Positions 1-64,000 of a stretch of 64,000 nt of DNA are shown here, one piece after another. Origin of the DNA: Clostridia bacterium (lineage in GTDB: Bacteria > Bacillota > Clostridia > RGIG6154). Below the pieces are notes generated by a model. That model had not been told where the DNA came from. It searched no databases and was given only the letters and a program-made list of their open reading frames with translations. Both the position numbers and the translations under genes were made by a program. Numbering within the stretch: the stretch's first letter is position 1; each line of letters opens with the position of its first letter. Location: contig JAFQRW010000022.1 in the NCBI GenBank assembly GCA_017409875.1, positions 8,673 through 72,672 of the forward strand, written 5' to 3'.

Positions 1-79
1 CCTGCACTTTGGTCGCATTTCCCTTGCCAATCTTCGGCATCGCCTTCGTGCCGTTTAAATACTGGTCATACTCTTCCAT
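1..79 (-). CDS. Partial phage gene immediately downstream of the terminase large subunit (possibly portal; the N-terminal start is uncertain)
   Basis: Open minus-strand frame continuing past the window edge (MEEYDQYLNGTKAMPKIGKG...); position after terminase-L. Confidence 0.3.
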   Translation of the reverse strand, partial: MEEYDQYLNGTKAMPKIGKGNATKVQ

Positions 80-152
80 TTTTGAAAGCCTCACATCATA
101 CTTGCTCTTTGCTTCCGAAAACTTATCCTGCCAGTATTTTAAATTCTTTGTT

Positions 153-1520
153 TTATTCAAACGGGTTTCCCCTCCTTGCAATAAGTAATTTTTTGCCCTC
201 TTCATCTGCGTTTTCATAATCTTCCCAATAATCATCTGTCCACTTCACCGCCTTTTTCTTAACGGGACTTTCAGCAGGACTTATGTACTGTAAACAGAAA
301 TACCTTAGTGCATCAGGAAGATGCGTTATTTCATGCGGTTCCGTCATACAGTCCGTAGGTCTCTTTTCGTCCCTCTGAAGTGCAGGCAAACACTCTATAA
401 GCCCTGTGCAGTTTGAAAATATCTTCAGCCTGCTCTCGCCGTTTTTTACTGTTAAAAGTTCTTTAATTGCAACCCAGCCAGCTTCTCGGTTTCTGCTGCC
501 CTTTAATAAACCAAGACCGTTTTCCCTAAAAATGTCAGCCTTCGCCTTTGCAGTTTCTTGGCTTCTTGCCCACAAATCATCAGGAGCAACGGTATATATA
601 ACCTCTTCACCTTTTGGTGTAAGCTTTAATATATCTTCACTTCCAACGCTTATAACCTTGTCGCTTTCAGCATACTCTCTGTAAACGTAATAATCGCCAC
701 GCTCATCAATAGCAATCCAAAGGCACGCTAAGCAGTCGAGACCATAGTCAATCGTCCGATACTTCTTCCAATGTTTTGGAATTTCAAAAGGCTCTATAAC
801 GTGAATATTTCTGTCAAATTCAGAAAAATATTGCCCTGCCATCATATCCCAGTTGCCATCACGCCACGCCTGTCTTAGTCCTTCCGATAAGTTGTTAAGC
901 ATATTCACATATCCAGGGTCATTTTCAAGCAACGCCTTGTTATCAAACACAGTTGCCGGTATAAATTCATAATCATCCGGATTTTCCGAGCCTCTGTATT
1001 TACGGCTTATAAAAAGCCTTTTTACCCATTCATGTCCGACTCCGCCGGGATTGCAGGTCAAATACATTCTTTTAGGAAATTTGTTAGCACCACGAAGACA
1101 TGCAGTCAGAGTTTCAAACTGATATTCCGTAAACTGCGTAGCCTCATCCATAAAAATAACATCATATTCTTGTCCTTGATACTGAAGCACATCCGCTTCT
1201 GATGCACAATATCCAAGCTCTAAAATACTGCCATTAGGGAAAAGGAAAAGCTTTTCCTGTCTTCTGTAATTTGCTATCCCTTTAAGCAACGGCTCTAACA
1301 TTCTTACATGGTTACGTTCCAAATCTTTATAAGTTCTTCTCAAAAGCAATATTTTAATTCCCTGATAGAAAAGTGCCAACAAGGGAGCCTTTCTGTCAAT
1401 AGCCCAGCTCTTTCCGCCACCACGCGCTCCACCATAAGCAACAAACCTTTTCCTTGCTTTAAAAAATACCGCCTGTTTAGAGTTCATGGTGCTTATGTCA
1501 AGAACTGCCTCACCCTGCAT
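153..1520 (-). CDS. Phage terminase large subunit
   Basis: 455 aa; Walker A GGARGGGKSW; nuclease-domain acidic residues; typical terminase-L architecture. Confidence 0.85.
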   Translation of the reverse strand: MQGEAVLDISTMNSKQAVFFKARKRFVAYGGARGGGKSWAIDRKAPLLALFYQGIKILLLRRTYKDLERNHVRMLEPLLKGIANYRRQEKLFLFPNGSILELGYCASEADVLQYQGQEYDVIFMDEATQFTEYQFETLTACLRGANKFPKRMYLTCNPGGVGHEWVKRLFISRKYRGSENPDDYEFIPATVFDNKALLENDPGYVNMLNNLSEGLRQAWRDGNWDMMAGQYFSEFDRNIHVIEPFEIPKHWKKYRTIDYGLDCLACLWIAIDERGDYYVYREYAESDKVISVGSEDILKLTPKGEEVIYTVAPDDLWARSQETAKAKADIFRENGLGLLKGSRNREAGWVAIKELLTVKNGESRLKIFSNCTGLIECLPALQRDEKRPTDCMTEPHEITHLPDALRYFCLQYISPAESPVKKKAVKWTDDYWEDYENADEEGKKLLIARRGNPFE

Positions 1521-1905
1521 ATTCTTCTATACCTTCAGGAAGTTTTACATTAACCGTTACATTATTGGTTGACTTACCTTCTGCCAAAGCCTTTTTATCA
1601 TACATCGTTCCAATCATCATCACTAAATGATTAACCGCTATTTCCCTTTCACCGTCATCTAACATTTCAAAAAGTCTCTTAAACGCCTTATTTATTGCCT
1701 TTGAAGCATTTAAGCTGAAATCTTTTCTTTTTTCATCACAAAGTTTCACAAATTCCGGCTCGTCTCTATGCTCTTTTACAATTTTTTCAACAGTACTTTC
1801 AGCCACCCCTAAAACTCTTGCCGTTTCAGAATAATTATCCGTCTCCGCCCATGAGGTCATAACCTTGTAAATCACCTCAGGCGGTGTTTTTTTACCTCTT
1901 GGCAT
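1510..1905 (-). CDS. Phage terminase small subunit (HTH-containing)
   Basis: 131 aa; N-terminal HTH (ARVLGVAESTVEKIV); directly upstream of and overlapping terminase-L. Confidence 0.6.
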   Translation of the reverse strand: MPRGKKTPPEVIYKVMTSWAETDNYSETARVLGVAESTVEKIVKEHRDEPEFVKLCDEKRKDFSLNASKAINKAFKRLFEMLDDGEREIAVNHLVMMIGTMYDKKALAEGKSTNNVTVNVKLPEGIEEYAG

Positions 1906-2045
1906 AACCTCACCGCTTCCGTTTTTTTATATTTCTTCTTCATTCTGCGCCTACTCTATCACATTTACCCCCTCAGTTACCGGACAATTTTTAAATTTTA
2001 AAAAAATTTTCGACATAAAAAAACAGAGGCTTAACCCCTCTGCTT

Positions 2046-2321
2046 TTAAACCACATTGTCCCATGTTTCATAAAACTTTTTTTGCATTACCCAAAGCCTT
2101 TTTTCACTAAGATTATATTCAAGTGATACACTAAGCATTGTTTTATGAGGTTTCGTTATCAACTCAAATAAAGCTTTGTAATCTTCTTTCCCCACTTCTG
2201 TACAAAGATTTAATATTTTTTTCTGTACATCTTCTGGTGCATCTTTAAAATTCATGCAGGTGAAATAAATAAGCCCCTGCTTATTGTACGGAAGCTTTAT
2301 CCCCCGCTTCTTTTTAAACAA
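2046..2321 (-). CDS. Hypothetical phage protein
   Basis: 91-aa ORF in a co-oriented phage gene string. Confidence 0.45.
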   Translation of the reverse strand: MFKKKRGIKLPYNKQGLIYFTCMNFKDAPEDVQKKILNLCTEVGKEDYKALFELITKPHKTMLSVSLEYNLSEKRLWVMQKKFYETWDNVV

Positions 2322-2323
2322 TC

Positions 2324-2815
2324 CTACCCCTCCTCAAACAGCGGACAGTCTTTAACTATGTAACTGTCGGTATATTGTTCTCCTTGTTGCTTCAAGTATG
2401 TCTTTTTAGCCTCCCAACCTTCAACAGGAACTAAATGGCTCGCCCAAGGGCAGTGCCCGTCTTTACCGCAAGCCCACTTACAATGCCAGCAAAGTGTACC
2501 GTTTGCACTAAGGCTTGGCTTACTCTTCCTTTGGCTCTGTTCCTGCTTTGCTGTCCAGGAACATTTACTTGAGCAGCACTTTTTGTTTCTGCTTTTCTTA
2601 AACTTTTTACCGCACATAGCACACGCCGTAACTTCTGCTGTTTCCAAGCTCTCTTTTATCTCGCCATATACTTTTTTCATGTATAGTTTATGAGAAGCTT
2701 CAGACCTTCCAACCGCCCTGCACAATTCCGAGCAATATGCAGCCCTGTGATTGGTCGCAATAAACTCTTTACCGCAAACCTTGCAGACCTTGTTGTATTC
2801 AGCCAACTTTTTCAC
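2324..2815 (-). CDS. Cys-rich zinc-finger phage protein
   Basis: 163 aa with multiple CxxC pairs (CKVCGKEF, CSELC, CAMCGKKF, CWHCKWACGKDGHC). Confidence 0.5.
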   Translation of the reverse strand: MKKLAEYNKVCKVCGKEFIATNHRAAYCSELCRAVGRSEASHKLYMKKVYGEIKESLETAEVTACAMCGKKFKKSRNKKCCSSKCSWTAKQEQSQRKSKPSLSANGTLCWHCKWACGKDGHCPWASHLVPVEGWEAKKTYLKQQGEQYTDSYIVKDCPLFEEG

Positions 2816-3146
2816 CTCTTAATGCCGCTTCCGTGGTTTTGTTTTCTATAACCGCCGCCCAGAGCAAAAGCAAATAATTAATGTGGTCCCCGATTTTCTC
2901 ATCCCAAAGCTCAATCGAAACATCCTCGCCCCTGTTTTCCGCTTTGATTAAATCATAAACTGATACAGTGTGCTTTGCCATCATACCGCCAAGTGCCTTA
3001 ATAGGACTTTCCTGTTGCAAAACCGCAGCAACCTTAAAATTATGTAATCGGTCAGATGTTGCATACTCTGATGCCTTAACCCCCAAAACCTCTTTGCACT
3101 TTCCAATTCTTTGTTCAAGTGCCGCTTCAAATTCTTTACTGTTCAT
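2799..3146 (-). CDS. Hypothetical phage protein
   Basis: 115-aa ORF; overlaps its neighbours by a few codons, as is typical of phage operons. Confidence 0.45.
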   Translation of the reverse strand: MNSKEFEAALEQRIGKCKEVLGVKASEYATSDRLHNFKVAAVLQQESPIKALGGMMAKHTVSVYDLIKAENRGEDVSIELWDEKIGDHINYLLLLWAAVIENKTTEAALRGEKVG

Positions 3147-3432
3147 TGTCTTTTACCTCGCTTTCAAGCCATTGTTTTATGCAATTAATGCACTTGTTGT
3201 TTTCTAAATCGCAATTATGCTCGGGGTTTGTAGCCGTACAGATTTTATCTAAAACACCACCCGAGCAGTCAAACTTGTCCATCATCTCTGCCATTTCATC
3301 AATGCTCATATTCCTTATTCGTTCATAGTTTGTAAGTGGAGCATCTGTTTGCTCAGGACATTTAACAGTGCTTACACAAATACCATTTTCATAAAATCCA
3401 CACTCAACTTTTGCTTTGCTCTTACATTTCAT
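3136..3432 (-). CDS. Cys-rich hypothetical phage protein
   Basis: 98 aa, 10 Cys. Confidence 0.4.
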   Translation of the reverse strand: MKCKSKAKVECGFYENGICVSTVKCPEQTDAPLTNYERIRNMSIDEMAEMMDKFDCSGGVLDKICTATNPEHNCDLENNKCINCIKQWLESEVKDNEQ

Positions 3433-3724
3433 CCTCGCTTACCTCTCTTTCTTTTGGTGTGCGGGTGTTCCATTTATCAATCATTTCTTGAAGTATAGAT
3501 TGCATTTCACCAAAGCCAATAATATTCCCACAACCAAGTTGTGCATCTACAAAATACAAAATCATTTCGGCAGGACACTCATCACAATAAATTCTAAAAT
3601 TTTTTTCTTCATACGATATTTCTGCACCTATACTTTTACTTCCACAAAACGGACATTCACGAAATTCAGCCATTATGTATCTCTCCTTGTTCCACTTCCT
3701 CAAAGGTAGCTTTTTGAATACCAA
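3422..3724 (-). CDS. Lar-family restriction-alleviation-like protein
   Basis: 100 aa; CPFCGSKS...YCDECPAEM zinc-ribbon, characteristic of Lar-type proteins. Confidence 0.45.
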   Translation of the reverse strand: MVFKKLPLRKWNKERYIMAEFRECPFCGSKSIGAEISYEEKNFRIYCDECPAEMILYFVDAQLGCGNIIGFGEMQSILQEMIDKWNTRTPKEREVSEDEM

Positions 3725-3896
3725 GATAATTGTTGTCCACCAATTTTAGTTTAGAAATTGCTTCACTTCTGTTCTTTGCATATACAACACCAGTTCTTGT
3801 TTTGTTTGGATTTAAAACGCCTGTATGGTATCGTTCATAATAATATTCAATAGTGAATTTATACATTATGTATCTCTCCTTTCTCCGTAACTGCAA
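3666..3896 (-). CDS. Hypothetical phage protein
   Basis: 76-aa ORF. Confidence 0.35.
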   Translation of the reverse strand: MQLRRKERYIMYKFTIEYYYERYHTGVLNPNKTRTGVVYAKNRSEAISKLKLVDNNYLGIQKATFEEVEQGEIHNG

Positions 3897-4123
3897 AATT
3901 GTGTAGTCATAAGTCTGTCAGAAAAAAGTACAAATGGATGACCACATTGCATACGACCTCCTATATACCACTTGCATTTTTCACATCTAACCACTTCCAC
4001 AAAGTCAGCTTTGTTTTTGAAATACCCACAAGGTGAGTTTTCCAAAACTCTATCATCACCATTGTTGCGAACGATTCTACACACTTCATAACTAACACAA
4101 TCCTTACAAGTCATTTTTATCAC
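3866..4123 (-). CDS. Cys-rich hypothetical phage protein
   Basis: 85 aa with CxxC...CxxC. Confidence 0.4.
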   Translation of the reverse strand: MIKMTCKDCVSYEVCRIVRNNGDDRVLENSPCGYFKNKADFVEVVRCEKCKWYIGGRMQCGHPFVLFSDRLMTTQFCSYGERRDT

Positions 4124-4377
4124 CTCAATTCGAAATCAATTTCATATTGTAACCGCCTAATTTTTTCTTCGTGCTTCTTTATTTGTTGTTCAAGTTTGGC
4201 TTTGCGGTTTTCTTTTTCCCATTGTCTGTCAAATTCAATCTTATATGTGGTGTGCTTTCTTTTGATATATGTGCCTGTGCATCCATCACTCTTAACAAGG
4301 TCATTTCCTCTATTGCAAATCCACCAACCCAAACGAATCAAAGTAAAACCAAGCCAGCAAGCTACACGCTTAATCAT
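4120..4377 (-). CDS. Hypothetical phage protein
   Basis: 85 aa; N-terminal TM-like segment followed by a basic coiled region. Confidence 0.4.
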   Translation of the reverse strand: MIKRVACWLGFTLIRLGWWICNRGNDLVKSDGCTGTYIKRKHTTYKIEFDRQWEKENRKAKLEQQIKKHEEKIRRLQYEIDFELR

Positions 4378-4652
4378 TCCTTATCACCTCGCATCTTAGC
4401 ACCGCAATGAGGGCAATATGTGTACCTCGATGGTGCAACAGCATTGCACAAACTACAATGTGGCGCACCTGTACTCATAACAGATGATTTCCACTCTCCG
4501 TGCTTCACTTTCTCAACATCTGCGGTGGGTTGTTTGTTTATAATTATTGTGGCTTCGGTTAAATCTCTTTCTTTTGTCCACATTCCTTTTTGTTTCAAAT
4601 CGGCATACAATTTATCCGCATCAATATACCTTGCCATTATCCCACTCCTCAT
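4374..4652 (-). CDS. Zinc-ribbon phage protein
   Basis: 92 aa; CSLCN...CPHCG. Confidence 0.4.
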   Translation of the reverse strand: MRSGIMARYIDADKLYADLKQKGMWTKERDLTEATIIINKQPTADVEKVKHGEWKSSVMSTGAPHCSLCNAVAPSRYTYCPHCGAKMRGDKE

Positions 4653-4872
4653 TTTTTAATCTTGTTCCTAAATAAAAATCCCAATACTTTCTCCCACAAT
4701 GAGGGCATAGGTCATCATATCTTTCGTGTCCGTTAGCGTGCGTAACGCAAATTATACAACTATCCTCTGCTTTATCTTGATAAATCGCACCACATCTGTC
4801 ACACTTCTTTACATCAGCCATCACTCCGCACCGCCCTTCTCGGTTGGGTGGGTGAATACTGTCTTTGCACAA
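4621..4872 (-). CDS. Zinc-ribbon phage protein
   Basis: 83 aa; CDRCG...CPHCG. Confidence 0.4.
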   Translation of the reverse strand: MCKDSIHPPNREGRCGVMADVKKCDRCGAIYQDKAEDSCIICVTHANGHERYDDLCPHCGRKYWDFYLGTRLKNEEWDNGKVY

Positions 4873-5087
4873 TCAACCCATACAGGTGGTTGTGTTTGTC
4901 CGCTTAATACCGATAACCATACTTTGCCGTATATCAATGCCAAAATTCTTTGTTTAAATGACATCTTCCAACAAGATATACATTGTTCCCCATCTGAATA
5001 TACCCAAAGGCTCGAACATTCTTCGTCTGTCATATTCTTCGGTTTTAATAAATTCTTGTTGGCTTCATCAAACTTTATAGGTTTCAT
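4821..5087 (-). CDS. Hypothetical phage protein
   Basis: 88-aa ORF in the same gene string. Confidence 0.3.
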   Translation of the reverse strand: MKPIKFDEANKNLLKPKNMTDEECSSLWVYSDGEQCISCWKMSFKQRILALIYGKVWLSVLSGQTQPPVWVDCAKTVFTHPTEKGGAE

Positions 5088-5152
5088 TCCCTCATTCCTT
5101 CCCTTAATTGTCTTAAATTCAAAATTAGTTGTTATAAATATTTTTAAGCCAA

Positions 5153-5557
5153 CTAACTATTACCTTGCAGAGCCTTACGAGCTTCCGCTTCAGTTAAAAA
5201 TACTGTTTTGCCAAAATCATCAGCGGTGCAGCATCCGTTAAATCCATTTTTATACAGGTGAATCTGCAGCAGATTATTAAACTCCGGCCGTATCATATAC
5301 GAAGTAACTTCCAGAGGATGTACTTTGCCCTTGTAAATCATATAAACCGTCTGCCGATACTTAAAGTCCGGCAGAGCAATTACATTCTCCGCAGGAACAT
5401 TAAAGAATTTGCACTCTTTCCCGCAGCACTGCCCAAAGGTCAGCATATTTGTTACCTTGCAATTTGCATATCCGTCAGGCAAGCTGTTCTCTTTATCAAA
5501 ATTATAGCAGTTCTCACACCAATGCTTTTCAATTTCTAACATTTCCGCTTCTGTCAT
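5153..5557 (-). CDS. Hypothetical Cys-rich phage protein
   Basis: 134-aa ORF. Confidence 0.45.
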   Translation of the reverse strand: MTEAEMLEIEKHWCENCYNFDKENSLPDGYANCKVTNMLTFGQCCGKECKFFNVPAENVIALPDFKYRQTVYMIYKGKVHPLEVTSYMIRPEFNNLLQIHLYKNGFNGCCTADDFGKTVFLTEAEARKALQGNS

Positions 5558-5564
5558 AAATCAA

Positions 5565-5873
5565 TCACTCCTTTGCTACTTCCTCAAACCTCTTTAAAAA
5601 TCTCAGTATAGTTCTTGGACTGTAGTGCAATACATCTGCTATCTCTTTAACAGTCCGCCCATTGTTATACCTCAGCCTTGCCGCTTCCTTGATTTTTTCA
5701 TCAAGAGTAACAGGTGGTAAAATAACGCCGTTTGCAAGAAGATGGTCGGCAACCTTTTGTATTGTGCCTATAGAATATCTGTCTCCAAATGTAAACAGTT
5801 CCAAAGGCGCATTGCTTAATATATTAACTAATCTTTCCTGTGCCTTCATTGTACTTATACTTCCTTTATCCAC
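5565..5873 (-). CDS. HTH-domain phage protein (possible transcriptional regulator)
   Basis: 102 aa; C-terminal HTH (TVKEIADVLHYSPRTILRFLKRF). Confidence 0.45.
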   Translation of the reverse strand: MDKGSISTMKAQERLVNILSNAPLELFTFGDRYSIGTIQKVADHLLANGVILPPVTLDEKIKEAARLRYNNGRTVKEIADVLHYSPRTILRFLKRFEEVAKE

Positions 5874-6649
5874 AATATTTCCTCTCTTTTTAACCCTTTT
5901 TCAGCAGTATTAGATATGCTAATTTTTCGCCAATCACTTAAATGCTTTTCATAAATCTCATTCTGGTACCCACTCAAAATCACAGGTCCTTGATGTTGTA
6001 AAAGAGCTTCTATAAGCTCTATGTGTTGTTCATCTGTCATTTCAAAATTATAGCTTTTACCTCCGCTTCGTGTTGACAACACATAAGGCGGGTCAGCATA
6101 TATTAAAACATTAGGATAATTAAACCGTTTAATAAGCTGAAGTGCGTCACAATGCTCAATTTGAACTTCTTTTAGTCTGTCCACGGCCAGCTCTATCCAT
6201 TGCGGAAGTCTATACCAATTCCTAAGAGCATATGCAGCCTCTCGCCCTTGCACATCATTCTTCCATCCTGAACGATGGCCTTTAATATTTCTAAATCCAT
6301 GACCTTGCCAACATTTGATTAAAAAAGCTCTTGCCTTTTCTATATCATCTGCAGGTACACTGTTATATGCGTTTTCGTACTCTTGTCTGGAATATGGCGT
6401 ATATGTAAGTGAACGTATTAGCGGTTCTGCATCATTCCTTACAACTCTAAACAAATTTACAACATCTTCGTCCAAGTCATTTATAGTTTCTATTGCAGAA
6501 GGTTTTTTTTTAAATAACACTGCTCCACTTCCAAAAAAGGGTTCAACATAACTGTGATGCTTTGGCATATTTGAAATAATCCAATCAGCAATTCGCCATT
6601 TGGCTCCTGGATATTTTAATATCGCTTTCACACTCTTCCACCCTTTCAA
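5855..6649 (-). CDS. dam: N6-adenine DNA methyltransferase, Dam family (phage orphan MTase)
   Basis: 264 aa; motif I FFGSGAV; motif IV DPPY (IYADPPYVLS); Dam-type order. Confidence 0.85.
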   Translation of the reverse strand: MKGWKSVKAILKYPGAKWRIADWIISNMPKHHSYVEPFFGSGAVLFKKKPSAIETINDLDEDVVNLFRVVRNDAEPLIRSLTYTPYSRQEYENAYNSVPADDIEKARAFLIKCWQGHGFRNIKGHRSGWKNDVQGREAAYALRNWYRLPQWIELAVDRLKEVQIEHCDALQLIKRFNYPNVLIYADPPYVLSTRSGGKSYNFEMTDEQHIELIEALLQHQGPVILSGYQNEIYEKHLSDWRKISISNTAEKGLKREEILWIKEV

Positions 6650-6818
6650 GTTTTACTGTCAGCAAAGTATTGGTTTTATCGTCCTTAAGCTCAACACTAT
6701 GTATGCAGTTTTCATATTTGTCATATCTGAGATTATACCCTGTCGCCACATACTCGTGCCCCTCAAACTTTACCTTGCCTCCAACTTTACATATACTTAA
6801 AAATTTTTTACGGTCCAT
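6585..6818 (-). CDS. Hypothetical phage protein
   Basis: 77-aa ORF. Confidence 0.35.
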   Translation of the reverse strand: MDRKKFLSICKVGGKVKFEGHEYVATGYNLRYDKYENCIHSVELKDDKTNTLLTVKLERVEECESDIKISRSQMANC

Positions 6819-7707
6819 TTATTTCTCCCTTTTGCCTGCTCATTAATTTCTGCAGGCTCTTTTGCTCAATATCACTATACTCGGTTTTGCCCTCTTCAAA
6901 ATTTGAAAACGAAGTCTTTTTTAGAGTTGGTTTCTGTTGCTCACTGCCGTTTTTTAAAGGATAAACCGACTGCCAACAGTTCAACACACTCTTATTAAGA
7001 ATAGCCGTTTGAATACGCCTGTCCTTTGTAATTTTATTAAGCTCTTTAATGAGCATCTGCTTTGCCCTATCCGTCATAGGCTTTTTTATTTTATTGCGCA
7101 TATCCTCAAAAGCAATAAACGCAGCAAGCAGTTCCTTATCTTCTGAACAATAAATGCCAAATATATCTTCTTTACTTTCCTTTACTCTACTTTTCTTTAC
7201 TTTACTTTTCTTTGTGTCATTTTCTCCACGAAAACCCTCGTTTTCGGGGAATTTACTACCGTTTTCTCCGCAAAAACTCTCATTTTGTGTGCACTTAATA
7301 AAACCCTTGGTCTCATCTGCATCCAAAAGCCAGTATTTGCTTTCAATTTCAATAACGGTTCTTTTTGCAACCGCTTCTTGAAATCTTCGCTGTATTCCCC
7401 GGGAAGTTAGAACCTTGTCCGACTTGAAAAGTGTATTATCAAACAGTGACCGTTCAAGCAAGAAGTTCATTATCTGCCCTATTTTATCGGGACTCATATT
7501 AAGTTCTTCTGATATAACATAGTTAAAGTCATCATCAACCTTTAAATAATAGCCCTCGTCTTTGTATATTTCAGCAAGAAGATAGATATAAACCACAATA
7601 CCATCTGAACCATATCGTGCCCTTAATATTTTTATCTTCTTGTCAAAAGTGAAGAAATTAACATCAAAAGGAAAGTAGTCAATGCCTTTTTTCTGTGGCC
7701 TTGCCAT
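6808..7707 (-). CDS. Phage replisome organiser / DnaD-domain replication initiation protein
   Basis: 299 aa; N-terminal GIDYFPFDVNFF motif of Lin1244/Lin1753-type replisome organisers; internal direct DNA repeats. Confidence 0.7.
   Translation of the reverse strand: MARPQKKGIDYFPFDVNFFTFDKKIKILRARYGSDGIVVYIYLLAEIYKDEGYYLKVDDDFNYVISEELNMSPDKIGQIMNFLLERSLFDNTLFKSDKVLTSRGIQRRFQEAVAKRTVIEIESKYWLLDADETKGFIKCTQNESFCGENGSKFPENEGFRGENDTKKSKVKKSRVKESKEDIFGIYCSEDKELLAAFIAFEDMRNKIKKPMTDRAKQMLIKELNKITKDRRIQTAILNKSVLNCWQSVYPLKNGSEQQKPTLKKTSFSNFEEGKTEYSDIEQKSLQKLMSRQKGEINGP
7180..7300. repeat. Iteron-like direct repeats inside the replisome-organiser gene (candidate phage ori)
   Basis: CTTTACT(T) repeated about five times, then two copies of TTTTCTCCrCrAAAACyCTCrTTTT about 45 bp apart. 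Confidence 0.45.
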
Positions 7708-7722
7708 AACTTTCTCCTCTCG

Positions 7723-8364
7723 TTAATGTTTTACTCTCCATATCCTGCACAAATCATCATCAAGCTTAATGCCGAACACGTGATATTTTTCTGCAAAGCT
7801 TTTTTGACCTATATCGTGTGATTCTCTATGAAGAGTCCAGTAAAGAGGTAATACCCTCATACCTTTGTGAATAATATCTTTTCTGTTTCTGCCCATACCC
7901 ACCGCATCAACATGATGCAGCTCTGCTTTCTTTCCCGTAATGCAGCACTTTTTGTGCTTTAAACACATATATATGTATCTTGCAATATCAGGACTTCTTT
8001 CCAAGAGCTTATCAGATGTGGGAATATCATGTTCAAGACAGAAATCAATTAAAAACTCTAAAAACTCTCTTGCAGTAGTCATATCTACATCAGATAGCGA
8101 AAAATACTCTGTCCCTGTTCTTGCTATAAACTCATATTTCATAATAGCTTTAATCTCATCGGGAACATGACCTGTCCAAAGCGATATATCTTTAAATGTT
8201 GCATATATCTTTTTCCTTTGGTCAGCCGATATGCCTCGGCCGTCATTAAGTCTTATTTCGCAGTCTGTAATGCCTTGCTTCTGCAAAAGATATGAATTTG
8301 TAAATGGTGCAACAATGGTAAGTGTTTCACCATCATATTTTTGTAAATACCCCTCAATCGTCAT
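7723..8364 (-). CDS. Phage protein with C-terminal HNH-like motif (CC...HH...N)
   Basis: 213 aa; KKCCITGKKAELHHVDAVGMGRNRKD; sits between the replisome organiser and SSB. Confidence 0.45.
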   Translation of the reverse strand: MTIEGYLQKYDGETLTIVAPFTNSYLLQKQGITDCEIRLNDGRGISADQRKKIYATFKDISLWTGHVPDEIKAIMKYEFIARTGTEYFSLSDVDMTTAREFLEFLIDFCLEHDIPTSDKLLERSPDIARYIYMCLKHKKCCITGKKAELHHVDAVGMGRNRKDIIHKGMRVLPLYWTLHRESHDIGQKSFAEKYHVFGIKLDDDLCRIWRVKH

Positions 8365-8376
8365 TTACATTCACCT

Positions 8377-8859
8377 TTAAAACGGCAAGTCATCATCGTC
8401 ATTGGTCTCTTTAAAATCAGGCGCATTTTTATTATCGTCACCTACATCAGGCTTGGGACCAAAGCCGCGCTTTGCAAAATACTCAAGCGAAATAGGCTCC
8501 GATTGCCCTGCATTCTCTGCCGCTTCAGATGAATTATTTATCTTACTACCGGCAAAATAAACTTCATCAGCGACAACTTCAGTTGCATAGTGCCGCTTCC
8601 CTTCGTTATCATCCCAGGACCTTGTTTGTATACTGCCGACAAGTGCCATAAGCTGACCTTTATCAAAATACTTACATATAAACTCTGCAGTTCCTCTCCA
8701 TGCAACGCAGGAAATAAAGTCAGCATATCTCTCCTCTCCCTGCTTTACATAGTTTCGGTCTACCGCCAAAGTAAACTTTGTAACAGATACCCCCGAAGGC
8801 GTTGCTTCAATCAAAGGCTTTTTTGTTAGCCTGCCCATAAGAATTACCTTGTTAAGCAT
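8377..8859 (-). CDS. ssb: Single-stranded DNA-binding protein
   Basis: 160 aa; OB-fold N-terminus; acidic tail DDDDLPF. Confidence 0.9.
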   Translation of the reverse strand: MLNKVILMGRLTKKPLIEATPSGVSVTKFTLAVDRNYVKQGEERYADFISCVAWRGTAEFICKYFDKGQLMALVGSIQTRSWDDNEGKRHYATEVVADEVYFAGSKINNSSEAAENAGQSEPISLEYFAKRGFGPKPDVGDDNKNAPDFKETNDDDDLPF

Positions 8860-9909
8860 TTAATTCTCTCCTTCTGCTTTTGCACTTTGCAAAATATCAT
8901 TTATTCTTCTGTCCATATCCTTGCCAAGCCTATAACAGTTTCCTTGTGATATATGATTTTTCCAAGCATTATACGAAGTATAAAACTTTTCTGCAGGAAG
9001 TTTCCCTTCGACTACAAGCTTTGCCATCTTTATATATTTCTTTTGTTTATTTCGCTTGTTTTGGTTTTTAAGTCTCCTTATCACTTTTCCGCTTCCGGTT
9101 AAATAAAAATGAAAACCCAAGTAGCTTATACCATTTTTCAGCGGAGATATTTGCGTTTTACCATTTAAAGTTAAATCCAGTGTCTTTAAAAACTCTGTTA
9201 TTACCCCAAGGCAATATTTTAAATACTCCTTACTCTGATGAATAAGCCAGAAATCGTCCATAAACCTTCCGTAATACTCAATCCCAAGCTCACCCTTTAT
9301 AAGCTTGTCCATGCCGTCTAAATAAAGAAGTGCAAAACCCTGGTTGATTTGATTTCCCAAAGGTATTCCTGCTCCTTCAGTACTGTCAATAAACAAATTG
9401 CAAAGATTACAAATATCCTCATCATAGGAAAAGTAATAATTGACAATATCCTTTAACTGTTCGTGAGAAATACTGTAGAAAAACTTGGTTACATCACATT
9501 TTAAAATATATCCGTTAATGCCGTGCTTTTGGTAAAACGCCTGCATCTGTTCTGATAACCTATCCCGACCAAAGGACGTACCCTTTCCAATCTGTCCGGC
9601 ACAGTTATCATATATAAACACATCTTTCAGTTTTGGTAAAATCACATTATCACATAAGCTGTGTTGCACAACCTTATCTTTAAAAGAGGTTGTTTTAATG
9701 ATGCGTTCTTTAGGCTCATATACTTTAAATTCGGTGTATTCAGACACCTTATATGTTTTGTTTTTCAACTGCTCTACAAGAGTATTAACACCATCTAAAG
9801 CCATGATGTTAAACTTTGCCGAGCTTTTCTTAAAGCCTTTACCGCACTTTGACCTTCTGTAAGCCTTATACATATTCCCAAAATCTGTTACTTTTTCAAA
9901 GTCGGTCAT
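8860..9909 (-). CDS. DGR reverse transcriptase
   Basis: RT motif B' GIPLGNQINQGFALLYL (a LGxxxNQ variant of the DGR IGxxxSQ signature); motif C YGRFMDDFWLI; start set at MTDFEK, which has an AAGGAG RBS; adjacent to TR, Avd and VR. Confidence 0.85.
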   Translation of the reverse strand: MTDFEKVTDFGNMYKAYRRSKCGKGFKKSSAKFNIMALDGVNTLVEQLKNKTYKVSEYTEFKVYEPKERIIKTTSFKDKVVQHSLCDNVILPKLKDVFIYDNCAGQIGKGTSFGRDRLSEQMQAFYQKHGINGYILKCDVTKFFYSISHEQLKDIVNYYFSYDEDICNLCNLFIDSTEGAGIPLGNQINQGFALLYLDGMDKLIKGELGIEYYGRFMDDFWLIHQSKEYLKYCLGVITEFLKTLDLTLNGKTQISPLKNGISYLGFHFYLTGSGKVIRRLKNQNKRNKQKKYIKMAKLVVEGKLPAEKFYTSYNAWKNHISQGNCYRLGKDMDRRINDILQSAKAEGEN

Positions 9910-10016
9910 ACAACACAGCTCCTTTTTGTTTATCCATACGGAAAGGTTGTGCATTCTTTTGGTGTGGTGTTCTGATTTCGGCTTATTGCCTACTCTGTCT
10001 GACTATCCACCAGTAC

Positions 10017-10081
10017 GGGCGAACGCCGTTATTGTTGTTGTAGTTATTGTTATTGTTGATATTACCCGAGGGCGAAACGCA
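10017..10081 (-). repeat. DGR template repeat (TR)
   Basis: 65 bp matching VR1 and VR2. The 36-nt core in coding orientation reads AAT ATC AAC AAT AAC AAT AAC TAC AAC AAC AAT AAC. All 21 TR/VR mismatches fall on TR adenines. Confidence 0.85.
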
Positions 10082-10110
10082 AAGAAAAATACAACGCACA
10101 ACCTATAAAT

Positions 10111-10479
10111 TTATTTTTTCTCTTTTGTTCTCCATGCAATAGACATATACTTCACATCAGAGACCATTTTTGACCAATACTCTGCAGACTTTGCATTAAG
10201 AATACCAAGCTCCATCGAAAGCTCAATGTATGTAAGAAGTTCATCACATAAGGTTATTGCTTTGGTTATTGTTTCACAACGCAGTTTCTTATCTGTTATA
10301 TTGCTTATTCTGTTTGCTTCCATAAGATTTTCGTATATATCCATACTTTTAAGCTGCAGCCTGTCCACAAGAGAATGTCTGTACTTTTTAGGATACCTGT
10401 TCGGATTGCTTGTAAGAACATATGTATGTTTCATAAGCTCCTTGGCTTTTATAACAACCTTCAAATCAGTATCACTCAT
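10111..10479 (-). CDS. avd: Avd-like accessory variability determinant (four-helix-bundle / IVS family)
   Basis: 122 aa, basic and helical; YPKKYRHSLVDRLQ...IYENLMEAN pattern of the IVS/Avd family; lies between the target and TR as in BPP-1. Confidence 0.65.
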   Translation of the reverse strand: MSDTDLKVVIKAKELMKHTYVLTSNPNRYPKKYRHSLVDRLQLKSMDIYENLMEANRISNITDKKLRCETITKAITLCDELLTYIELSMELGILNAKSAEYWSKMVSDVKYMSIAWRTKEKK

Positions 10480-10484
10480 AATTT

Positions 10485-11042
10485 TTACTCCTCAGAAGAT
10501 ACAAAGATATCAGATACAAAGACCAAAACCGGGCGAACGCCGCAATAGTAGTCGTAGTAATCGTAATTGCTGATATCACCCGAGGGCGAAACGCAAACGC
10601 ACCAGCGGTCATTTACATGTTCTGGAGTACTATCAGCTGTAGCGAGCCACCACCATGTATCAATCTTGTGTTTATCAAATATTTCTACATTATCCCTGTA
10701 AAAATCAAATGTAGGGATGCTTATCTTGCTTGTCATACTTCCATATGTCTTAAGTCCGTCAAGGCTTGTAAGGTCTGTCGCAAATTCAAGCACATTTTCC
10801 GCGCCTATTGCATCCTCAATTTTAGGTAATATTTCTTCTGTAAGTCTTTTTAAAATTTCACTTTGAGAAAAGTTGTTGTTTTTGCCGTATGTAGAACCAA
10901 AAACACATTCTTTAGCAACAACCACAGTTCCCTCTTCAGTTTCCTTTACCTTAATAAACTCAACTCCTGCAACGGGAAAAGTTTCACCAATTTTAACTTC
11001 TGATAATTTCATTTTTATTTCCTCCTGATTATTTAGATACAA
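10485..11042 (-). CDS. DGR target protein 1 (C-terminal VR, C-type-lectin-like ...WWWL...CGVRP tail)
   Basis: 185 aa; VR1 is in-frame 15 codons before the stop (CVSPSGDISNYDYYDYYCGVRP). Confidence 0.8.
   Translation of the reverse strand: MYLNNQEEIKMKLSEVKIGETFPVAGVEFIKVKETEEGTVVVAKECVFGSTYGKNNNFSQSEILKRLTEEILPKIEDAIGAENVLEFATDLTSLDGLKTYGSMTSKISIPTFDFYRDNVEIFDKHKIDTWWWLATADSTPEHVNDRWCVCVSPSGDISNYDYYDYYCGVRPVLVFVSDIFVSSEE
10531..10595 (-). repeat. DGR variable repeat VR1
   Basis: 65 bp; differs from TR at 10 positions, all at TR adenines. Confidence 0.85.
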
Positions 11043-11640
11043 AGATATTAGATTTTAAGATACAAAACGGGCGAACGCCGATATCGTCGTAGTAGCAATT
11101 GCCATCGTCGAAATTACCCGAGGGCGAAACGCACTTAACCCAATCGTCATCATCGTGAGTAGGTGTACTGTATGCAGTAGAAAGCCACCACCACTTGTCA
11201 AGTTTTTGCTTGTCAATAGCCTCAACCCATTTGCGATAGTCATTTGCAGTAATTAAAGACATCTTTCTTTTAATTGTTCCGTAGTCTTTTAAACCATCAT
11301 CAGATGTAAGGTCAACTTCATGTTCCATAATGTTGTCTTTGCCGACTATTTCTTCAATCTCTTCACCGAACGCACAGCACAGCTCGTCCACATGCGAACC
11401 GTCATAATTGTTGTTTGAACCAAACTTCTCCGAATCATTCAACAAGCCTTTAAGCAGTACGGCTGTTGCATCTTCCAAATGCTCCAACACAAAAAATTCA
11501 TACTGGCCCAGCTTAAATGTTTCTCCCGGCGCAATGTCAGATAGTTTAATTCCCGCTTCCGCGCCAAACGCCGCTTCGATTGCCTTGACCTGTTCTGCAG
11601 TCAATTCAATCCTTTGATTGTTAATACTTAAATAGTTCAT
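11029..11640 (-). CDS. DGR target protein 2 (paralogue of target 1, with C-terminal VR)
   Basis: 203 aa; VR2 encodes CVSPSGNFDDGNCYYDDIGVRP; overlaps target 1 by 14 nt. Confidence 0.8.
   Translation of the reverse strand: MNYLSINNQRIELTAEQVKAIEAAFGAEAGIKLSDIAPGETFKLGQYEFFVLEHLEDATAVLLKGLLNDSEKFGSNNNYDGSHVDELCCAFGEEIEEIVGKDNIMEHEVDLTSDDGLKDYGTIKRKMSLITANDYRKWVEAIDKQKLDKWWWLSTAYSTPTHDDDDWVKCVSPSGNFDDGNCYYDDIGVRPFCILKSNIFVSK
11070..11134 (-). repeat. DGR variable repeat VR2
   Basis: 65 bp; differs from TR at 11 positions, all at TR adenines. Confidence 0.85.
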
Positions 11641-11691
11641 TTTTCTACTCCTTTTTATGTAAATTTGACATTTCTAATATTTTATGTTAAA

Positions 11692-11904
11692 CTAATTATG
11701 CAAATTGGAGTCTACGCTATGCGTAGCATCCTGCTCGTCTTCTTCCACAAGACGGGCTTTTTTCTTTTCTTTGATATTGTCGGCCATAAGTACAATCGCA
11801 AGCACAGTCGCAGCCGATACACAAACACTTGTTATAACACAACAAAACCAAAGCCTAAATACCATCTCTGTAAAATCCAAATCAATCACTCCTTCCTCAC
11901 GCAA
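11692..11904 (-). CDS. Small single-TM hypothetical protein
   Basis: 70 aa with one hydrophobic helix. A plus-strand ORF on the same DNA looks like antisense noise. Confidence 0.3.
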   Translation of the reverse strand: MREEGVIDLDFTEMVFRLWFCCVITSVCVSAATVLAIVLMADNIKEKKKARLVEEDEQDATHSVDSNLHN

Positions 11905-12157
11905 ATCCTTTTAGTGTTCCAATATGTTCCCAAAACGCACACCCGTGACCGCCGAACTGGTAAACATTTCCCTTGTTCGCCTCTTCGTGCATTACAACAA
12001 CATTGCTTATAGGCTTGTCACTTATAACCTTGCCAAGCTCTAGGCATTCTTTGAGGGTCCTGTACTCTCCATAAAGAGTCTTGGCACTGTTACCTGCAAT
12101 AATCTTAATTATCCCGCCATTAAGCTTTAATTTTTCATCAACCTGCATAATTTTCAC
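11897..12157 (-). CDS. Hypothetical phage protein
   Basis: 86-aa ORF. Confidence 0.4.
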   Translation of the reverse strand: MKIMQVDEKLKLNGGIIKIIAGNSAKTLYGEYRTLKECLELGKVISDKPISNVVVMHEEANKGNVYQFGGHGCAFWEHIGTLKGFA

Positions 12158-12554
12158 TCCTTCTTACAAGTTCTTCTCTTGCATCTTCCTCACTTTCAAA
12201 AACATCACCCACAGGAAAAACATAAACTGCAGTCCGGCAAACAAAATGCTCCGCGCATTCCTTAATAAGCTTCTCAGGTTCAACATTAGTGGTCATTACA
12301 ACGCAATCTCTTCCCAAAGCAATAAACTTTCCGGAGCTTACTCTGCAATACTTTTCGTTACCGTCTTTTGTAATGTACCAAAGCTGTGTACCAGGCAATG
12401 GCAAAACTGCAACCCCTCGCATAAAATAATAATTTTCAAGTCTTTCATTAAGCGGTGTAACGTTGCCCTTCTGAACATCTCTCGCCAAAGTCCCTCGAAG
12501 TACTGCATCCCCTTCTTCTTTTAAGATTTTCAACAACTTGTCCACTGTTTTCAT
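12138..12554 (-). CDS. Hypothetical phage protein
   Basis: 138 aa; AAGGAAA RBS 9 nt upstream. Confidence 0.5.
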   Translation of the reverse strand: MKTVDKLLKILKEEGDAVLRGTLARDVQKGNVTPLNERLENYYFMRGVAVLPLPGTQLWYITKDGNEKYCRVSSGKFIALGRDCVVMTTNVEPEKLIKECAEHFVCRTAVYVFPVGDVFESEEDAREELVRRSENYAG

Positions 12555-12672
12555 TTTTCATCATTTCCTTTCTATCACTTATTTTTTCTATAATGCAGCC
12601 AATTATTATAGGCACTAACAACGCCACATAATAAAACAGCACTATCGCAAAACTATCTAATAGCTTGTCCAC
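12448..12672 (-). CDS. Small membrane protein (the 3' end probably overlaps the next gene)
   Basis: 74-aa ORF; hydrophobic N-terminal half. Confidence 0.3.
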   Translation of the reverse strand: MDKLLDSFAIVLFYYVALLVPIIIGCIIEKISDRKEMMKNENSGQVVENLKRRRGCSTSRDFGERCSEGQRYTA

Positions 12673-12678
12673 TTTTTT

Positions 12679-12918
12679 TCACCTCGTCTTTCTTCTGCTG
12701 TTCTTCTTCATTTTTTCAAGCCACTCTTCAAAATCCTCAAGAGCAACAATAAACCTCGGTTTTAAATTGTCGTTTAAATCATCTAAGGTAAAGGATGGGA
12801 AATCCTTATAGTGCATAATCTTATGCGCCGTATAATATGTACACCCCAAATAATCCTTCACATCATTAACCGTCAAAAATCTCTTTTCTGTAACACTTAT
12901 GCCTTGCATATTCTTCAC
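12679..12918 (-). CDS. Excisionase-like HTH DNA-binding protein
   Basis: 79 aa; LTVNDVKDYLGCTYYTAHKIM, an HTH_17/Xis-like motif. Confidence 0.5.
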   Translation of the reverse strand: MKNMQGISVTEKRFLTVNDVKDYLGCTYYTAHKIMHYKDFPSFTLDDLNDNLKPRFIVALEDFEEWLEKMKKNSRRKTR

Positions 12919-13112
12919 CCCCTTATCTCATTTCCCAATAACTCATCAATAGTACAATTAAATAATGCCGATAGGGCAATAAGTGTATCAGCTCTCGGTT
13001 TTGCCTTACCTGATTCCCACTTTGCTACAGTGCTTCTGTCTATACCAATTTCTTTGGCCACATCTTCCTGTAGTAATTCTCTTGATTTTCTGATTTCTGC
13101 TATTCTTAACAT
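12915..13112 (-). CDS. Cro-like XRE-family regulator
   Basis: 65 aa HTH_3 (LLQEDVAKEIGIDRSTVAKWESG); divergent from the CI-like gene. Confidence 0.7.
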   Translation of the reverse strand: MLRIAEIRKSRELLQEDVAKEIGIDRSTVAKWESGKAKPRADTLIALSALFNCTIDELLGNEIRG

Positions 13113-13270
13113 TTACTCACCTCTCTTCAAAGTGAAGTTTCGTCACTTCTGGTTTTATTATAAGTGATTTTTTCGCACTTGTCAATAGTTTTTTAAAAAA
13201 TAAGTGAAATTTTGTCACACCATATTGAAATGTGATTGTTTTTCACTTATAATTATGTTGAGGTGAAAAT
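13113..13270. promoter_or_regulatory. Lysogeny switch region with four GTGA-N6-8-TCAC operator-like inverted repeats
   Basis: AGTGAAGTTTCGTCACT, AAGTGATTTTTTCGCACTT, AGTGAAATTTTGTCACA and TGTGATTGTTTTTCACT, all between the divergent XRE genes. Confidence 0.5.
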
Positions 13271-14068
13271 ATGAAACTTTTAAAAAATCTGAGAATTTAT
13301 AAAGATATGTTACAAAAAGATGTTGCGGATTATTTGGGGGTCGACAGAACAACTTATGTCAAATATGAAACTGGAGTAAGCGAACCAAGCTTTGAGATGT
13401 TGTTAAAACTTAGAGAACTATTTGGTGTTTCCATAGATTATATGCTTTTGTGTACAAATGTGTGGGAACCAGATATATATGAGGACTATAAAAATGCAAA
13501 AACCAACTATACGAAAATGATGTTAATTTATAGAAATGGACTGCCATGCAATTATCCAGAGGTTGCATTTTTTTACGATAATCAAAACAAGTTTGCATTT
13601 AGCACCGATGCTCATAAAGACGTTGATGCACCATTAGCCTTTGCAATAAGGACCTTATCAGAAGACCAGAAAGCACACCTCTATTCGTACATTTCCTCAA
13701 TGAATGGTGTAGCACTTACTAACACGCCGCTTACAGATGCTGAAATGAATATTATTTCAACTTATCGTACACGTCCAGAAATGCAGCCGGCAATAAACAC
13801 ATTGTTGGGAGTAAACAATACACAAACTCCAAAAACCAATGAAGCAATCACACCATTTATTGGTGATGATATGCGTTATACTGGAAAAGAAGAAACCTCT
13901 ATAAACATTGATAACCTTATAGCAAATGAAAAATATACCAAAGAAGACAAAAAGGATATTATCGACTTTAATGATAAGGTTAGAACAGTTGATTCTGATG
14001 ATGAATTTAAAGCCGTTGCATACGGCGATGGTGACATATCTGACGACGATACTGTAAAACACACATAA
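13271..14068 (+). CDS. CI-like phage repressor (XRE N-terminal HTH plus C-terminal domain)
   Basis: 265 aa; HTH_3 at the N-terminus; faces the integrase end. Confidence 0.65.
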   Translation: MKLLKNLRIYKDMLQKDVADYLGVDRTTYVKYETGVSEPSFEMLLKLRELFGVSIDYMLLCTNVWEPDIYEDYKNAKTNYTKMMLIYRNGLPCNYPEVAFFYDNQNKFAFSTDAHKDVDAPLAFAIRTLSEDQKAHLYSYISSMNGVALTNTPLTDAEMNIISTYRTRPEMQPAINTLLGVNNTQTPKTNEAITPFIGDDMRYTGKEETSINIDNLIANEKYTKEDKKDIIDFNDKVRTVDSDDEFKAVAYGDGDISDDDTVKHT

Positions 14069-14136
14069 TACCCCATTGAAATTTACGAATAAAACCTTTA
14101 ATATTGTAGTATAATCTATTTTTTGGAGGTTTTATA

Positions 14137-14991
14137 ATGAAAAAAATCGATTTATCTGTAAAACAGTTAAAAGAGGAATTTAAGTTAAAAGGTGTTCCCG
14201 GTCTTCGTGATATTAAAAACATAATATCAAAAATGGGCTACACCCTTTTAACTTATGAAAGTAGTGAAGATTTATTAAAGGAATTAAAACTCACAGAGCA
14301 GGCCAAACACTACCCGTCAGTAAGTTGCACAAAAGGTAAAAAGAGCTATACATTTTATCGTGGTGCTGTTCATAGTGATGACCTACCTTTTATTCTTTGC
14401 CACGAGATAGGACATATCTATATGAACCATATAAACTATACAAGCGGATATCGTGATACATCAGATCACAAAGAGGAAGAAGCAAATGTTTTTGCAACAA
14501 GGCTCTTGTATCCGCAAACCCAAAAATCAAGTAAAGCTTCAGCTCTTCTCCCGCTTTTATTATTGTTTACTTTTACCATCGGGTATTTATTAAATACAAA
14601 TGCTGTAAATACCGACTCTATCCCGCAAGAGCCTACAACTTATGCTGTAGAACCCTTGGCAGAAATAAAAACTAACGAAGATGCTGATTTTCTTAATGAA
14701 TTGATAATAAAGGTTGAAACCGCTTCTGAAAAGCCATCCGCTTCACCTAAAGCAGAAATCCCTTCACAATCAACACAAATGCCTGAAGAACAACCTGCAT
14801 CTCAACCAACAATTGTGCGAGAAGTTACAGCCGATATTCTTGATACCACAGAGCAAGTTGTTGTAACCCGCACGGGTAGAAAATATCATAAACCAACCTG
14901 CAGTTATTTAAAAAACAAAACAGGTACAACTACATACACCATAACCGAAGCAGAATCAAACTACTATGCCCCCTGCTCAAGGTGTTTTTAA
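14137..14991 (+). CDS. ImmA/IrrE-family zinc metallopeptidase
   Basis: 284 aa; HEIGH zinc motif (ILCHEIGHIYMNH); one TM segment. Confidence 0.65.
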   Translation: MKKIDLSVKQLKEEFKLKGVPGLRDIKNIISKMGYTLLTYESSEDLLKELKLTEQAKHYPSVSCTKGKKSYTFYRGAVHSDDLPFILCHEIGHIYMNHINYTSGYRDTSDHKEEEANVFATRLLYPQTQKSSKASALLPLLLLFTFTIGYLLNTNAVNTDSIPQEPTTYAVEPLAEIKTNEDADFLNELIIKVETASEKPSASPKAEIPSQSTQMPEEQPASQPTIVREVTADILDTTEQVVVTRTGRKYHKPTCSYLKNKTGTTTYTITEAESNYYAPCSRCF

Positions 14992-15358
14992 CAAGGAGAT
15001 TAAAATGGATGATTATAAGGATTTATATTTCGAAGAATTAAAAGAAGGAAATGAATTGCGTCAAAAGCTAAAGGGTTCTGAAAAGGCTCTTTCCACATTG
15101 AAATCAACGTTCTGGATTACGCTTTACACAATACTGTGCATTTTCTTAACATATACACACAAAAACATCACAGACACTATTATAAAACTTTTCGGATGCC
15201 TACTGATGCTAATCCCCTTTTCTTTTATATACTTTATAAGCTCATTTGTTTTGGCAGACTTTAAAAAATTTTCAAAAAAAGGTAAATTTTTAACAACATC
15301 AGCAATCTTAATAGCAATCCCTGTTATTGTATATTTAGCAATAACAATTCATCAATAA
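14966..15358 (+). CDS. Hypothetical membrane protein
   Basis: 130 aa; three hydrophobic segments. Confidence 0.45.
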   Translation: MPPAQGVFNKEIKMDDYKDLYFEELKEGNELRQKLKGSEKALSTLKSTFWITLYTILCIFLTYTHKNITDTIIKLFGCLLMLIPFSFIYFISSFVLADFKKFSKKGKFLTTSAILIAIPVIVYLAITIHQ

Positions 15359-15409
15359 AAAAACAACCGCCCTACTTTAGGGCGAAACTCAAATAAAGGT
15401 GGTGAAATT

Positions 15410-16543
15410 ATGCCAAAAGAAAGATTAAAGGGCGAAGGAACAGTCAGAAAGCGTTCCGATGGGCGCTGGATGGCTGAAATAATGATTAACAAAAAACGCA
15501 AATCCTTTTATTCCACAAAATCTGCTCAGGATGCACTACGCAAAATGAAACTATATTTAAGAAATCTTGAAGATTGCGTCCCGCCACCGGAAAAATATTT
15601 TGGAGAATATATAGAAAATTGGTACAAACTAAAAAAAGAGCCTAATTTAAAAATCATTTCGGCTCAAACACTAAAAGGTATTATTGACAACCATATTGTT
15701 CCTCGTATCGGCCATTATAAGCTCAACGAACTAACCTCTGAAATTATTGAACGTGAGCTTTTAAACCCTTTAAAGAAAACCCACTCTTATTCCAGGGTAA
15801 AAAAAGTATATGACTATACTAACGCATGTTTAAAATATGCGGTTGCAGAACGCCACATCATTTATAATCCAATGCTCACAGTTGAAAAGCCTAAAACAGC
15901 AAACTTTAAATTTAAAGAAATCGAGATTTTAAGTGATGATGAAATAGGAAAATTTATGGCCGCGCTGGATGCAACATATTCTACCGGAAGACCGATGGTG
16001 AGAAATGCGTATGCGTTTGCCGTTATATTGTATTCGGGCTTAAGAGAAGGAGAACTCTTTGCCCTTCGTTGGAAAGATTATGACAAAAACAAAAAAACAA
16101 TGCTCATAGACGGAAATCTGGTATGTGCCAAAGACGAATCAGGCAAATATAAAATGATTGAGCAATCCTCAACAAAAACAGTGGCAGGGCAAAGAAAAAG
16201 TCCTTTAGGCAAAAAGTGTATCGAAGCATTAGAAAAAATAAGAGAAATGTCAGAACACACTTCCCCTGATGATTTTATCGTTTGTACAAAAGACGGAAAG
16301 CCAATGCGACCAAGAAGTTTCCAAAAATCGCTTGATGCCCTTTCAAAAATCGCCGGCATAAAACACTTAACCCCACATATGCTGCGACACACTTTTGCCT
16401 CCATGTTAATCCAAAAAGGTGTGGATATAAAAGTAGTATCAGAACTTCTCGGCCACGCCTCAGTCAAAATAACTTATGATACATATGTTCACATAATTAA
16501 AGAGCAAAAAATAGAAGCTCTTAATAAATTGGATGAACTTTGA
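15410..16543 (+). CDS. int: Tyrosine-type phage integrase
   Basis: 377 aa; C-terminal catalytic HMLRHTFAS...LGHASVKITYDTYVH. Confidence 0.9.
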   Translation: MPKERLKGEGTVRKRSDGRWMAEIMINKKRKSFYSTKSAQDALRKMKLYLRNLEDCVPPPEKYFGEYIENWYKLKKEPNLKIISAQTLKGIIDNHIVPRIGHYKLNELTSEIIERELLNPLKKTHSYSRVKKVYDYTNACLKYAVAERHIIYNPMLTVEKPKTANFKFKEIEILSDDEIGKFMAALDATYSTGRPMVRNAYAFAVILYSGLREGELFALRWKDYDKNKKTMLIDGNLVCAKDESGKYKMIEQSSTKTVAGQRKSPLGKKCIEALEKIREMSEHTSPDDFIVCTKDGKPMRPRSFQKSLDALSKIAGIKHLTPHMLRHTFASMLIQKGVDIKVVSELLGHASVKITYDTYVHIIKEQKIEALNKLDEL

Positions 16544-16587
16544 TGTTCTACAATTCTCAAAATGATAAATCGTTTTACACAAAAAAA

Positions 16588-16620
16588 AGATGCTGCCCAA
16601 TTAGGTAACATCTTTTTTGT
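16588..16620. terminator. Bidirectional hairpin terminator
   Basis: AAGATGCTGCCC...GGTAACATCTT stem followed by a T-run. Confidence 0.45.
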
Positions 16621-16625
16621 TTGCC

Positions 16626-17057
16626 TTATTCCAAATAATCCTCAATATATTCCCGAAAGTGAACTGCATCAAGTTCGTATTCGTTAAGGTCAAACACGAG
16701 ATTTTGAATTTCATCCTGGTTGGTTGAAATATCAAGGATGTAATCTAAGAGCCTATAATCTTTTATTACGCCGATGCCGTAGGTTTTTATAATGCTATCT
16801 TCAATTGTTATGTCAGAATCAATTAAGAAATAGGTGGTATCAGATGAGAACAGTTCTGCAACTGATATGTTCATCCGCACGGCCAGCAGGTCCATTGTGT
16901 CGAGCTGAACGTTTTCTTTTGCACGCTCGATAAGACTAACGAGCGCTTCACTCATCCCACTGCTTTCTGCAAATTCAAATTGTGTGAGATTGTTTGCCTC
17001 GCGGTAGGTCCTAATTTTCTGTGCAAGTCTTTCTTGCGTTTTCGTCATTTGTAACAT
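16626..17057 (-). CDS. XRE-family HTH transcriptional regulator
   Basis: 143 aa; N-terminal HTH_3 (LTQFEFAESSGMSEALVSLIE). Confidence 0.6.
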   Translation of the reverse strand: MLQMTKTQERLAQKIRTYREANNLTQFEFAESSGMSEALVSLIERAKENVQLDTMDLLAVRMNISVAELFSSDTTYFLIDSDITIEDSIIKTYGIGVIKDYRLLDYILDISTNQDEIQNLVFDLNEYELDAVHFREYIEDYLE

Positions 17058-17099
17058 CTCCCTTTTATATTCAAATTTACAGTAGCCTGTTAAATCAGA

Positions 17100-17265
17100 A
17101 CATAAAACATATTACGGATTTCGACATACTATGACGAAAAGCAAATGTTTTTGATTAAATTTGTTTTAACAAGCGAAAGAAATTTGTTTAAATTTCTTCC
17201 ACTTGGAGACTCGACATATTACGACATCAAAATTTAAAATTACGGTCAATATTACGGTCAAAAAT
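17100..17265. repeat. Direct repeats ATTACGG / TCGACATA (candidate integrase arm-type sites)
   Basis: ATTACGG three times plus ATTACGAC; (T)CGACATA twice; AT-rich context. Confidence 0.4.
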
Positions 17266-17329
17266 TCCAATGTGTTAAATACACCTTGATACGCAAGGCA
17301 TAAAAAACAGTAATTTTATCCCTGCAAAA

Positions 17330-17367
17330 CCTTTATTCCCCGGTTCAAATCCGGGTGGCACCTCCAG
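17330..17367 (+). other. Partial tRNA 3' end (T-arm, acceptor 3' strand and CCA) = attR core
   Basis: CCCGG-TTCAAAT-CCGGG-TGGCACC-T-CCA with no complementary 5' acceptor upstream. Confidence 0.5.
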
Positions 17368-17578
17368 AACAAACGGCAATTTTCTTTGTGAAGATTGTCG
17401 TTTATTTTTGTACTCTCATCTATTTCCTATTCCCTCTTCACTTTTATCTAAAAAATTGTCGCTTCCATATAAGTAATAAAAAATGGTTGCTTTTATGAAC
17501 ACGAAACCACCATTTAAGTTAAATAAAACAATCTATTTGACCGCATTTTATGTAGTTTAAAAAAGTCATTTAAATCTA

Positions 17579-17607
17579 TTGCATTTTGCAAAAAAATATT
17601 ATATAAT
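17579..17607 (+). promoter_or_regulatory. Sigma-A-type promoter of the thi operon
   Basis: TTGCAT, 17 bp, TATAAT. Confidence 0.6.
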
Positions 17608-17620
17608 GTATCTAACAATT

Positions 17621-17765
17621 AAACAGACGGGAGCTTGTGTTACAGGCTGAGAGGAAGGTAAGACCTTCGACCGATAACCTGATTTGGATAATGCCAACGT
17701 AGGGATGCCTGAATATAGCATATTTGCGAAAGTTATCAAAATCGATAATTTTCGCTTTTTTATTG
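17621..17765 (+). promoter_or_regulatory. TPP (THI-box) riboswitch with intrinsic terminator
   Basis: GGGAGC...CTGAGAGG...AACCTGATTTGGATAATGCCAACGTAGGGA; terminator GCGAAAG...CTTTCGC followed by T7. Confidence 0.85.
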
Positions 17766-17854
17766 TTCTTGACACAACAATGTTCTTATTTGTTAAATGG
17801 TTTCCTCTGCTTAATTGAATAAAAGCCGAAAACATTTCGGAGAAAGAGGTAAAA

Positions 17855-18676
17855 ATGTTAGGAAACTGTCTTGAAAATGTGAAAAAAAAAACACCGCTCG
17901 TTCATAGCATTACAAACTATGTTACTGTTAACGATGTGGCAAATGTATTGCTCGCTTGCGGCGCTAGTCCGATTATGTCGGACGAGCCTGATGATGTAGC
18001 AGATATTACAACTATCTGCGGCGGACTCAACATCAACATAGGAACTCTAAACAAAAAAAGTATCGAGGGAATGCTTATAGCAGGTGCAAAAGCAAATGAG
18101 CTTGGTCATATTGTTTTGCTCGACCCTGTAGGTGCAGGTGCAAGTAAACTTCGATCTGACACTGCTATCAAACTTATAAATACAATAAAGTTTGATGTTA
18201 TTCGCGGAAATGTTTCAGAAATTAAAACTTTGGCACTTGGATGTGGAACCACAAAAGGCGTGGATGCAGATGCAGCAGATACAGTAACAGAAGATAATCT
18301 TGAGGATATGGTAGCCTTCGCAAAGAGCTTTTCCCAAAAGACTAAAGCGATTATAGCAATTACCGGTGCTATAGACCTTGTGGCCGATAGTAAAAAATGC
18401 TATATTATTCGTAACGGAAGACCGGAAATGAGTAAAATTACAGGCACAGGCTGCCAACTTTCAGGTTTGGCAACCGCTTACGTTGTAGCAAATCCCGACG
18501 ATAAAACGAAAGCAGTTGCTGCAGCGGTCTGTGTGATGGGACTTGCAGGCGAAATCGGTTATGCAAATCTAAAGTCCGGCGAAGGCAATGCTACTTTAAG
18601 AACCCGCATAATAGATGCTATTTTTAATATGGATGCAGATGTCTTAAACAAAGGAGCAAAATATGAAGTTCAATAA
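17855..18676 (+). CDS. thiM: Hydroxyethylthiazole kinase
   Basis: 273 aa; ThiM family; lies behind the TPP riboswitch. Confidence 0.9.
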   Translation: MLGNCLENVKKKTPLVHSITNYVTVNDVANVLLACGASPIMSDEPDDVADITTICGGLNINIGTLNKKSIEGMLIAGAKANELGHIVLLDPVGAGASKLRSDTAIKLINTIKFDVIRGNVSEIKTLALGCGTTKGVDADAADTVTEDNLEDMVAFAKSFSQKTKAIIAITGAIDLVADSKKCYIIRNGRPEMSKITGTGCQLSGLATAYVVANPDDKTKAVAAAVCVMGLAGEIGYANLKSGEGNATLRTRIIDAIFNMDADVLNKGAKYEVQ

Positions 18677-19307
18677 GAAAGATTTAATTTTATATGCTGT
18701 TACTGACCGCACATGGCTAAAGAACAATACACTTTATGAGCAAGTTGAAGAGGCACTTAAAGGAGGCGCAACCTTCGTCCAACTTCGTGAAAAGGAATTA
18801 GATGATGAAACATTCCTAAAGGAAGCCTTTGAAATTAAAAAACTTTGCAGACAATACAATGTACCATTTGTTATAAACGATAATGTTGATGTTGCCATAA
18901 AGGCAAATGCCGACGGAGTACATATAGGTCAATATGATATGGAGGCAGGATATGTGCGCTCTATTATCGGAAAAGATAAAATTCTTGGTATATCTGCACA
19001 AACTGTAGAGCAAGCCATTTTTGCTGAAAAAATGGGAGCTGATTATTTGGGAGTAGGTGCAGTATTTAACACAGACTCAAAGGCAGATGCAGACGATGTG
19101 AGCCATAAAACACTTAAAGCAATATGCGATGCTGTAAGTATTCCCGTTGTTGCTATTGGAGGTATTGGAATAAGCAACATTTTGGAGCTTACTGGAAGCG
19201 GAATACATGGTGTTGCTGTTATCAGTGCTATTTTTTCTGCAGAAAATATTAAAAAAACTACAGCAGAATTAAAAAAACTAACAAAGCAGGTAGTTTGTAA
19301 TGATTAA
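18663..19307 (+). CDS. thiE: Thiamine-phosphate synthase
   Basis: 214 aa, ThiE. Confidence 0.9.
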   Translation: MKFNKKDLILYAVTDRTWLKNNTLYEQVEEALKGGATFVQLREKELDDETFLKEAFEIKKLCRQYNVPFVINDNVDVAIKANADGVHIGQYDMEAGYVRSIIGKDKILGISAQTVEQAIFAEKMGADYLGVGAVFNTDSKADADDVSHKTLKAICDAVSIPVVAIGGIGISNILELTGSGIHGVAVISAIFSAENIKKTTAELKKLTKQVVCND

Positions 19308-19956
19308 AGGTGCGATATTTGATTTAGACGGAACCATTCTTGATTCGATGTTCATTTGGGGCACAATTGGAGAAGATTATCTGCGTTCTCTTGGGCAAGA
19401 ACCAAAGGAAAGTTTAAAAGAAACCTTTAAAACCTTCACTTTAGAGCAGGCTGCTCATTATTACAGGGATAATTATGGAGTTGCTTTGTCTGTAAATGAA
19501 ATTATAAGCAGTGTAAATAAAATGGTTGAAAACTACTATAAAAACAGTGTACCGCTAAAGCACGGCATAGAAATTTTCTTGGGAAAACTCAAAACAAAAG
19601 GTGTAAAAATGTGCATTGCCACAGTTACAGATAAACATTTGGCAGAAGCCGCACTTGACAGGCTCGGTATAAGAGATTATTTTTCTGAAATACTTACTTG
19701 TGCATCAGTAGGACACAACAAAGAAGAACCTCACATATACCGCGAGGCGCAAAAGCATCTTGGGACTGACAAGGGAGAAACCGTTGTGTTTGAGGATTCA
19801 TTACATGCTTTGAAAACTGCAAAGTCAGATGGCTTTGTTACCGCAGGAGTTTTTGATGCTCACGAAGAAAATCAAGATGAACTTAAAAAAATAGCAGATA
19901 GTTATATTGAAAACTATTTAGATTTTGATAAGTTTTGGAGCAGTATAAAAATATGA
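19300..19956 (+). CDS. HAD-family hydrolase (beta-PGM-like) embedded in the thi operon
   Basis: FDLDGTILDS motif I. Confidence 0.75.
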   Translation: MIKGAIFDLDGTILDSMFIWGTIGEDYLRSLGQEPKESLKETFKTFTLEQAAHYYRDNYGVALSVNEIISSVNKMVENYYKNSVPLKHGIEIFLGKLKTKGVKMCIATVTDKHLAEAALDRLGIRDYFSEILTCASVGHNKEEPHIYREAQKHLGTDKGETVVFEDSLHALKTAKSDGFVTAGVFDAHEENQDELKKIADSYIENYLDFDKFWSSIKI

Positions 19957-20741
19957 AAGTGGCATTGACTATTGCAGGCAGTGATTCCTGTGGAGGTGCA
20001 GGTATTCAGGCAGACATTAAAACAATGACCATGAATGGTGTTTATGCTATGAGTGCAATTACTGCAATGACGGCACAAAATACAACTGGCGTAAGAGAAA
20101 TTTTACAATCGACTCCCCTGTTTTTAAGGCAGCAAATTGATGCAATATTCGAGGATATTTACCCTGATAGCGTCAAAATTGGTATGGTATCGGGGAGCGA
20201 ACTGATATGCATAATTGCAGACAGACTTAAATACTATAACGCAAAAAATGTAGTTGTGGATCCTGTTATGGTTGCAACAAGTGGTTCATCTCTTATAAAA
20301 ACAGGTGCAGTGCAGACACTTACCGATAAACTTTTTCCTGTCGCAACACTTGTTACACCGAATATTCCTGAAGCTGAAGTTTTATCAGGACTCTCAATCA
20401 AAAGTAAGGATGATATGAAAGTGGCAGCAAAAAGGATTGGTGATACATACGGTCCAGCTGTTCTCTTAAAGGGAGGTCATAACATAAATGATGCAAATGA
20501 CCTTTTATATACAAATGGGGCATATCGGTGGTTTAAAGGGAAACGAATTGACAATCCAAACACACACGGAACCGGATGTACGCTATCAAGTGCTATTTCA
20601 TCAAATCTTGCAAAGGGATACACCCTTGAAACATCTATACAAAAAGCAAAAGATTATATTTCAGGAGCTCTTTCTGCTATGCTTGATTTAGGGAAAGGCT
20701 CAGGCCCGCTAAATCACGCTTTTTGGTTAACTGACAAATAA
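19953..20741 (+). CDS. thiD: Hydroxymethylpyrimidine/phosphomethylpyrimidine kinase
   Basis: GSDSCGGAGIQADIKT; start taken at MKVALT. Confidence 0.9.
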   Translation: MKVALTIAGSDSCGGAGIQADIKTMTMNGVYAMSAITAMTAQNTTGVREILQSTPLFLRQQIDAIFEDIYPDSVKIGMVSGSELICIIADRLKYYNAKNVVVDPVMVATSGSSLIKTGAVQTLTDKLFPVATLVTPNIPEAEVLSGLSIKSKDDMKVAAKRIGDTYGPAVLLKGGHNINDANDLLYTNGAYRWFKGKRIDNPNTHGTGCTLSSAISSNLAKGYTLETSIQKAKDYISGALSAMLDLGKGSGPLNHAFWLTDK

Positions 20742-20778
20742 AAATTTGTCTGCGGCAAATAAAGTAGTTTTCGCAGTA

Positions 20779-20815
20779 AAACACCCCTCTGTATGAATCA
20801 GAGGGGTGTTTTATT
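20779..20815. terminator. Bidirectional intrinsic terminator
   Basis: ACACCCCTCTG...CAGAGGGGTGT followed by a T-run. Confidence 0.7.
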
Positions 20816-22130
20816 ATTGTTGTTTATTATTTATTGGTTTTACCATTACCATACTTATAGCAAGGGCTACTACAAAAAGCACAAGTGTTACTAACAAAAC
20901 AGCTTGATATCCTATTGGATTTACCATATTACCTGCGATGTTTACTTTTTCTCCAAAGTGATTTACAATCCATGTCGCAAGTTGGTTTCCTGAAAGTCCT
21001 GCAAACGCCCACGCAGAAAGTGTAATTCCGTGAATAGCACTGATGTTACTCATTCCGTAGTGGTCTGACAAAAGAGTGGCAACGTTTGAAAAACCACCGC
21101 CGTAGCCTGCGTTTACCATCATAATAAGTACGATAACCAGCATAATTAACAGGGTATTCCCTGCACCATTTTCTATACCGCCAGTAATAACCACAAGGCC
21201 TGCTAAAACAATAGATATTATAAATATCATTTTGTAAATTGTATTTCTATCTTTAAGTTTATCTGCCCACGCAGAAAAGCCTACTCTGCCAGCAGCATTG
21301 AATATTGCTGATACTGTAGAAATAATTCCAACAAATCCTGCAAGTCCAAGACATTTAACAATATCTTTTTCCTGTGAAATAAAAGCTAATCCGCAGGTGA
21401 TATTTATGTAAAACATAAGCCAAATTCCAATATAATTTGAAAGCGGTTTGGTTTTAAGAACAGACATAAGACTTTTCTTTTCAGCTTTTGTAGTCGGTTC
21501 ATGCCAGTCATCAGGCTTTTTAAGAAGCAGATGACCTGCAAACATCATTACGAAATATACCACAGCCAAAACAAAGAACATTTTGTATATTCCACCATCT
21601 CCAAGTCCAACCAGCATCCATTCCATAATAGGACTTGCAATAGCTTTTGCTGCACCAAATCCTGCTACTGCAAGACCCGTAGCCAAGCCCTTTTTGTCTT
21701 TAAACCAGAGCATTAAGGTTTTAACAGGAGATAAATATCCTGTTCCAAGACCTATACCCATAATAAATCCATAACTAATGTAAATTCCTATTAACGAAAT
21801 AATACTCCCTTTATTCATTCCGCCATAATAAATAAATGCGCCTGTACCAAGCATACCAAGTGTAAAGCATATAGCAGAAATGAGTGATGACTTATGGATA
21901 TCTTTTTCTACCACGTTTCCTAAAAATGCTGCAGACATACCAAGAAAGAAGATTGCTAAGCTAAATGCCCATTCAGTTGCACTTTTTGAAAAGCCAATGT
22001 AGTTAGCAATTTCCTGACTGAAAAGTGACCAGCAGTATACTGTACCAATGCTGCAATGAATTAAAAGTGCAGGTATTGCACCTCTTATCCATTTTTTCAT
22101 GCCGTAAGAGTCTGTTTTTGTGTTAGACAT
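20814..22130 (-). CDS. MFS transporter, oxalate/formate-antiporter-like
   Basis: 438 aa, 12 TM, OFA-type. Confidence 0.8.
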   Translation of the reverse strand: MSNTKTDSYGMKKWIRGAIPALLIHCSIGTVYCWSLFSQEIANYIGFSKSATEWAFSLAIFFLGMSAAFLGNVVEKDIHKSSLISAICFTLGMLGTGAFIYYGGMNKGSIISLIGIYISYGFIMGIGLGTGYLSPVKTLMLWFKDKKGLATGLAVAGFGAAKAIASPIMEWMLVGLGDGGIYKMFFVLAVVYFVMMFAGHLLLKKPDDWHEPTTKAEKKSLMSVLKTKPLSNYIGIWLMFYINITCGLAFISQEKDIVKCLGLAGFVGIISTVSAIFNAAGRVGFSAWADKLKDRNTIYKMIFIISIVLAGLVVITGGIENGAGNTLLIMLVIVLIMMVNAGYGGGFSNVATLLSDHYGMSNISAIHGITLSAWAFAGLSGNQLATWIVNHFGEKVNIAGNMVNPIGYQAVLLVTLVLFVVALAISMVMVKPINNKQQ

Positions 22131-22298
22131 AATAAAAATCCTTTCTTTTTTTAATAAAAAAGAGCAAACCAGTTTTTCAACTGAGTTTGCCCAGACGGTC
22201 GGCTGACTATATTTTACACTCCACCGCGGTAATCCGCGAAATCCGTCAGTTGTGTAAAACTACAATTAAATTTTACACTATTTTGTACTTTTTGTCAA
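22131..22298 (-). promoter_or_regulatory. Promoter (TTGACA-17-TAAAAT) plus structured leader with intrinsic terminator (candidate riboswitch/attenuator)
   Basis: Leader contains the CGCGGATTACCGCG hairpin, alternative pairings CTGACGG / GTCAGCCGACCGTC, CCGTCTGGGCA, and a terminator ending in T6 just before the RBS. Confidence 0.4.
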
Positions 22299-22327
22299 TT
22301 ATAATTTTATTTTAGCACAGTATTTCT

Positions 22328-23182
22328 TTAAAACAGTATACTGTGTTTTTTTATTACTCTTTCTTTTGGCGGAATCTTTAAAATGCCTTTTTTCTTTGTT
22401 ATATCGCCGTCGGTATCAGCAAAATCCGGTATCCCGCACCATGGTTCAAAACAAATATATTCTGCGTCTTTAACTGTCCAAATTCCAAGATAATCAAAGC
22501 CCTGATATTCAATCTCAATACGTTCATCAGTTTCATTATTTTTTATCCACGCTTTTTTGGATTTTAAGTGTGAAAATACCAAAGTATCAATTTCAGGAAC
22601 AAAATATTTGTAAGAAAGTTTTATTTCATTTGTATTCTTACCGACACTAAATGTTTCATTACTTAAAAGTGCATCTTTTAATTTAAGTGAATTTAAATCC
22701 TCTTGTTGCTCAAATTTAATACTATATTTTTCAATACCTCCGGGACAGCAATACGCCTCATGAGCGCCTATTGAACAATACATTGTCTTTTCAAGCAAAT
22801 TTTTTATATTATACTCAATATTAAGTTTCGACTTTTCTAAAGTGTAAATTATTCTAAGTTCGTATTCAAACGGAAAAACTTTAATAGTTTGCTGATCGGA
22901 CTTGTGCAAAAACACCGCTTTGTTCCTATCGTGGCTTTCCAATAAAAATTCAGTATCTCTTGCATATCCGTGTTTAGTTAAGTGATATTTCTTGCCATCA
23001 TAAACAAACTCATCATTTTTAAGGCCCCCGCAAACAGGAAAAAGCACAGGTGCGTGCCTGCTCCAGAAACCGGGTTTTCCTTGCCAGATCATCTCTTTTC
23101 CATCTTTTTTTATGCTTTGAATTTCAGCACCTAATGTGGAAATTATAACACTTATATATTCATTTTCAAGTACTATATCCAT
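22328..23182 (-). CDS. Aldose 1-epimerase family protein
   Basis: 284 aa, mutarotase-like. Confidence 0.75.
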
Positions 23183-23191
23183 ATTAACTCC

Positions 23192-24463
23192 TTATTTTAA
23201 AATCAATTCTTCGTTATTTTTTGTTGCAAGCAGCATAGATATTATTTTTTCAGTAACCTCGGCCGTGCTTTCATTGCCGAGTGATTTTCTTATCTTCCAC
23301 ACAAATTCAAGTTCACTTTGTGTCAAAAGTAAATCTTCTCTTCTTGTGCCTGATTTAATTATGTCTATTGCAGGAAAAATGCGCCTTTCCTGCAGTTTCC
23401 TGTCCAAATGGATTTCCATATTACCTGTGCCTTTAAATTCTTCAAAAATAACATCATCCATGCGGCTGCCGGTTTCAATCAAAGCTGTTGCTAAAATAGT
23501 TACACTTCCTCCGCCTGCAAAGTTTCTTGCTGCGCCAAAAAACTTTTTGGGAAAATAAAGCGCACCTGGGTCAATACCTCCAGAAAGTGTTCTTCCTGTA
23601 GGTGGTATAACCAGATTATATGCACGTGTAAGCCTTGTAATGGAATCAAGGAGTATTACAACGTCTTTTCTGTGCTCAGCAAGGCGTTTTGCACGCTCCA
23701 AAACCATTTCCGCAACCTTGATATGATGTTCAGGCTGCTCATCAAACGTAGAGTATATTATATCACCGTTTATTGAATCCTGCATATCTGATACTTCTTC
23801 AGGTCGTTCATCTATTAAAAGTACTATTAACTCACTGTCCGGATGATTTTTAGTTATTGAATTTGCAATATTCTTTAAAAGCGTTGTCTTGCCGGCTTTG
23901 GGCGGAGCAACAATTAATCCTCTTTGTCCCTTTCCAAGTGGGGCAATTAAATCAATAAGCCTCATTGAAAAGCAGTTTTGAACAGTTTCCAAAACCATAC
24001 GCTCATTGGGATAAACAGGTCGCATAGTCTCGAAGTTTTTGCGTTTTAATGACACATATGGCAAATCGTCATTAACAGTTTTAACAAATATTAAAGGTTT
24101 AAAACGTTCACCCTCTTTTGTAGGACGTGTATTTCCTATAACTTTGTCTCCTGTTTTTAAGTTAAATCTTTTAATCTGGCTTGGTGAAACATAGATATCT
24201 TTGCTTGTTGACAAATAATTTGAGCCTCTTAAAAAACCGTAACCATCCGGAAGCACTTCTAAAACTCCAGTGACCTGCTCATTAGTTGCATCTTCTTTTT
24301 CGTCCGGCTCGCTTTGAGGCAATTCAACTTCTTGTTTCAGCGTTTCTTTTAAAAGCTCTAAAAGTTCATTTTTTCTGTACTTTGAATACGATTTCACACC
24401 GTTTTCTTTTGCTATTTCCTGAAGCTCCATAAGTGTTTTTTCATTCAGTTGCTCAATATTCAT
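23192..24463 (-). CDS. rho: Transcription termination factor Rho
   Basis: 423 aa; Walker A GKTTLL; RNA-binding N-terminus. Confidence 0.9.
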
Positions 24464-24473
24464 TTTACTCTCC

Positions 24474-25103
24474 CTATTTTAAAATCAGCTTGATTAACAG
24501 ATTGTTGTTATAAAAATATTTAACAAGCGAAGTTTCCTGTATTGCGTTATTAACAGGTTCAAAAACTGTTGTACCTGCAAACAAAACCACACATGCAAGA
24601 AAAACCCACAAAAACATAGCTGCAGAAATTACTCCGCACGCCGCGCCCCCTGCCCTGTTTAATAAATTCAAAACTGGAAGCTTCATTATTAAATCAAACA
24701 CCCCTTCAAATATACGAAAAGCAAGTTTTACTATAAGATATATAGCAACAATACAAAAAACACTAACAATAATTTTTGTCACCGTGCTGCTTATGGCAAC
24801 ATTTGCATTATTGGACATTTCAAGTGCAATGTCTGAAAACCATTTTGGCAGGCCCGTTAAAGCATCCTGCTGTGAAACAATAAGTGAATCTGCTATTTTA
24901 TTTTCAACCAAATCAGCCTTGTCCTTTACAAACGAAAGGCTCATTATGTACTCGCTCACAGGCTGGTAAACAACAGCTGTAACTATTCCTGAAAGAACAA
25001 ACGACAAAATCCCGAACAATCCTTTTACAAGCCCTTTTTTATAGCCCTTTGCAGCAAGTATCCATATCAGTATTATGCACACCAAATCAAGTATTAAACT
25101 CAA
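24474..25103 (-). CDS. CvpA-family membrane protein
   Basis: 209 aa, 4 TM. Confidence 0.6.
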
Positions 25104-25117
25104 TATTTACACCGCCT

Positions 25118-26227
25118 TTAATTTCTGCCGTACTCTATTTTATAAATTCCAAGCGTACTTCCTGAAAGTGTGAAAATATGCTTATTGTCATCAGCAAGTT
25201 TGATGCTTTGCGCATCTTTGAACATATCACCTACAGCTTTTACATTACCTCTTTGACTTACAAGATACACTTTATTTGAGTTTGAAACAATTATTTTAGA
25301 ATTGTTTTCATCAATCATTTCAGCTTGTCCGTCTATTACGGCAACACCTTTTTCTCTAAGTGAGGAATTTAAAACTACTACTTTACTTCCAGAGCCCTCT
25401 GAGTTGCTAATCGCAACTGTTGGCATTTTAGTGTTTTTGATATCAAAGCACAACAGGTTATGACCTGTAAAATCATACTTTTTCTTAATTTTGCCGTTTT
25501 GTGAAACAAGCCTTAAACCACTATCTGTAGCAATCAAAGCTTTGGAATTTTTATATTCTAATTGATATGCAAGCTCAGAATCTAATATTACCTCTGAAAC
25601 AGGATTTTCCTCATTTAACTTGAAGAATTTAACAACAGATTTTAAATTGTCATCTGCTAAAACTCCTGCAATTGCAAACCTTTTATTATTATCAGAAATT
25701 TTAACGTCAACCACATACAAATCTCCTGAATACCATGTGTAAATCTTGCTTCCTAAGTTGTTGTATATAACAACTGTCGACTTGTATCCACTTTCACTTG
25801 TAAGCACTGCGGTATATCCGTTTTGATTAACACTTACGCTGTAAATAGGCTCTTTTTCACTGATTTTGTACGCCTGCTTACCGTTTTTAAGTACAATCGC
25901 ATTTTCAGCGCCAACATCTGCAACAACCGCATATTTATCTGAAGTGTAAATATACGGCGTGTAAAGTTTAAATGCTATATCTGCATTGTATTCGCCTTTA
26001 TTATTATAAAATTCAATTCCTTTTGAATTTACAACTGCTAAAGCACCATTATACTGTTCAAAATCATGTTCTGACACAACCGACGGAGTTATTGTTGTTC
26101 CTGTATCTGTTATTTTCATTCCAGCAATAACAGAAAACAAAAAACTTCCTATATTCACCAAAAGTGCAAGCAATAAAACTATAATTATCGTAAAAACCGC
26201 AAGTCTTTTTACATTAACTTTTTTCAT
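25118..26227 (-). CDS. Hypothetical membrane-anchored protein (DUF5711-like)
   Basis: 369 aa; N-terminal TM. Confidence 0.55.
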   Translation of the reverse strand: MKKVNVKRLAVFTIIIVLLLALLVNIGSFLFSVIAGMKITDTGTTITPSVVSEHDFEQYNGALAVVNSKGIEFYNNKGEYNADIAFKLYTPYIYTSDKYAVVADVGAENAIVLKNGKQAYKISEKEPIYSVSVNQNGYTAVLTSESGYKSTVVIYNNLGSKIYTWYSGDLYVVDVKISDNNKRFAIAGVLADDNLKSVVKFFKLNEENPVSEVILDSELAYQLEYKNSKALIATDSGLRLVSQNGKIKKKYDFTGHNLLCFDIKNTKMPTVAISNSEGSGSKVVVLNSSLREKGVAVIDGQAEMIDENNSKIIVSNSNKVYLVSQRGNVKAVGDMFKDAQSIKLADDNKHIFTLSGSTLGIYKIEYGRN

Positions 26228-26238
26228 TTACCTTCTCC

Positions 26239-26973
26239 TTAATACTCAACACTTTTAAGATAAAGCCCCTGTGGCGGTGCAGTAATACCTGCCAGACGCC
26301 TGTCTTTACTTTCGATAATATTTTTCACATCCTGCGGATTTAATTTTCCTCCGCCGACATACATAAGCGTTCCTGCAATAATTCTTACCATGTTATACAA
26401 AAAGCCGTTTGAGGTTATTGACATTTGTATATCATCGCCGTTTTGCTCAAATGTAAGTTCATAAACCGTTCTTACAGTGGTCTTAACCTGTGCGCCTGAT
26501 GCCATAAAACACTTAAAATCATGAGTGCCAACAATATATTTTGCTGCCTCTTTCATTTTTTCTAAATCAAGCTTGTATTTATAATGGTACGCATAGTTTT
26601 GCACAAATGGGTTGGGAATTTCGCTATTATGGATTTTATAAATATAGGTCTTTTGTTTCACAGAAAATCTTCCGTCAAAATCATCAGACACTTCTTTTGC
26701 ACTTTTAACTGAAATATCATTCGGCAAAATACTGTTTAAAGCCACGGGATACTTATCCACAGGCATTTGAGAATTTGTTTTAAAAGACAAGACATAATTT
26801 AAGGCATGAACACCCGAATCGGTCCTACCGCAGCCCGAAACGGTTATTTTTTCTTTAGTTATTTTGGAAATACACTCTTCTACTACCTGCTGGATAGTCA
26901 AAAAACCTGTTTGACGCTGATATCCGAAGTAATTAGAACCGTCATACATAAGAGTAAGAGCAATGTTTTTCAT
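26239..26973 (-). CDS. truA: tRNA pseudouridine(38-40) synthase
   Basis: 244 aa, TruA. Confidence 0.9.
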   Translation of the reverse strand: MKNIALTLMYDGSNYFGYQRQTGFLTIQQVVEECISKITKEKITVSGCGRTDSGVHALNYVLSFKTNSQMPVDKYPVALNSILPNDISVKSAKEVSDDFDGRFSVKQKTYIYKIHNSEIPNPFVQNYAYHYKYKLDLEKMKEAAKYIVGTHDFKCFMASGAQVKTTVRTVYELTFEQNGDDIQMSITSNGFLYNMVRIIAGTLMYVGGGKLNPQDVKNIIESKDRRLAGITAPPQGLYLKSVEY

Positions 26974-26978
26974 TTATC

Positions 26979-27782
26979 TCACCCCGCAAAAATATTCAAA
27001 AATATAATTAAAATTAATAAAATCACGATACTAAAAAGTGCTATATAATCACGTTTTTCACATTTTAGTACTTTAAGTTTAGTTCTGCCGTCGCCGCCTT
27101 TATAACAACGGCATTCCATTGCTGTAGCAAGTTCATCTGCTCTTTTAAACGAGCTTATAAAAAGAGGGATAAGTATTGGTATCATTGCTTTTGCTCGCTT
27201 TAAAATGCTACCCGTTGTAAAATCTGCACCCCTTGCACTCTGTGCTTTAATAATTTTGTCAGTTTCTTCTAAAAGTGTGGGTATAAATCTTAATGCTATT
27301 GTCATCATCATTGCGATTTCATGAGACGGCACCTTTATTGCATTAAACGGCTTTAAGAGACGTTCAATACCATCTGTAAGCATAATAGGTGATGTTGTAA
27401 GTGTTAAAAGCGTTGTTGCTGTTACAAGCAAAAACAGTCTAAGCACCATTACAAATGCGATTATAACCCCCTCATAAGTAGCTCTTAAAAACCAAACCTT
27501 AAAAAGTGTGCGTCCGTCTGTTAAAAACACATTAATTACCGCAGTAAATACCATAATGAACAAAAGCGGTTTTAAACCCTTAAAAATAAACCCTACCGGT
27601 ACTTTGCTTAAAAAAACGGCAATCGCAATAAACAGTGTACATAAAAGATATGCATAAAAAGAGTCCGCAACAAACAAACCCACAATTATTAAAAGTGCAA
27701 TCATAATTTTAACTCTGGGGTCTAATTTGTGTATTATTGAATTTGTTGGATAAAACTGTCCCAATGTAATGTCGCCTAACAT
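26979..27782 (-). CDS. ecfT: ECF transporter T component
   Basis: 267 aa, CbiQ family. Confidence 0.85.
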   Translation of the reverse strand: MLGDITLGQFYPTNSIIHKLDPRVKIMIALLIIVGLFVADSFYAYLLCTLFIAIAVFLSKVPVGFIFKGLKPLLFIMVFTAVINVFLTDGRTLFKVWFLRATYEGVIIAFVMVLRLFLLVTATTLLTLTTSPIMLTDGIERLLKPFNAIKVPSHEIAMMMTIALRFIPTLLEETDKIIKAQSARGADFTTGSILKRAKAMIPILIPLFISSFKRADELATAMECRCYKGGDGRTKLKVLKCEKRDYIALFSIVILLILIIFLNIFAG

Positions 27783-28633
27783 TTTTCTCTCCTTAAAATT
27801 TCACAAAGCACCTGTGCAGTCTCTTCTACATCAAAAACACTTTCCGGAACATCAAAACCAAGCGCACGGACCTTTGCTAAAACTTTACACATATTAGGAA
27901 CATCAAGTCCCATTTCAAAAAGCTGTTTTTGGTTTTTAAATACTTCTTTAGGGCTTCCGGTAAGTTCAAGTTTTCCTTTATTCATTACAACAAGTTTTGA
28001 TGCGTATTTTGCCATATCCTCCATACTGTGAGAAACTAAAATTACGGTAATTCCTCTCGTTAAGTGAAGATTTTTAATACTTTCAAGTACAGAAATTCTT
28101 CCAGCAGGGTCAAGTCCTGCTGCAGGTTCATCTAAGATAAGAACCTTTGGCTCCATTGCGATAACTCCTGCTAAAGCTACTCGTCTTTTCTGTCCGCCGG
28201 AAAGCTCAAACGGCGATTTTTGCAGCAAATCATAATCAAGGTCGACCATTTTTGCAGCATTGTGAATTTTAATGTCCGCTTCGTCGCCTTTTATTCCATA
28301 ATTATTAAGTCCGAATGCAATATCTTTATATACTGTTTCTTCAAAAAGCTGCGACTCAGGATACTGAAAAACCATACCTACCTCTTGACGTATTTTTCTC
28401 AAATCGGTATTTTTATCAAAAATATCAATGCCGTTATAAATAACAGTACCTTCAGTCGGCTTTAAAATTCCGTTTAAATGCTGAACCAAGGTCGATTTGC
28501 CTGACCCTGTATGCCCTATCATACCAATAAATTCACCATCTTCAAAAGTACAACTTACATTATCAACTGCTACTTTTTCATACGGTCCGTTTTTGCCATA
28601 TATATGTGTTAAGTTTTTTACTTCAATGCTCAT
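27776..28633 (-). CDS. ecfA2: ECF transporter ATPase A2
   Basis: Walker [10 protein letters not shown]; LSGGQKRRV. Confidence 0.85.
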
Positions 28634-29469
28634 TTTCCAATCACAGCCTTAAATCTATCCATAAAATCATCAGTTGTAAGGATTCCGTCTCCAAGATCGA
28701 CGCCTTTTTGCTTTAAAATATACGAAAGTTCTGTAACCTCGGGAACGCCAAGCCTTAACTCCTTCAATCTGTCGACTTGACAAAACACCTCATCAGGCTT
28801 TCCGTCCATAACAACTTTTCCTTCGTCTAAAACAATCACTCTGTCTGCCTGTGCCGCCTCTTCCATATAGTGAGTTATTAAAATAACTGTCATATTAAGC
28901 TCATGATTGAGCTTTTTAATTGTATCCATAACTTCTTTTCTTCCCGAAGGGTCAAGCATAGCAGTAGACTCATCTAAGATAATACACTCCGGCTTCATCG
29001 CAAGAATACCTGCTATTGCAACTCTTTGCTTTTGCCCGCCTGAAAGCATGTGCGGAGCATGGCTTATATATGCTCTCATTCCTACGGCATTTAATGCATC
29101 ATCTACTCTTTTTCTTATTTCTTTTGACTCAACGCCAAGATTCTCAGGCCCAAATGCTATATCTTCTTCAACAATAGTTGCTACCAACTGATTGTCAGGA
29201 TTTTGAAATACCATTCCCGCCTTTTTTCTGATCTCATACAATAAGTTTTCATCAGATGTATCCAATCCGTCAACATAAACCTTGCCGCCCTCAGGAATTA
29301 ATATCGCATTAAAAGTCCTTGCCAAAGTTGATTTCCCTGAGCCGTTATGCCCTAAAAGTGCAACAAACTCCCCCTTTGGAATATCCAAAGAGATATCTTT
29401 TAAAACTTGCGTTTTATTATCTGATTCTTGTTCTTGATAAAAATAAAAAAGATTTTGTGTTTTAATCAT
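28630..29469 (-). CDS. ecfA1: ECF transporter ATPase A1
   Basis: GHNGSGKST; start set at MIKTQ to avoid overlap with the upstream gene. Confidence 0.85.
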
Positions 29470-29473
29470 ACTG

Positions 29474-30340
29474 TCATTCTCCAAAAATACATCTTGCGGT
29501 AGACCCGCACGGCAAAACAATGCCACCTTCTGTAACCGGCAAGCCAAGTTCATCTGCGTGAATACTTTTTATTTTAAACTTTTTGCCCGCAGTTAAAGTT
29601 AAAATATTAGATAATACTGACGGTGCTAAGCCTGTAGTATATGAATTTATTATAAAAAACAACGGATTGTCATCTAAGACTTTAACACATTCTAAAACCA
29701 GATTATAAAGCTCGTTTTCAAGCTTCCATATTTCACCGCCGGGGCCTCTGCCATACGACGGGGGGTCCATTATAATTGCGTGATACTTGTTTCCTCTGCG
29801 TTGTTCTCTTAAAACAAACTTTAAAACATCATCAACTATATATCTGATAGGCTTATCCGAAAGACCAGATGCTTTTGCGTTATCCTTTGCCCATGCAACC
29901 ATACCCTTTGATGCATCAACATGGCAGACGTTAGCTCCTGCAGCTGCAGCCGCTATAGTTGCACCACCTGTATATGCAAACAGGTTTAACACTTTTATAT
30001 CCCTTTGGCTTTCGGATATCATTTTATCAATAAAATCCCAATTTGCTGCCTGTTCAGGAAACAATCCGGTATGTTTAAAACCAGTAGGTTTTACTATAAA
30101 GCTCAAATTCCTGTAAGAAACATTCCATTGCTCAGGAAGGTCTTTTTTAAAATCCCAGTGTCCTCCGCCTGAAGAGCTTCTTTTATATACACCGTGTGCA
30201 AGATTTTTCTTTGTTATATTTGTTTTCCATATAACCTGAGGGTCAGGCCTTAAAAGAACAAAATTTCCCCAACGTTCAAGCTTGTCCCCGTTACCGGTTT
30301 CTATAACTTCATAATCTTTCCACTTATCTGCTAAAATCAT
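29474..30340 (-). CDS. Class I SAM-dependent RNA methyltransferase (RlmI/YwbD-like)
   Basis: LFAYTGG; DPPSYG. Confidence 0.7.
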
Positions 30341-30351
30341 ACTTTTCTCCG

Positions 30352-31155
30352 TTAAATTTTAAAAATAACATCTGCTATTGCATGCTCGTTATTATTCTTT
30401 GTAATTTTATCTGCTGCGTTTTTCAGGTTTTCTGTTGCGTTTAAAGTCGCATATCCAAGTCCTGATACTTGTATCATTTCAATATCGTTATCGTTATCTC
30501 CCACCGAAATAACATTTTTTAAATCTAACCTTAAGAGTGTGCAAAGTTCTTTGAGTGCTTTGCCCTTGCTTATATCTTTCCTTAAAATTTCATAATACCA
30601 CGGATGAGATTTTAAAAGCTTATACTCATTCTGATAAGGTGAGTTTTTAAGTGCTTTGTCCAAAACGTCCGTTTGTGCTTCTTCCTGAGCAAATAAAATC
30701 TTGATAATGGGACCCTCAACTTCATCAATAGCACAATCCAAGTGAGATGCACAAGGAATTTTTTCCTCAATTTCATGTCTTTTTGTGGCGTTGTTTTCTT
30801 TTAAAAATACAATATCAAAAAGTCTGTAATACTCTATACCTACAAAATCAAAGTTATTTACAATATCCTTAACAATTTCTATCGCGCGCCTGTCAATTTC
30901 CTTGTAGCTCACATATTTTTTTGTATGAACATCAAAGATTGCGCTCCCATTTTGACAAATAACAGGCACTTTAATAAACTCATTTAAAACCTTTGGAATT
31001 GTAAACGGTATTCTTCCTGTTGCAACTGTAAATACACCGCCGTATTGCGTGAAGTACTTAATCGCTTCAAGATTTTCTCTTGATACTTCATTATTATCGT
31101 TTGTGAGAGTAGCATCTATATCGCTGCAAAGTAAAAGTCCGTCAAATTTTTTCAT
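30352..31155 (-). CDS. Cof-type HAD-IIB hydrolase
   Basis: DIDATL; GDNDNDIEM. Confidence 0.8.
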   Translation of the reverse strand: MKKFDGLLLCSDIDATLTNDNNEVSRENLEAIKYFTQYGGVFTVATGRIPFTIPKVLNEFIKVPVICQNGSAIFDVHTKKYVSYKEIDRRAIEIVKDIVNNFDFVGIEYYRLFDIVFLKENNATKRHEIEEKIPCASHLDCAIDEVEGPIIKILFAQEEAQTDVLDKALKNSPYQNEYKLLKSHPWYYEILRKDISKGKALKELCTLLRLDLKNVISVGDNDNDIEMIQVSGLGYATLNATENLKNAADKITKNNNEHAIADVIFKI

Positions 31156-31163
31156 TTTTTCTC

Positions 31164-32990
31164 CTAAATTTTGTTTAAAACCCTGTAGTTATTAACTTTT
31201 ATCAACAGCTTAAATGCAAGTGATAAAAGCACTGCAAGCCATACTGCACTTGAGCCATTTAAAACCATTATAAAAAGTATAATTTTTAAAATCAGTTCAA
31301 ATATAAAGTTAATTACAATCAGTGCCTTTGTATTTACCAAAATACCTATATAACGGGCAGCTGCCGATAGCTCTTCAACACTAAAGTTTGCATCAAACCT
31401 CAAATCAGGCTCATAATCATAGGTGATAACAGGTGCTCCGCTTAGAAGCTCGGCATCTATACCATCTGCCAATACAAGCCACTTTTTTCCTAACCCGTCA
31501 ATCTGGTCTTTAATTTCCTGTCTCGAAAGGTCGCCAAAGGCAGCCGACATACCACAGCTTATTGCTGCAGTATCTGCAGTTCTTTGACTTTCAACAGATA
31601 ACACCGCTGTTTTTTTAATTCCTAATAACCTTAGTGCATCTATAGCTTGTTTTGCGTTGTCTTTTACTGCGTGTTCAAACTCAACATACCCAATGTATTC
31701 ACCGTTTACGGCAACACAAATTTTATTAATGTCGTTTGGTATATCAGTACGTATACCCACTTTTAAGAGTGAATCAGCAGGACCTGACAATACCTCAATG
31801 CCATCCATTTTTATAATGGCTGTATTATCATCAAGCTTCATGTGGTTTTTAATTTGCCTTTTGTCAACGTTTTTTCCAAGCAATTTAACGCACGCACTAA
31901 GTATACCTTTATTTATCTTGTACTGAGAATATGCAGTAAATACCAAAAGCTCGTCTTTAGTTGTTTTTTTGCTGGGATATACTGCCTTTACAGATGGAAA
32001 TCTGTTTGTAATTACTCCCCTTGTAAAGAATGCTATATTTTTTACAAAAAGAGTTTTTTCGATAAACTTATTTTTTGAAATTACAATTCCTTTTTGTGCA
32101 GACCTTAACACTGCAGTTTTATACCCATCGGGTATTATGCTTTGAAGACCTGAAAATGATGCAAATACAAACACAATCGGAACAGTATAAATAAAATATT
32201 CCCAATCGCTGATATTTTTAGCGAATTTTATACCGCAGAATATCCAAAGTGCTGCAATAAAAAGAATTGACAAAATATTAAAAACAATCAATCCATAGCT
32301 TTCAAGCTTAGTTTTGCCACTGGATGCTCCATTTGTTTTTTCAACTGATTTAGCAAGCTTGCTGGTAAGCACAGAAGTTGTAGCCTCAACAATGATATGC
32401 CCGTTTAAAAGAGTGTATCCTGCAAAAACCTCTACACCTTTTGTAGCAGTAATAGCCTTGCTGTCACCGCTTACATTAACGACACTGATTGTACCTGTCC
32501 CTGCTTTGATAACGCCATCTACAGGCATAACCTCTCCAGAAAAGAGTTCAACAAAGTCCCCGTGATATATATCAAGTGAATTAACGATTTCTGAGTTTCT
32601 GTCTACAACTGTGTGATACTTTTTTTCTTTAATTTCTTCAAAAAGCTCTGTAAGGTCAGATTCTAAATTAAATACTGTGTCCATAGCAGACGCTGAAAAA
32701 GAATATAAAAGCGCACACCAAAGAGCATTTGAATTCTTCCCGCAAATCAGAAGATAAACAAATGCTGCAAGACACATAAAATCAAGACCAAAATATTTTT
32801 TTGCTTTAAAGTCCGAAACCACAAACTTAAATCTCGGGAACATAACTAAAATTAAAGCAAAAATGTTAAACAGGGTATTTAAAAAATTATCAAAACTAAA
32901 TGACAAAAAGAACAAAATAACCCCAAGTGACATTAAAAAGCTGTTGAAAACCTTAAAATCCACCTTTACTTTTTTAAATTTTATATTCAT
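31164..32990 (-). CDS. P-type-ATPase-like membrane protein with degenerate catalytic motifs
   Basis: 608 aa; TGES is replaced by SGDS, DKTGT by FTRGV, and GDGxND by ADGIDAE. Confidence 0.6.
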   Translation of the reverse strand: MNIKFKKVKVDFKVFNSFLMSLGVILFFLSFSFDNFLNTLFNIFALILVMFPRFKFVVSDFKAKKYFGLDFMCLAAFVYLLICGKNSNALWCALLYSFSASAMDTVFNLESDLTELFEEIKEKKYHTVVDRNSEIVNSLDIYHGDFVELFSGEVMPVDGVIKAGTGTISVVNVSGDSKAITATKGVEVFAGYTLLNGHIIVEATTSVLTSKLAKSVEKTNGASSGKTKLESYGLIVFNILSILFIAALWIFCGIKFAKNISDWEYFIYTVPIVFVFASFSGLQSIIPDGYKTAVLRSAQKGIVISKNKFIEKTLFVKNIAFFTRGVITNRFPSVKAVYPSKKTTKDELLVFTAYSQYKINKGILSACVKLLGKNVDKRQIKNHMKLDDNTAIIKMDGIEVLSGPADSLLKVGIRTDIPNDINKICVAVNGEYIGYVEFEHAVKDNAKQAIDALRLLGIKKTAVLSVESQRTADTAAISCGMSAAFGDLSRQEIKDQIDGLGKKWLVLADGIDAELLSGAPVITYDYEPDLRFDANFSVEELSAAARYIGILVNTKALIVINFIFELILKIILFIMVLNGSSAVWLAVLLSLAFKLLIKVNNYRVLNKI

Positions 32991-33019
32991 TAAACTTCAC
33001 CCGTCAAATTAAAATAGAT

Positions 33020-33056
33020 AAAAACAAGCCCCAAGAAAATGCTCTTGGGGCTTTAC
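33020..33056 (-). terminator. Terminator after tRNA-Gly
   Basis: GCCCCAAGAG...CTTGGGGC hairpin followed by a T-run. Confidence 0.6.
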
Positions 33057-33057
33057 A

Positions 33058-33131
33058 TGGAGCGGAAGACGAGATTCGAACTCGCGACGTTCACCTTGGC
33101 AAGGTGACGCTCTACCACTGAGCCACTCCCG
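33058..33131 (-). tRNA. tRNA-Gly (GCC)
   Basis: GCGGGAGTGGCTCAGTGGTAGAGCGTCACCTTGCCAAGGTGAACGTCGCGAGTTCGAATCTCGTCTTCCGCTCCA. Confidence 0.85.
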
Positions 33132-33220
33132 CATGTTGTCTTGAACAAGAAATATAATACCATATTTTTAAGTATTTGTAAAGGGTTTTTTGAAAAAAAA
33201 CACAATTTTTTCATTTTTAA

Positions 33221-33254
33221 AAAGCACGGTGCTATCTAGCACCGTGCTTTTATA
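33221..33254. terminator. Bidirectional terminator
   Basis: AGCACGGTGCTA / TAGCACCGTGCT hairpin flanked by T and A runs. Confidence 0.7.
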
Positions 33255-33261
33255 GTTTTTA

Positions 33262-36200
33262 TTATTCACCAGCGTAAAGATCTTTAAGCTTAAGTAAGTG
33301 GTTATACTTATCTTTTGCAATCTTTTCTGCTTCTGTGAAGAGATCTTCAGCACGTTCTGGGAACTTACGAGCAAGTGAGCTGTAACGAACTTCGTTCATG
33401 ATGAAGTCTCTGTATGATTCTGTAGGATCCTTTGAGTCAAGTGAGAACTTAACTTCAGCTTCAGGATTGAATCTGAATGTATGCCAGTAACCGCACTTAA
33501 CTGCATTGTCAATAATCTTTTGAGTATCTGTCATACCGCCCTTGATACCATGGTTGATACAAGGAGCATAACCGATAATGATTGAAGGACCGTTGTAATC
33601 AACAGCTTCTTTAATAGCTTTAACTGTCTGAGCATTGTCATAACCGAGTGCTACCTGAGCAACGTATACATAACCATAGCTCATAGCGATTTCAGCCAAG
33701 TTTTTCTTTCTGATTGGCTTACCGCCTGCAGCAAACTGTGCAACTGCACCTGTAGGTGTAGCTTTTGAAGCCTGACCGCCTGTATTTGAGTAAACTTCAG
33801 TATCAAATACCATGATGTTTACATCTTCGCCTGATGCGATTACATGGTCAAGGCCGCCAAATCCGATATCATAAGCCCAACCGTCACCGCCGAATATCCA
33901 AACTGCTTTTTTAGCAAGGTATTCTTTAAAGTCTAAAACTGCTTTAGCTTCATCACTTCCGCATTTTTCAAGAGCTGCGATTAAATCAAGTGTAGGCTGA
34001 ACGTTAGCATCAATATCTTCATAAGTATCGAGCCATGTCTGTCTTGCTTCTTTAACAGCGTCACACTCTAAAGCTAAAATCTGTTCTTTAAGTCTTGTTC
34101 TGATTCTCTTCTGACCTACTGCCATACCAAGACCGTGTTCTGCGTTATCTTCAAACAATGAGTTTGCCCAAGCAGGGCCGTGACCTTTGTGGTTTACAGT
34201 ATATGGTGTTGAAGGAGCACTACCACCCCAGATTGAAGAACAACCTGTTGCGTTTGAGATATAAGCTCTGTCACCACAAATCTGTGTGATGAGTTTTGCA
34301 TAAGGTGTTTCACCGCAGCCTGCGCAAGCGCCTGAGAATTCCAAGAGTGGCTGACGGAACTGTGAATTTTTAACATTGAGTGGTGCTGATAAAAGTTCAG
34401 GTTTAACTGATACTTTAACACCGTAATCAAATGCTTCTTGTTTATCCATCTGAGTTGCGATTGGCTTCATTGTAAGAGCAGATTCTTTAGCAGGACAAAC
34501 CTTAGCACAGTTTCCGCATCCTGAACAGTCAAGAGTTGATACAATAATACCAAACTCATAGCTTTCCATTCCTTTACCAATCATCTTCTTGTGTGCAAGT
34601 GATGCAGGAGCATTCTTAACTTCTGCTTCATTTAATACAACAGGACGAATTGCAGCATGAGGACAAACAAGTGCACACTTGTTACACTGGATACATTTTG
34701 TAACATCCCATTCAGGAACGTCTACTGCAATACCACGTTTTTCGTAAGCTGCCATACCCTGTTCTAAGTGACCATCTACCATATTCATAAAGGTAGAAAC
34801 AGGGAGTTTGTCACCTGCCTGTGCATTACATGGGTCTAAGATATTCTTAACGTATGCAGGAACATCTTTTTCTGCTTTCTTTTCTTCTGTAGCTGTTTTC
34901 CAGTCAGCAGGGATTTCAATCTTGTTGATGTTTTCTGAACCCTTAGTAATAGCTTCGTGGTTCATATTAACAATCTTTTCACCTTTTTTGCTGAACTTCT
35001 TAACAACAGCAGCTTTCATATACTCAACAGCTTCTTCGAACGGAATAACGTTTGCAAGCTTGAAGAATGCAGACTGAAGTACGATAGAAGTTTTGTTGCC
35101 GAGGCCAATTTCTTTTGCAATACCGATAGCATCGATTGTATAAAGATTAATGTCGTTTTCAGCAATGTATTTCTTCATAGCACCAGGAAGGTTTGCTGAC
35201 AATTCATCTGTGTTCCAAGCACAGTTTAATAAGAATGTGCCACCAGGAACCAAATCCTGAACCATATCGTATTTATCAACGTATGAAGGATTGTGGCAAG
35301 CAACAAAGTTTGCCTTATTGATAAGGTATGTTGATTTAATAGGCTTTTTACCAAATCTCAAGTGAGATACTGTAATACCGCCTGACTTTTTAGAATCGTA
35401 TGAGAAATATGCCTGAGCAAAGAGGTCTGTGTGGTCACCAATGATTTTGATTGAATCTTTATTAGCACCAACAGTACCGTCTGAACCAAGACCCCAGAAC
35501 TTACAAGCAGAGTTGCCTTCAGCTGATGTAACAGGGTTTTCTACTCTTGGGAGTGAAAGGTTTGTAACATCATCTGTGATTGAAAGTGTAAATCCTTTAA
35601 CAGGTTCTTTTGCGTCAAGATTTTTGTATGTTGCGATAATATCTGCAGGGATAGTGTCTTTTGAACCAAGACCGTATCTTCCGCCAACAATCTCAGGAGC
35701 ATTGCTGTTACCTGCATAGCAAGCGCAAACATCGAGGTATAAAGGTTCACCGATTGAACCAGGTTCTTTTGTTCTGTCTAAAACTGCAATCTTCTTACAT
35801 GTAGCAGGTACTGCTTTTAAGAATGCTTCAACAGGGAAAGGTCTATAAAGACGAATCTTGATAAGACCAACTTTTTCGCCTTTAGCTGTCAAATAGTCGA
35901 TTGTTTCTTCAATAGTTTCGCAAACTGAACCCATTGCAACAATAACTTTTTCAGCATCAGGTGCACCATAGTAGTTAACCAAGCCATAGTTTGTACCAAT
36001 TTTAGCATTAACTTTGTTCATATATTCTTCAACTACTGCAGGTACGTTGTTGTAGTATTCATTACAAGCTTCTCTGTTCTGGAAGAAGATATCAGGGTTC
36101 TGAGCTGAACCGCGAAGTACCGGGCGCTCAGGATTTAATGCATTGTTTCTGAACGCTTTAACAGCATCCATATCTACCATTTCTTTTAAATCTTCATAAT

Positions 36201-36759
36201 CCCAAACTTCGATTTTATCAATTTCGTGAGAAGTTCTGAAACCATCAAAGAAATGAAGGAAAGGAACTTTGCCTTTAATTGCAGCAAGGTGTGCAACAGC
36301 GCCAAGGTCCATAACTTCCTGAGGGCTGTTTGAGCAAAGCATTGCATAACCTGTCTGGCGGCATGCCATAACGTCTGAATGATCACCGAAAATGTTAAGA
36401 GCGTGTGAAGCTACACATCTTGCACTAACGTGAATAACAGAAGGTAAAAGCTCACCTGCCATTTTATACATATTCGGAATCATAAGTAACAAGCCCTGTG
36501 ATGCGGTATATGTTGTTGTAAGTGCGCCTGCTGCAAGTGAACCGTGAACTGCACCGGCTGCACCAGCTTCTGACTGCATCTCAACAACCTGTACCGGTTG
36601 TCCGAAAATGTTATTTCTTTTTTCTACTGCCCATTCATCAGTTACTTCTGCCATAACAGATGATGGTGTGATTGGGTAAATAGCTGCAACATCAGTAAAC
36701 GCATAAGACGCCCAAGCGGCAGCATTATTACCATCCATGGTTTTCATTTTTCTTGCCAT
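33262..36759 (-). CDS. nifJ: Pyruvate:ferredoxin (flavodoxin) oxidoreductase
   Basis: About 1165 aa; TPP-binding and 4Fe-4S motifs (CIQCNKCALVCPHAAI). Confidence 0.9.
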   Translation of the reverse strand: MARKMKTMDGNNAAAWASYAFTDVAAIYPITPSSVMAEVTDEWAVEKRNNIFGQPVQVVEMQSEAGAAGAVHGSLAAGALTTTYTASQGLLLMIPNMYKMAGELLPSVIHVSARCVASHALNIFGDHSDVMACRQTGYAMLCSNSPQEVMDLGAVAHLAAIKGKVPFLHFFDGFRTSHEIDKIEVWDYEDLKEMVDMDAVKAFRNNALNPERPVLRGSAQNPDIFFQNREACNEYYNNVPAVVEEYMNKVNAKIGTNYGLVNYYGAPDAEKVIVAMGSVCETIEETIDYLTAKGEKVGLIKIRLYRPFPVEAFLKAVPATCKKIAVLDRTKEPGSIGEPLYLDVCACYAGNSNAPEIVGGRYGLGSKDTIPADIIATYKNLDAKEPVKGFTLSITDDVTNLSLPRVENPVTSAEGNSACKFWGLGSDGTVGANKDSIKIIGDHTDLFAQAYFSYDSKKSGGITVSHLRFGKKPIKSTYLINKANFVACHNPSYVDKYDMVQDLVPGGTFLLNCAWNTDELSANLPGAMKKYIAENDINLYTIDAIGIAKEIGLGNKTSIVLQSAFFKLANVIPFEEAVEYMKAAVVKKFSKKGEKIVNMNHEAITKGSENINKIEIPADWKTATEEKKAEKDVPAYVKNILDPCNAQAGDKLPVSTFMNMVDGHLEQGMAAYEKRGIAVDVPEWDVTKCIQCNKCALVCPHAAIRPVVLNEAEVKNAPASLAHKKMIGKGMESYEFGIIVSTLDCSGCGNCAKVCPAKESALTMKPIATQMDKQEAFDYGVKVSVKPELLSAPLNVKNSQFRQPLLEFSGACAGCGETPYAKLITQICGDRAYISNATGCSSIWGGSAPSTPYTVNHKGHGPAWANSLFEDNAEHGLGMAVGQKRIRTRLKEQILALECDAVKEARQTWLDTYEDIDANVQPTLDLIAALEKCGSDEAKAVLDFKEYLAKKAVWIFGGDGWAYDIGFGGLDHVIASGEDVNIMVFDTEVYSNTGGQASKATPTGAVAQFAAGGKPIRKKNLAEIAMSYGYVYVAQVALGYDNAQTVKAIKEAVDYNGPSIIIGYAPCINHGIKGGMTDTQKIIDNAVKCGYWHTFRFNPEAEVKFSLDSKDPTESYRDFIMNEVRYSSLARKFPERAEDLFTEAEKIAKDKYNHLLKLKDLYAGE

Positions 36760-36909
36760 GATAAAGACTCCTTTCAACATTATATGTGAATTAAATTTGT
36801 GTAATATTCAAAGTGTAGAACATAAGTAAATATCTTTTACACTCAAAGTATATTATAGCACAAATTGTCGTTGTTTGTAAACACATTTTTAAAATTTGTT
36901 TATATTTTT

Positions 36910-37902
36910 TTATTGCTGTACAACAACTTCAAAACCATCTTGTACCTCGAGGAGCTTTGAATACAGTCCTTTACTCATATAAATCTTATTTTGAGCAACT
37001 ACCATATATTCAAAATCTTGTCCATTTTTATACAGTTCTTGTGCAAGTGAAAGTCCTGAAACTGCAACAGCAGTAGAAAAAGCATCACAAGCGGCAGCAT
37101 TTTTTCCTACTATAGTTACTTGTGATACACCACTGTTTGCAGGATAACCCGTTTTGGGGTCTAAAATATGGTGATAAACTTTTTCGCCAACTTTAAAATT
37201 TCTCTCATAAAACCCTGATGACACAACTGCAGCATCACTGATACTTAACACGCACACAGTGTCTCCCCTTGTTGAGAATGGGTTTTGTATGCCTATTTTG
37301 AGTGGCTTGTTTTCACTGTAAGCATAGATATTTCCGCCAAGGTCAAGCAAAAACTTTTTAACTCCGCGCTCTTTTAATCCACCAGAAATAACGTCTGTAG
37401 CATAGCCTTTTGCAACAGCGCCCAAATCAAGCTGAATTCCTCCGCTTAAAACAGCCTTACCGTCATTTATTTCAAGATTGTTCATCCCTGTTTTAAAAAG
37501 TGCTTCTTTTATTTCATTTTCTGCAGGAATTTTAGGATTTTCGGCACCAATATCCCACAAATCTTTCAAATTCTTTAAAGTTATATCAAAGTTGCCGTCA
37601 GTCAGCTTTGAATATTCTATTGATTTATTTAGAATTTCTGCCATTTCCCTTGAAAGTTTTTTACCGCCAAATCTGTTTATTTCGTAAAGCTCGCTGTTTT
37701 TATCATAGGCATTAAAGATTTTATCAAGCCTTTCAATTTCCTGCTTAGCATATTCTAAATTCTTTTTATTTCCTGTAGTTTTTATGGTTATCATTGTATC
37801 CATAGAAAAAACAGTAGCAGACTTAAACTCTGACATATACCTTGCCAGAGCACCTATGAACAGAGCTAAAATTATAACAACTGCAAAAAGCTTTTTTTTC
37901 AT
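36910..37902 (-). CDS. apbE: FAD:protein FMN transferase
   Basis: ApbE family; GGAGG RBS before MKKKL. Confidence 0.85.
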   Translation of the reverse strand: MKKKLFAVVIILALFIGALARYMSEFKSATVFSMDTMITIKTTGNKKNLEYAKQEIERLDKIFNAYDKNSELYEINRFGGKKLSREMAEILNKSIEYSKLTDGNFDITLKNLKDLWDIGAENPKIPAENEIKEALFKTGMNNLEINDGKAVLSGGIQLDLGAVAKGYATDVISGGLKERGVKKFLLDLGGNIYAYSENKPLKIGIQNPFSTRGDTVCVLSISDAAVVSSGFYERNFKVGEKVYHHILDPKTGYPANSGVSQVTIVGKNAAACDAFSTAVAVSGLSLAQELYKNGQDFEYMVVAQNKIYMSKGLYSKLLEVQDGFEVVVQQ

Positions 37903-37968
37903 AAAAAACCTCCGCAAAACGAATTACACATTAATTGTATCACATTTGCGGAGATTTTTAAATATTTT

Positions 37969-38811
37969 TTATTCAATTTGCATAATTTTCAGTTTATCTT
38001 TATCGCAAGGAATTTTAATCAGGTATTCAATAAAGTTTTTATTCTCCTTTTTGCTGGTTTCTACCATAACGCCTGCTTTTTGAACTACATCTACCGCCTT
38101 GTTAATTGTATTTATGAACATTCTAAGATGTACAACTCCCATCATTTTACCGCTTTCTTTTGTTCTTTCAAGCTCTACTTTTTCTATTGCCTTTTCAACC
38201 AACTCTTCGGTTTTTGCAACATTATACTCATTTTCGCACACCTGCTTTAAAATTTTAAGCTGAGTGTGCTCATCATGCACTTTTAAAAGTGCTCTTGCGT
38301 GGCGTTCAGTTAAATTCTTTTCTCTTAAAATTTCTCTTACACTTTCAGGAAGCTTTAAAATTCTTAGTCTGTTTGCAACTGCTGACTGACTTTTACCAAG
38401 CTTTTCTGCAACTTCTTCTTGTGTATACTTGTGGTCGCAAATAAGATGATGCATAGCCTCTGCTTCTTCCCAGTAACTAAGATCTGCACGTTGCAGATTT
38501 TCCAAAAGCGCAATCACAGCAGAATCATTTTCTGTAACGTCAATTACAATGCATGGCATATGCGTAAAGTTTACAAGTCTTGACGCTTTAAGACGCCGTT
38601 CTCCCGAAATAAGCTCATATCCGCCTATAAAGTTTTTTCTTACGGTTATGGGCTGAATAACCCCGTATTGCTTAATACTTTTTGCAAGCTCTGCTATTGC
38701 ATCAGAATCGAAATTTTTTCTTGGTTGATATGGGTTTAAAGAAATTTTATCTATTGGTATTTCAACCACATTATTTACAACTTTTTCGCTTGCAGCCGAT
38801 GAGTTTTTCAT
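37969..38811 (-). CDS. ParB/Noc-family protein (orphan, no parA adjacent)
   Basis: GERRLKAS ParB box; C-terminal HTH. Confidence 0.75.
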   Translation of the reverse strand: MKNSSAASEKVVNNVVEIPIDKISLNPYQPRKNFDSDAIAELAKSIKQYGVIQPITVRKNFIGGYELISGERRLKASRLVNFTHMPCIVIDVTENDSAVIALLENLQRADLSYWEEAEAMHHLICDHKYTQEEVAEKLGKSQSAVANRLRILKLPESVREILREKNLTERHARALLKVHDEHTQLKILKQVCENEYNVAKTEELVEKAIEKVELERTKESGKMMGVVHLRMFINTINKAVDVVQKAGVMVETSKKENKNFIEYLIKIPCDKDKLKIMQIE

Positions 38812-38914
38812 ACGTTTTCCTCCTTGGTATTTATGGGTATATTTTATCATATTTACCAAAATTTGGAAACAAAAACATATTGCTAAAAACTCTTAAAAAA
38901 TTACAAAAGAGCCT

Positions 38915-39622
38915 TTATTTCAAAGGCTCTTTTGACGGTTTGCCCGCTTTGCGGGGATATTTTGTCGGTGTTGGACGAACTTTTTTTATTTTTATAATTG
39001 TGTGATTTATATCAGAATCAGGAAGATTTTCAATTTCAACCTTTTCAACCTGTCCGCCAAGTGTTCCTATAGCGCTTCTTGCCAAATCTAATTCCTCTTT
39101 TACGTCAGGCCCTTTCATGGAAACAAACATTCCTCCCGCCTTTACAAAAGGCAGACAATACTCACAAAGGGTTGAAAGATTTGCAACCGCACGTGAAACA
39201 CAAAAATCAAATTTTTCTCTGTAATCTTTGTTTTGCGCACCGTCTTCTGCTCTTGAATGAACGGTAACAACGTCTTTAAGTCCTAAACGGCTTATCACTT
39301 CATCCAAAAAGCCAATTCTCTTATTAAGTGAATCCAAAAGACAGATTTTTATTTCGGGTTTTAATATTTTAAGAACCAGCCCCGGAAATCCGGCACCTGT
39401 TCCAACATCAATGACAGTCCCTGTTAAATCAACATATTTAAGACAAGCTGCGCAATCAATAAAATGCTTTGTGGCTACATCCTGCTTTTCGGTGATGGCT
39501 GTCAAATTCATTTTTTCGTTCCATTCCACCAAAAGCTGGTAATAAACTTCAAATTGATTAAGCATTTCCTCTGTATAAGATATCCCAAGACCCAAAAAGC
39601 CTTTTCTTAAAAGCTCAACCAT
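38915..39622 (-). CDS. rsmG: 16S rRNA (guanine527-N7)-methyltransferase
   Basis: GidB family. Confidence 0.9.
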   Translation of the reverse strand: MVELLRKGFLGLGISYTEEMLNQFEVYYQLLVEWNEKMNLTAITEKQDVATKHFIDCAACLKYVDLTGTVIDVGTGAGFPGLVLKILKPEIKICLLDSLNKRIGFLDEVISRLGLKDVVTVHSRAEDGAQNKDYREKFDFCVSRAVANLSTLCEYCLPFVKAGGMFVSMKGPDVKEELDLARSAIGTLGGQVEKVEIENLPDSDINHTIIKIKKVRPTPTKYPRKAGKPSKEPLK

Positions 39623-39625
39623 AAA

Positions 39626-41509
39626 TTACTCCTTATTCTTTCTTGACCATTGCTCTAAATATATAACTAAAACTGCAATATCAGCAGGCGAAACACCGGT
39701 TATTCTTGATGCCTGTCCCAGTGATACAGGTCTTATAGCATTTAATTTCTGCCTTGCTTCTATTCTAAGACCCTGAATACTCATATAATCAACATCTTCA
39801 GGCAGTTTTTTATTTTCAAGCTTTTTAAAAGCCTCAACCTGCGCAAGCTGGCGTTTGATATAGCCTTCATATTTAGCAGTTATTTCCACCTGTTCTTTAA
39901 CGCTTTCAGGCAAGTTCGGTCTTTGTTTATCAACTATTTCAAGCATTTCATAGGTAACTTCCGGGCGCTTTAAAAGCTCCATAAGTTTAAAACCTGTTGT
40001 GATCTTTGTTGTGTTTATTTGCTCAAGCATATCATTGAGCTCTTTTGAGGGCGCAACAGTTACACTTTCAAGTCTTTCAATTTCATTTTTTATCATTTCC
40101 TGTTTCTTTAGCATATTTTCATATCTTTCATCAGAAACAAGACCTATTTTATGACCGATAGGCATCATTCTCTGGTCTGCATTATCCTGTCTTAATAACA
40201 GTCTGTATTCAGAGCGTGATGTCATCATTCTGTATGGCTCTTTTGTGCCTTTTGTAACCAAATCGTCTATAAGTGTACCTATATATGAGGTATTTCTTCC
40301 TAAAATGAGTGGTTCTTCACCTTTAATTTTGAGCGCCGCATTAATTCCTGCAATAAGCCCCTGACATGCCGCTTCTTCATAACCTGAACTTCCGTTAAAC
40401 TGACCTGCACCGTAAAGTCCTTCAATTTCTTTAAACTCTAACGTAGGATATAACTGAGTTGCATCAACGCAGTCGTATTCTATTGCATAAGCAGTTCTGG
40501 TAACCACTACGTTTTCCAAACCTTTTATTGTTTTAAGCATAGCAATCTGCACGTCTTCAGGAAGGCTTGATGACATTCCCTGAACGTACATTTCCTCAGT
40601 ATTAAGTCCCATTGGCTCAATAAAAATCTGATGGCGCTCTTTATCCTTAAAACGCATAACTTTATCTTCAATAGACGGACAGTATCTTGGACCCACTCCT
40701 TCAATAACTCCGCTATACAAAGGCGAGCGATGGATATTATCCATAATTACCTTGTGTGTATTTTGATTTGTATATGTAACATAGCAATCAACCACGTTTT
40801 CACCCACATCGATTGTGTCAAATGAAAAGGGCTGAATTTTGTCATCACCCTTTTGCACTTCCATAGCATCAAAATCAAGAGATGACGCCAACACCCTTGA
40901 CGGTGTGCCTGTTTTAAAACGCATTAGTTTTACACCTTGCTCTAAAAGGCATCCTGATAGCTCCCTTGCAGGGAAAAGACCGTCAGGTCCACTTTCATAG
41001 CCCACGTCACCTATTATTACTTTTCCTTTCAAAAAAGTACCTGATGCTATAATTGCCGCTTTAACATGATAAGTAGCTCCTATATGAGTTGTAACTGACT
41101 TTACTTTTTTGTCGTCAAAACCTATATTGATAATTTCAGCTTGTTTTACGTGAAGATTTTCTTGTTGTTCCAGAGTTTGCTTCATATATTCCTGATATTT
41201 TCTTCTGTCGCTTTGTACTCTGATTGAATAGACAGCAGGACCTTTACCACGGTTTAACATTTTTGATTGCAAAAAGGTTTTATCGGCAGCTTTTCCCATT
41301 TCGCCGCCGAGAGCATCAATTTCGCGCACCAAATGGCCCTTGCCGGTGCCGCCAATACTTGGATTGCATGGCATATTACCAACTGTATCAAGGTTTATTG
41401 CAAATATTATAGTTTTAAGTCCCATTCTTGCACAAGCCAGTGCCGCCTCAATTCCTGCATGCCCTGCGCCGATAACAGCAACATCGTACTGCCCTGCTAT
41501 GTATGACAT
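39626..41509 (-). CDS. mnmG: tRNA uridine 5-carboxymethylaminomethyl modification enzyme
   Basis: 627 aa, GidA. Confidence 0.95.
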
Positions 41510-41526
41510 TTTTGCTCCTCCGTAGT

Positions 41527-42864
41527 TTATTTTCCCAAACAGAAATTGTGGAAAACTTTATCAACAATTTCTTCAGACACTGTAAGTCCCACTATCTCAC
41601 CAAGCGCCTCAATTGAAAGTTCAATATCAATTCCAATCATATCCAGCATCATCCCGCCTTTTGCGGCACTAAATGCCTCATTTAAATGTTTCAAACATTT
41701 AACCAAGCATTCATAATGGCGCTCATTTGTAATTACTTCACCGTCTTTATTTTCACCTGATGAAATCATTTCCTTCATTTGCTCAATTAATTCATCAAAG
41801 CCCTCACCGCTTTTTGCAGACATTTTAATTCCGTTTATGTTATTAACACTTCCAAGGTCAGATTTATTTAAAACAATCAAGGCTTTTTTGTCTTTAATAA
41901 AATCTAAAATTTCCCTGTCTTCATTGTCAAACGGTTTTGAACCATCAAATACTGCAAGCACAAAGCTTGCCTTTTTTGCTGCCTCAACACTTTTCTTTAC
42001 ACCAATAGATTCAACCAGATCTTCAGTTTTTCTGATGCCTGCTGTATCCATAAGTTTTACTGCAAAGCCATCAATACTGATATATTCTTCAACAATATCA
42101 CGTGTTGTTCCCGCAACGTTTGTAACTATTGCTTTTTCCTCTCCCGAAAGGCAGTTTAAAAGAGAAGATTTTCCTACATTTGGTTTTCCGATTACCGCAA
42201 CAGGAATACCGTCTTTTAATATCTTTCCGTAGTCGGCACTTTTAATAAGCTTTTCGCACTCACTTATAATTTCACTTAAAAGCAAAGATATATTTTCTGT
42301 GCCCAGCTCCTCAATTTCTTCTTCAGGAAAATCAACATACGCCTGCAAATGTGCCGCTAAATTCAAAAGTTTATTTCGCATCACATTAATCTTTTCAGAA
42401 AGTCTTCCTTCAAGCTGAAAAACTGCTGCCTCGGCACCACGGTCTGAAACTGAGTTAATTAAATCTATTACTCCCTCTGCCTGTGACAAGTCCATTTTTC
42501 CGTTTAAAAATGCACGCTTTGTAAATTCTCCGCGTTGTGCCAGAACAGCACCGTGATCTATGGCGCTCTTAAGAACTTTTTTTGCAATTAAAATTCCGCC
42601 ATGACACGAAATTTCAACTGTGTCCTCACCTGTAAAAGAATGAGGCGCCTTAAATACTGTTACTACTGCATTATCAATAATTTTTTTATCTTTATCATAA
42701 ACTTTTCCGTAATGAACAGTGTTTGCATCTACTTCAAAAAGGCGTTTTGCCTTCTGACAAACAAAAAATTTGTCAGCAACACAAAACGCCTCATGTCCGC
42801 TTATTCTGATAACAGCAATACCACCGCTTCCAAACGGCGTAGAAATTGCAGCTATTGTACTCAA
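41527..42864 (-). CDS. mnmE: tRNA modification GTPase
   Basis: 445 aa, TrmE; C-terminal CxGK. Confidence 0.95.
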
Positions 42865-42876
42865 AGCAAAAACTCC

Positions 42877-43524
42877 TTACTTATTCTTCTTTTCAAGACT
42901 AACTACAACTTTACGCTGTGGTTCTTCACCAACACTTACTGTAACAACATCATGATTGTTTTGCAAGCTTGAATGAATAACACGTCTTTCAAATGAATTC
43001 ATTGGTTCTAATGTAACACTTCTGCCATTTCTAACTACTTTATCTGCAACTTTATTTGCAAGCTTTTCAAGTGCAACAGTTCTCTTCTGACGATAGTTTT
43101 CAGTATCAAGTGATACTCTTACATAATCATTACTTTCGTTGTTAACTACGATGCTTGTGAGATACTGAAGGGCATCTAATGTTTCGCCACGTTTTCCAAT
43201 TACAACACCCATATTTTCACCTGAAACTTCAACTTCAAGCATTTCTTCTTTAAGCTGTGCTTTCGCTGTTCCACGAACACTCATAAGAGGAAGGATTTTG
43301 TTTAAAAACCCTTCTGCCGCCTCTACAGCACCTTTGCCTTCTTTCCAGGCTGCAATTTTGCACTGTTTTGCGCCAATTCCAAATATACCGCTTGTGGCAT
43401 TTTCAATAATTTCATACTGCAAATCATCAACTGATATATCAAGAGCTGAAGCCGCATTCATCTTAGCTTCTTCAAGTGTTTTTCCCTGAATTTCAATTCT
43501 TTCACTCATTGCTTCCTTTTTCAT
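42877..43524 (-). CDS. jag: Jag/KhpB RNA-binding protein (KH-R3H)
   Basis: 215 aa. Confidence 0.85.
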   Translation of the reverse strand: MKKEAMSERIEIQGKTLEEAKMNAASALDISVDDLQYEIIENATSGIFGIGAKQCKIAAWKEGKGAVEAAEGFLNKILPLMSVRGTAKAQLKEEMLEVEVSGENMGVVIGKRGETLDALQYLTSIVVNNESNDYVRVSLDTENYRQKRTVALEKLANKVADKVVRNGRSVTLEPMNSFERRVIHSSLQNNHDVVTVSVGEEPQRKVVVSLEKKNK

Positions 43525-44329
43525 CCTTTCTTTTGTAGTACCAAGTAAGTATAGCCTGCTGAATTACCTGGACAACGTTACTTGCTATCCAGTAAACTCC
43601 AACACCTGCAGGCATAATAAAGCAGAAATATCCTGACATTAATGGCATAACTATATTCATGGTTTTCATTTGCTCATTAGCCGCAGTTGTATTGCCTGAC
43701 AACTGTCTTGTAATAATTGAAGAAATATATGATGTAACTGCCGACAATATTGGAATAATCCAAAGCCATGAAATAAACTTAAGGTCAGGTGCCGCAGACA
43801 AATCAAGTCCGAAAAAGTCAAAATTGATTGCTTCTACTGCGTAACCTAATTTTTCCTGAATCAACGCAGACTTTTCACTTATTGCGTTTGCAATAACAAT
43901 CTGAGAAGTTCTGGGATATTCAAAATTTAAAACCTTGGCAATTTGTTCAATAACATTTACATCTAAATGTAAAATGTACTGAAGCGGTTTTGTAATAACC
44001 TGATAAAGGCCAATGATAATCGGAAACTGTATTAAAAGAGGCAAACATCCGCCTGCAGGATTTACTTTATTATCCTGGTAAATCTTCATTGTTTCCTGCT
44101 GAAGTTTATTTTTATCATTTGCGTATTTTTTCTGAATTTTTTCAAGCTGAGGCTGCAATTTCTGCATCTGTTGCATTGACTTTTGTTGCTTTGCCAAAAG
44201 AGGCATTAAAATAAGCTTTACAACAACTGTAAATATTAAAATTGCTACGCCGTAATTTTGCACCAAAGAATATATTGTGCTTAAAATATATCCAAGCGGT
44301 GTTGTTATCAAAAGTGAAAAAACGTTCAA
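43502..44329 (-). CDS. yidC: Membrane protein insertase YidC
   Basis: 275 aa, Oxa1 family. Confidence 0.9.
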   Translation of the reverse strand: MNVFSLLITTPLGYILSTIYSLVQNYGVAILIFTVVVKLILMPLLAKQQKSMQQMQKLQPQLEKIQKKYANDKNKLQQETMKIYQDNKVNPAGGCLPLLIQFPIIIGLYQVITKPLQYILHLDVNVIEQIAKVLNFEYPRTSQIVIANAISEKSALIQEKLGYAVEAINFDFFGLDLSAAPDLKFISWLWIIPILSAVTSYISSIITRQLSGNTTAANEQMKTMNIVMPLMSGYFCFIMPAGVGVYWIASNVVQVIQQAILTWYYKRKDEKGSNE

Positions 44330-44341
44330 CTTTTATCCTCC

Positions 44342-44551
44342 TTAAGGAAGAGGGTCATACCCTCCTTCGTGAAATGGATGGCATTTTAAAATGCGTTTTA
44401 CCACAAGATAAGTTGCCTTAAAAAAGCCATATTTCACATAAGCTGAAAGTGCATATTCCGAACAGGTTGGACGAAATCTGCAGCAAGATGGCTTATGTGG
44501 TGATATAAATTTTCTATATAATTTTATTAAAAAAACACATATTCTTTTCAT
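44342..44551 (-). CDS. yidD: Membrane protein insertion efficiency factor YidD
   Basis: Start MKRICVFL; ATGA overlap with the rnpA stop. Confidence 0.7.
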   Translation of the reverse strand: MKRICVFLIKLYRKFISPHKPSCCRFRPTCSEYALSAYVKYGFFKATYLVVKRILKCHPFHEGGYDPLP

Positions 44552-44868
44552 TGCAAAATCAACTCCGATTTGCAAAGTAAGTCAAAAAGGGCATCTTTAA
44601 TAGCATAAAAATCACTTTTTGCTGCAGCAGTCCTTGCAACAATTATAACATCATAACCTTCTTTAACGCAAAAAGTGCGCCAGCTTTCACGCACCAAACG
44701 ACGTATTCTGTTTCTTGTAACTGCGTTGCCGATTTTTTTGCTCACAGTAATGCCAATTTTAGTATCCCCATTATTTGGAATATAATAAAGTACCAAATTA
44801 TGAGCAATCTCTTTTTTCCCTTTGTAATATGCTTTTTTAAAAATCTTGTTTTCTTTGATTGTTATCAT
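44548..44868 (-). CDS. rnpA: RNase P protein component
   Basis: 106 aa. Confidence 0.85.
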   Translation of the reverse strand: MITIKENKIFKKAYYKGKKEIAHNLVLYYIPNNGDTKIGITVSKKIGNAVTRNRIRRLVRESWRTFCVKEGYDVIIVARTAAAKSDFYAIKDALFDLLCKSELILQ

Positions 44869-44976
44869 TATTAACCTCGTATATTTTTCAGGCCCGCAAC
44901 GGGAAAAATCCCGTGCGGTGCTTTAAAATCAGGTCAAATGAACTTCATTACAAAAAGAACGTGTAAAAACACGTCC

Positions 44977-45111
44977 TTATGCTGATAATTTGTTTCTACC
45001 TTTAGCTCTGCGTCTTGAAAGAACCTTTCTTCCATTTCTGGTACTCATTCTTTTTCTAAAGCCGTGTTCCTTAGCTCTATGTCTCTTTTTAGGCTGATAT
45101 GTTCTAAGCAT
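44977..45111 (-). CDS. rpmH: 50S ribosomal protein L34
   Basis: 44 aa, [44 protein letters not shown]; absent from the ORF track because it is shorter than 60 aa. Confidence 0.85.
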
Positions 45112-45213
45112 AAATACACCTCCCGCTTAAATGCAATATATAGATGATAACATAATTTATATAAAAAGTCAACACTTTTTAAAACATTTTAATTTTGTGC
45201 CTGCTTTAAAAAA

Positions 45214-46383
45214 CTATTTCAAAAGCTGTGCTCTATCGGTCTTTTCCCAAGCAACATCAAGGTCAATTCTTCCCATATGACCATAAGCTGCAAGTTTTTT
45301 ATAAATAGGCTTTCTTAAATCAAGCTGCTTAATAATTGCCGCAGGGCGCATATCAAACACTTTTTTCACTCTCTGAACAATTTCTTCCTCAGAAATTTTG
45401 CCTGTTCCAAAGGTATCTACCATTACAGACACAGGATTTGCAACGCCTATTGCATACGCAAGCTGAACCTCACATTTATCAGCAAGTCCTGCAGCTACAA
45501 TGTTTTTTGCAATATATCTTGCATAATATGCACCGCTTCTGTCAACCTTTGTTGGGTCTTTTCCTGAAAAAGCACCGCCACCGTGACGTGAATATCCGCC
45601 GTATGTATCAACAATGATTTTTCTTCCTGTAAGACCTGTGTCGCCCTGAGGGCCTCCAATAACAAATCTTCCTGTCGGATTTATGAAGAACTTTGTATTT
45701 TCATCTAAAAGATTTTCAGGAATTGTAGTTTCAACAACCTCTTTTTTGATATCTGTATAGATTGTTTCGAGTGAAACATCAGGGTCATGCTGTGTTGATA
45801 CAACAACAGTATCAACTCTTACAGGCTTGTCTCCTTCATATTCAACAGTAACCTGTGTTTTACCGTCCGGGCGAAGATATTTCAGCACTCCGTCTTTTCT
45901 TACTTTGGTAAGTTTTTTAGCCATTTCGTGAGAAAGAACAATAGGAAGCGGCATAAGCTCTTTTGTTTCATTGCAAGCATATCCGAACATCATTCCCTGA
46001 TCACCTGCACCCACTTCTGCCTCAGCCTGACTGTCACCGTCTTTTGCTTCTTTTGCTTTATCTACACCAAGTGCGATATCAGCAGACTGCTTGTCCACAG
46101 CAACCATAACTCCGCAAGAAGAAGCATCAAATCCCATATCAGATGATGTGTATCCGATTTCTTTTACAGCTTCTCTTGCTACTTTTGCGTAATCAACAAC
46201 AGCGTTTGTTGATATTTCACCCATTATAACTATCATACCAGTTGTTGTAAATGTTTCACAAGCAACTCTTGCAGTTGGGTCTTTTTCATAAATTGCATCC
46301 AAAACAGAATCAGAAATAATGTCACAAACCTTATCAGGATGTCCTTCTGTTACAGATTCTGAAGTAAAAAGTCTTTTTTCCAT
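45214..46383 (-). CDS. metK: S-adenosylmethionine synthetase
   Basis: GHPDK; GGGAFSGKD. Confidence 0.9.
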
Positions 46384-46411
46384 ATTATAAACTCCTCTCA
46401 AACAGGAAACT

Positions 46412-46876
46412 TTAAATCAAATGATAACTTAAAAAAGTAACAACAATGCCCGCTACTGCAACTCCAAGAGTTATCCATGGGATTGAATATTTCATTCTCA
46501 TTCCAAGGATTGCAGCAATCATTGCACCTGTCCACGCACCAGTTCCTGGGGCGGGAATTGCCACAAACACAAAAAGCGCAATGCCTGAGTATTTAAGCAC
46601 TGTTTCAGCTTTTTTCATTGTTCTTCTTTCCATCCAGTCAATAAACTTAACAAAAAGCTTACTTCGTCTTATGAAACCAAAAACAGGCTTCATATAGGCA
46701 ATTATAAACGGCACAGGAAAAATGTTTCCTGCCACACACAATACGTATGCAAGTTGCCATGGAATATCATAGGCTATAGCAACAGGAATTGCACCTCTTA
46801 ATTCTATAACAGGTACCATTGAAATGCCAAATACAACTAACAACTCCTGCCAAAATTCCATTAAATAGTTTATCAT
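46412..46876 (-). CDS. Small multidrug-export-family membrane protein
   Basis: 154 aa, 4 TM. Confidence 0.5.
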
Positions 46877-47005
46877 ATTAAATCTCCAAATTTAAACCTT
46901 TGTCCAAAAAAGTATTATACTATAAAACTAAAAATTTTGCAACATTTTTTATTAAAATTACAATTTACTTATTTAACATACAGTTTATAGGCAATTCAGA
47001 TTACA

Positions 47006-47410
47006 CTATTTTTCAGTTCTTGTATTTTCCTGATTTTTGTATATAACAAGTTTGCAAAACAAAAATTCCAAAACAAAATTTGAAATCATGGTTACAAATA
47101 GAATTATGTAGTCATTTATCCTGGCGGCTTCTGCCAGATGTCCAAGATAAGTTGAAAGCGGTGTAAATACTGCGTAAAATCCAAACAGTTTTAGCATTGC
47201 AATCGGAACATTTGCCGCAGACTTGAATGTGAAACGTCTGTTAAATGTAAAGTTCCAGATTATGGACAAAACAAGCGATGTAAGATACGCTGGCCAATAC
47301 ATCCAACGGAAAAGTTCATTGAATATAGCAAATGTGACAACTTGTATTATTCCTGCAGACACAGAAAACAACGTAAATTTTATCATTTGAAAGATTGATT
47401 CTTTTCTCAT
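47006..47410 (-). CDS. GtrA-family membrane protein
   Basis: 134 aa, 4 TM. Confidence 0.6.
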   Translation of the reverse strand: MRKESIFQMIKFTLFSVSAGIIQVVTFAIFNELFRWMYWPAYLTSLVLSIIWNFTFNRRFTFKSAANVPIAMLKLFGFYAVFTPLSTYLGHLAEAARINDYIILFVTMISNFVLEFLFCKLVIYKNQENTRTEK

Positions 47411-47430
47411 TTTTATCTCCTTTGTAATGG

Positions 47431-47531
47431 GGCAGTATATGTAAATATCAAAATCGGCAAACTAATCTTTTAAATTGTATAGACTTGACACGAGTAAAAA
47501 TGCAATAGAAACATTCAATGTGTTTGATTTA
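47431..47531. repeat. Copy 1 of an approximately 100-bp intergenic repeat containing a promoter-like TTGCCG-15-TATACT on the minus strand
   Basis: About 85% identical to 49731-49830. Confidence 0.5.
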
Positions 47532-48485
47532 TCAAGAATCTGCTATTTTAAATGAATCCTTGGCTATATTCATAAATTCATGCATTGCATTTGAACAATA
47601 CTTATTTGTTTTATGTGTAATATATAAAGTTCTTTCATCAAATTCTTCTGCAATTCTATACAACACAACATTTTCATGATGATGTGCATATTTGAAAAAT
47701 GTATCAGTTATAAAACACAACCCTACACCGGAATCTGCAAGTGCATATGATATATTAAGCTGATCTACTTTAAAAATAACCTTTGGCTCTATACATCTTT
47801 TTTTGAAAATTTCAAAAGCACGCATATACATATCATTCCCATCTTTTAGGAGAATGTAATTTTCATTTTTGAAAACATCAATTGAAACAGGTTCAACACT
47901 ATCCAAAACAAAGTCAGCACTGCGTATATTTTCTGGTTTGATATGGTGTTTTTCAAGACCTTCATTTATTTTATAATTTTTTGGAACGCAAATAAGAATT
48001 TTTTCTTTACAAAGCGGATGTTTAGTTAATTCACTATTTTCATCAACATTGTCAACAACTATATCTATCTCACCACTTAACAACATATTTCTCAAATTAT
48101 GTGAATTAGCTTCCTCAATCTTAATCAATATGTTAGGATGCAAAGCACTAAAATTTATTATAATTTTAGGCAGTATATACGAGGATACATAGTTAGACCC
48201 ACCAACGATAAGTTCCCCTCTCTCAAGATTGTAAATATCGTCAAGTTTTTCTTTAAATTCATTTTCAATAGCTAAAATTTGTTCTGCTGCAGTAACATAT
48301 TCTCTTCCCACTTCAGTCAGTTCAATGCCATGTCCGCTTCTTTCAAACAACTGAGCCCCAACTTTGTTTTCAATATTCTTAATGGCTGCACTAAGAGAAG
48401 GTTGCGATATAAAAAGTTTTTTTGATGCGTTTGTAAAGCTCTGTTCCTTGTACAATTCATATACATATTGCCATTTGTTGAACAT
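47532..48485 (-). CDS. LysR-family transcriptional regulator
   Basis: N-terminal HTH with a LysR substrate-binding domain. Confidence 0.8.
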   Translation of the reverse strand: MFNKWQYVYELYKEQSFTNASKKLFISQPSLSAAIKNIENKVGAQLFERSGHGIELTEVGREYVTAAEQILAIENEFKEKLDDIYNLERGELIVGGSNYVSSYILPKIIINFSALHPNILIKIEEANSHNLRNMLLSGEIDIVVDNVDENSELTKHPLCKEKILICVPKNYKINEGLEKHHIKPENIRSADFVLDSVEPVSIDVFKNENYILLKDGNDMYMRAFEIFKKRCIEPKVIFKVDQLNISYALADSGVGLCFITDTFFKYAHHHENVVLYRIAEEFDERTLYITHKTNKYCSNAMHEFMNIAKDSFKIADS

Positions 48486-48595
48486 ATCACACCTCGTTAT
48501 AGTTAATTTCTATAATTTTTATTGTTTTAAAGTATTTGACTATATTATATCATTCTTGTATCATATAATCAAGAAATTTTATCCGAGGTGTTTTT

Positions 48596-49465
48596 ATGTA
48601 CAATAAATATATCAGGAAATTTATTGATTTAGTTAAAATATCTTTACTTGCCTTTATATCAGCGGCAAATTACTGCATTTTTGTATTCCCTAACAGGTTT
48701 GCTCCTGCTGGAATAGATGGCATTTGCACAATGATTCAAGATGTTTTAAACATAAATATGGGATACTTTTCATTGTTCGTGAATATTCCTCTTATAATTT
48801 CAGCTTTTATCATACTTGACCGCGATTACGCAATAAAAAGTTCAGTATATGTTATTATATTTTCGATATCTGTCATTCTCATTAAGGAAAACAACTTTTC
48901 CACAATATATTACTTTACGCAAACAGGAACCAGTACGATTCTCGCTCCAATAGCATCAGGCGTTATCAGAGGAATACTATATACGCTTACACTAAAATCA
49001 AATGGCTCCGCCGGTGGAGTTGATATAATTTCTTCTATAATCAAAATTAAAAAGCCACATTTGAATTTTATGGATAATATTTTTATAATAAACACATTGA
49101 TTGCTCTTTCATCATTTTGGGTTTATGAGATGAATATAGAGCCTGTTATATGTAGTATAATTTATGCATATATAAGTAGTTATACATGCAACCATCTTCG
49201 AAATAAAGAGCAAGAAATTATAAAATATGAAATCATTACAAAAACACCATCAGAAATTACCTCATATATAAACTATGAGTTACATCAAAGAGCAACAGTT
49301 ATTAACGCCAAAGGGGCTTTTTCAGGCGAAGATACAAATATAGTCTTGTGTATAATCAGAAAAAAAGATGCCCCATTTTTAGAAAAACTTCTTCTGAATT
49401 TTCCCAATTGTATAACATTTAAAAGTTATGCATCAAACTCAATATCAGGCATTACATATAAATAA
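48596..49465 (+). CDS. YitT-family membrane protein (DUF161/DUF2179)
   Basis: 289 aa. Confidence 0.7.
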   Translation: MYNKYIRKFIDLVKISLLAFISAANYCIFVFPNRFAPAGIDGICTMIQDVLNINMGYFSLFVNIPLIISAFIILDRDYAIKSSVYVIIFSISVILIKENNFSTIYYFTQTGTSTILAPIASGVIRGILYTLTLKSNGSAGGVDIISSIIKIKKPHLNFMDNIFIINTLIALSSFWVYEMNIEPVICSIIYAYISSYTCNHLRNKEQEIIKYEIITKTPSEITSYINYELHQRATVINAKGAFSGEDTNIVLCIIRKKDAPFLEKLLLNFPNCITFKSYASNSISGITYK

Positions 49466-49730
49466 TTTTTGAGCAAACAGAAAAATTTCCCTTGTGCTTC
49501 TCCTGGGGAAGTTTTTGTTTTTATCAATTTTCAACAATATTCGACTTTTGTCAAGTTAGGAGAACAGTGAATAATAAGAACCATCACCCAACACGAAATC
49601 AAAGATTTCTGTCGGGTACCCGAGAACCTTGATACTCGCAAGCTCGTATTAGGACCTACTAACTTTTCCCTATTTTTTCAACTATTTTTCCTTTAGCACT
49701 TTTCCTTAGAACCCGCGAGAATACTGGATT

Positions 49731-49830
49731 TTCTCGCTCCCGATAGTATATGTAAATATTATAAATCGGCAAACAAATCTTTAAATTGATACATTCTCAA
49801 ACACCGCAGAAACATTTCCTGTGTTGAACC
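49731..49830. repeat. Copy 2 of the approximately 100-bp repeat, inside a 400-bp ORF-free region between convergent genes
   Basis: AGTATATGTAAATAT..AATCGGCAAAC.AATCTTTAAATTG...AGAAACATT. Confidence 0.5.
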
Positions 49831-49863
49831 ATCAGGTGCTTCATCTGATTCGCTCATACCCAT

Positions 49864-50421
49864 TTATCGGACAATTTCTTTAAGTTTTGGAACTATTGTA
49901 CCCTCATTCACATCTGTTATTACATCATACAACTTATGTATTTCTTCCGTTACTGCACCTTGTCTTACCAAATCATTAATCAATGCAATTAACGTATCAT
50001 AAAATCCATCAAGGTTTATCACTACAATCGGCACATCAATTCTTCTTAAGTATTTCAAGGTAAGAACCTGAAAGAATTCATCCATAGTTCCTATTCCACC
50101 GGGAGCGATAAAGAACACATCTGCATGTTTTTCCATAAGTATTTTTCTCTCAGCCATCGTGTCAACCATGATATTATTGTCGCAATCGAATATATCTTCA
50201 AACTCGCTGATAAAGTCAGGCGATATTCCCATTACAAATCCGCCGTTTTCTTTAACACCTCTTGCAACTGCTCCCATGCAGCCTGTTGCTCCTGCGCCGT
50301 AAACAAGCGAGAATCCGTTTGATGCGATTATTTTTCCTAATTCTTCTATCTTTTCTTTATGCTGGCTTGCAATTCTTTCATTCGCTCCGCCATATACACA
50401 TGCAAAATATCTTTTTGACAT
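49864..50421 (-). CDS. LOG-family protein (TIGR00730)
   Basis: PGGIGTMDEF motif. Confidence 0.8.
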   Translation of the reverse strand: MSKRYFACVYGGANERIASQHKEKIEELGKIIASNGFSLVYGAGATGCMGAVARGVKENGGFVMGISPDFISEFEDIFDCDNNIMVDTMAERKILMEKHADVFFIAPGGIGTMDEFFQVLTLKYLRRIDVPIVVINLDGFYDTLIALINDLVRQGAVTEEIHKLYDVITDVNEGTIVPKLKEIVR

Positions 50422-50445
50422 ATCTTTAACCTCCTTGCCTATGTC

Positions 50446-52056
50446 TTATTTTGATTTCCTTGCGTATTTATCACACAAGTCATTTATCTGATCTGTAAAT
50501 TTAGCTAATTCCTTATTTGTCAGGTTACGACTAAGCTCTGCAACAGTTTTGAGTCTCTGGCAAGCTGCCATAAGCCTGTCAAATACAAGATTTGCTCTCC
50601 GCCTGCCTTCTGATACCTTAGTCAGTTTTACAATTCTACCTCTTGCGGTACATTCGCCTGTTGTAAGATCATATTCATCACCGCTGTATGGTGCTGTTGC
50701 TTTGAATTTAAGCTTGTTATATATCGTCTGTGAAAATGCATCACAAACCAAGTCATCGCCGTGATTTACAAACACCTTCTTTGGTGGCTTTTCCATACTT
50801 CCAAGCCATCCGAGAAGCATATCCTTATCTGCATGACCGCTTATACCGACTATGGATTCAATTCTTGCATTAACCTGAATGTCTTCTCCAAATAACGAAA
50901 CGTGCTTTGCTCCGTTTATAAGCTTTCTTCCGAATGTACCTTCTGCCTGATAACCTACAAAAAGTATGGTACTGTTTTCTCTCCACAGGTTATGCTTCAA
51001 GTGATGTCTGATACGACCTGCTTCACACATACCGGATGCAGATATGATTACCTTTGGTATTAAATCGAAGTTTATAGCTTTTGATTCTTCAGGGGTAACA
51101 CTCAATCTTAATCCGGGGAATGAAATAGGATTGATGCCCTGTTTTACAAGAGCAAGTGTTTCTTCGTCGTAATATCCCATCAGATTATCCTGATATATCT
51201 TTGTGGCTTCAACTGCAAGAGGTGAATCCACATACACTATAAAATTTTCATGACCTTTTATAAGTCCCTGCTCTTTAATTGTTCTAAATAGGTATAATAG
51301 CTCCTGTGTTCTTCCAATTGCAAAGGATGGTATAACAAGATTTCCTTCTTTTGAAAAGGTTTCTTGCATTATTTTTGTAAGCTGCGCAATGTAGTCCGGT
51401 CTTTCTCCATGAACCCTGTCACCATAGGTCGATTCAATTACTACATAATCAGCATACGGTGGATTTTGAGGATTTCTGATAAGAGGTCTGTCTATGTTTC
51501 CTAAGTCTCCTGAAAAAAGAACAGTTCTTTCCTCGCCATTTTCCTTTACTGTAATGTGGATGCTTGATGATCCAAGTAAATGCCCTGCATCGCAGAAATT
51601 TATCGTTATACCTTCAAATATTTCAATCGGTTTGTTGTATCCGTGTCCTTCAAATAATTTCAGGGACTCCAACGCATCTTCAACAGTATACACAGGCACA
51701 TACTGCTGATAGCCTGAACGCTCTGCTTTTCTATTCTGCCATTCCGCTTCCTGTTCCTGAATGTGAGCAGAATCCTGTAACATTATATTACAAAGTCTAT
51801 GTGTTGCTTCCGTGCAGTATACGGGACCTGAGTAACCTTTTGCAACCATTGCCGGAATCATTCCTGAATGGTCTATATGTGCATGAGTAAGGCATATCGC
51901 ATCTATTTTTGACGGAGCAATAGGTAACTCACAGTTTTCATATGTATCTCCGCCTTGCTCCATACCACAGTCAATAAGTATATGCTTTCCGCAAGCTTCA
52001 AGCAATGTGCAAGAGCCTGTAACCTCATGAGCTGCTCCTATAAATACTAATTTCAT
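50446..52056 (-). CDS. MBL-fold beta-CASP hydrolase (RNase J-like)
   Basis: HAHIDHSG; the ORF track shows a GTG start two codons upstream, ATG MKLVF is preferred. Confidence 0.75.
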   Translation of the reverse strand: MKLVFIGAAHEVTGSCTLLEACGKHILIDCGMEQGGDTYENCELPIAPSKIDAICLTHAHIDHSGMIPAMVAKGYSGPVYCTEATHRLCNIMLQDSAHIQEQEAEWQNRKAERSGYQQYVPVYTVEDALESLKLFEGHGYNKPIEIFEGITINFCDAGHLLGSSSIHITVKENGEERTVLFSGDLGNIDRPLIRNPQNPPYADYVVIESTYGDRVHGERPDYIAQLTKIMQETFSKEGNLVIPSFAIGRTQELLYLFRTIKEQGLIKGHENFIVYVDSPLAVEATKIYQDNLMGYYDEETLALVKQGINPISFPGLRLSVTPEESKAINFDLIPKVIISASGMCEAGRIRHHLKHNLWRENSTILFVGYQAEGTFGRKLINGAKHVSLFGEDIQVNARIESIVGISGHADKDMLLGWLGSMEKPPKKVFVNHGDDLVCDAFSQTIYNKLKFKATAPYSGDEYDLTTGECTARGRIVKLTKVSEGRRRANLVFDRLMAACQRLKTVAELSRNLTNKELAKFTDQINDLCDKYARKSK

Positions 52057-52423
52057 ATTCACTTACTCCTTTCTTAATATACTTATTAATTTTATCTCCT
52101 TGAATCCGTTTTGAAAATACTTGAAACACTCTCTTTATTACTCGTGTCAAGTCATGAGAAAAATTTTTTGTTTATACCAAAGGCTTCACCTTGAGGATAG
52201 TCTCGCCGTAGGCGGTGGTGAGGTGCAGATTGCGTAGCAATCGTTATGTTTCCACCTCATCTGAGTTGCTTCTAAACCCACCAGGCTTAAGGAGTTTTAT
52301 TTTATAAACCTCAGTATGTGTAAATTATATACTAATCTGGAAAAATATACAAGTCCAATTAATTTTTTTGTAACACGGCATCTGTTTTAACATATTATGA
52401 TATTGAAAAGGAGGGAGCTAAAT

Positions 52424-52552
52424 GTCATTATTCGGTGGTTTTGACCAGGATACAATTTTATGGTTTATCATTCTTTTCTTATTGCTTTTCTGGTGTGGAA
52501 AAGGATGCGACAACGACTGCTCACGCGGTTGCTAATTAAATTTGGGAGGTAA
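52424..52552 (+). CDS. Small hydrophobic peptide, YjcZ-like N-terminus, apparently frameshifted
   Basis: AAAGGAGGG RBS. As read, the frame gives MSLFGGFDQDTILWFIILFLLLFWCG then RMRQRLL.... The +1 frame continues GCDNDCSRGC* instead. Confidence 0.35.
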
Positions 52553-52555
52553 AAA

Positions 52556-52699
52556 ATGTCTGATTTATCATGCTGCAACGGTTACAACAATAACGGAGTT
52601 GACTCTTGGGTTTGGATTATCATTGCGATAATTGTGATTATCTGGCTCTGCGGAGGCAATAATAACAACTCAAACATATTTGGCAACAGCTGTTGCTAA
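52556..52699 (+). CDS. YjcZ-like small sporulation-type peptide (47 aa)
   Basis: GGGAGG RBS; MSDLSCCNGYNNNGVDSWVWIIIAIIVIIWLCGGNNNNSNIFGNSCC. Confidence 0.5.
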   Translation: MSDLSCCNGYNNNGVDSWVWIIIAIIVIIWLCGGNNNNSNIFGNSCC

Positions 52700-52712
52700 T
52701 AACATCTTTTTT

Positions 52713-52746
52713 CTCGGGGCAAAGAAATCTTTGCCCCGTTTTTATT
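52713..52746 (+). terminator. Intrinsic terminator
   Basis: GGGGCAAAGAAATCTTTGCCCC followed by T5. Confidence 0.75.
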
Positions 52747-52885
52747 GTTATAATTGTACAAAATAAAACATTTTTTTGTGCAAAATGACGAAAAAAATAT
52801 AAAATATATTAAAGGAATGTTATAAAGGTATATAGAAATTAAAAGTTATATTGCACAAGAGTGTAATTATAAAAAAACAAAGGAG

Positions 52886-54970
52886 ATGATTTTTTTGAAA
52901 GCGTACGACAAGCAAGATATCAGAAACGTATGCGTCTTAGGACATGGAGGTGTGGGTAAGACTTCTTTAACAGAGGCAATGCTCTATTTAGGTCAGGGAA
53001 GCGACCGTTTAGGCAAAGTAGCAGATGGGAACACTTCATCTGACTATGATGTTGAGGAAGTCAAGAGAAAAATATCAATTTATACCACAGTTCAGCCTTT
53101 GGAGTGGAAAAACAAAAAAATCAATATTTTAGACACCCCGGGATTCTTTGATTTTGAAGGTGAAGTTTTAGAGGCAGCAAGAGTATCAGATGCTGCAATT
53201 ATCGTTGCAACTGCAAAAACAGGTGTTCAAGTTGGTACAGAGCTTGCATGGAAAATTGCAAACAAGAGAGATATTCCCAAGATTATATTTATCAGTAAAA
53301 TGGAAGAAGAACATGCTGATTACAATAAAGTTTTAGATGGACTTAAAAATTCCTTTGGAAGAACCATAGCACCTTTTTACGTTCCTATGTTTGACGGTGA
53401 AAAATTCTGCGGCTATGTTAACGTTATAAAAATGGAAGCAAGAAAATTTGAAGGCGACAAGATTATTGACATCCCTGTTCCTGAAAATCTTCTTGAAACT
53501 GTTGCTCCTGCAAGACAGATGATTATTGAAGCTGTTGCAGAAACAAGTGAAGAGCTTATGAATAAATATTTCGATGGTGAAGAATTTACCAACGAAGAAA
53601 TCCAGAAGGCCATCAAACAAGGTCTTAAAGAAAACACAATAACTCCTGTACTTTGCGGCTCTGCATTTACTGCAGCAAGTATCAGAAAGCTTTTAGACGC
53701 AATTATTGAATATTTTCCATCCCCTGATGAGGCTGAGGTTGAATATGCCGCAACGGTTGACACAAGAGATGCTATTGAAGTTCCCTGCGATGAAAATGCC
53801 CCCCTTTCTGCAATTGTATTTAAAACAATTGCGGACCCGTTTGTTGGCAAGCTTTCGTTTGTTAAGGTTTGCTCAGGTGTGTTAAAAGCTGACTCAACAG
53901 TATTCAACCCCGACAGACAGATTGCTGAAAAAATTGGTAAGATTTATTATATGCGTGGTAAAAAGCAAATTGAAACAAGTGCCATTACTGCAGGTGATAT
54001 CGGGGCTATTCCAAAGCTCACCCAAACAAAAACAGGTGATACTTTATGTTCACAGTCATATCAGGTTCTTTTAGATAAAATTGACTTCCCTGTTCCTCAG
54101 CTTACACTTGCAATTCTTCCTAAAGAAAAAGGCGACGAAGAAAAAATCAGCCAAGGCTTATCAAAGCTCAAAGAAGAAGATATGACCTTAAAAGTTACTA
54201 CAAATAAAGAAACCAAACAGACTTTAATCAGCGGTATGGGTGACTCACATCTTGACATTATTGTGAATAAACTTAAAGATAAGTTCAAGGTTGCGGTTGA
54301 CCTTAAAGAACCCAAAGTTGCATACCGTGAGGCTATTAAAAAGCGTGTCGAAGTAGAAGGCAAACACAAAAAACAATCAGGCGGACACGGTCAGTATGGT
54401 CACGTTAAAATTGCTTTTGAACCTTGCGAAAGTTCAGAACTCATTTTTGAAGAAAAAATCTTTGGCGGAAGCGTTCCTAAAAACTACTTCCCTGCTGTTG
54501 AAAAAGGTCTTATTGAATCCTGTGCACACGGTGTTATAGCAGGTTGCCCTGTTGTTAACTTAAAGGCAACACTGTTAGATGGTTCGTACCATCCGGTTGA
54601 CTCATCTGAAATGGCATTTAAATTGGCTGCAAATCTTGCATTCAAAAACGGTCTTGCTCAGGCAAACCCGGTATTACTTGAGCCCGTGAACAAAATCGAG
54701 GTTTATATTCCATCTTCATATATGGGCGATGTTATCGGTGATATCAACAAACGTCGCGGCAGAGTCCTTGGTATGAATCCTCAGGGCGATGGAATCGAGC
54801 AGGTAGTTGCAGAAGTCCCTGCAGCAGAGCTTACGAATTATGCCATTGACCTCCGTTCAATGACACAGGCAAGAGGCAAATTCACTCAAGAATTTGTTCG
54901 CTATGAAGAAGCTCCTCCACAGGTTACTCAAAAAGTTACAGAAGAGTATAAAAAATCTTCTCAGGAATAA
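52886..54970 (+). CDS. EF-G paralogue (translational GTPase family) with deviant G motifs
   Basis: G1 GHGGVGKTS; G3 DTPGFFDF (His to Phe); G4 SKME; domains II-V present; the true start is probably TTG at 52898. Confidence 0.8.
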   Translation: MIFLKAYDKQDIRNVCVLGHGGVGKTSLTEAMLYLGQGSDRLGKVADGNTSSDYDVEEVKRKISIYTTVQPLEWKNKKINILDTPGFFDFEGEVLEAARVSDAAIIVATAKTGVQVGTELAWKIANKRDIPKIIFISKMEEEHADYNKVLDGLKNSFGRTIAPFYVPMFDGEKFCGYVNVIKMEARKFEGDKIIDIPVPENLLETVAPARQMIIEAVAETSEELMNKYFDGEEFTNEEIQKAIKQGLKENTITPVLCGSAFTAASIRKLLDAIIEYFPSPDEAEVEYAATVDTRDAIEVPCDENAPLSAIVFKTIADPFVGKLSFVKVCSGVLKADSTVFNPDRQIAEKIGKIYYMRGKKQIETSAITAGDIGAIPKLTQTKTGDTLCSQSYQVLLDKIDFPVPQLTLAILPKEKGDEEKISQGLSKLKEEDMTLKVTTNKETKQTLISGMGDSHLDIIVNKLKDKFKVAVDLKEPKVAYREAIKKRVEVEGKHKKQSGGHGQYGHVKIAFEPCESSELIFEEKIFGGSVPKNYFPAVEKGLIESCAHGVIAGCPVVNLKATLLDGSYHPVDSSEMAFKLAANLAFKNGLAQANPVLLEPVNKIEVYIPSSYMGDVIGDINKRRGRVLGMNPQGDGIEQVVAEVPAAELTNYAIDLRSMTQARGKFTQEFVRYEEAPPQVTQKVTEEYKKSSQE

Positions 54971-55039
54971 TACATAAAAGCATTTGGCAAAACTCCCCGA
55001 TTACATAATCGGGGAGTTTCAAATTTATGCAGTAAATAT

Positions 55040-55837
55040 TTAAATTGAGTCAAGATTTTTAAATGTATATCCCATTTCTTCCCATTTTGTTAAAAGCTCA
55101 TCTAAAATTTCGGCGTTTGTTTTGGAGGTTGAATGAAGTAGAACTATCGCACCAGGGTGAATCCTTGTTAGTAGCTTTGAAAATGCTTCTTCTTTGGTTG
55201 GCTGCTTATTTTCGTACCAGTCTACATAAGCAAGCGACCAGAAAAACGTTTTATACCCCATTGAATTTGCAAGCTTTAAATTTTCTTCATTAAATTTTCC
55301 CTGTGGAGGACGATACACTTTTAAAAGCTCTTTTCCCGTTACTGCCTTATAATCATTTTCAAGTGCAGCAATTTCTTTGGCAAACTCTTCTGCCGTAGCT
55401 ATCTTTGACATGTCGGGATGGTTTTTTGTGTGGTTTCCTACAATATGACCTTCATCTACCATTCTTTTTACTAAATCGGGATTCTTTTCGATAAAATTTC
55501 CAACCAGAAAAAATGTTGATTTCACATTATGCTTCTTAAGTGCGTCTAAAATCGGAGTTGTATTTCCGTTGTCATATCCTGCATCAAAGGTTAAATATAT
55601 AACCTTTTCATCTGTTGGCACGCAGTAATACGCATTATGTTCTTTTAAAAACTCAGCTGTTGCATTGCCTTCAGGCTGAGCCCCATTTTCGCGGTAAGAA
55701 AGTCCCCAATCATTTTTTGATGTTGTTAAAATATTAGAATTCAAATCAGGATTAAATGCGGTAAAGCACGCAACTAAGGCAAAGGAAAGTGCAAACGCCG
55801 TAATTTTTAATTGTTTTTTAGTAAATACAAATATCAT
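55040..55837 (-). CDS. Polysaccharide deacetylase (PdaA-like)
   Basis: NodB TFDAGYDNG; HTKNHPDM. Confidence 0.8.
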   Translation of the reverse strand: MIFVFTKKQLKITAFALSFALVACFTAFNPDLNSNILTTSKNDWGLSYRENGAQPEGNATAEFLKEHNAYYCVPTDEKVIYLTFDAGYDNGNTTPILDALKKHNVKSTFFLVGNFIEKNPDLVKRMVDEGHIVGNHTKNHPDMSKIATAEEFAKEIAALENDYKAVTGKELLKVYRPPQGKFNEENLKLANSMGYKTFFWSLAYVDWYENKQPTKEEAFSKLLTRIHPGAIVLLHSTSKTNAEILDELLTKWEEMGYTFKNLDSI

Positions 55838-55937
55838 AGTTCCACCCCTGACAGTAATATATAAAAATAATATGATATAATTGAAAATTTTATGAGTGTG
55901 TGGTATACTAAAGTATATTATTATGCTGAGGTGAAAA

Positions 55938-57830
55938 ATGGTTCTTTTAAATACATCAAAAATTTCAAAAAGCTACGGTGAAACCGTTATCCTTAACGAT
56001 ATTTCGTTCAATGTTTCAGACAACGATAAAATCGGAATACTTGGTGTTAACGGTGCCGGCAAATCTACCCTTTTTAAAATTTTAACAGAAGAAATTTCAC
56101 CTGACAGTGGCGAAATTTACAAAGCAAAGCAATTAAAGATTGCTTGTATGCAGCAGCATATGGAAGCGTTTTCAGAAAACACTGCATACAATGAAGTCTT
56201 ATCTGTTTTTGATAATTTAGTACAGGCAGAAAAACAAATAGAGCTGCTTCAAAAAGAGCTTGAAACAAGTTCAAATGAACAACTCATTAACAGATTTCAC
56301 ACTATAAATCAAAAATTTATAGACGATGGCGGGCTTACTTACAAATCCAGAATAAATTCCACTCTGACAGGACTTGGAATTACAGACGAACAAAAGAGCA
56401 TGCCTCTTTCAAAGCTGAGCGGTGGTCAGCGCACAAGAGTTATGCTTGCAAAAATACTTCTGGAAAATGCGGACATTTTACTTTTAGACGAGCCTACCAA
56501 CCATCTGGACATAGAAGCTGTTACCTGGCTTGAAGATTTTTTAAGCTCATATAAAGGCTCAATAATGGTTGTAACTCACGACAGATATTTTTTAGACAAA
56601 GTTACAAACAAGATTTTTGAGATAGAAAATCACAAGTTAAAAGAGTATAACGGAAACTACAGCCATTACCTTACTAAAAAGCAGGCTGACAGAGAAGCAG
56701 AGGAAAAAGATTACTCTTTAAAAGAAAAGGAAATTAGAAGGTTAGAAGGCATTATAAAGCAACAAAAGCAGTGGAACAGAGAAAAAAGTATTAAAACTGC
56801 TGAAAGCAAACAAAAGGTAATAGAAAGAATAGAAAAAACAATGATAAAGCCTGACAAAACATTAGATTCTGTTTCATTCAGGCTCCCTGCCGCTGAAGAA
56901 TGTGCTAAAGATGTTCTTTCTTGCATCAATCTTTCTAAATCCTTTGACAAACCGGTTTTTTCTGATATAAATATCGAAATAAAAAATGGTGAAAAAGTAT
57001 TTTTAATGGGTGCTAACGGCAGCGGTAAAACCACATTGTTTAAGATAATCTTAGGTTTAATGCGCCAAAACAGTGGAAAAATAGTATTAGGTTCAAGGGT
57101 AAAACCTGCTTATTATGACCAGATGCAGTCAGACCTTGACCCAACAAAAACTATTTTTGACGATGTACACGATTTTTTACCCAAGCTTGATAACACAACA
57201 ATTCGCTCAGCTTTGGCATTGTTTTTATTTAGAGGTGAAGATGTTTTTAAAGAAATTTCCACTTTAAGCGGCGGTGAACGTGCAAGAGTTTCTTTGGTTA
57301 AGCTTATGCTTTCAAAGGCAAACTTTTTGCTCCTGGATGAGCCGACCAATCACTTGGACATTGCCTCAAAAGAGGCTTTAGAAAGTGCACTAAAAGATTA
57401 TAGCGGAACACTTCTTATAATATCTCATGACAGATATTTTATAAACAAGCTTGCGGATAAAATTTACGAGCTTACTCCAAACGGTGAAAAACTATACGAC
57501 GGTGGTTATGATTACTATGTATTAAAGCACCAGAGTGCGCCTGTTCAATCAGCAATACAAAAACCAAAAACAAATGATTATAAGATTTTAAAAGAGTTAG
57601 AATCACAAAAAAGGAAGCTAAAAACCAAAATTTCAAAACTTGAAGATGCCATAGCAGAGTTAGAAAATGAAATAAGTATATTAAATGAAGAACTGCTAAG
57701 CCCTCAGCTTGCAAGCGACTATGAAACATTAACACAAAAAACCAACCTTTTAAATCAAAAGCAGCTTGAATTGCAAGACAAAATAGATGATTGGGAAATT
57801 TCACTGCAAAACCTTGAAGAATTTGAATAA
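55938..57830 (+). CDS. ABC-F family ATPase
   Basis: Two NBDs; C-terminal coiled coil. Confidence 0.85.
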   Translation: MVLLNTSKISKSYGETVILNDISFNVSDNDKIGILGVNGAGKSTLFKILTEEISPDSGEIYKAKQLKIACMQQHMEAFSENTAYNEVLSVFDNLVQAEKQIELLQKELETSSNEQLINRFHTINQKFIDDGGLTYKSRINSTLTGLGITDEQKSMPLSKLSGGQRTRVMLAKILLENADILLLDEPTNHLDIEAVTWLEDFLSSYKGSIMVVTHDRYFLDKVTNKIFEIENHKLKEYNGNYSHYLTKKQADREAEEKDYSLKEKEIRRLEGIIKQQKQWNREKSIKTAESKQKVIERIEKTMIKPDKTLDSVSFRLPAAEECAKDVLSCINLSKSFDKPVFSDINIEIKNGEKVFLMGANGSGKTTLFKIILGLMRQNSGKIVLGSRVKPAYYDQMQSDLDPTKTIFDDVHDFLPKLDNTTIRSALALFLFRGEDVFKEISTLSGGERARVSLVKLMLSKANFLLLDEPTNHLDIASKEALESALKDYSGTLLIISHDRYFINKLADKIYELTPNGEKLYDGGYDYYVLKHQSAPVQSAIQKPKTNDYKILKELESQKRKLKTKISKLEDAIAELENEISILNEELLSPQLASDYETLTQKTNLLNQKQLELQDKIDDWEISLQNLEEFE

Positions 57831-57895
57831 AACTATTGCACAAATTATACTTTTATGGTAAAATTAACATATAATAGATTAAAAGAGGTGTAAAA

Positions 57896-58759
57896 ATGAC
57901 TTCGTTAAACGACCTTTTATATGTTATATTAAAAGATTCGGCAATCAAGATTTATATTCAGGACTTGTCCGGCATTTTTTCAAATCCCCTTTGCGAGGTG
58001 GACTTGAAAAACAAATCATATTCGTCTCCTATGTATGATTTTTTTGGAAAGAACAACAAATGTCTCTCTTGCAGAGAACAATCTTTAAACAGTGCTTTAA
58101 ATTCTTCTGCTCCTTTTATCAGAAAGTGTCCGTGCGGTATGAGCGAAGCAGTTTGTCCTGTAATCCTTGACGGAAAAATTAAATGCATTTTGTATGCTGA
58201 AAATATTTCAGACCAGTCACAAGAAAGCACTGATGCTCTTAATAGTTTTTGCGAAGAAGCTTATGACTTTTCTTCTGCAAAAGTTATTCTTGATAATTGC
58301 TCGCCTCAAAGCGATGTTTTAAAGATTTTAGAAGTTATTTCAAGCTATATCATTCTTTTGTTGAACAATTTCAGCTTTGCTGAAACTAAATCTGAAGAAT
58401 ATGGCACTCATTGGGTTGTTGAAAATCTTAAAAAACATATCGAAAACGAGTATTTTAAAGATATCAACCTAAAGCAGATGGCAAGCCTTTATGATTTCAA
58501 TGAAAAGTATCTTGGAAGAATTTTCAAAGCAGAAACAGGTGTGACTTTTCACGAATACTTAAATTCTGTTCGGCTCGAAGCCGCATCTTTACTCCTTACA
58601 GATTCTGAAGAATCCGTTGTTAAAATTTCAAAAAAATGCGGTTTTAATAATGTTACATATTTTAACAGAATTTTTTTTAAGCGTTTTGAAAAAACTCCGC
58701 TGGAATACAGAAATTCCAAGTCAAACCGCTTCTGGGATAAGCATTCATATTTATTGTAA
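57896..58759 (+). CDS. AraC-family transcriptional regulator
   Basis: C-terminal HTH_AraC. Confidence 0.8.
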   Translation: MTSLNDLLYVILKDSAIKIYIQDLSGIFSNPLCEVDLKNKSYSSPMYDFFGKNNKCLSCREQSLNSALNSSAPFIRKCPCGMSEAVCPVILDGKIKCILYAENISDQSQESTDALNSFCEEAYDFSSAKVILDNCSPQSDVLKILEVISSYIILLLNNFSFAETKSEEYGTHWVVENLKKHIENEYFKDINLKQMASLYDFNEKYLGRIFKAETGVTFHEYLNSVRLEAASLLLTDSEESVVKISKKCGFNNVTYFNRIFFKRFEKTPLEYRNSKSNRFWDKHSYLL

Positions 58760-58851
58760 TTTTCACCGAGGCAGTCGCCTCGGTTTTTACTTGCAAAAAA
58801 AACTTTTACATGCTATAATCTTAAAGACGTTATTTATAAGGATTTGATTTT

Positions 58852-59700
58852 TTGGCTTGGGTTTATTTAGTCACTTTATACAGTGTTATTAAAGGAATAC
58901 GTGAAATTTTAAAGAAAAAATCTTTGCAAATCAGTTCACTTGCCGAGGTTTTGTTTTTTCATACACTAATAGGATTAATTTTAGTTATTCCAACCTGTAC
59001 TACCGACGTTTTTAACATTACAATTAGTCAGTTTTTTGTAATGTTAATTAAGTCATCTGTTATATTTTTAGCATGGATACTGTCTTTCACCTCTATCAAA
59101 CACACGCCAATAAGCTTTTGCGGAATTATTGATATGAGCAGGATTGTCTTTTCCACCCTACTTGCAATTATTGTTTTGGGTGAAAAAATGACAGTTTTCA
59201 ACACAATAGGTTTTTTACTTGTAATACTAGGCGTATTTTTAGTCAACTTTAAAAAAGCATCAAAAACCGAAAGCATAAAGCCGGTATTTATTGTTTTGAT
59301 GCTCTTGTCATGTTTTTTGAACGCTGTTTCAGGACTTATTGACAAAATTGTTATGAAAGATATGACAAGCGCACAGGTGCAATTTTGGTATATGCTATTT
59401 TTAAGCATTATGTATTTTGTATTTCTGCTTGTAAAGCAAGGCAAGAATATTAACTATAAGGCGCTTGCCAAAAACCACTATGTTTGGATTTTAAGCGTTA
59501 TATTCGTCATTGCCGACCGTGCGCTTTTTATAGCAAATTCTTACCCTGAAAGCAAGGTTACCATTATGACTTTAATCAAGCAATCTTCTGTTTTTATAGT
59601 GGTTTTACTAGGCAAGTTTGTTTTTAAAGAAAAAAACATAGCATATAAAATGCTATGTGCAAGCATTATTATACTGGGTGTTTTAATTTCCCTGTTTTAA
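58852..59700 (+). CDS. DMT/EamA-family transporter
   Basis: 10 TM. Confidence 0.65.
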   Translation: MAWVYLVTLYSVIKGIREILKKKSLQISSLAEVLFFHTLIGLILVIPTCTTDVFNITISQFFVMLIKSSVIFLAWILSFTSIKHTPISFCGIIDMSRIVFSTLLAIIVLGEKMTVFNTIGFLLVILGVFLVNFKKASKTESIKPVFIVLMLLSCFLNAVSGLIDKIVMKDMTSAQVQFWYMLFLSIMYFVFLLVKQGKNINYKALAKNHYVWILSVIFVIADRALFIANSYPESKVTIMTLIKQSSVFIVVLLGKFVFKEKNIAYKMLCASIIILGVLISLF

Positions 59701-59712
59701 GGAGGAAATATT

Positions 59713-60741
59713 TTGAACAAAGTTATGATAGCTATGAGCGGTGGCGTTGACAGTTCTGCTGCTGCATATCTTGTAAAAAAGTCCTACGGCTGTGCATCAG
59801 GCGTTACTTTAAAGCTTACTGACCGTGAAACTTCCGATATTTCCGATGCAAAAAAAACAGCAGACAAAGCCGGCATTGATCATTATGTGTTAGATTTAAG
59901 GCAAGAGTTTAAAAAATATGTCATTGATGAATTTGTTAACGCTTATCAAAATGGTTTAACTCCAAACCCCTGCATTTTTTGCAACAAACATATTAAATTT
60001 GGTCTTTTACACGAAAGCGCAGTAAACCTTGGGTTTGATTTAATTGCTACAGGTCATTATTCTATAATTGAAAAACAAAATAACAGATTTTTATTAAAAA
60101 AAGCAACTGACATTACAAAAGACCAAAGCTATGTTTTGTATTCTCTTTCACAAGACCAGCTTTCACGCACACTGTTTCCTCTGGGGAATCTTACAAAAGC
60201 AGAAGTCAGGGAAATAGCACTTTCTTCGGGGTTTGTAAATGCCTCAAAAAAAGACAGTCAGGATATTTGCTTTGTGCCTGATGGCGACTATGCAAAATTT
60301 ATTGAAGAATATACAAAAAAAAGTTTTGACCACGGAAACTTTGTTGACAAGGACGGAAATATTTTAGGTGAGCACAAAGGCATTATAAATTACACTATTG
60401 GGCAAAGAAAAGGACTTGGGCTTTCGTTTGACAGTCCAAGATATGTTTGCTCAAAATGTGCAAAAACCAACACAGTAGTTTTAGGAAAAGAGCCTGACCT
60501 TTTATCAACATCTTTAGATTGCACCGACCTTAATTTAATAGCATGTGATAAATTAGACTCAACCATTAGAGTAAAAGCAAAAACAAGGTATAAACAACAA
60601 GAACAATGGGCACTTATTTCACAGACTTCTGAAACTACTGCGCATATTGAATTTGAAGAGCCACAAAGGGCAGTAACTGCCGGACAGTCGGTTGTATTTT
60701 ATGACGGTGACTATGTTGTAGGTGGCGGAATAATTAAATAA
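59713..60741 (+). CDS. mnmA: tRNA 2-thiouridine(34) synthase
   Basis: SGGVDSS PP-loop. Confidence 0.9.
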   Translation: MNKVMIAMSGGVDSSAAAYLVKKSYGCASGVTLKLTDRETSDISDAKKTADKAGIDHYVLDLRQEFKKYVIDEFVNAYQNGLTPNPCIFCNKHIKFGLLHESAVNLGFDLIATGHYSIIEKQNNRFLLKKATDITKDQSYVLYSLSQDQLSRTLFPLGNLTKAEVREIALSSGFVNASKKDSQDICFVPDGDYAKFIEEYTKKSFDHGNFVDKDGNILGEHKGIINYTIGQRKGLGLSFDSPRYVCSKCAKTNTVVLGKEPDLLSTSLDCTDLNLIACDKLDSTIRVKAKTRYKQQEQWALISQTSETTAHIEFEEPQRAVTAGQSVVFYDGDYVVGGGIIK

Positions 60742-60744
60742 ACA

Positions 60745-60780
60745 AAAATCGGTTATTTCCCGGGAAATAACCGATTTTTC
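60745..60780. terminator. Bidirectional terminator
   Basis: ATCGGTTATTTCCC/GGGAAATAACCGAT. Confidence 0.7.
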
Positions 60781-60788
60781 TTATCTTT

Positions 60789-61781
60789 TTAAACCTCATA
60801 CGCCTGCGTATTTGCATGGTTTCCAAACTCATCTGTAACGTCAATTCTAAAAAATCTATCTGAATTTTTTATTTCAAATTCTGCTTCATTCAAATAGTTT
60901 CCAACTTCGGCAAACTTACATTTTGCACGTCTGCCAAAAGTTGAATATGAAATACTTTTTGCATTTGAGCACTTAATTTTAACTCTGTTCTTTTTCATTG
61001 AAAGCTCATAAATTAAAGGACCGTTTGAAACGTAAAAATCTCCTTTCAAGAGAGCATCTATTATTGAGTTATACTCCAATTTTTCTGCATTAATCATGGC
61101 AAATGTCCCGAAAGAATCATCAAAATGATTATGATTGTCATCTCCTGAAGATGCAAAAATCTTTTTGCCGTCACGTAAAAAGTCATCCAACACATTTATA
61201 TCATATTCATAAATACCCGTGCGGTTTGAAGCGGTATTGTAAATCTCAACACCCCATAAACCCTCATATCCCGAATAATCTCCATAATTTTCAAGCGACC
61301 AGCGAGGATGGTTATAGCACACAAAAAAACCGTTGTCGTTTGCATCTTTTATAATCTTGTTAATTCCGTATGCTCCGTATACTCTCTCATACTCACAATC
61401 CGGTTTTTGAAGCCTCTTTCTGACTTCAGGCTTTGAAAAATGGTCTGCTACCGAATTATAGAAAAAATTATAAGTATTACTCTGCTTTTTTGCATAAAGA
61501 TTAAGATGGCACACTTTCATATCAAGATTTTTCAATGTAGAATCGTTAGGAAACTGCTTTATTGCAATTTCGCAAGAAGTTATAGTAAGAAAATCTTTAT
61601 CATCTAAGTAAGAATTGTCGTTAAGATGCTCATGATCTGTAATAGCAAGCACGCTGTAACCTTTTTGCTTATAATACTTTTTTAACTGCTCAGGTGTAAG
61701 TCTGCCATCTGACAGTGTGCTATGGCAATGCAGATTTGCCTTGAAAAACTTCTTAGAACTGTCTAACAAAACGACGCTCAT
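60789..61781 (-). CDS. PHP-domain protein
   Basis: LHCHSTLSDG; ITDHEH. Confidence 0.75.
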   Translation of the reverse strand: MSVVLLDSSKKFFKANLHCHSTLSDGRLTPEQLKKYYKQKGYSVLAITDHEHLNDNSYLDDKDFLTITSCEIAIKQFPNDSTLKNLDMKVCHLNLYAKKQSNTYNFFYNSVADHFSKPEVRKRLQKPDCEYERVYGAYGINKIIKDANDNGFFVCYNHPRWSLENYGDYSGYEGLWGVEIYNTASNRTGIYEYDINVLDDFLRDGKKIFASSGDDNHNHFDDSFGTFAMINAEKLEYNSIIDALLKGDFYVSNGPLIYELSMKKNRVKIKCSNAKSISYSTFGRRAKCKFAEVGNYLNEAEFEIKNSDRFFRIDVTDEFGNHANTQAYEV

Positions 61782-63070
61782 AGTTTGTTTTTCGCCTCTT
61801 CAAGTTTAATTTCACGTCTGTTTTTAACATGGTCAGGCATTGGCTTGATATCCCCTGCCAATGTAAGTGCCTGCCTTGTAAGAAGTGGTCCTACAAGCTC
61901 ATAAATCAAAACTGCAAACAATGTGATATTTCTGATCAGGTTACCTTCAGCTCCAAGCTGCATTGCAGTTGCACACATTCCAAGTGCGACACCCGCCTGC
62001 GGGAACAGAGTTATTCCCAAATATTTACAAATTTCAGGAGAGCAATTTGTTGCCTTTGCACTTATAAATGTACCTGTATACTTACCCAAGCAACGTGAAA
62101 GAATATATACAACGCCAATTACAACTATTGCCCAATCTAAAAATACGCTAAGTTGAAGTTCTGCTCCACTTATAACAAAAAACAATGCAAAAAGCGGTGA
62201 CGTCCACTTGTCAGCGCCTTCCATTAGGTCATGAGAAAGCGAACAGATATTGCAAAATACAGTACCTAACATCATACATACCAAAAGTGATGAAAAACTG
62301 ATGTGAACAGGTCCAATATGAAAATCAAGCATTGAAATTGAAACTGTCAAAAATACAAAAGCTATTGTAAGATTAAGTCTGTTTGTATTTGAATTAAACA
62401 GTTTTTCAAGCTGTGTCAGTATATAACCCATAACTGCACCAAGCGATAGTGAACATATAATTTCAACCAATGGATTTATAATAATTGAAATCATATCTAC
62501 ACTGCCCATAATCAAAGTTTTTGAAATTCCAAACGACACTGCAAAAACAATCAGTCCTACTGCATCATCAAGAGCAACTATTGGCAGAAGAAGGCTTGTC
62601 AATGGACCTTTTGCCTTATATTGCCTTACAACCATAAGGGTTGCAGCAGGTGCAGTTGCAGTAGCTATTGCACCAAGCGTAATAAGCTGTGGAACTGTTA
62701 GCTTGTCAGGCATAATTATATGTACTGCCAAAAGTGCAAGGTCAACTAAAACCGTAGCAGCAAGTGCCTGAAACACGCCTATAACAAGCGCTTGCCTTCC
62801 TGTCTTTTTTAAATCTGACATACGAAACTCATTACCAATAGAAAAAGCAATAAATCCAAGCGCAACTTCTGAAATAAGCGAAAGCTTTTCAACAGCTTCT
62901 GCTGTCGAAAAACCAATTCCCTCTATTCCCAAAGCACCTATACAGTAAGGACCGATTAAAACGCCGGCAATTAAATACGCCGTAACTGACGGCAGCTTAA
63001 AAGGCTTGAATGCTCTGGTCATTAAAAGCCCTGCCAAAAGAGCGATTGAAACTGATAATAATGTACTCAT
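61778..63070 (-). CDS. Cation:proton antiporter (CPA family)
   Basis: 430 aa, 12 TM. Confidence 0.8.
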   Translation of the reverse strand: MSTLLSVSIALLAGLLMTRAFKPFKLPSVTAYLIAGVLIGPYCIGALGIEGIGFSTAEAVEKLSLISEVALGFIAFSIGNEFRMSDLKKTGRQALVIGVFQALAATVLVDLALLAVHIIMPDKLTVPQLITLGAIATATAPAATLMVVRQYKAKGPLTSLLLPIVALDDAVGLIVFAVSFGISKTLIMGSVDMISIIINPLVEIICSLSLGAVMGYILTQLEKLFNSNTNRLNLTIAFVFLTVSISMLDFHIGPVHISFSSLLVCMMLGTVFCNICSLSHDLMEGADKWTSPLFALFFVISGAELQLSVFLDWAIVVIGVVYILSRCLGKYTGTFISAKATNCSPEICKYLGITLFPQAGVALGMCATAMQLGAEGNLIRNITLFAVLIYELVGPLLTRQALTLAGDIKPMPDHVKNRREIKLEEAKNKL

Positions 63071-63230
63071 TTAAAGTCATCTCCTCAATAATAAAAACAC
63101 AAAGAAATCACCGCAAACCAATGCGGCGATTAATTCTTACGTTATTCTATCACATTTATTATTTAAATTCAATGTTATTTTACATTTTTTTCTTTAAATA
63201 TTCTAACAATATAAACTGGGGGAAATGTTA

Positions 63231-64000
63231 TCACACATCATAATCAAGCTTAAATTTTTCACCGCAGCCGTAATTTTCGTAAACATAGTCGATATCTTTA
63301 TCGCCTCTGCCTGAAAGACAAGCAAGTACTGAGCCTGATTTATGCTCTTTTGCATATCGGATTGCATACGCAACAGCATGAGCACTTTCAATAGCAGGAA
63401 TAATACCCTCATATCTTGAAAGAAGGAAAAATGCTTCCATAGCTTCTTCATCAGAAACTGTTTCGTATTTCACACGTCCTAAATCTCTTAAATGAGCGTG
63501 CTCCGGACCAACACCCGGATAATCAAGTCCGCTTGCTATTGAATAAACAGGAAGTGGCTCACCATTTTCGTCCTGAAGAACATAACTTGAATAGCCGTGA
63601 ATTTTTCCTTTTGTACCAAACGCCATTGTTGCCGCATGGTCTCCTACACCTTTACCTCTTCCCAAAGGCTCAATTCCATATATTTCAACAGGGTCTGCCA
63701 AAAACGGAACAAACATACCCAGTGAGTTTGAACCACCGCCAACGCAAGCGCAAACCGCATCAGGCATAATTCCTGTCATTTCTAAAAACTGCTCTCTTGC
63801 TTCTATGCCGATTACAGACTGAAAATCTCTTACCATTTTAGGGAAAGGATGTGGACCTGCAGCTGTTCCGATACAATAAATTGCAGTTTCATATTCTTTA
63901 AGATATGCTTCAAATGCTGCATCGCATGCTTCTTTTAAAGTTTTAAGTCCCTTTGTTACAGGGATAACTCTTGCACCAAGCATTTTCATACGGATTACAT
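63231..64000 (-). CDS. trpB: Tryptophan synthase beta chain (N-terminus beyond the window)
   Basis: [10 protein letters not shown]; frame open to the window edge. Confidence 0.85.

Follow-up and report, generated by a model that had tools for sequence, protein, structure and literature searches.

A complete diversity-generating retroelement with two small tandem targets in a prophage of gut Clostridia

On the minus strand of the window (the whole 64-kb stretch of DNA that was analysed), where all features given below lie unless stated otherwise, a cassette spanning about 2.8 kb in all carries target gene 2, target gene 1, avd, a template repeat (TR), a structured spacer RNA and a reverse transcriptase (RT) gene, in that order. 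Target gene 2 (11029..11640) encodes a small DUF6273 / C-type-lectin-fold protein of 203 aa, and target gene 1 (10485..11012), which starts at ATG 11012 with an AGGAGG ribosome-binding site, encodes its paralogue of 175 aa. The two proteins are 44% identical, target 2 having an extra 30 N-terminal residues, and in both the C-type-lectin fold contains a variable repeat (VR) near the C-terminus. Their match to DUF6273 (PF19789) scores under the curated Pfam/NCBIfam cut-off; the domain is an established target of diversity-generating retroelements (DGRs) in gut Clostridia phages (PMC10743442, PMC11792537, bioRxiv 10.1101/2024.10.15.618418). A search of both proteins for a signal peptide, a TM segment or a tail-attachment domain found none. 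The avd accessory gene (10111..10479; 122 aa) matches phrog_3206, 'Avd protein of DGR', with E 9e-24, and more weakly NCBIfam DivGenRetAVD (E 6e-10) and Pfam bAvd (E 2e-3) and 23S_rRNA_IVP, these three under their cut-offs. Its position between target and TR corresponds to architecture B of Wu et al. (PMC5758913). The RT gene (8860..9909) encodes an RVT_1 protein of 349 aa. A longer ORF of 364 aa opens at 9954, but that start, assumed in the sequence-only reading, was given up in favour of ATG 9909, which is the most likely one on account of its AAGGAG ribosome-binding site and of the gene callers, whose 349-aa product begins at M16 of the longer ORF.

The TR (10015..10083) is non-coding, 66-69 nt long and located in the avd-RT intergenic region, where it had been reported. 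It consists of a 5' flank of 18-20 nt, an A-rich core of 36 nt and a GC-rich 3' flank of 12-13 nt (GGCGTTCGCCCG). The core reads exactly as first described (AAT ATC AAC AAT AAC AAT AAC TAC AAC AAC AAT AAC), that is, 10 AAY codons, one ATC and one TAC. VR1 (10530..10597) differs from the TR at 10 positions and VR2 (11067..11133) at 11. Alignment and tabulation of the three repeats bore out the claim that all 21 differences fall on TR adenines, and no substitution at a non-adenine TR position was found. Since adenines account for 22 of the 65 nt compared, the hypergeometric probability of such a distribution is 2.8e-12. Within the 65-mer the spectrum is A>G 12, A>T 9 and A>C 0. Each of the 18 changed codons encodes a different amino acid and no stop arises, in agreement with the proposal that the Asn-codon array has no route to stop codons. 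The VRs end 14-15 codons upstream of the stops of the two target ORFs and in frame with them, as had been stated for the C-termini of two paralogous genes. A repeat search also recovered the three copies with identical flanks (10016-10083, 10530-10597 and 11068-11135); their 65-bp coordinates stand, except that the VR2 65-mer occupies 11069-11133 instead of 11070-11134. The flanks TGCGTTTCGCCCTCGGGT and GGCGTTCGCCCG (coding orientation) each occur exactly three times in the 64 kb, against 0.01-0.03 expected by chance. Their identity among TR, VR1 and VR2 is 100%, while beyond the VR flanks the DNA identity of the two target genes drops to about 50%. An origin of the repeats by chance or paralogy was rejected on the adenine statistics and this sharp identity boundary.

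DGRs are expected to carry a GC-rich IMH at the VR 3' end and a diverged IMH* in the TR, which sets directionality. In this cassette GGCGTTCGCCCG is identical in the TR and both VRs, the homology ends directly after it, and no IMH/IMH* distinction between TR and VRs was discernible in a 3' homology of only 12-13 nt. Directionality has to come from VR-specific sequence downstream or from other features. A BPP-1-type hairpin was not found in the 70 nt 3' of VR1 or VR2 on either strand, as judged by DNA folds against shuffles (z +0.4 to +1.5). Hairpins or cruciforms just 3' of the VR are a feature of BPP-1-like phage DGRs and are not universal.

Between TR and RT lies a structured spacer RNA of about 105 nt (9910..10014), the counterpart of the 'Sp' region of BPP-1. 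Its helices, placed by comparative alignment, pair 10012-10008 with 9964-9960, 10003-10002 with 9970-9969, 9990-9988 with 9982-9980, and 9942-9940 with 9935-9933. In an alignment of 70 sequences 98.2% of the helix cells are paired, as compared with 31-46% in slid controls, and compensatory changes occur in eight of the 13 pairs. The spacer RNA is under structural constraint, its helices being conserved and covarying. The structure is visible only in the comparative analysis, single-sequence folding of the whole TR-spacer RNA being uninformative (z +2.2). The Rfam RT-2 RNA (RF03077) matches at 9878-10007 with 29.4 bits (E 3.4e-5), under the gathering score of 40, and scores 28-39 bits in seven of nine relatives. 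The spacer can be aligned to the consensus GUCAGACAGAGUAGGC...GCCGAAAUCAG...CAAAAGA...UAAA, lacking about 90 nt from the internal part of the model. In a distant DGR of Clostridia (L064), the very interval that separates TR from RT is occupied by an RT-2 of full score (116 bits). The spacer is a shortened relative of RT-2 RNA that falls short of the Rfam threshold for membership.

The best match of the RT among solved structures is the Bordetella phage bRT (PDB 8ub7; E 2e-29, 106 bits), with group II (E 1e-11, 48 bits) and retron RTs (E 1e-6, 31 bits) behind it. The protein also matches phrog_1423 (E 1e-94); tblastn found matches in known DGR phages such as nd12, nd4, FP_Brigit, Lelie and Toutatis, and the closest annotated phage RTs are all from DGR-carrying gut phages. 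Best-match ranking would thus assign the RT to the DGR clade, bRT ranking first and no grouping with group II intron or retron RTs being observed. The motifs EPKER, GIPLGNQINQ and YGRFMDDF are present, the latter two as previously noted. The motif 4 signature of DGR RTs is (I/L/V)GxxxSQ. Here the motif is LGNQINQ, with N replacing S, a conservative variant rather than an exact match to the signature; among 83 family members NQ is found in 78 and SQ in two.

The same cassette is present in about 70 prophages of animal-gut Clostridia. Across 70 related loci, 1457 of 1485 TR/VR mismatches (98%) are at adenines; both architecture and adenine specificity recur, the cassette being conserved as a module. 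A nucleotide search of GenBank phages with the 2.8-kb cassette gave no match, and an exact search for the TR in metagenome and viral collections gave no identical copy, so that no relative with an identical TR provides a clean test of VR-only polymorphism. In this prophage and in its relatives the cassette is located in the early lytic operon and not among tail genes. A consensus scan detected a probable early lytic promoter, TTGACA-17-TATAAT (13157..13185; 12/12 matches), divergent from a repressor promoter on the plus strand (13225-13253). From the early promoter down to 8300 no terminator-like site was found on the minus strand, and the stop codon of the RT gene directly adjoins the start of SSB. 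The cassette is therefore likely to be co-transcribed from the early lytic promoter.

The locus is a genuine, complete DGR, carried by an integrated temperate phage in the chromosome of a member of the gut Clostridia. The presence of an RT, Avd, a non-coding TR and two VRs that differ at adenines only, together with the recurrence in relatives, supports this reading, and the original claim of a complete DGR holds, each testable component having been found intact. A complete prophage DGR working as follows is very probably the best explanation as a whole. The early-operon transcript would provide both the proteins and the TR-spacer RNA. RT and Avd would convert TR RNA into cDNA, with misincorporation at template adenines, and in either target gene the cDNA would take the place of the homologous 65 nt close to the 3' end. 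As a result, 12 codons (10 AAY, one ATC and one TAC) would be rewritten, never to a stop; the rewritten codons would sit in a surface loop or hairpin of the C-type-lectin-type (DUF6273) ligand-binding domain. By analogy, the chemistry of priming and homing may be that of Bordetella phage BPP-1. Expression of the cassette would be confined to induction or infection, and this would account for the frozen VRs of lysogens.

Comparison with the prototype, the mtd-avd-TR-brt DGR of BPP-1, shows the same order of target, avd, TR and RT, with a structured spacer RNA between the last two. Besides bRT being the closest solved homologue, its EPKxR and GIPxG motifs can be aligned with those of the RT here, equivalents of R74 and I181 included, and both systems have an AAY-rich TR core and a C-type-lectin-fold domain with the VR at its C-terminus. 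The TR of BPP-1 measures 134 nt, whereas that of this cassette has 66-69 nt with a 36-nt mutable core. Where BPP-1 has a single trimeric protein of 381 aa at the tail-fibre tip, the cassette has two small targets in tandem. It further differs in lacking a hairpin or cruciform after the VR, in a GC-rich 3' homology of only 12-13 nt, in an RT motif with NQ and not SQ, and in its location in the early operon, not beside tail genes. The error spectra differ as well: A-to-C changes in AC context are nearly absent here, whereas bRT shows elevated G misincorporation in that context (PMC12875486). A second set of known systems comprises the DGRs of gut Oscillospiraceae and Faecalibacterium phages (nd4 and nd12; Lelie, CP11, Roos and Pioen; Toutatisvirus), which likewise have gut Clostridia hosts, two VRs per TR, DUF6273 / C-type-lectin target domains with the VR at the C-terminal end of the domain, and some small single-domain targets (nd4_tgt2, Toutatis gp24). 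Among annotated RTs, that of nd12 best matches the RT described here (49% identity). Those phages, however, usually carry a large Ig-domain 'tentaclin' beside the RT and the small target many kilobases off, whereas here both targets are small, in tandem and directly upstream of avd; their target proteins are only 27-40% identical to the present ones.

An RT of retron, group II intron or defence origin (e.g. DRT3), accompanied by repeats that are ordinary paralogous or duplicated sequence, is an extremely improbable alternative. The weak NCBIfam matches to group II RT (68 bits, cut-off 300) and Drt3a (60 bits, cut-off 200) that would favour it are all far under their cut-offs, bRT being the best solved relative, and neither an intron RNA family nor a retron msr/msd nor a second DRT3 RT was found in the region. 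Moreover, an Avd gene is present, one repeat copy is non-coding and adjoins the RT, and 21 of 21 differences (98% family-wide) are at adenines. PADLOC does list a Drt3a-like similarity; its models give generic or sub-family RT similarity only, with no match to Avd or the targets, and the defence-RT reading was rejected. A DGR that was active in the past, left its A-to-N differences as a record of homing and has since become quiescent or disabled in this lineage is considered quite improbable. Five near-identical contigs from other assemblies show no difference in TR, VR1 or VR2, despite one SNP elsewhere in two of the five, and the exact target-2 protein is present on 10 contigs; identical VRs are also found in other sets of relatives with identical backbones (L006/L084/L085 and L091/L092), and in some intact DGRs of Faecalibacterium phages Gulyaeva et al. 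saw no signal in the reads (PMC11792537). With identical VRs in these copies no current activity is visible. The VRs are indeed invariant among them, yet the TR is invariant too, which departs from the pattern of fixed VRs beside a varying TR that the sequence-only reading had named as contrary evidence. The near-identical copies are possibly non-independent, probably stemming from a single study of ruminants, and minor variants are lost in consensus assemblies; besides, silence in lysogens is expected of a cassette in a repressed lytic operon. The intact state of all ORFs, the catalytic FMDD, the 100% identical flanks and the structural constraint on the spacer RNA argue against disablement, as does the strong VR-focused turnover in a related lineage (RT identity 49%), where the backbone is about 1% divergent and the VRs 14-26%.

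The two targets most likely serve the phage as diversified proteins for binding or adhesion, whether or not they are carried in the virion. Their location in the early region and the lack of a secretion signal fit the usual tail-fibre picture poorly. A possible, if somewhat unlikely, alternative is that the diversified proteins are not virion receptor binders but early-expressed, non-structural or host-serving ones, which would, for instance, work within the infected cell or be released to benefit the lysogen. The cassette is always found between the lysis-lysogeny switch and the replication genes and never among structural genes, phage Toutatis likewise encodes its small DUF6273 protein in the early/replication region, and the targets, of only 175-203 aa, lack a signal peptide, TM segment or tail-attachment domain; in addition, a 2026 preprint describes a prophage DGR-targeted DUF6273 tentaclin that is expressed and occurs in the bacterial secretome without phage particles (bioRxiv 10.64898/2026.05.08.723808). 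Nevertheless, the position of a gene is no proof of when or where its product acts, small DUF6273 targets are read as Mtd-like receptor binders in the literature (PMC10743442), and some structural relatives of the targets are domains of large tail proteins. A broader proposal, speculative and regarded as unlikely, is that of a widespread compact prophage DGR clade that departs from the tail-fibre paradigm, with two small, signal-less lectin-fold targets, expressed alongside the immediate-early and replication genes, as intracellular or host-serving binders in place of virion receptor-binding proteins, and an NQ RT whose error spectrum differs intrinsically from that of bRT. Under that proposal the partners of the binders might be, for example, variable host or defence proteins, and the RT would be essentially devoid of A-to-C changes in AC context.

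Taken as a DGR of phage origin, the cassette adds one more member to a known group: DGRs acting on DUF6273 lectin-like proteins are known to abound in gut Clostridia phages, and systems with such targets and two VRs have been published. Its value lies in being a minimal natural example, with a 66-nt TR, 12 mutable codons, a spacer RNA of about 105 nt and two targets of 175-203 aa, which can be compared with about 70 variants from nature; it would help to establish how little RNA and homology such a system needs, and would be of use in engineering. For work on what determines the RT error spectrum, this RT, with its NQ motif and its context-specific scarcity of A-to-C changes, provides a naturally contrasting case to bRT. 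Finally, the constant position of the targets in the early operon raises the question of the function that small DGR targets perform in phages.

The minus-strand cassette at 8860-11640 is very probably a genuine and complete diversity-generating retroelement (DGR) that has rewritten both of its target genes, and the sequence-only reading was correct in proposing it, given the adenine-only differences, a reverse transcriptase (RT) nearest to that of Bordetella phage BPP-1 (bRT), an Avd match and two targets. A repeat finder applied to the window detected a single three-copy family (10016-10083, 10530-10597 and 11068-11135), whose copies share, in coding (minus-strand) orientation, the 5' flank TGCGTTTCGCCCTCGGGT and the 3' flank GGCGTTCGCCCG. 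Either flank has exactly three occurrences in the whole 64-kb window, where chance would give 0.01-0.03, and between them they enclose a core of 36 nt, which in the template repeat (TR; the copy at 10016-10083) reads AAT ATC AAC AAT AAC AAT AAC TAC AAC AAC AAT AAC. The variable repeats (VR1 and VR2) differ from the TR at 10 and 11 positions, and the three copies with adenine-only differences described earlier were recovered in full: 21/21 changes fall on TR adenines (A>G 12, A>T 9; chance probability 2.8e-12). The 65-mer of VR2, also described earlier, is present, its true span being 11069-11133, one base lower than the 11070-11134 proposed. Each of the 18 changed VR codons specifies a different amino acid, with no stop among them. 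Beyond the VR flanks the DNA of the two targets is about 50% identical, while within them target 1, target 2 and TR are 100% identical, the footprint expected if TR-derived cDNA had been copied into both targets. Reported mutable TR cores measure ~30-100 bp, so that the present core is close to the lower limit of what is known, and its 3' flank of 12-13 nt is shorter than the 20-40 bp given (PMC5758913). No hairpin was found after VR1 or VR2.

The gene order, target(s)-avd-TR-RT, is the commonest DGR arrangement: target 2 (11640-11029, 203 aa), target 1 (11012-10485, 175 aa), avd (10479-10111, 122 aa), TR (10083-10015), a spacer of ~105 nt and the RT gene (9909-8860), all on the minus strand, the RT stop codon abutting the SSB start codon. 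The presence of the RT agrees with the earlier claim; its start is revised, most likely to the ATG at 9909, which has AAGGAG as its ribosome-binding site and is also the start that gene callers give for identical contigs. The protein matches RVT_1 and phrog_1423 (E 1e-94), and its best solved relative is bRT (8ub7, E 2e-29, 106 bits), well ahead of group II maturases at 48 bits and retron RTs at 31. The nearest annotated homologues are the RTs of DGR-carrying gut phages, nd12 (49%) and then nd4, FP_Brigit, Lelie and Toutatis. RT motif 4 (9300-9330, minus strand) reads LGNQINQ, with NQ in 78/83 family members, and differs from the DGR hallmark (I/L)GxxxSQ. Group II, Drt3a and retron types were also considered for the RT and rejected, the model matches being far under the cut-offs. 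Avd matches phrog_3206, 'Avd protein of DGR' (E 9e-24), and, under the cut-off, NCBIfam DivGenRetAVD (E 6e-10).

RT searches yielded 110 related loci, drawn from MAGs of animal-gut Clostridia and from IMG/VR contigs, and each was examined by a custom diagonal scan. Nearly all loci with RT identity of at least 66% carry a TR of 61-76 nt located ~60 nt ahead of a long RT ORF, and these loci have two VRs, ~510 and ~1050 nt upstream; TRs of ordinary length (110-160 nt) accompany more distant RTs (35-45% identity). Across 70 loci of the close group with short TRs, TR adenines account for 1457 of the 1485 TR/VR mismatches (98%), adenine being only 31% of the TR, and about half of the TR adenines are changed, at first and second codon positions alike. 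The four-gene module is kept while its neighbours vary, and in the loci with nameable neighbours it always lies after the lysis-lysogeny switch and before the replication genes. In the prophage locus L102 (49% RT identity), three target genes lie in tandem, and their three VRs (4134-4211, 4728-4804 and 5321-5394) are served by one TR. In L066, a distant Clostridia DGR, there are two copies of a TR-like sequence at an offset of 247 nt (5274-5453 and 5521-5700), with 16 differences, mostly non-adenine, both pairing with one VR. A type-P5 twister ribozyme (L002, 9522-9581, minus strand) and a Gut-1 RNA (L058, 6897-6971, plus strand), each at the Rfam gathering score, lie a few kb from the DGRs of two other related loci.

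The error spectrum was counted in 131 distinct VRs of this family (799 AAC-templated codons; span 10029-10063 for the present TR), which share descent and, once fixed, have already passed through selection. In AAC-templated codons A-to-C occurs at the first adenine in 8.3% and at the second in 0.1% (ACC once; TCC, GCC and CCC never). Sorted by the following base, A-to-C amounts to 1/1115 at A before C and 7-8% at A before A. Where the first position has changed from A to C, the second tends to be mutated as well, so that CGC and CTC are over-represented and CAC is under-represented. Serine is encoded by AGC 87 times and never by TCC, of which ~19 would be expected under an equal A-to-C rate at both adenines. 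Because serine is clearly tolerated, the scarcity of A-to-C before C is more likely a mutational bias than the product of protein-level selection. The profile of this RT clade is opposite to that measured for bRT in E. coli, which shows a raised G misincorporation (A-to-C; 26.8%) in the NAC context (PMC12875486).

Alignment of 70 distinct TR-to-RT spacers defined four short helices with 13 pairs, in which 98.2% of cells are paired; sliding the partners by 1-3 columns lowers this to 31-46%. Compensatory double changes occur in 8/13 pairs, and every shuffle fell short of the observed values. The present spacer matches Rfam RT-2 RNA (RF03077) at E 3.4e-5 (29.4 bits, under the gathering score of 40), and 7/9 relatives do so at the equivalent place with 28-39 bits. 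In L064, a distant Clostridia DGR from Lachnospiraceae, a full-scoring RT-2 RNA (116 bits, 5694-5919) lies exactly between the TR (end 5688) and the RT (start ~5950). Hence, RT-2 seems to serve as the spacer RNA of DGRs such as these Clostridia elements, and the present spacer is, by the combined matches, a shortened relative of this catalogued RT-associated RNA. By its position, it would correspond to the spacer of BPP-1, from which cDNA synthesis is primed.

The cassette is within a prophage, whose integrase end is at ~16.5 kb (integrase, 15410-16543). An M78 peptidase and an XRE repressor are encoded on the plus strand, and a Cro-like gene, the DGR, SSB, an HNH nuclease, a Lin1244-type replication protein, a Dam methylase and the large terminase on the minus strand. 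Between the Cro-like and repressor genes, the latter followed by that of the M78 peptidase, 13157-13253 has the form of a classical divergent genetic switch. Its perfect sigma-70-type early promoter (13185-13157, minus strand) faces the repressor promoter (13225-13253, plus strand), and no minus-strand terminator-like site was found from the early promoter down to 8300. From this promoter and uninterrupted stretch we infer that the early lytic transcript includes the cassette, which would not be expressed in lysogens. Immediately upstream of target 2 lies a possible small RNA (11665-11768, plus strand) that overlaps, in antisense, the 3' end of an ORF for a 70-aa membrane protein. It comprises a promoter-like site (11665-11693, TTGACA-17-TAAACT with TG), then a pair of hairpins and a terminator with a T-run (11733-11757; fold z -4.7), and is kept only in the two closest relatives. 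From ~17 kb onward the DNA is host chromosome, with a TPP riboswitch beside the prophage (17619-17723, plus strand), a ZMP/ZTP riboswitch (22182-22263, minus strand) and tRNA-Gly(GCC) (33058-33132, minus strand).

An exact-Avd look-up showed the same prophage on 12 contigs, and 10 contigs encode the exact target-2 protein. Five places were retrieved, and these copies aligned to the window had no differences in TR, VR1 or VR2 (a single SNP elsewhere in 2/5), a result limited by consensus assemblies, which conceal minor alleles. The samples presumably come, by their names, from one ruminant study, and are perhaps not independent. VRs were likewise identical in further identical-backbone sets. 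In the L099-L104 lineage (49% RT identity) backbones differ by ~1% and VRs at 14-26% of positions, mostly TR-adenine sites. Therefore, DGRs of the broader type do turn over their VRs, and the present lineage is without variation between consensus assemblies. A DGR in an early lytic operon would be predicted to stay silent in lysogens. In the work of Gulyaeva et al., too, some Faecalibacterium phage DGRs were intact yet gave no signal at read level (PMC11792537).

This type of DGR is already known, DUF6273 targets and two-VR systems having been published for gut Clostridia phages. DUF6273 lectin-like domains are established targets there, and the known systems include small single-domain targets and one TR for two VRs (PMC10743442; PMC11792537; bioRxiv 10.1101/2024.10.15.618418); compared with these, both targets here are small, in tandem and directly upstream of avd. 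The two proteins are paralogues (44% identical), slightly below the Pfam DUF6273 threshold, and match phrog_9958. Target 2 (MBQ2898008.1, annotated as a hypothetical protein of a Clostridia bacterium MAG) has an AlphaFold model (pLDDT 82) similar to a Bacteroides fimbrial lectin-fold protein, many C-type lectins and DUF6273 phage proteins in BFVD, its VR mapping to a low-confidence loop (residues 176-187). Hydrophobic segments of TM-like or signal-like character are absent from both targets. Small size and location in the early region would suit non-structural or host-serving proteins, a role that we consider rather doubtful; phage Toutatis likewise has a small DUF6273 protein in its early/replication region. 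The conventional reading is put ahead of it, namely that the diversified targets would be phage binding or adhesion proteins, possibly borne on the virion.

Follow-up and report, generated by a model that had tools for sequence, protein, structure and literature searches.

Two small DUF6273 paralogues in the early region of a Clostridia prophage, very probably diversified by a complete retroelement

Two small tandem genes between the lysogeny switch and the replication genes of a prophage raise a double question: are they targets of a retroelement (DGR), and what could a pair of small, soluble-looking and diversified proteins do outside any tail module? The locus lies within a stretch of 64,000 nucleotides of Clostridia DNA that was analysed as a whole and is here called the window. 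On the minus strand the gene order is cro, a few small ORFs, target 1, target 2, Avd, the template repeat and the reverse transcriptase (RT). The features on which the following argument draws are:

11640-11029, minus strand: target 1, 203 aa, a stand-alone DUF6273 (lectin-like) protein with a 30-residue N-terminal extension, preceded by an AAGGAG ribosome-binding site (NCBI MBQ2898008.1)
11068..11133, minus strand: variable repeat 1 (VR1), codons 170-191 of target 1
10485..11012, minus strand: target 2, a 175-aa stand-alone DUF6273 paralogue (NCBI MBQ2898007.1)
10530..10597, minus strand: VR2, codons 139-161 of target 2
10479-10111, minus strand: accessory protein Avd (122 aa), encoded between target 2 and the template repeat
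10083-10016, minus strand: template repeat, 68 nt, non-coding, between Avd and RT
9954-8860, minus strand: RT, an ORF of 364 aa (349 aa from the gene callers' start at 9909)
13112-12915, minus strand: cro, part of the divergent lysogeny switch
13271-14068, plus strand: repressor, part of the divergent lysogeny switch
13185-13157, minus strand: early promoter upstream of cro, a 12/12 match to TTGACA-17-TATAAT
13225-13253: consensus promoter of the switch, the second promoter beside the cro-side one
15410-16543: integrase, which together with an ImmA-like protease marks the prophage end
1520-153: large terminase, the last listed gene of the operon continuation

A repeat is present in three copies, one being the template and the other two the 3' ends of the targets. 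Within its 66-nt core, VR2 differs from the template at 10 positions and VR1 at 11, and all 21 of these mismatches fall on template adenines (10/10 and 11/11). The original prediction that both ORFs are retroelement targets is borne out by this pattern, as both genes finish with a template copy. Searched across the 64 kb, the conserved repeat ends were found at exactly three places, against 0.00-0.03 occurrences expected by chance; the invariant ends GCGTTTCGCCCTCGGGT and GGCGTTCGCCCG are both present in VR1, GGCGTTCGCCCG is identical in all three copies, and homology stops directly after it. Thus, template and VRs share an invariant, G+C-rich 3' end, and the VR is located at the 3' end of the target ORF. 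Translated in the frame of the targets, the template reads LCVSPSGNINNNNNYNNNNGVRP. It contains 22 adenines and consists of 10 AAY codons plus ATC and TAC, and these 12 template codons give a theoretical protein diversity of ~9.2e12 variants per target. No hairpin or cruciform (inverted repeat of at least 6 bp) was found within ~75 nt downstream of either VR; a hairpin at this place is seen in BPP-1 but is not universal among DGRs. From the repeats and from the accessory and RT genes, the locus very probably harbors a complete canonical DGR (Avd, 68-nt template and RT) with two DUF6273 targets. With a total of 2.8 kb and a template of 68 nt it offers a compact model cassette, which pipelines demanding repeats of at least 90 nt, such as that of PMC11792537, would miss.

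Avd matched the Pfam families 23S_rRNA_IVP (E 4.5e-6) and bAvd (E 1.7e-3), and its best NCBIfam match was DivGenRetAVD (E 6e-10), with 39 bits against a curated cutoff of 80. RT matched Pfam RVT_1 (E 4e-12), and the motifs LGNQINQ and FMDD are readable in its sequence. The closest RTs in deposited phages are those of the retroelements of nd12 (49% identity), nd4, FP_Brigit and Lelie, and Bordetella phages were matched as well. Judged from these best deposited-phage matches and from the motifs, the RT next to the template can be assigned to the DGR clade.

The cassette resembles that of Bordetella phage BPP-1 (mtd-avd-TR-brt) in several respects: both run from target through avd and template to RT, both show adenine-specific mutagenesis and have many AAY codons in the template, and in both the repeat has an invariant 3' end and the VR is C-terminal in the target protein, which has a lectin-type fold in BPP-1 and a putative one here. 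The template of BPP-1 has 134 nt, compared to 68 nt here. Mtd of BPP-1 is a 381-aa trimeric protein of the tail-fibre tip with beta-prism and beta-sandwich attachment domains and is encoded with the tail genes, whereas in this prophage two single-domain proteins of 175-203 aa are encoded in an early operon, with no hairpin after the VR. Apart from the 30 additional residues of target 1, neither protein has an N-terminal part that could correspond to the attachment domain of Mtd.

The two targets are clear paralogues, as had been read from their shared motifs, with 43% identity over 173 residues (E 2e-45). The proposed length of 185 aa for target 2 and its 14-nt overlap with target 1 did not hold; both stem from a TTG start at 11042. 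The real start is most likely the ATG at 11012, which leaves a protein of 175 aa and a 16-nt gap after target 1, and the TTG is an unlikely start. The ATG is favoured because it is preceded at a distance of 9 nt by AGGAGG (11027-11022), because two independent gene calls, that of NCBI included, give 175 aa, and because the gap between the target 1 stop and the target 2 ATG is mostly 11-15 nt in the 62 related loci. Both proteins have a pI of ~4.5, and the maximum of the Kyte-Doolittle 19-residue window is 1.14 and 1.18, respectively. No hydrophobic segment, signal peptide, transmembrane segment or attachment domain was detected in either target; the description of the targets as small, soluble-looking proteins without a transmembrane segment therefore stands.

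In the original prediction the N-terminal domains were left unassigned and the C-terminus was compared to a C-type-lectin/FGE-like scaffold. The first point can be settled: phrog_9958 (function not annotated) matches residues 31-202 of target 1 (E 9e-37) and residues 2-175 of target 2 (E 7e-37), that is, both proteins nearly whole, and the supposed N-terminal domain is the first half of the DUF6273 domain. With the Pfam model DUF6273 (PF19789), target 1 scored 22.5 bits and the other target 22.7 bits against a gathering cutoff of 23.5, with only the C-terminal half aligned. The same model is matched by 39 of 41 close homologues at E <0.01, and many homologues carry a precomputed PF19789 match. 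The FGE-like part of the claim had to be dropped, as the FGE-sulfatase model PF03781 gave no match with E values allowed up to 1.

The AlphaFold2 model of target 1 (pLDDT 80.9, pTM 0.77) has low confidence only around the variable region and consists of an N-terminal beta-hairpin and helix (residues 1-26) followed by a single alpha/beta domain. For target 2 the model was too poor for a fold search (pLDDT 64.8, with the C-terminal 50 residues below 50; its alignment was dominated by target 1 sequences), and we infer its fold from homology with target 1. A Foldseek search of the PDB with target 1 returned one significant match, the IgA peptidase of T. ramosa (9qa6; E 7.8e-4, query TM-score 0.55), the N-terminal domain of which has been named DUF6273 (PMC12402451). 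No other solved structure matched the target 1 model significantly, but in the peptidase DUF6273 is a 292-residue domain of a secreted, cell-wall-anchored protease, is not diversified and shares 14% identity with target 1. In the BFVD structural search, target 1 had 11 matches at E <1e-3 (best 1.1e-8, query TM-scores ~0.6), comprising five named DUF6273 proteins of gut phages and six unnamed or otherwise labelled proteins, with lengths from 163 to 1436 aa. The structural matches extend over ~220 alignment columns. A structural link to DUF1566 was weak (BFVD E 0.036), and a family profile search of the PDB sequences gave one spurious match only. Ig or FN3 domains, which characterise tentaclins, were not matched in the 175- and 203-aa targets, and the N-terminal extension of target 1 matched no other protein of the prophage. 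With phrog_10993, a family of Hoc-like head-decoration proteins, both targets gave a weak match that is confined to the variable region. Taken from profile and structural matches, each target appears to be essentially one DUF6273 domain, the 30-residue extension of target 1 being the only extra part.

Is this arrangement particular to one prophage? A word-indexed search returned 3733 matches to the family, and an exhaustive search gave 1390 clusters at 50% identity (E <=1e-3), the nearest 150 of which are mostly 170-270 aa long. A locus scan with one genome per species returned 80 loci, all of them in metagenome-assembled genomes of gut Clostridia (Oscillospiraceae, Acutalibacteraceae, Faecousia, Congzhengia and others). 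In ~65 of the 80 the genes follow each other as target 1, target 2, Avd and RT. Homologues were expected to co-occur with DGRs, and this was indeed observed: Avd and RT are present at 61 of the 80 related loci, and in 52 of these 61 both targets carry a VR. Across the 61 loci, 1224 of 1292 mismatches are at template adenines, all templates measure 61-85 nt, and they share the code CVSPxG-(N/Y)n-GVRP. Variability is concentrated in residues 176-187 (~3 bits of entropy), which are flanked by the invariant CVSPxG and GVRP. The layout of two genes, one of 200-206 aa and one of 170-185 aa, recurs in 62 loci. From these comparisons, the cassette target 1-target 2-Avd-template-RT appears to be conserved in the genomes of more than 50 species of Oscillospirales, which is new here. 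In this way a known DGR system gains a large, unnamed group of gut-prophage genes: ~1400 clusters at 50% identity, which occur in human and livestock guts in Oscillospiraceae, Acutalibacteraceae, Faecousia and their relatives.

The two targets have been separate for long. Without the variable region, target 1 orthologues are 56% and target 2 orthologues 54% identical, whereas identity between the two groups is 39% (40% within the same locus). Therefore, the duplication appears to be old, with both copies maintained as separate orthologous groups. Among distant relatives, single-ORF fusions of two domains occur (P0184, P0199, P0203 and P0262), in which each domain has its own variable-region-like end.

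As originally described, the targets are flanked by the Cro, repressor and integrase module on one side and by SSB and replication genes on the other. The genes that follow RT in the operon begin with SSB, an HNHc_6/phrog_398 protein and a replication initiator; next come a methyltransferase and an HNH endonuclease, and then the large terminase. The promoter at 13185-13157 likely drives the operon that holds the cassette. Between this consensus early promoter and the cassette there is no minus-strand promoter or terminator, and no minus-strand terminator-like site was found between the promoter and position 8300. The same setting is seen in relatives: in 50 of 50 related loci with flanks of at least 5 kb each, the cassette is in a same-direction block between the lysogeny genes and the terminase, and all 39 downstream marker-gene matches in these loci are on the cassette strand. 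The position of the replication genes relative to the cassette varies (downstream in 19 loci, upstream in 14), and the gene directly upstream of target 1 is not conserved across related loci. A small membrane protein ahead of target 1 was considered as a conserved member of the cassette and rejected, since it is present in only ~16 of 72 loci.

The statement that the targets lie outside any tail module holds for the part seen. Of the prophage, the window includes the early half only; the structural genes follow outside it, past coordinate 1, and were retrieved in part. A 100% identical contig (L083) continues for 8.7 kb past the window; on it are genes for a portal of the P22 type, a capsid protein, an adaptor of the SU10 type and a virion protein of 922 aa. 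Of the tail fibre, which has 1030 aa, residues 1-585 are encoded on a further contig (L085). The prophage is temperate and podovirus-like, and its host is a Clostridia bacterium of Oscillospirales-like affiliation. A near-identity DNA search of the prophage against deposited phages gave no match. P22/SU10-like portals were found in 9 of 10 related loci with a terminase, these being the nine whose portal could be typed, and the cassette thus seems to mark a broad group of podovirus-like temperate phages. Hopping of the cassette between unrelated phage types was rejected on the same count, though the terminases are only 31-84% identical. A search for a third VR in the 8.7-kb extension, in the flanks (+/-10 kb) of 60 related loci and in IMG/VR contigs returned only translocated target 2-type genes, and none of 49 homologues of the tail fibre (best 50% identical) contains a GVRP, WWW or VSPxG motif.

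Small DUF6273 targets as such are not new, and the novelty implied by the original prediction was overstated. From phages of gut Firmicutes, DUF6273 has been published as the C-type-lectin-like variable domain of the 'tentaclins', and small second targets consisting of DUF6273 only, with 234 and 294 aa, were described for nd4 and nd12 (Baykov et al., 2023; PMC10743442). The domain is present in both large and small targets of the Faecalibacterium phages Lelie and CP11 (PMC11792537), and DUF6273 targets were also described for Toutatisvirus (bioRxiv 2024.10.15.618418). Fusions of the domain are on record with Ig-like, Hoc-like 'tentaclins', with a tail-fibre N-terminal domain and with a cell-wall-anchored IgA protease (PMC10743442, PMC11792537, PMC12402451). 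Two-target cassettes are common as well: in the survey of Wu et al. (PMC5758913), ~15% of the retroelements carry two or more targets per cassette, and a short protein with a single domain is a frequent form of lectin-type target. About half of the targets of category 'd' of Wu et al. (2018; PMC5758913) are short and single-domain, as here; those targets are DUF1566 proteins whereas ours belong to DUF6273, and that catalogue describes no specific, conserved pair of distinct paralogues.

Like the proteins studied here, the small targets of nd4, nd12, Lelie and CP11 have a single lectin-like DUF6273 domain with a C-terminal VR and no signal peptide, and their genes belong to the early or replication region. 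The published DUF6273 homologues are 28-36% identical to target 1; for the small targets just named, identity is 28-32% and length 234-294 aa, compared to 175 and 203 aa here, and the closest RT is the 49% identical one mentioned above. In nd4, nd12, Lelie and CP11 the small target is a second and remote one, and RT lies beside a large Ig-domain 'tentaclin' or structural target. In contrast, no large target was seen here, and the whole retroelement adjoins two small, tandem and paralogous targets. According to the GenBank records, the small targets of nd4, Lelie, FP_Toutatis and FP_Brigit are also located in early regions: gp06 of FP_Brigit directly follows Cro-like regulators, gp24 of FP_Toutatis has methyltransferase and replication genes as neighbours, target 2 of nd4 lies upstream of SSB and DnaC, and the small target of Lelie is 9 kb downstream of its switch. 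In all four phages RT is 10-40 kb away from the small DUF6273 target. By comparison, what appears distinctive of the present cassette is that both targets are small tandem paralogues, that no large target was seen, that the retroelement belongs to the early operon and that the template is short.

What could the two proteins do? We propose that the DGR, sitting in the rightward early operon of a temperate podovirus-like prophage, would re-randomise 12 codons by error-prone, adenine-specific copying of the template RNA and subsequent replacement of both VRs. These codons would lie in the C-terminal loop of two adjacent single-domain DUF6273 proteins, giving ~9e12 variants per protein. This mechanism follows from the anatomy of the cassette and from the known behaviour of these retroelements. 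Diversification would be expected mainly during lytic replication and not in the lysogen, since the cassette is part of a repressed early operon. The two targets would be anciently duplicated partners, probably forming a heterodimer with two variable faces. The single-ORF fusions and the tight spacing of the genes suggest that the two proteins act as a pair, and we regard it as an evenly balanced call whether target 1 and target 2 work together. Their most likely task would be that of accessory receptor-binding or adhesion proteins, either associated with the virion or released at lysis; such a binding role on the virion or outside the cell is proposed by analogy with other DUF6273 proteins, and it is plausible while falling just short of evenly balanced. 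Taken as a whole, the explanation by a DGR, paired DUF6273 targets, virion or extracellular binding and diversification in the lytic phase is in our view on balance the probable one.

The original prediction noted the absent signal peptide and described the targets as cytoplasmic-looking. Phage virions are assembled in the cytoplasm, and their proteins are not known to carry signal peptides; the lack of one is therefore no objection to a surface-binding role. Two observations do count against a virion role. Receptor-binding proteins are not typically encoded in the early block, where the targets lie in this prophage and in all related phages examined, and a recognisable attachment domain such as the beta-prism of Mtd is absent. 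Potentially, the targets might instead be early, cytoplasmic and hypervariable binders outside the virion, which neutralise variable components of host defence or receptors or exclude superinfecting phages, with the DGR re-tuning their recognition. This would agree with the location next to the lysogeny switch and the replication genes, both here and in the 50 of 50 related loci, with the early position of the small homologues in FP_Brigit, FP_Toutatis, nd4 and Lelie despite the distance of their RT, with proteins that show neither signal peptide nor transmembrane segment nor attachment domain, and with the fact that the phage has a separate 1030-aa tail fibre of its own. However, neither target matches any PADLOC defence model, and wherever DUF6273 has been assigned a location, it is outside the cell or at the surface of the virion (PMC10743442, PMC12402451). 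Taken by itself, the position of a gene is a weak argument, and the tracking of one virion type by the cassette would fit a virion partner equally well. We consider this reading rather unlikely.

As the early-block position recurs in every lineage examined, independently of where RT is located, it is tempting to speculate on a more specific version: the small DUF6273 targets might form an early cytoplasmic heterodimer with two independently randomised faces that acts inside the cell by neutralising variable host defence or envelope-precursor components or by excluding competing phages. This version must be called doubtful, more so than cytoplasmic binding in general. If it were true, it would represent a retroelement-driven intracellular recognition system of a phage. 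In any case, the early-region position and the paired organisation bear on the receptor-binding role that is assumed in the published papers.

The proposed diversification in the lytic phase can be set against the prophage copies sampled so far. In the consensus assemblies of lysogens L083 and L107-L111 (at least 4-5 independent samples), VR1 and VR2 are base-for-base identical and no variation confined to the VRs was found among otherwise identical genomes, while SNPs are present elsewhere in those assemblies, at 8039 and 8387. The exact target 1 and target 2 proteins are found on 10 contigs. One strain may be behind several of these samples, which have a project-style prefix in common or run numbers next to each other. 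Identical VRs fit repression in the lysogen, a single circulating strain and inactivity alike. Thus, the element might be a frozen relic, with VRs that were diversified in the past and a DGR that is now inactive in this prophage; the identity of the VRs despite the two SNPs, and the recurrence of the exact target proteins on 10 contigs, would agree with that. Yet repression in the lysogen accounts for the stability equally well, as might the sampling of one strain, and RT, Avd and both target ORFs are intact. Moreover, the template retains its full set of AAY codons, both VRs keep perfect 5' and 3' homology, and the orthologous cassettes in 52 species are all differently diversified. An inactive element is therefore improbable in our judgement.

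It is hardly credible that a mis-called boundary or a frameshift has cut one larger gene, for a tail fibre or a tentaclin, into these two ORFs: multi-domain DUF6273 proteins do exist in other phages and both targets show the weak phrog_10993 match confined to the variable region, but each ORF has its own ribosome-binding site and ATG and forms a complete domain, the same two-gene layout is found in 62 loci, the nearest 150 of the 1390 homologue clusters are mostly of the same small size, and the conserved gene boundaries refute such a split.

The variable repeats at the C-terminal ends of the two paralogous target proteins (10530-10597 and 11068-11133) showed no differences across the contig identical to the window (L083) and the other assemblies of the same prophage (L107-L111), a comparison that covers at least 4-5 independent metagenome assemblies, with samples possibly from one project. 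Among the window and these copies, single-base differences were observed at 8039 and 8387.

In distant homologues recovered by protein search (P0184, P0199, P0203 and P0262; 355-411 aa), two small DUF6273 domains are arranged in tandem within a single ORF, and a variable-region-like ...G(V/I)RP motif closes each of the two domains. These proteins look like natural fusions of a pair of the target 1/target 2 type. A few relatives have their target 2-type gene displaced, together with its variable repeat, by 6-7 kb from the target 1-Avd-RT cassette, and therefore adjacency to the cassette is not required. The displaced genes and the target 1 homologue of phage FP_Brigit are located as follows.

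L061, 3162: displaced target 2-type gene
L098, 7433-7497: displaced target 2-type gene
L096 and L099 (both the same IMG/VR contig): displaced target 2-type gene
L106 (NC_047909), 3948-4559: FP_Brigit gp06, 203 aa, annotated as hypothetical, homologue of target 1

FP_Brigit gp06 lies directly downstream of Cro-like regulators, and the reverse transcriptase of this phage (45729-46745) is encoded 41 kb away.

Further features of the window are listed below.

3422-3673, minus strand: 83-aa ORF in the late-early region, which the precomputed L083 annotation matches weakly to Lar_restr_allev (restriction alleviation)
7723-8364, minus strand: protein of 213 aa with matches to phrog_398 and to Pfam HNHc_6, between the SSB and replication initiator genes
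11692-11865, minus strand: small ORF for which a single membrane-spanning segment is predicted; target 1 follows 51 nt downstream
13157-13185, minus strand: near-perfect sigma-70 promoter (12/12 matches)
13225-13253, plus strand: near-perfect sigma-70 promoter (11/12 matches)
33058-33132: tRNA-Gly

The small membrane ORF comprises 57 aa when counted from its ATG and 62-65 aa according to the gene callers; of 72 related loci, only about 16 have a comparable small membrane ORF ahead of target 1. The two promoters are placed back-to-back between the cro-like gene and the repressor gene, and this pair is a textbook divergent lysogeny switch. L001 and L088, the closest relatives, share the phrog_398/HNHc_6 protein at 94-97% conservation.

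Past window coordinate 1, the prophage continues into a podovirus-like structural module (L083 11316-20191 and, on a further contig, L085 10478-12233). The module encodes a portal of the P22 type, an adaptor of the SU10 type, a virion protein of 922 aa and a tail fibre of 1030 aa. Its recovered part, which extends to 445 aa before the end of the fibre, showed no variable repeat. The prophage end nearest the integrase has no tRNA. The region 16600-64000 is ordinary bacterial chromosome, with genes including those for hydroxyethylthiazole kinase, Rho, pyruvate:ferredoxin oxidoreductase, MnmG, EF-G and an ABC-F protein.

Follow-up and report, generated by a model that had tools for sequence, protein, structure and literature searches.

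The gene at 52895-54970 on the forward strand of the window (the whole 64-kb stretch of clostridial DNA analysed here) encodes a protein that, as judged from its sequence, adds an ordinary further member to the EFG II (EF-G2) subfamily, within the Clostridia subgroup of this known but poorly understood family. The branch has already been described, as EFG II or EF-G2 (Margus, Remm & Tenson, 2011; PMC3150367) and as 'EFGII' (Atkinson, 2015; PMC4342817). The original prediction of an EF-G paralogue that keeps the EF-G domain order and is not the housekeeping factor is borne out by the five-domain Pfam architecture and by the split of its clade from canonical EF-G. Loss of the catalytic switch-II histidine is family-wide in EFG II.

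The open reading frame is uninterrupted over 52886-54970 (+) and comprises 694 codons if read from its ATG. The predicted length of 694 residues thus holds for a start at ATG 52886, but the product is probably 691 residues long, with TTG 52895 as the true start, because the Shine-Dalgarno sequence at 52879-52885 directly touches the ATG (a spacer of zero), the in-frame TTG lies 9 nt downstream and is kept in two relatives (L001 and L004), and homologue N-termini begin MKAY... The gene and its local signals are as follows.

52715..52738, + strand: terminator-like hairpin closing the upstream tiny-ORF unit (terminator scan; stem conserved in L001)
52776..52805, + strand: candidate sigma-A-type promoter, TTGTGC, 16 nt, TATAAA (or 18 nt, TAAAAT)
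52879..52885, + strand: Shine-Dalgarno sequence AAAGGAG, 9 nt 5' of TTG 52895, identical in L001
52895..54970, + strand: EFG II/EF-G2-type EF-G paralogue, 691 residues (ORF, translation, Pfam, NCBIfam NF009381, TTG start in homologues)
54991..55018, no strand assigned: hairpin AACTCCCCGATT-ACAT-AATCGGGGAGTT between the EFG II gene and the pdaA-like gene that converges on it (from the sequence)

The hairpin at 52715..52738 parts the upstream tiny-ORF unit from the EFG II gene. The candidate promoter block scores under the scan threshold and is common to the window and L001 within a spacer that has diverged around it; inspection by eye gave no convincing sigma-F, sigma-G, sigma-E or sigma-K promoter, the sigma-A-like block alone being conserved with L001. 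A leader RNA or riboswitch upstream of the gene was considered and rejected, as Rfam gave no match at gathering thresholds and chance-level matches only at E up to 1. The hairpin at 54991..55018 falls outside the T-run criterion of the terminator scan and is absent from its output; from its sequence it is probably a bidirectional terminator, in which case the EFG II gene would be monocistronic.

Pfam domains occur in the EF-G order (GTP_EFTU, EF-G_D2, EFG_III, EFG_IV and EFG_C, with E-values from 1e-17 to 1e-42). The phmmer alignment with Thermus thermophilus (Tth) EF-G spans the two proteins from end to end (query residues 6-684 on chain residues 6-687; 591 bits, E=3e-176) with just three small gaps, so that the register of the following motifs is unambiguous.

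52940..52966, + strand: G1/P-loop GHGGVGKTS (AHIDAGKTT in canonical EF-G); GKT retained, gate Ile21 to Gly, P-loop Asp22 to Gly
53066..53080, + strand: G2/switch I RKISI (canonical RGITI); clostridial EFG II variant RxxSI, Mg-binding Thr to Ser
53132..53155, + strand: G3/switch II DTPGFFDF (canonical DTPGHVDF); catalytic His87 to Phe, codon 53144-53146
53294..53305, + strand: G4 SKME (canonical NKMD), a variant of NKxD, from the alignment with Tth EF-G
53657..53665, + strand: G5 GSA; GSAL to GSAF relative to Tth EF-G
54362..54403, + strand: domain IV loop I, KHKKQSGGHGQYGH; EF-G-type tip plus an EFG II-specific Lys-Lys
54578..54613, + strand: domain IV loop II, DGSYHPVDSSEM; His569 (Tth His573), invariant in the family

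The Tth EF-G alignment confirms G1, G3 and G4 as first described, and the gap-free register around switch II leaves the catalytic histidine truly absent; a histidine hidden by misalignment was considered and ruled out on the same ground. The further statement that the protein lacks NKxD is right in that G4 is altered and overstated in that Lys and an acidic residue remain in Ser-Lys-Met-Glu. Glu/Asp swaps in G4 recur among close relatives, and SKME reads as a mild, conservative variant of a motif that is not lost. With canonical EF-G (EFG I) the protein has in common the five-domain fold and EF-G-type domain IV loops (GGHGQYGH and SYHPVDSSE), at 42-43% identity to Tth EF-G, whereas the canonical AHIDAGKTT, RGITI, DTPGH and NKMD are all altered. 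The AlphaFold2 (AF2) model (pLDDT 86, pTM 0.81) superposes on ribosome-bound EF-G with query-normalised TM scores of 0.87-0.92 and, in structure comparison, looks like translocation-state EF-G.

Assignment to EFG II draws on signature residues, phylogeny and profile scores. All six type-I signature residues of EFG II (A19G, T28L, T64S, I316T, A360G and G379K/R, with Lys379 here; Tth EF-G1 numbering, from Table 1 of Margus, 2011, PMC3150367) are present, together with six of the seven of the type-II signature (D224, V258, L272, K498, K499, E543 and G633), the exception being a Ser at position 224, where conservation within EFG II itself is 88% (PMC3150367). EFG II loses the trGTPase G2 consensus RGITI, and a Clostridia sub-subgroup carries the variant RxxSI (PMC3150367), which the RKISI of the window protein fits; Ser64 is found in 121 of 121 close homologues. 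For G3 the same paper gives no more than DxPG, and it describes NKxD as conserved in G4, which is SKME here; the missing catalytic His, P-loop Asp and gate Ile are not among the features it discusses (PMC3150367). A neighbour-joining (NJ) tree without outgroup (36 taxa, 685 columns) separated canonical EF-G (Tth EF-G1 and control loci L079, L084 and L085) from the window family plus the Thermus EF-G-2 structure 1WDT in 200 of 200 bootstraps. The top NCBIfam model is NF009381 (931 bits). The TIGR00484 EF-G equivalog cut-off is also passed (696.9 bits against 659.4), which is why pipelines name the protein 'elongation factor G'; TIGR00484 cannot tell the clostridial EFG II group apart from canonical EF-G. 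The model NF009377 ('elongation factor G-like protein EF-G2') scores 609 bits, under its curated cut-off of 890, and evidently represents a narrower EF-G2 lineage that has diverged further.

Among 81 EFG II-like proteins surveyed from species genomes, position 87 is His in none, so that the His first noticed as missing from the window protein is replaced in every orthologue surveyed. The position is occupied by Tyr (37), Phe (21), Leu (14), Asp (5), Ser (2), Thr (1) or Ile (1), Phe being the mark of the window protein's own clade. The P-loop Asp22 and the gate Ile21 are each found in 0/81, and the canonical controls L079, L084 and L085 carry the consensus AHxDxGKT, RGITI, DTPGH and NKxD. Residues G24, K25, T26, D83, G86, the Mg-binding S/T64, Gln503 and His569 are invariant in 81/81, alignment A1 shows no variation at the acidic G' residues E212, E216, E219 and E229, and the G4 Lys is kept in just 43 of the 81. 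Strong constraint thus acts on the P-loop, Mg site and G' patch in the window family. The broader point is that the whole sample is without three catalytic-centre residues, yet retains its ligands for nucleotide and Mg as well as the pair Gln503/His569.

With moderate confidence, we propose from the residue pattern that the protein is a functional EFG II of the Clostridia subgroup that would act as an auxiliary translocase or ribosome-binding factor, using GTP binding as a switch with weak or altered hydrolysis. It would be a second, non-housekeeping EF-G, presumably in a genome that also carries a canonical fusA at another locus. EFG II is always accompanied by another EF-G in the same genome, usually EFG I (Margus, 2011), and the 64-kb window holds no second EF-G. 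A search of the assembly collection gave no identical protein. The P-loop GKT, the switch-I Ser and DxxG are all retained and would allow Mg-GTP binding; the retained G' acidic patch may dock onto the L7/L12 stalk, as suggested by the patch conservation that PMC3150367 states for EFG II; and the EF-G-type domain IV loops are of the kind that reach the decoding centre. The ribosome-activated catalytic apparatus would have been lost, as across the family, through His87 to Phe, Asp22 to Gly and Ile21 to Gly, leaving GTP binding as a conformational switch and hydrolysis slow, His-independent or absent. GTP binding, weak hydrolysis and translocase activity are all inferred, as is the physiological condition under which the factor would be used.

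This mode of action would parallel that of the starvation-induced Bacteroides EF-G2 (fusA2, BT2167; PDB codes 7UVP and 8DMF), which carbon starvation induces and which translocates without hydrolysing GTP. By analogy, this EFG II-type paralogue (718 residues, compared with 691 for the window protein) offers the best precedent for function; the ribosome-bound B. thetaiotaomicron EF-G2 (8DMF) is matched by the AF2 model with a TM score of 0.87. Both the lack of GTPase in the Bacteroides protein and its release from the ribosome reportedly depend on a stretch of about 26 residues inserted specifically in that family. No such insertion occurs in the window protein, which is collinear with Tth EF-G; the Bacteroides EF-G2 model NF058620 gives 571.8 bits against a cut-off of 1000, in a match split into two stretches. 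The missing Bacteroides insertion was counted against the auxiliary-factor reading, as was the apparent lack of any translocase activity in the Mycobacterium smegmatis (Msm) EF-G2. Literature searches found no experimental work on fusA2 or EF-G2 in Clostridia; C. difficile carries an orthologue, in locus L080.

The residue pattern is no proof of a defect in hydrolysis, since the EF-G-2 of T. thermophilus (PDB codes 1WDT and 2DY1), with the same losses, is reportedly an active GTPase. This protein falls in the same NJ clade and has five domains (AF2 match with a TM score of 0.80; 36% identity in the Foldseek structural alignment; phmmer 467.5 bits), and its motifs GHAGSGKTT, DAPGYGDF and TKLD depart from the consensus in the same way; it carries Tyr in place of His and has 665 residues, whereas the window protein has Phe and 691. 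Papers citing Connell (2007) attribute to it intrinsic and ribosome-dependent GTPase, translocation and poly(Phe) activity. GTPase impairment, as first predicted, cannot be deduced from loss of the His alone: the Tyr-bearing Thermus protein reportedly hydrolyses GTP, unlike the EF-G2 proteins of mycobacteria and Bacteroides. The window protein could accordingly be a GTPase-competent back-up translocase with His-independent hydrolysis, largely redundant with EF-G1, a possibility that we regard as unlikely, if worth keeping in view. The Thermus precedent, with its GHxGxGKT and TKLD motifs alongside DxPGY, speaks for it, as does the constraint on the P-loop, Mg site and G' patch. Position 87, however, may be Phe, Leu, Asp, Ser, Thr, Ile or Tyr, and because it is so varied no common side chain could substitute for His87; the P-loop Asp and gate Ile are missing throughout the survey; and the substitution H88Y in Msm EF-G1 nearly abolishes GTPase activity (bioRxiv 10.64898/2026.05.25.727771).

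Msm EF-G2 (PDB codes 9K0Z and 9K10) has Tyr98 for the His and TKLD for NKMD and shows no ribosome-dependent GTPase (bioRxiv 10.64898/2026.05.25.727771). It shows no translocation or recycling activity, reportedly has a stress-associated role and binds stationary-phase ribosomes, with domain I shifted off the sarcin-ricin loop (SRL). Its exchanges are of the same kind as those described here (His to an aromatic residue and Asn to Thr in G4, compared with His to Phe and Asn to Ser), but it is far more diverged, with a GPSGGGKTT P-loop and a qqRSV-type G2. On the model proposed for Msm EF-G2, the window protein would be a stress-specific ribosome-binding regulator that occupies the factor site of the 70S ribosome or 50S subunit in stationary phase, with neither translocase nor recycling activity. 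The similar His and Asn changes in a protein with minimal GTPase, no recycling and stationary-phase ribosome binding favour such a role, and translocation as the main role of EFG II has been doubted (Atkinson, 2015; PMC4342817). We nevertheless think it rather improbable, a little more so than redundancy with EF-G1: the window protein is much less diverged (591 bits with Tth EF-G against 438 with 9K0Z), the family-invariant Gln503 and His569 and the full loop I motif GGHGQYGH argue for a function at the decoding centre, and the AF2 model resembles EF-G in its translocation state.

In a more speculative scheme, to which we give little credence, the change from NKMD to SKME in the clade of the window protein, on top of the family-wide losses of His87, Asp22 and Ile21, would have uncoupled the EF-G fold from both guanine specificity and hydrolysis. 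An NxxE motif makes YchF/OLA1 prefer ATP, and SKME, with Asp replaced by Glu, resembles NxxE. If this were true, the protein would be a translocase able to run on any available nucleotide, or on none, when energy is depleted, as in stationary phase or during spore germination.

The EFG II gene is flanked by genes for a beta-CASP RNase, two tiny ORFs, a pdaA-like deacetylase and an ABC-F protein. [quoted passage not shown] The arrangement of EFG II, deacetylase and ABC-F genes is confined to L001-L004 (at least 74% identity) and occurs in 0/80 more distant loci, and the upstream neighbour is different in every relative. Non-spore-formers also carry the EFG II family, for example Faecalibacterium, Ruminococcus, Desulfovibrio and Acidobacteriota MAGs, and the sporulation link of the gene is weak. 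An operon with the ABC-F or beta-CASP RNase gene was considered and rejected, since these genes belong to separate units or to the opposite strand and the neighbour on the upstream side varies among relatives. A ribosomal-protection resistance factor, either Tet(M)/Tet(O)-like or a fusidic-acid-insensitive EF-G, is suggested by the shared EF-G superfamily and by the ABC-F gene two genes downstream, whose family is 'ribosomal protection-like', but is very improbable: the tet_protect model NF012153, with a cut-off of 775 bits, gives 317, the loops of domain IV are of the EF-G and not the Tet type, Tet proteins are known to retain DTPGH, and the ABC-F gene lies in a transcription unit of its own and is adjacent in close relatives only.

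The gene is under purifying selection, G domain included (dN/dS against L001, a 91% relative, of 0.053 for the whole gene and 0.049 for the G domain), and the window protein has thousands of full-length homologues. The degenerate motifs are all that would suggest a decaying pseudogene or annotation artefact, an alternative that fails, with a probability close to nil, in the face of an intact frame of 691-694 codons, a dN/dS of 0.05, this wealth of homologues, a conserved ribosome-binding site and start codon, and a confident structure prediction.

The case itself adds little that is new, as the replacements of His by Tyr and of NKMD by TKLD have already been described for Msm EF-G2 and are present in 1WDT. 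It does show annotation pipelines labelling a His-less EF-G paralogue plain 'elongation factor G', and it bears on a family in which the published biochemistry conflicts across three members, the Thermus EF-G-2 being active and the Mycobacterium and Bacteroides proteins inactive. The clostridial subgroup of EFG II is the least diverged from EF-G and would offer a clean system for asking whether translocation requires GTP hydrolysis. Study of these proteins could also show the role of a second EF-G in gut and soil Firmicutes, C. difficile included.

The gene at 52886-54970 (+) is an ORF without interruption, 694 codons counted from its ATG, and its product carries the Pfam domains GTP_EFTU, EF-G_D2/GTP_EFTU_D2, EFG_III, EFG_IV and EFG_C in EF-G order. 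A Shine-Dalgarno sequence (AAAGGAG) directly adjoins the ATG at 52886 and lies 9 nt 5' of an in-frame TTG at 52895. This spacing, together with homologue N-termini reading MKAY... and retention of the TTG start in two related contigs, leads us to propose that the protein is probably 691 residues long, beginning at the TTG. The gene is bounded by its own terminator-like hairpins and, judged by its flanking genes, does not lie in a str operon.

Bacterial EF-G duplicates form four groups, EFG I, spdEFG1, spdEFG2 and EFG II (Margus et al., 2011; PMC3150367). The window protein has six of six type-I and six of seven type-II EFG II signature residues, plus RKISI. A neighbour-joining tree of 36 sequences, in which Thermus thermophilus EF-G1 and three further EF-Gs taken from genomes represent the canonical side, separated the window family and Thermus EF-G-2 (PDB code 1WDT; the sequence used is 100% identical to the PDB chain) from canonical EF-G in 200 of 200 bootstraps. 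The original prediction of an EF-G paralogue was right in outline, but the protein belongs to the already known EFG II/EF-G2 family. Its top NCBIfam model is NF009381 ('elongation factor G' subfamily; 931 bits). It also passes the canonical EF-G equivalog TIGR00484 (697 against a cut-off of 659), which explains why sources name such proteins plainly 'elongation factor G', and falls below the NCBIfam cut-offs of two narrower EF-G2 models, NF009377 and NF058620, as well as that of the Tet model.

A phmmer alignment joined residues 6-684 end to end with chain residues 6-687 of T. thermophilus EF-G (E ~3e-176), with three small gaps, none close to the G motifs. Residue-by-residue mapping gave AHIDAGKTT to GHGGVGKTS in the P-loop (G1), RGITI to RKISI in G2, DTPGHVDF to DTPGFFDF in G3 (catalytic His87 to Phe), NKMD to SKME in G4 and GSAL to GSAF in G5. 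The predicted domain order and altered G1, G3 and G4 motifs are thereby confirmed, as is the absence of the switch-II histidine, which no corrected alignment restores. The claim that NKxD is lacking is overstated: SKME retains the lysine and an acidic residue and is therefore a G4 variant, not a loss.

The survey of orthologues bears out the histidine replacement. In the window protein and its 120 nearest homologues (58-93% identity), position 87 is Tyr in 93 of 121 sequences, Phe in 28 and His in none; Phe is common to every homologue of at least 64% identity and marks the protein's own clade. A broader set, comprising at least 80 loci from named species and MAGs (genome-collection scan), 1WDT, the window protein and two metagenome loci, yielded 81 EFG II-like proteins. 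Their sources are Lachnospiraceae, Oscillospiraceae, Ruminococcus, Syntrophomonadaceae and C. difficile, and also Desulfovibrio, Acidobacteriota and Syntrophales MAGs. Here too His is absent from position 87 (Y37, F21, L14, D5, S2, T1, I1), so that its loss belongs to the EFG II family as a whole. The position of P-loop Asp22, the monovalent-cation ligand of translational GTPases, is occupied by G71, S4, N3, A2 and K1, and that of the gate residue Ile21 by G55, S16, A4, N4 and Q2. Gly24, Lys25, Thr26, Asp83 and Gly86 are invariant in the 81 proteins, as are Gln503 and His569 of domain IV; the Mg ligand is Ser or Thr without exception, and the G' acidic residues do not vary within the alignment designated A1. 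G4 is loose (NKxD, TKxD, SKxE, NRxD, TDMD and NQMD occur; Lys in 43 of 81), with recurrent D/E interchange among close relatives. In one sub-lineage, mostly Lachnospiraceae MAGs and isolates (loci L013, L024, L030, L031, L034, L039, L041, L045-L047, L049, L051, L059 and L062), the G4 lysine gives way to an acidic or neutral residue (VTDMD, VSDMD, VTNMD, VTEMD, VTGMD); the conservation of NKxD in EFG II stated in 2011 (PMC3150367) therefore fails in the present sampling.

Other features of the window are as follows.
17619-17723 (+), TPP riboswitch (Rfam, gathering threshold)
22182-22263 (-), ZMP/ZTP riboswitch (Rfam, gathering threshold)
33061-33132 (-), tRNA gene (Rfam, gathering threshold)
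50446-52062 (-), divergent MBL/beta-CASP/RMMBL ribonuclease, 537 aa, upstream of the tiny ORFs
52422-52535 (+), tiny ORF, 37 aa, good RBS
52556-52699 (+), tiny ORF, 47 aa, good RBS
52715-52738, terminator standing with the two tiny ORFs
55040-55837 (-), pdaA-like polysaccharide deacetylase, convergent with the EFG II gene
55938-57830 (+), ABC-F ATPase, 630 aa, second gene downstream of the EFG II gene

The deacetylase reaches 286.5 bits on the spore-cortex delta-lactam de-N-acetylase PdaA model, slightly below its cut-off (298), and no other gene in the vicinity of the EFG II gene matches a sporulation family. The deacetylase/ABC-F arrangement is kept in relatives of at least 74% identity and in 0 of 80 among the more distant loci listed, so that the sporulation-flavoured association originally described is weak and local. 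The ABC-F ATPase, a second translation-associated factor beside the EFG II gene, passes NF000355 ('ribosomal protection-like ABC-F family protein'; 461 bits, cut-off 380).

Each tiny ORF encodes a hydrophobic core between Cys-rich ends (MSLFGGFDQDTILWFIILFLLLFWCGKGCDNDCSRGC; MSDLSCCNGYNNNG...WIIIAIIVIIWLCGG...GNSCC); neither has a Pfam or NCBIfam match. Both are kept in three loci carrying relatives (L001-L003; 95% and 74% amino-acid identity, indels in frame), and the products are perhaps small peptides of the membrane or associated with the spore. The top NCBIfam matches of the ribonuclease are type VII CRISPR Cas14 (401 bits, cut-off 800) and archaeal aCPSF1 (293 bits), RNase J not being among them, and it shows no synteny with the EFG II gene in relatives. 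In the AT-rich spacer between the ribonuclease gene and the tiny ORFs, a fairly GC-rich patch (52186-52300) shows, by eye, nested complementarity GGTGAGGTG...CCACCTCATC around GATTGC-GTA-GCAATC, with no Rfam match even at E up to 1. In a 74%-identity relative (L004), a prophage-like or mobile block (1-4700) with HTH_3 repressors, a Peptidase_S24 repressor and a large serine recombinase lies 5-10 kb upstream of the EFG II gene.

A pseudogene is ruled out by dN/dS values against the L001 orthologue (91% amino-acid identity) of 0.053 across the full gene and 0.049 within the G domain, by thousands of full-length homologues and by a confident five-domain AlphaFold2 model (pLDDT 86, pTM 0.81; disorder in switch I only). 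The model matches ribosome-bound EF-G with query-normalised TM scores of 0.87-0.92, ribosome-bound Bacteroides thetaiotaomicron EF-G2 (PDB code 8DMF) with 0.87 and Thermus EF-G-2 with 0.80.

Since strong purifying selection has kept the ligands for nucleotide and Mg, the factor would still bind GTP; the G' acidic patch would allow docking at the factor-binding site, presumably on the stalk, and the EF-G-type domain IV loops would let it reach the decoding centre, all of which argues for a translocase-type factor. The loss of His87, Asp22 and Ile21 in every member surveyed would remove canonical hydrolysis triggered by the sarcin-ricin loop. Because the binding, docking and loop residues are kept while these three are lost, we favour, with about even confidence, a slow, hydrolysis-poor auxiliary translocase. 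B. thetaiotaomicron EF-G2, induced by starvation and required for gut colonisation, is cited for translocation without GTP hydrolysis. A caveat to this parallel is that its release without hydrolysis reportedly depends on a 26-residue insertion, which has no counterpart in the window protein. The literature searches turned up no experimental work on a clostridial EFG II member.

A GTPase-competent back-up factor is rather unlikely given the loss of His87, Asp22 and Ile21 throughout the family, although Thermus EF-G-2, with similarly altered motifs (GHAGSGKTT, DAPGYGDF, TKLD), is cited as active in intrinsic and ribosome-dependent GTPase and in translocation. A non-translocating stress regulator is improbable beside the retained translocase-type residues; its model is Mycobacterium smegmatis EF-G2 (PDB code 9K0Z; DTPGYADF, TKLD), in which His88 to Tyr98 and NKMD to TKLD accompany a ribosome-dependent GTPase reported as minimal and a lack of recycling activity, H88Y in EF-G1 of that species nearly abolishing GTPase (2026 preprint, bioRxiv 10.64898/2026.05.25.727771). 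Alongside the favoured auxiliary translocase, the analysis gives as a useful by-product a view, across the family, of a catalytic centre that is dismantled while the nucleotide-binding residues stay intact.
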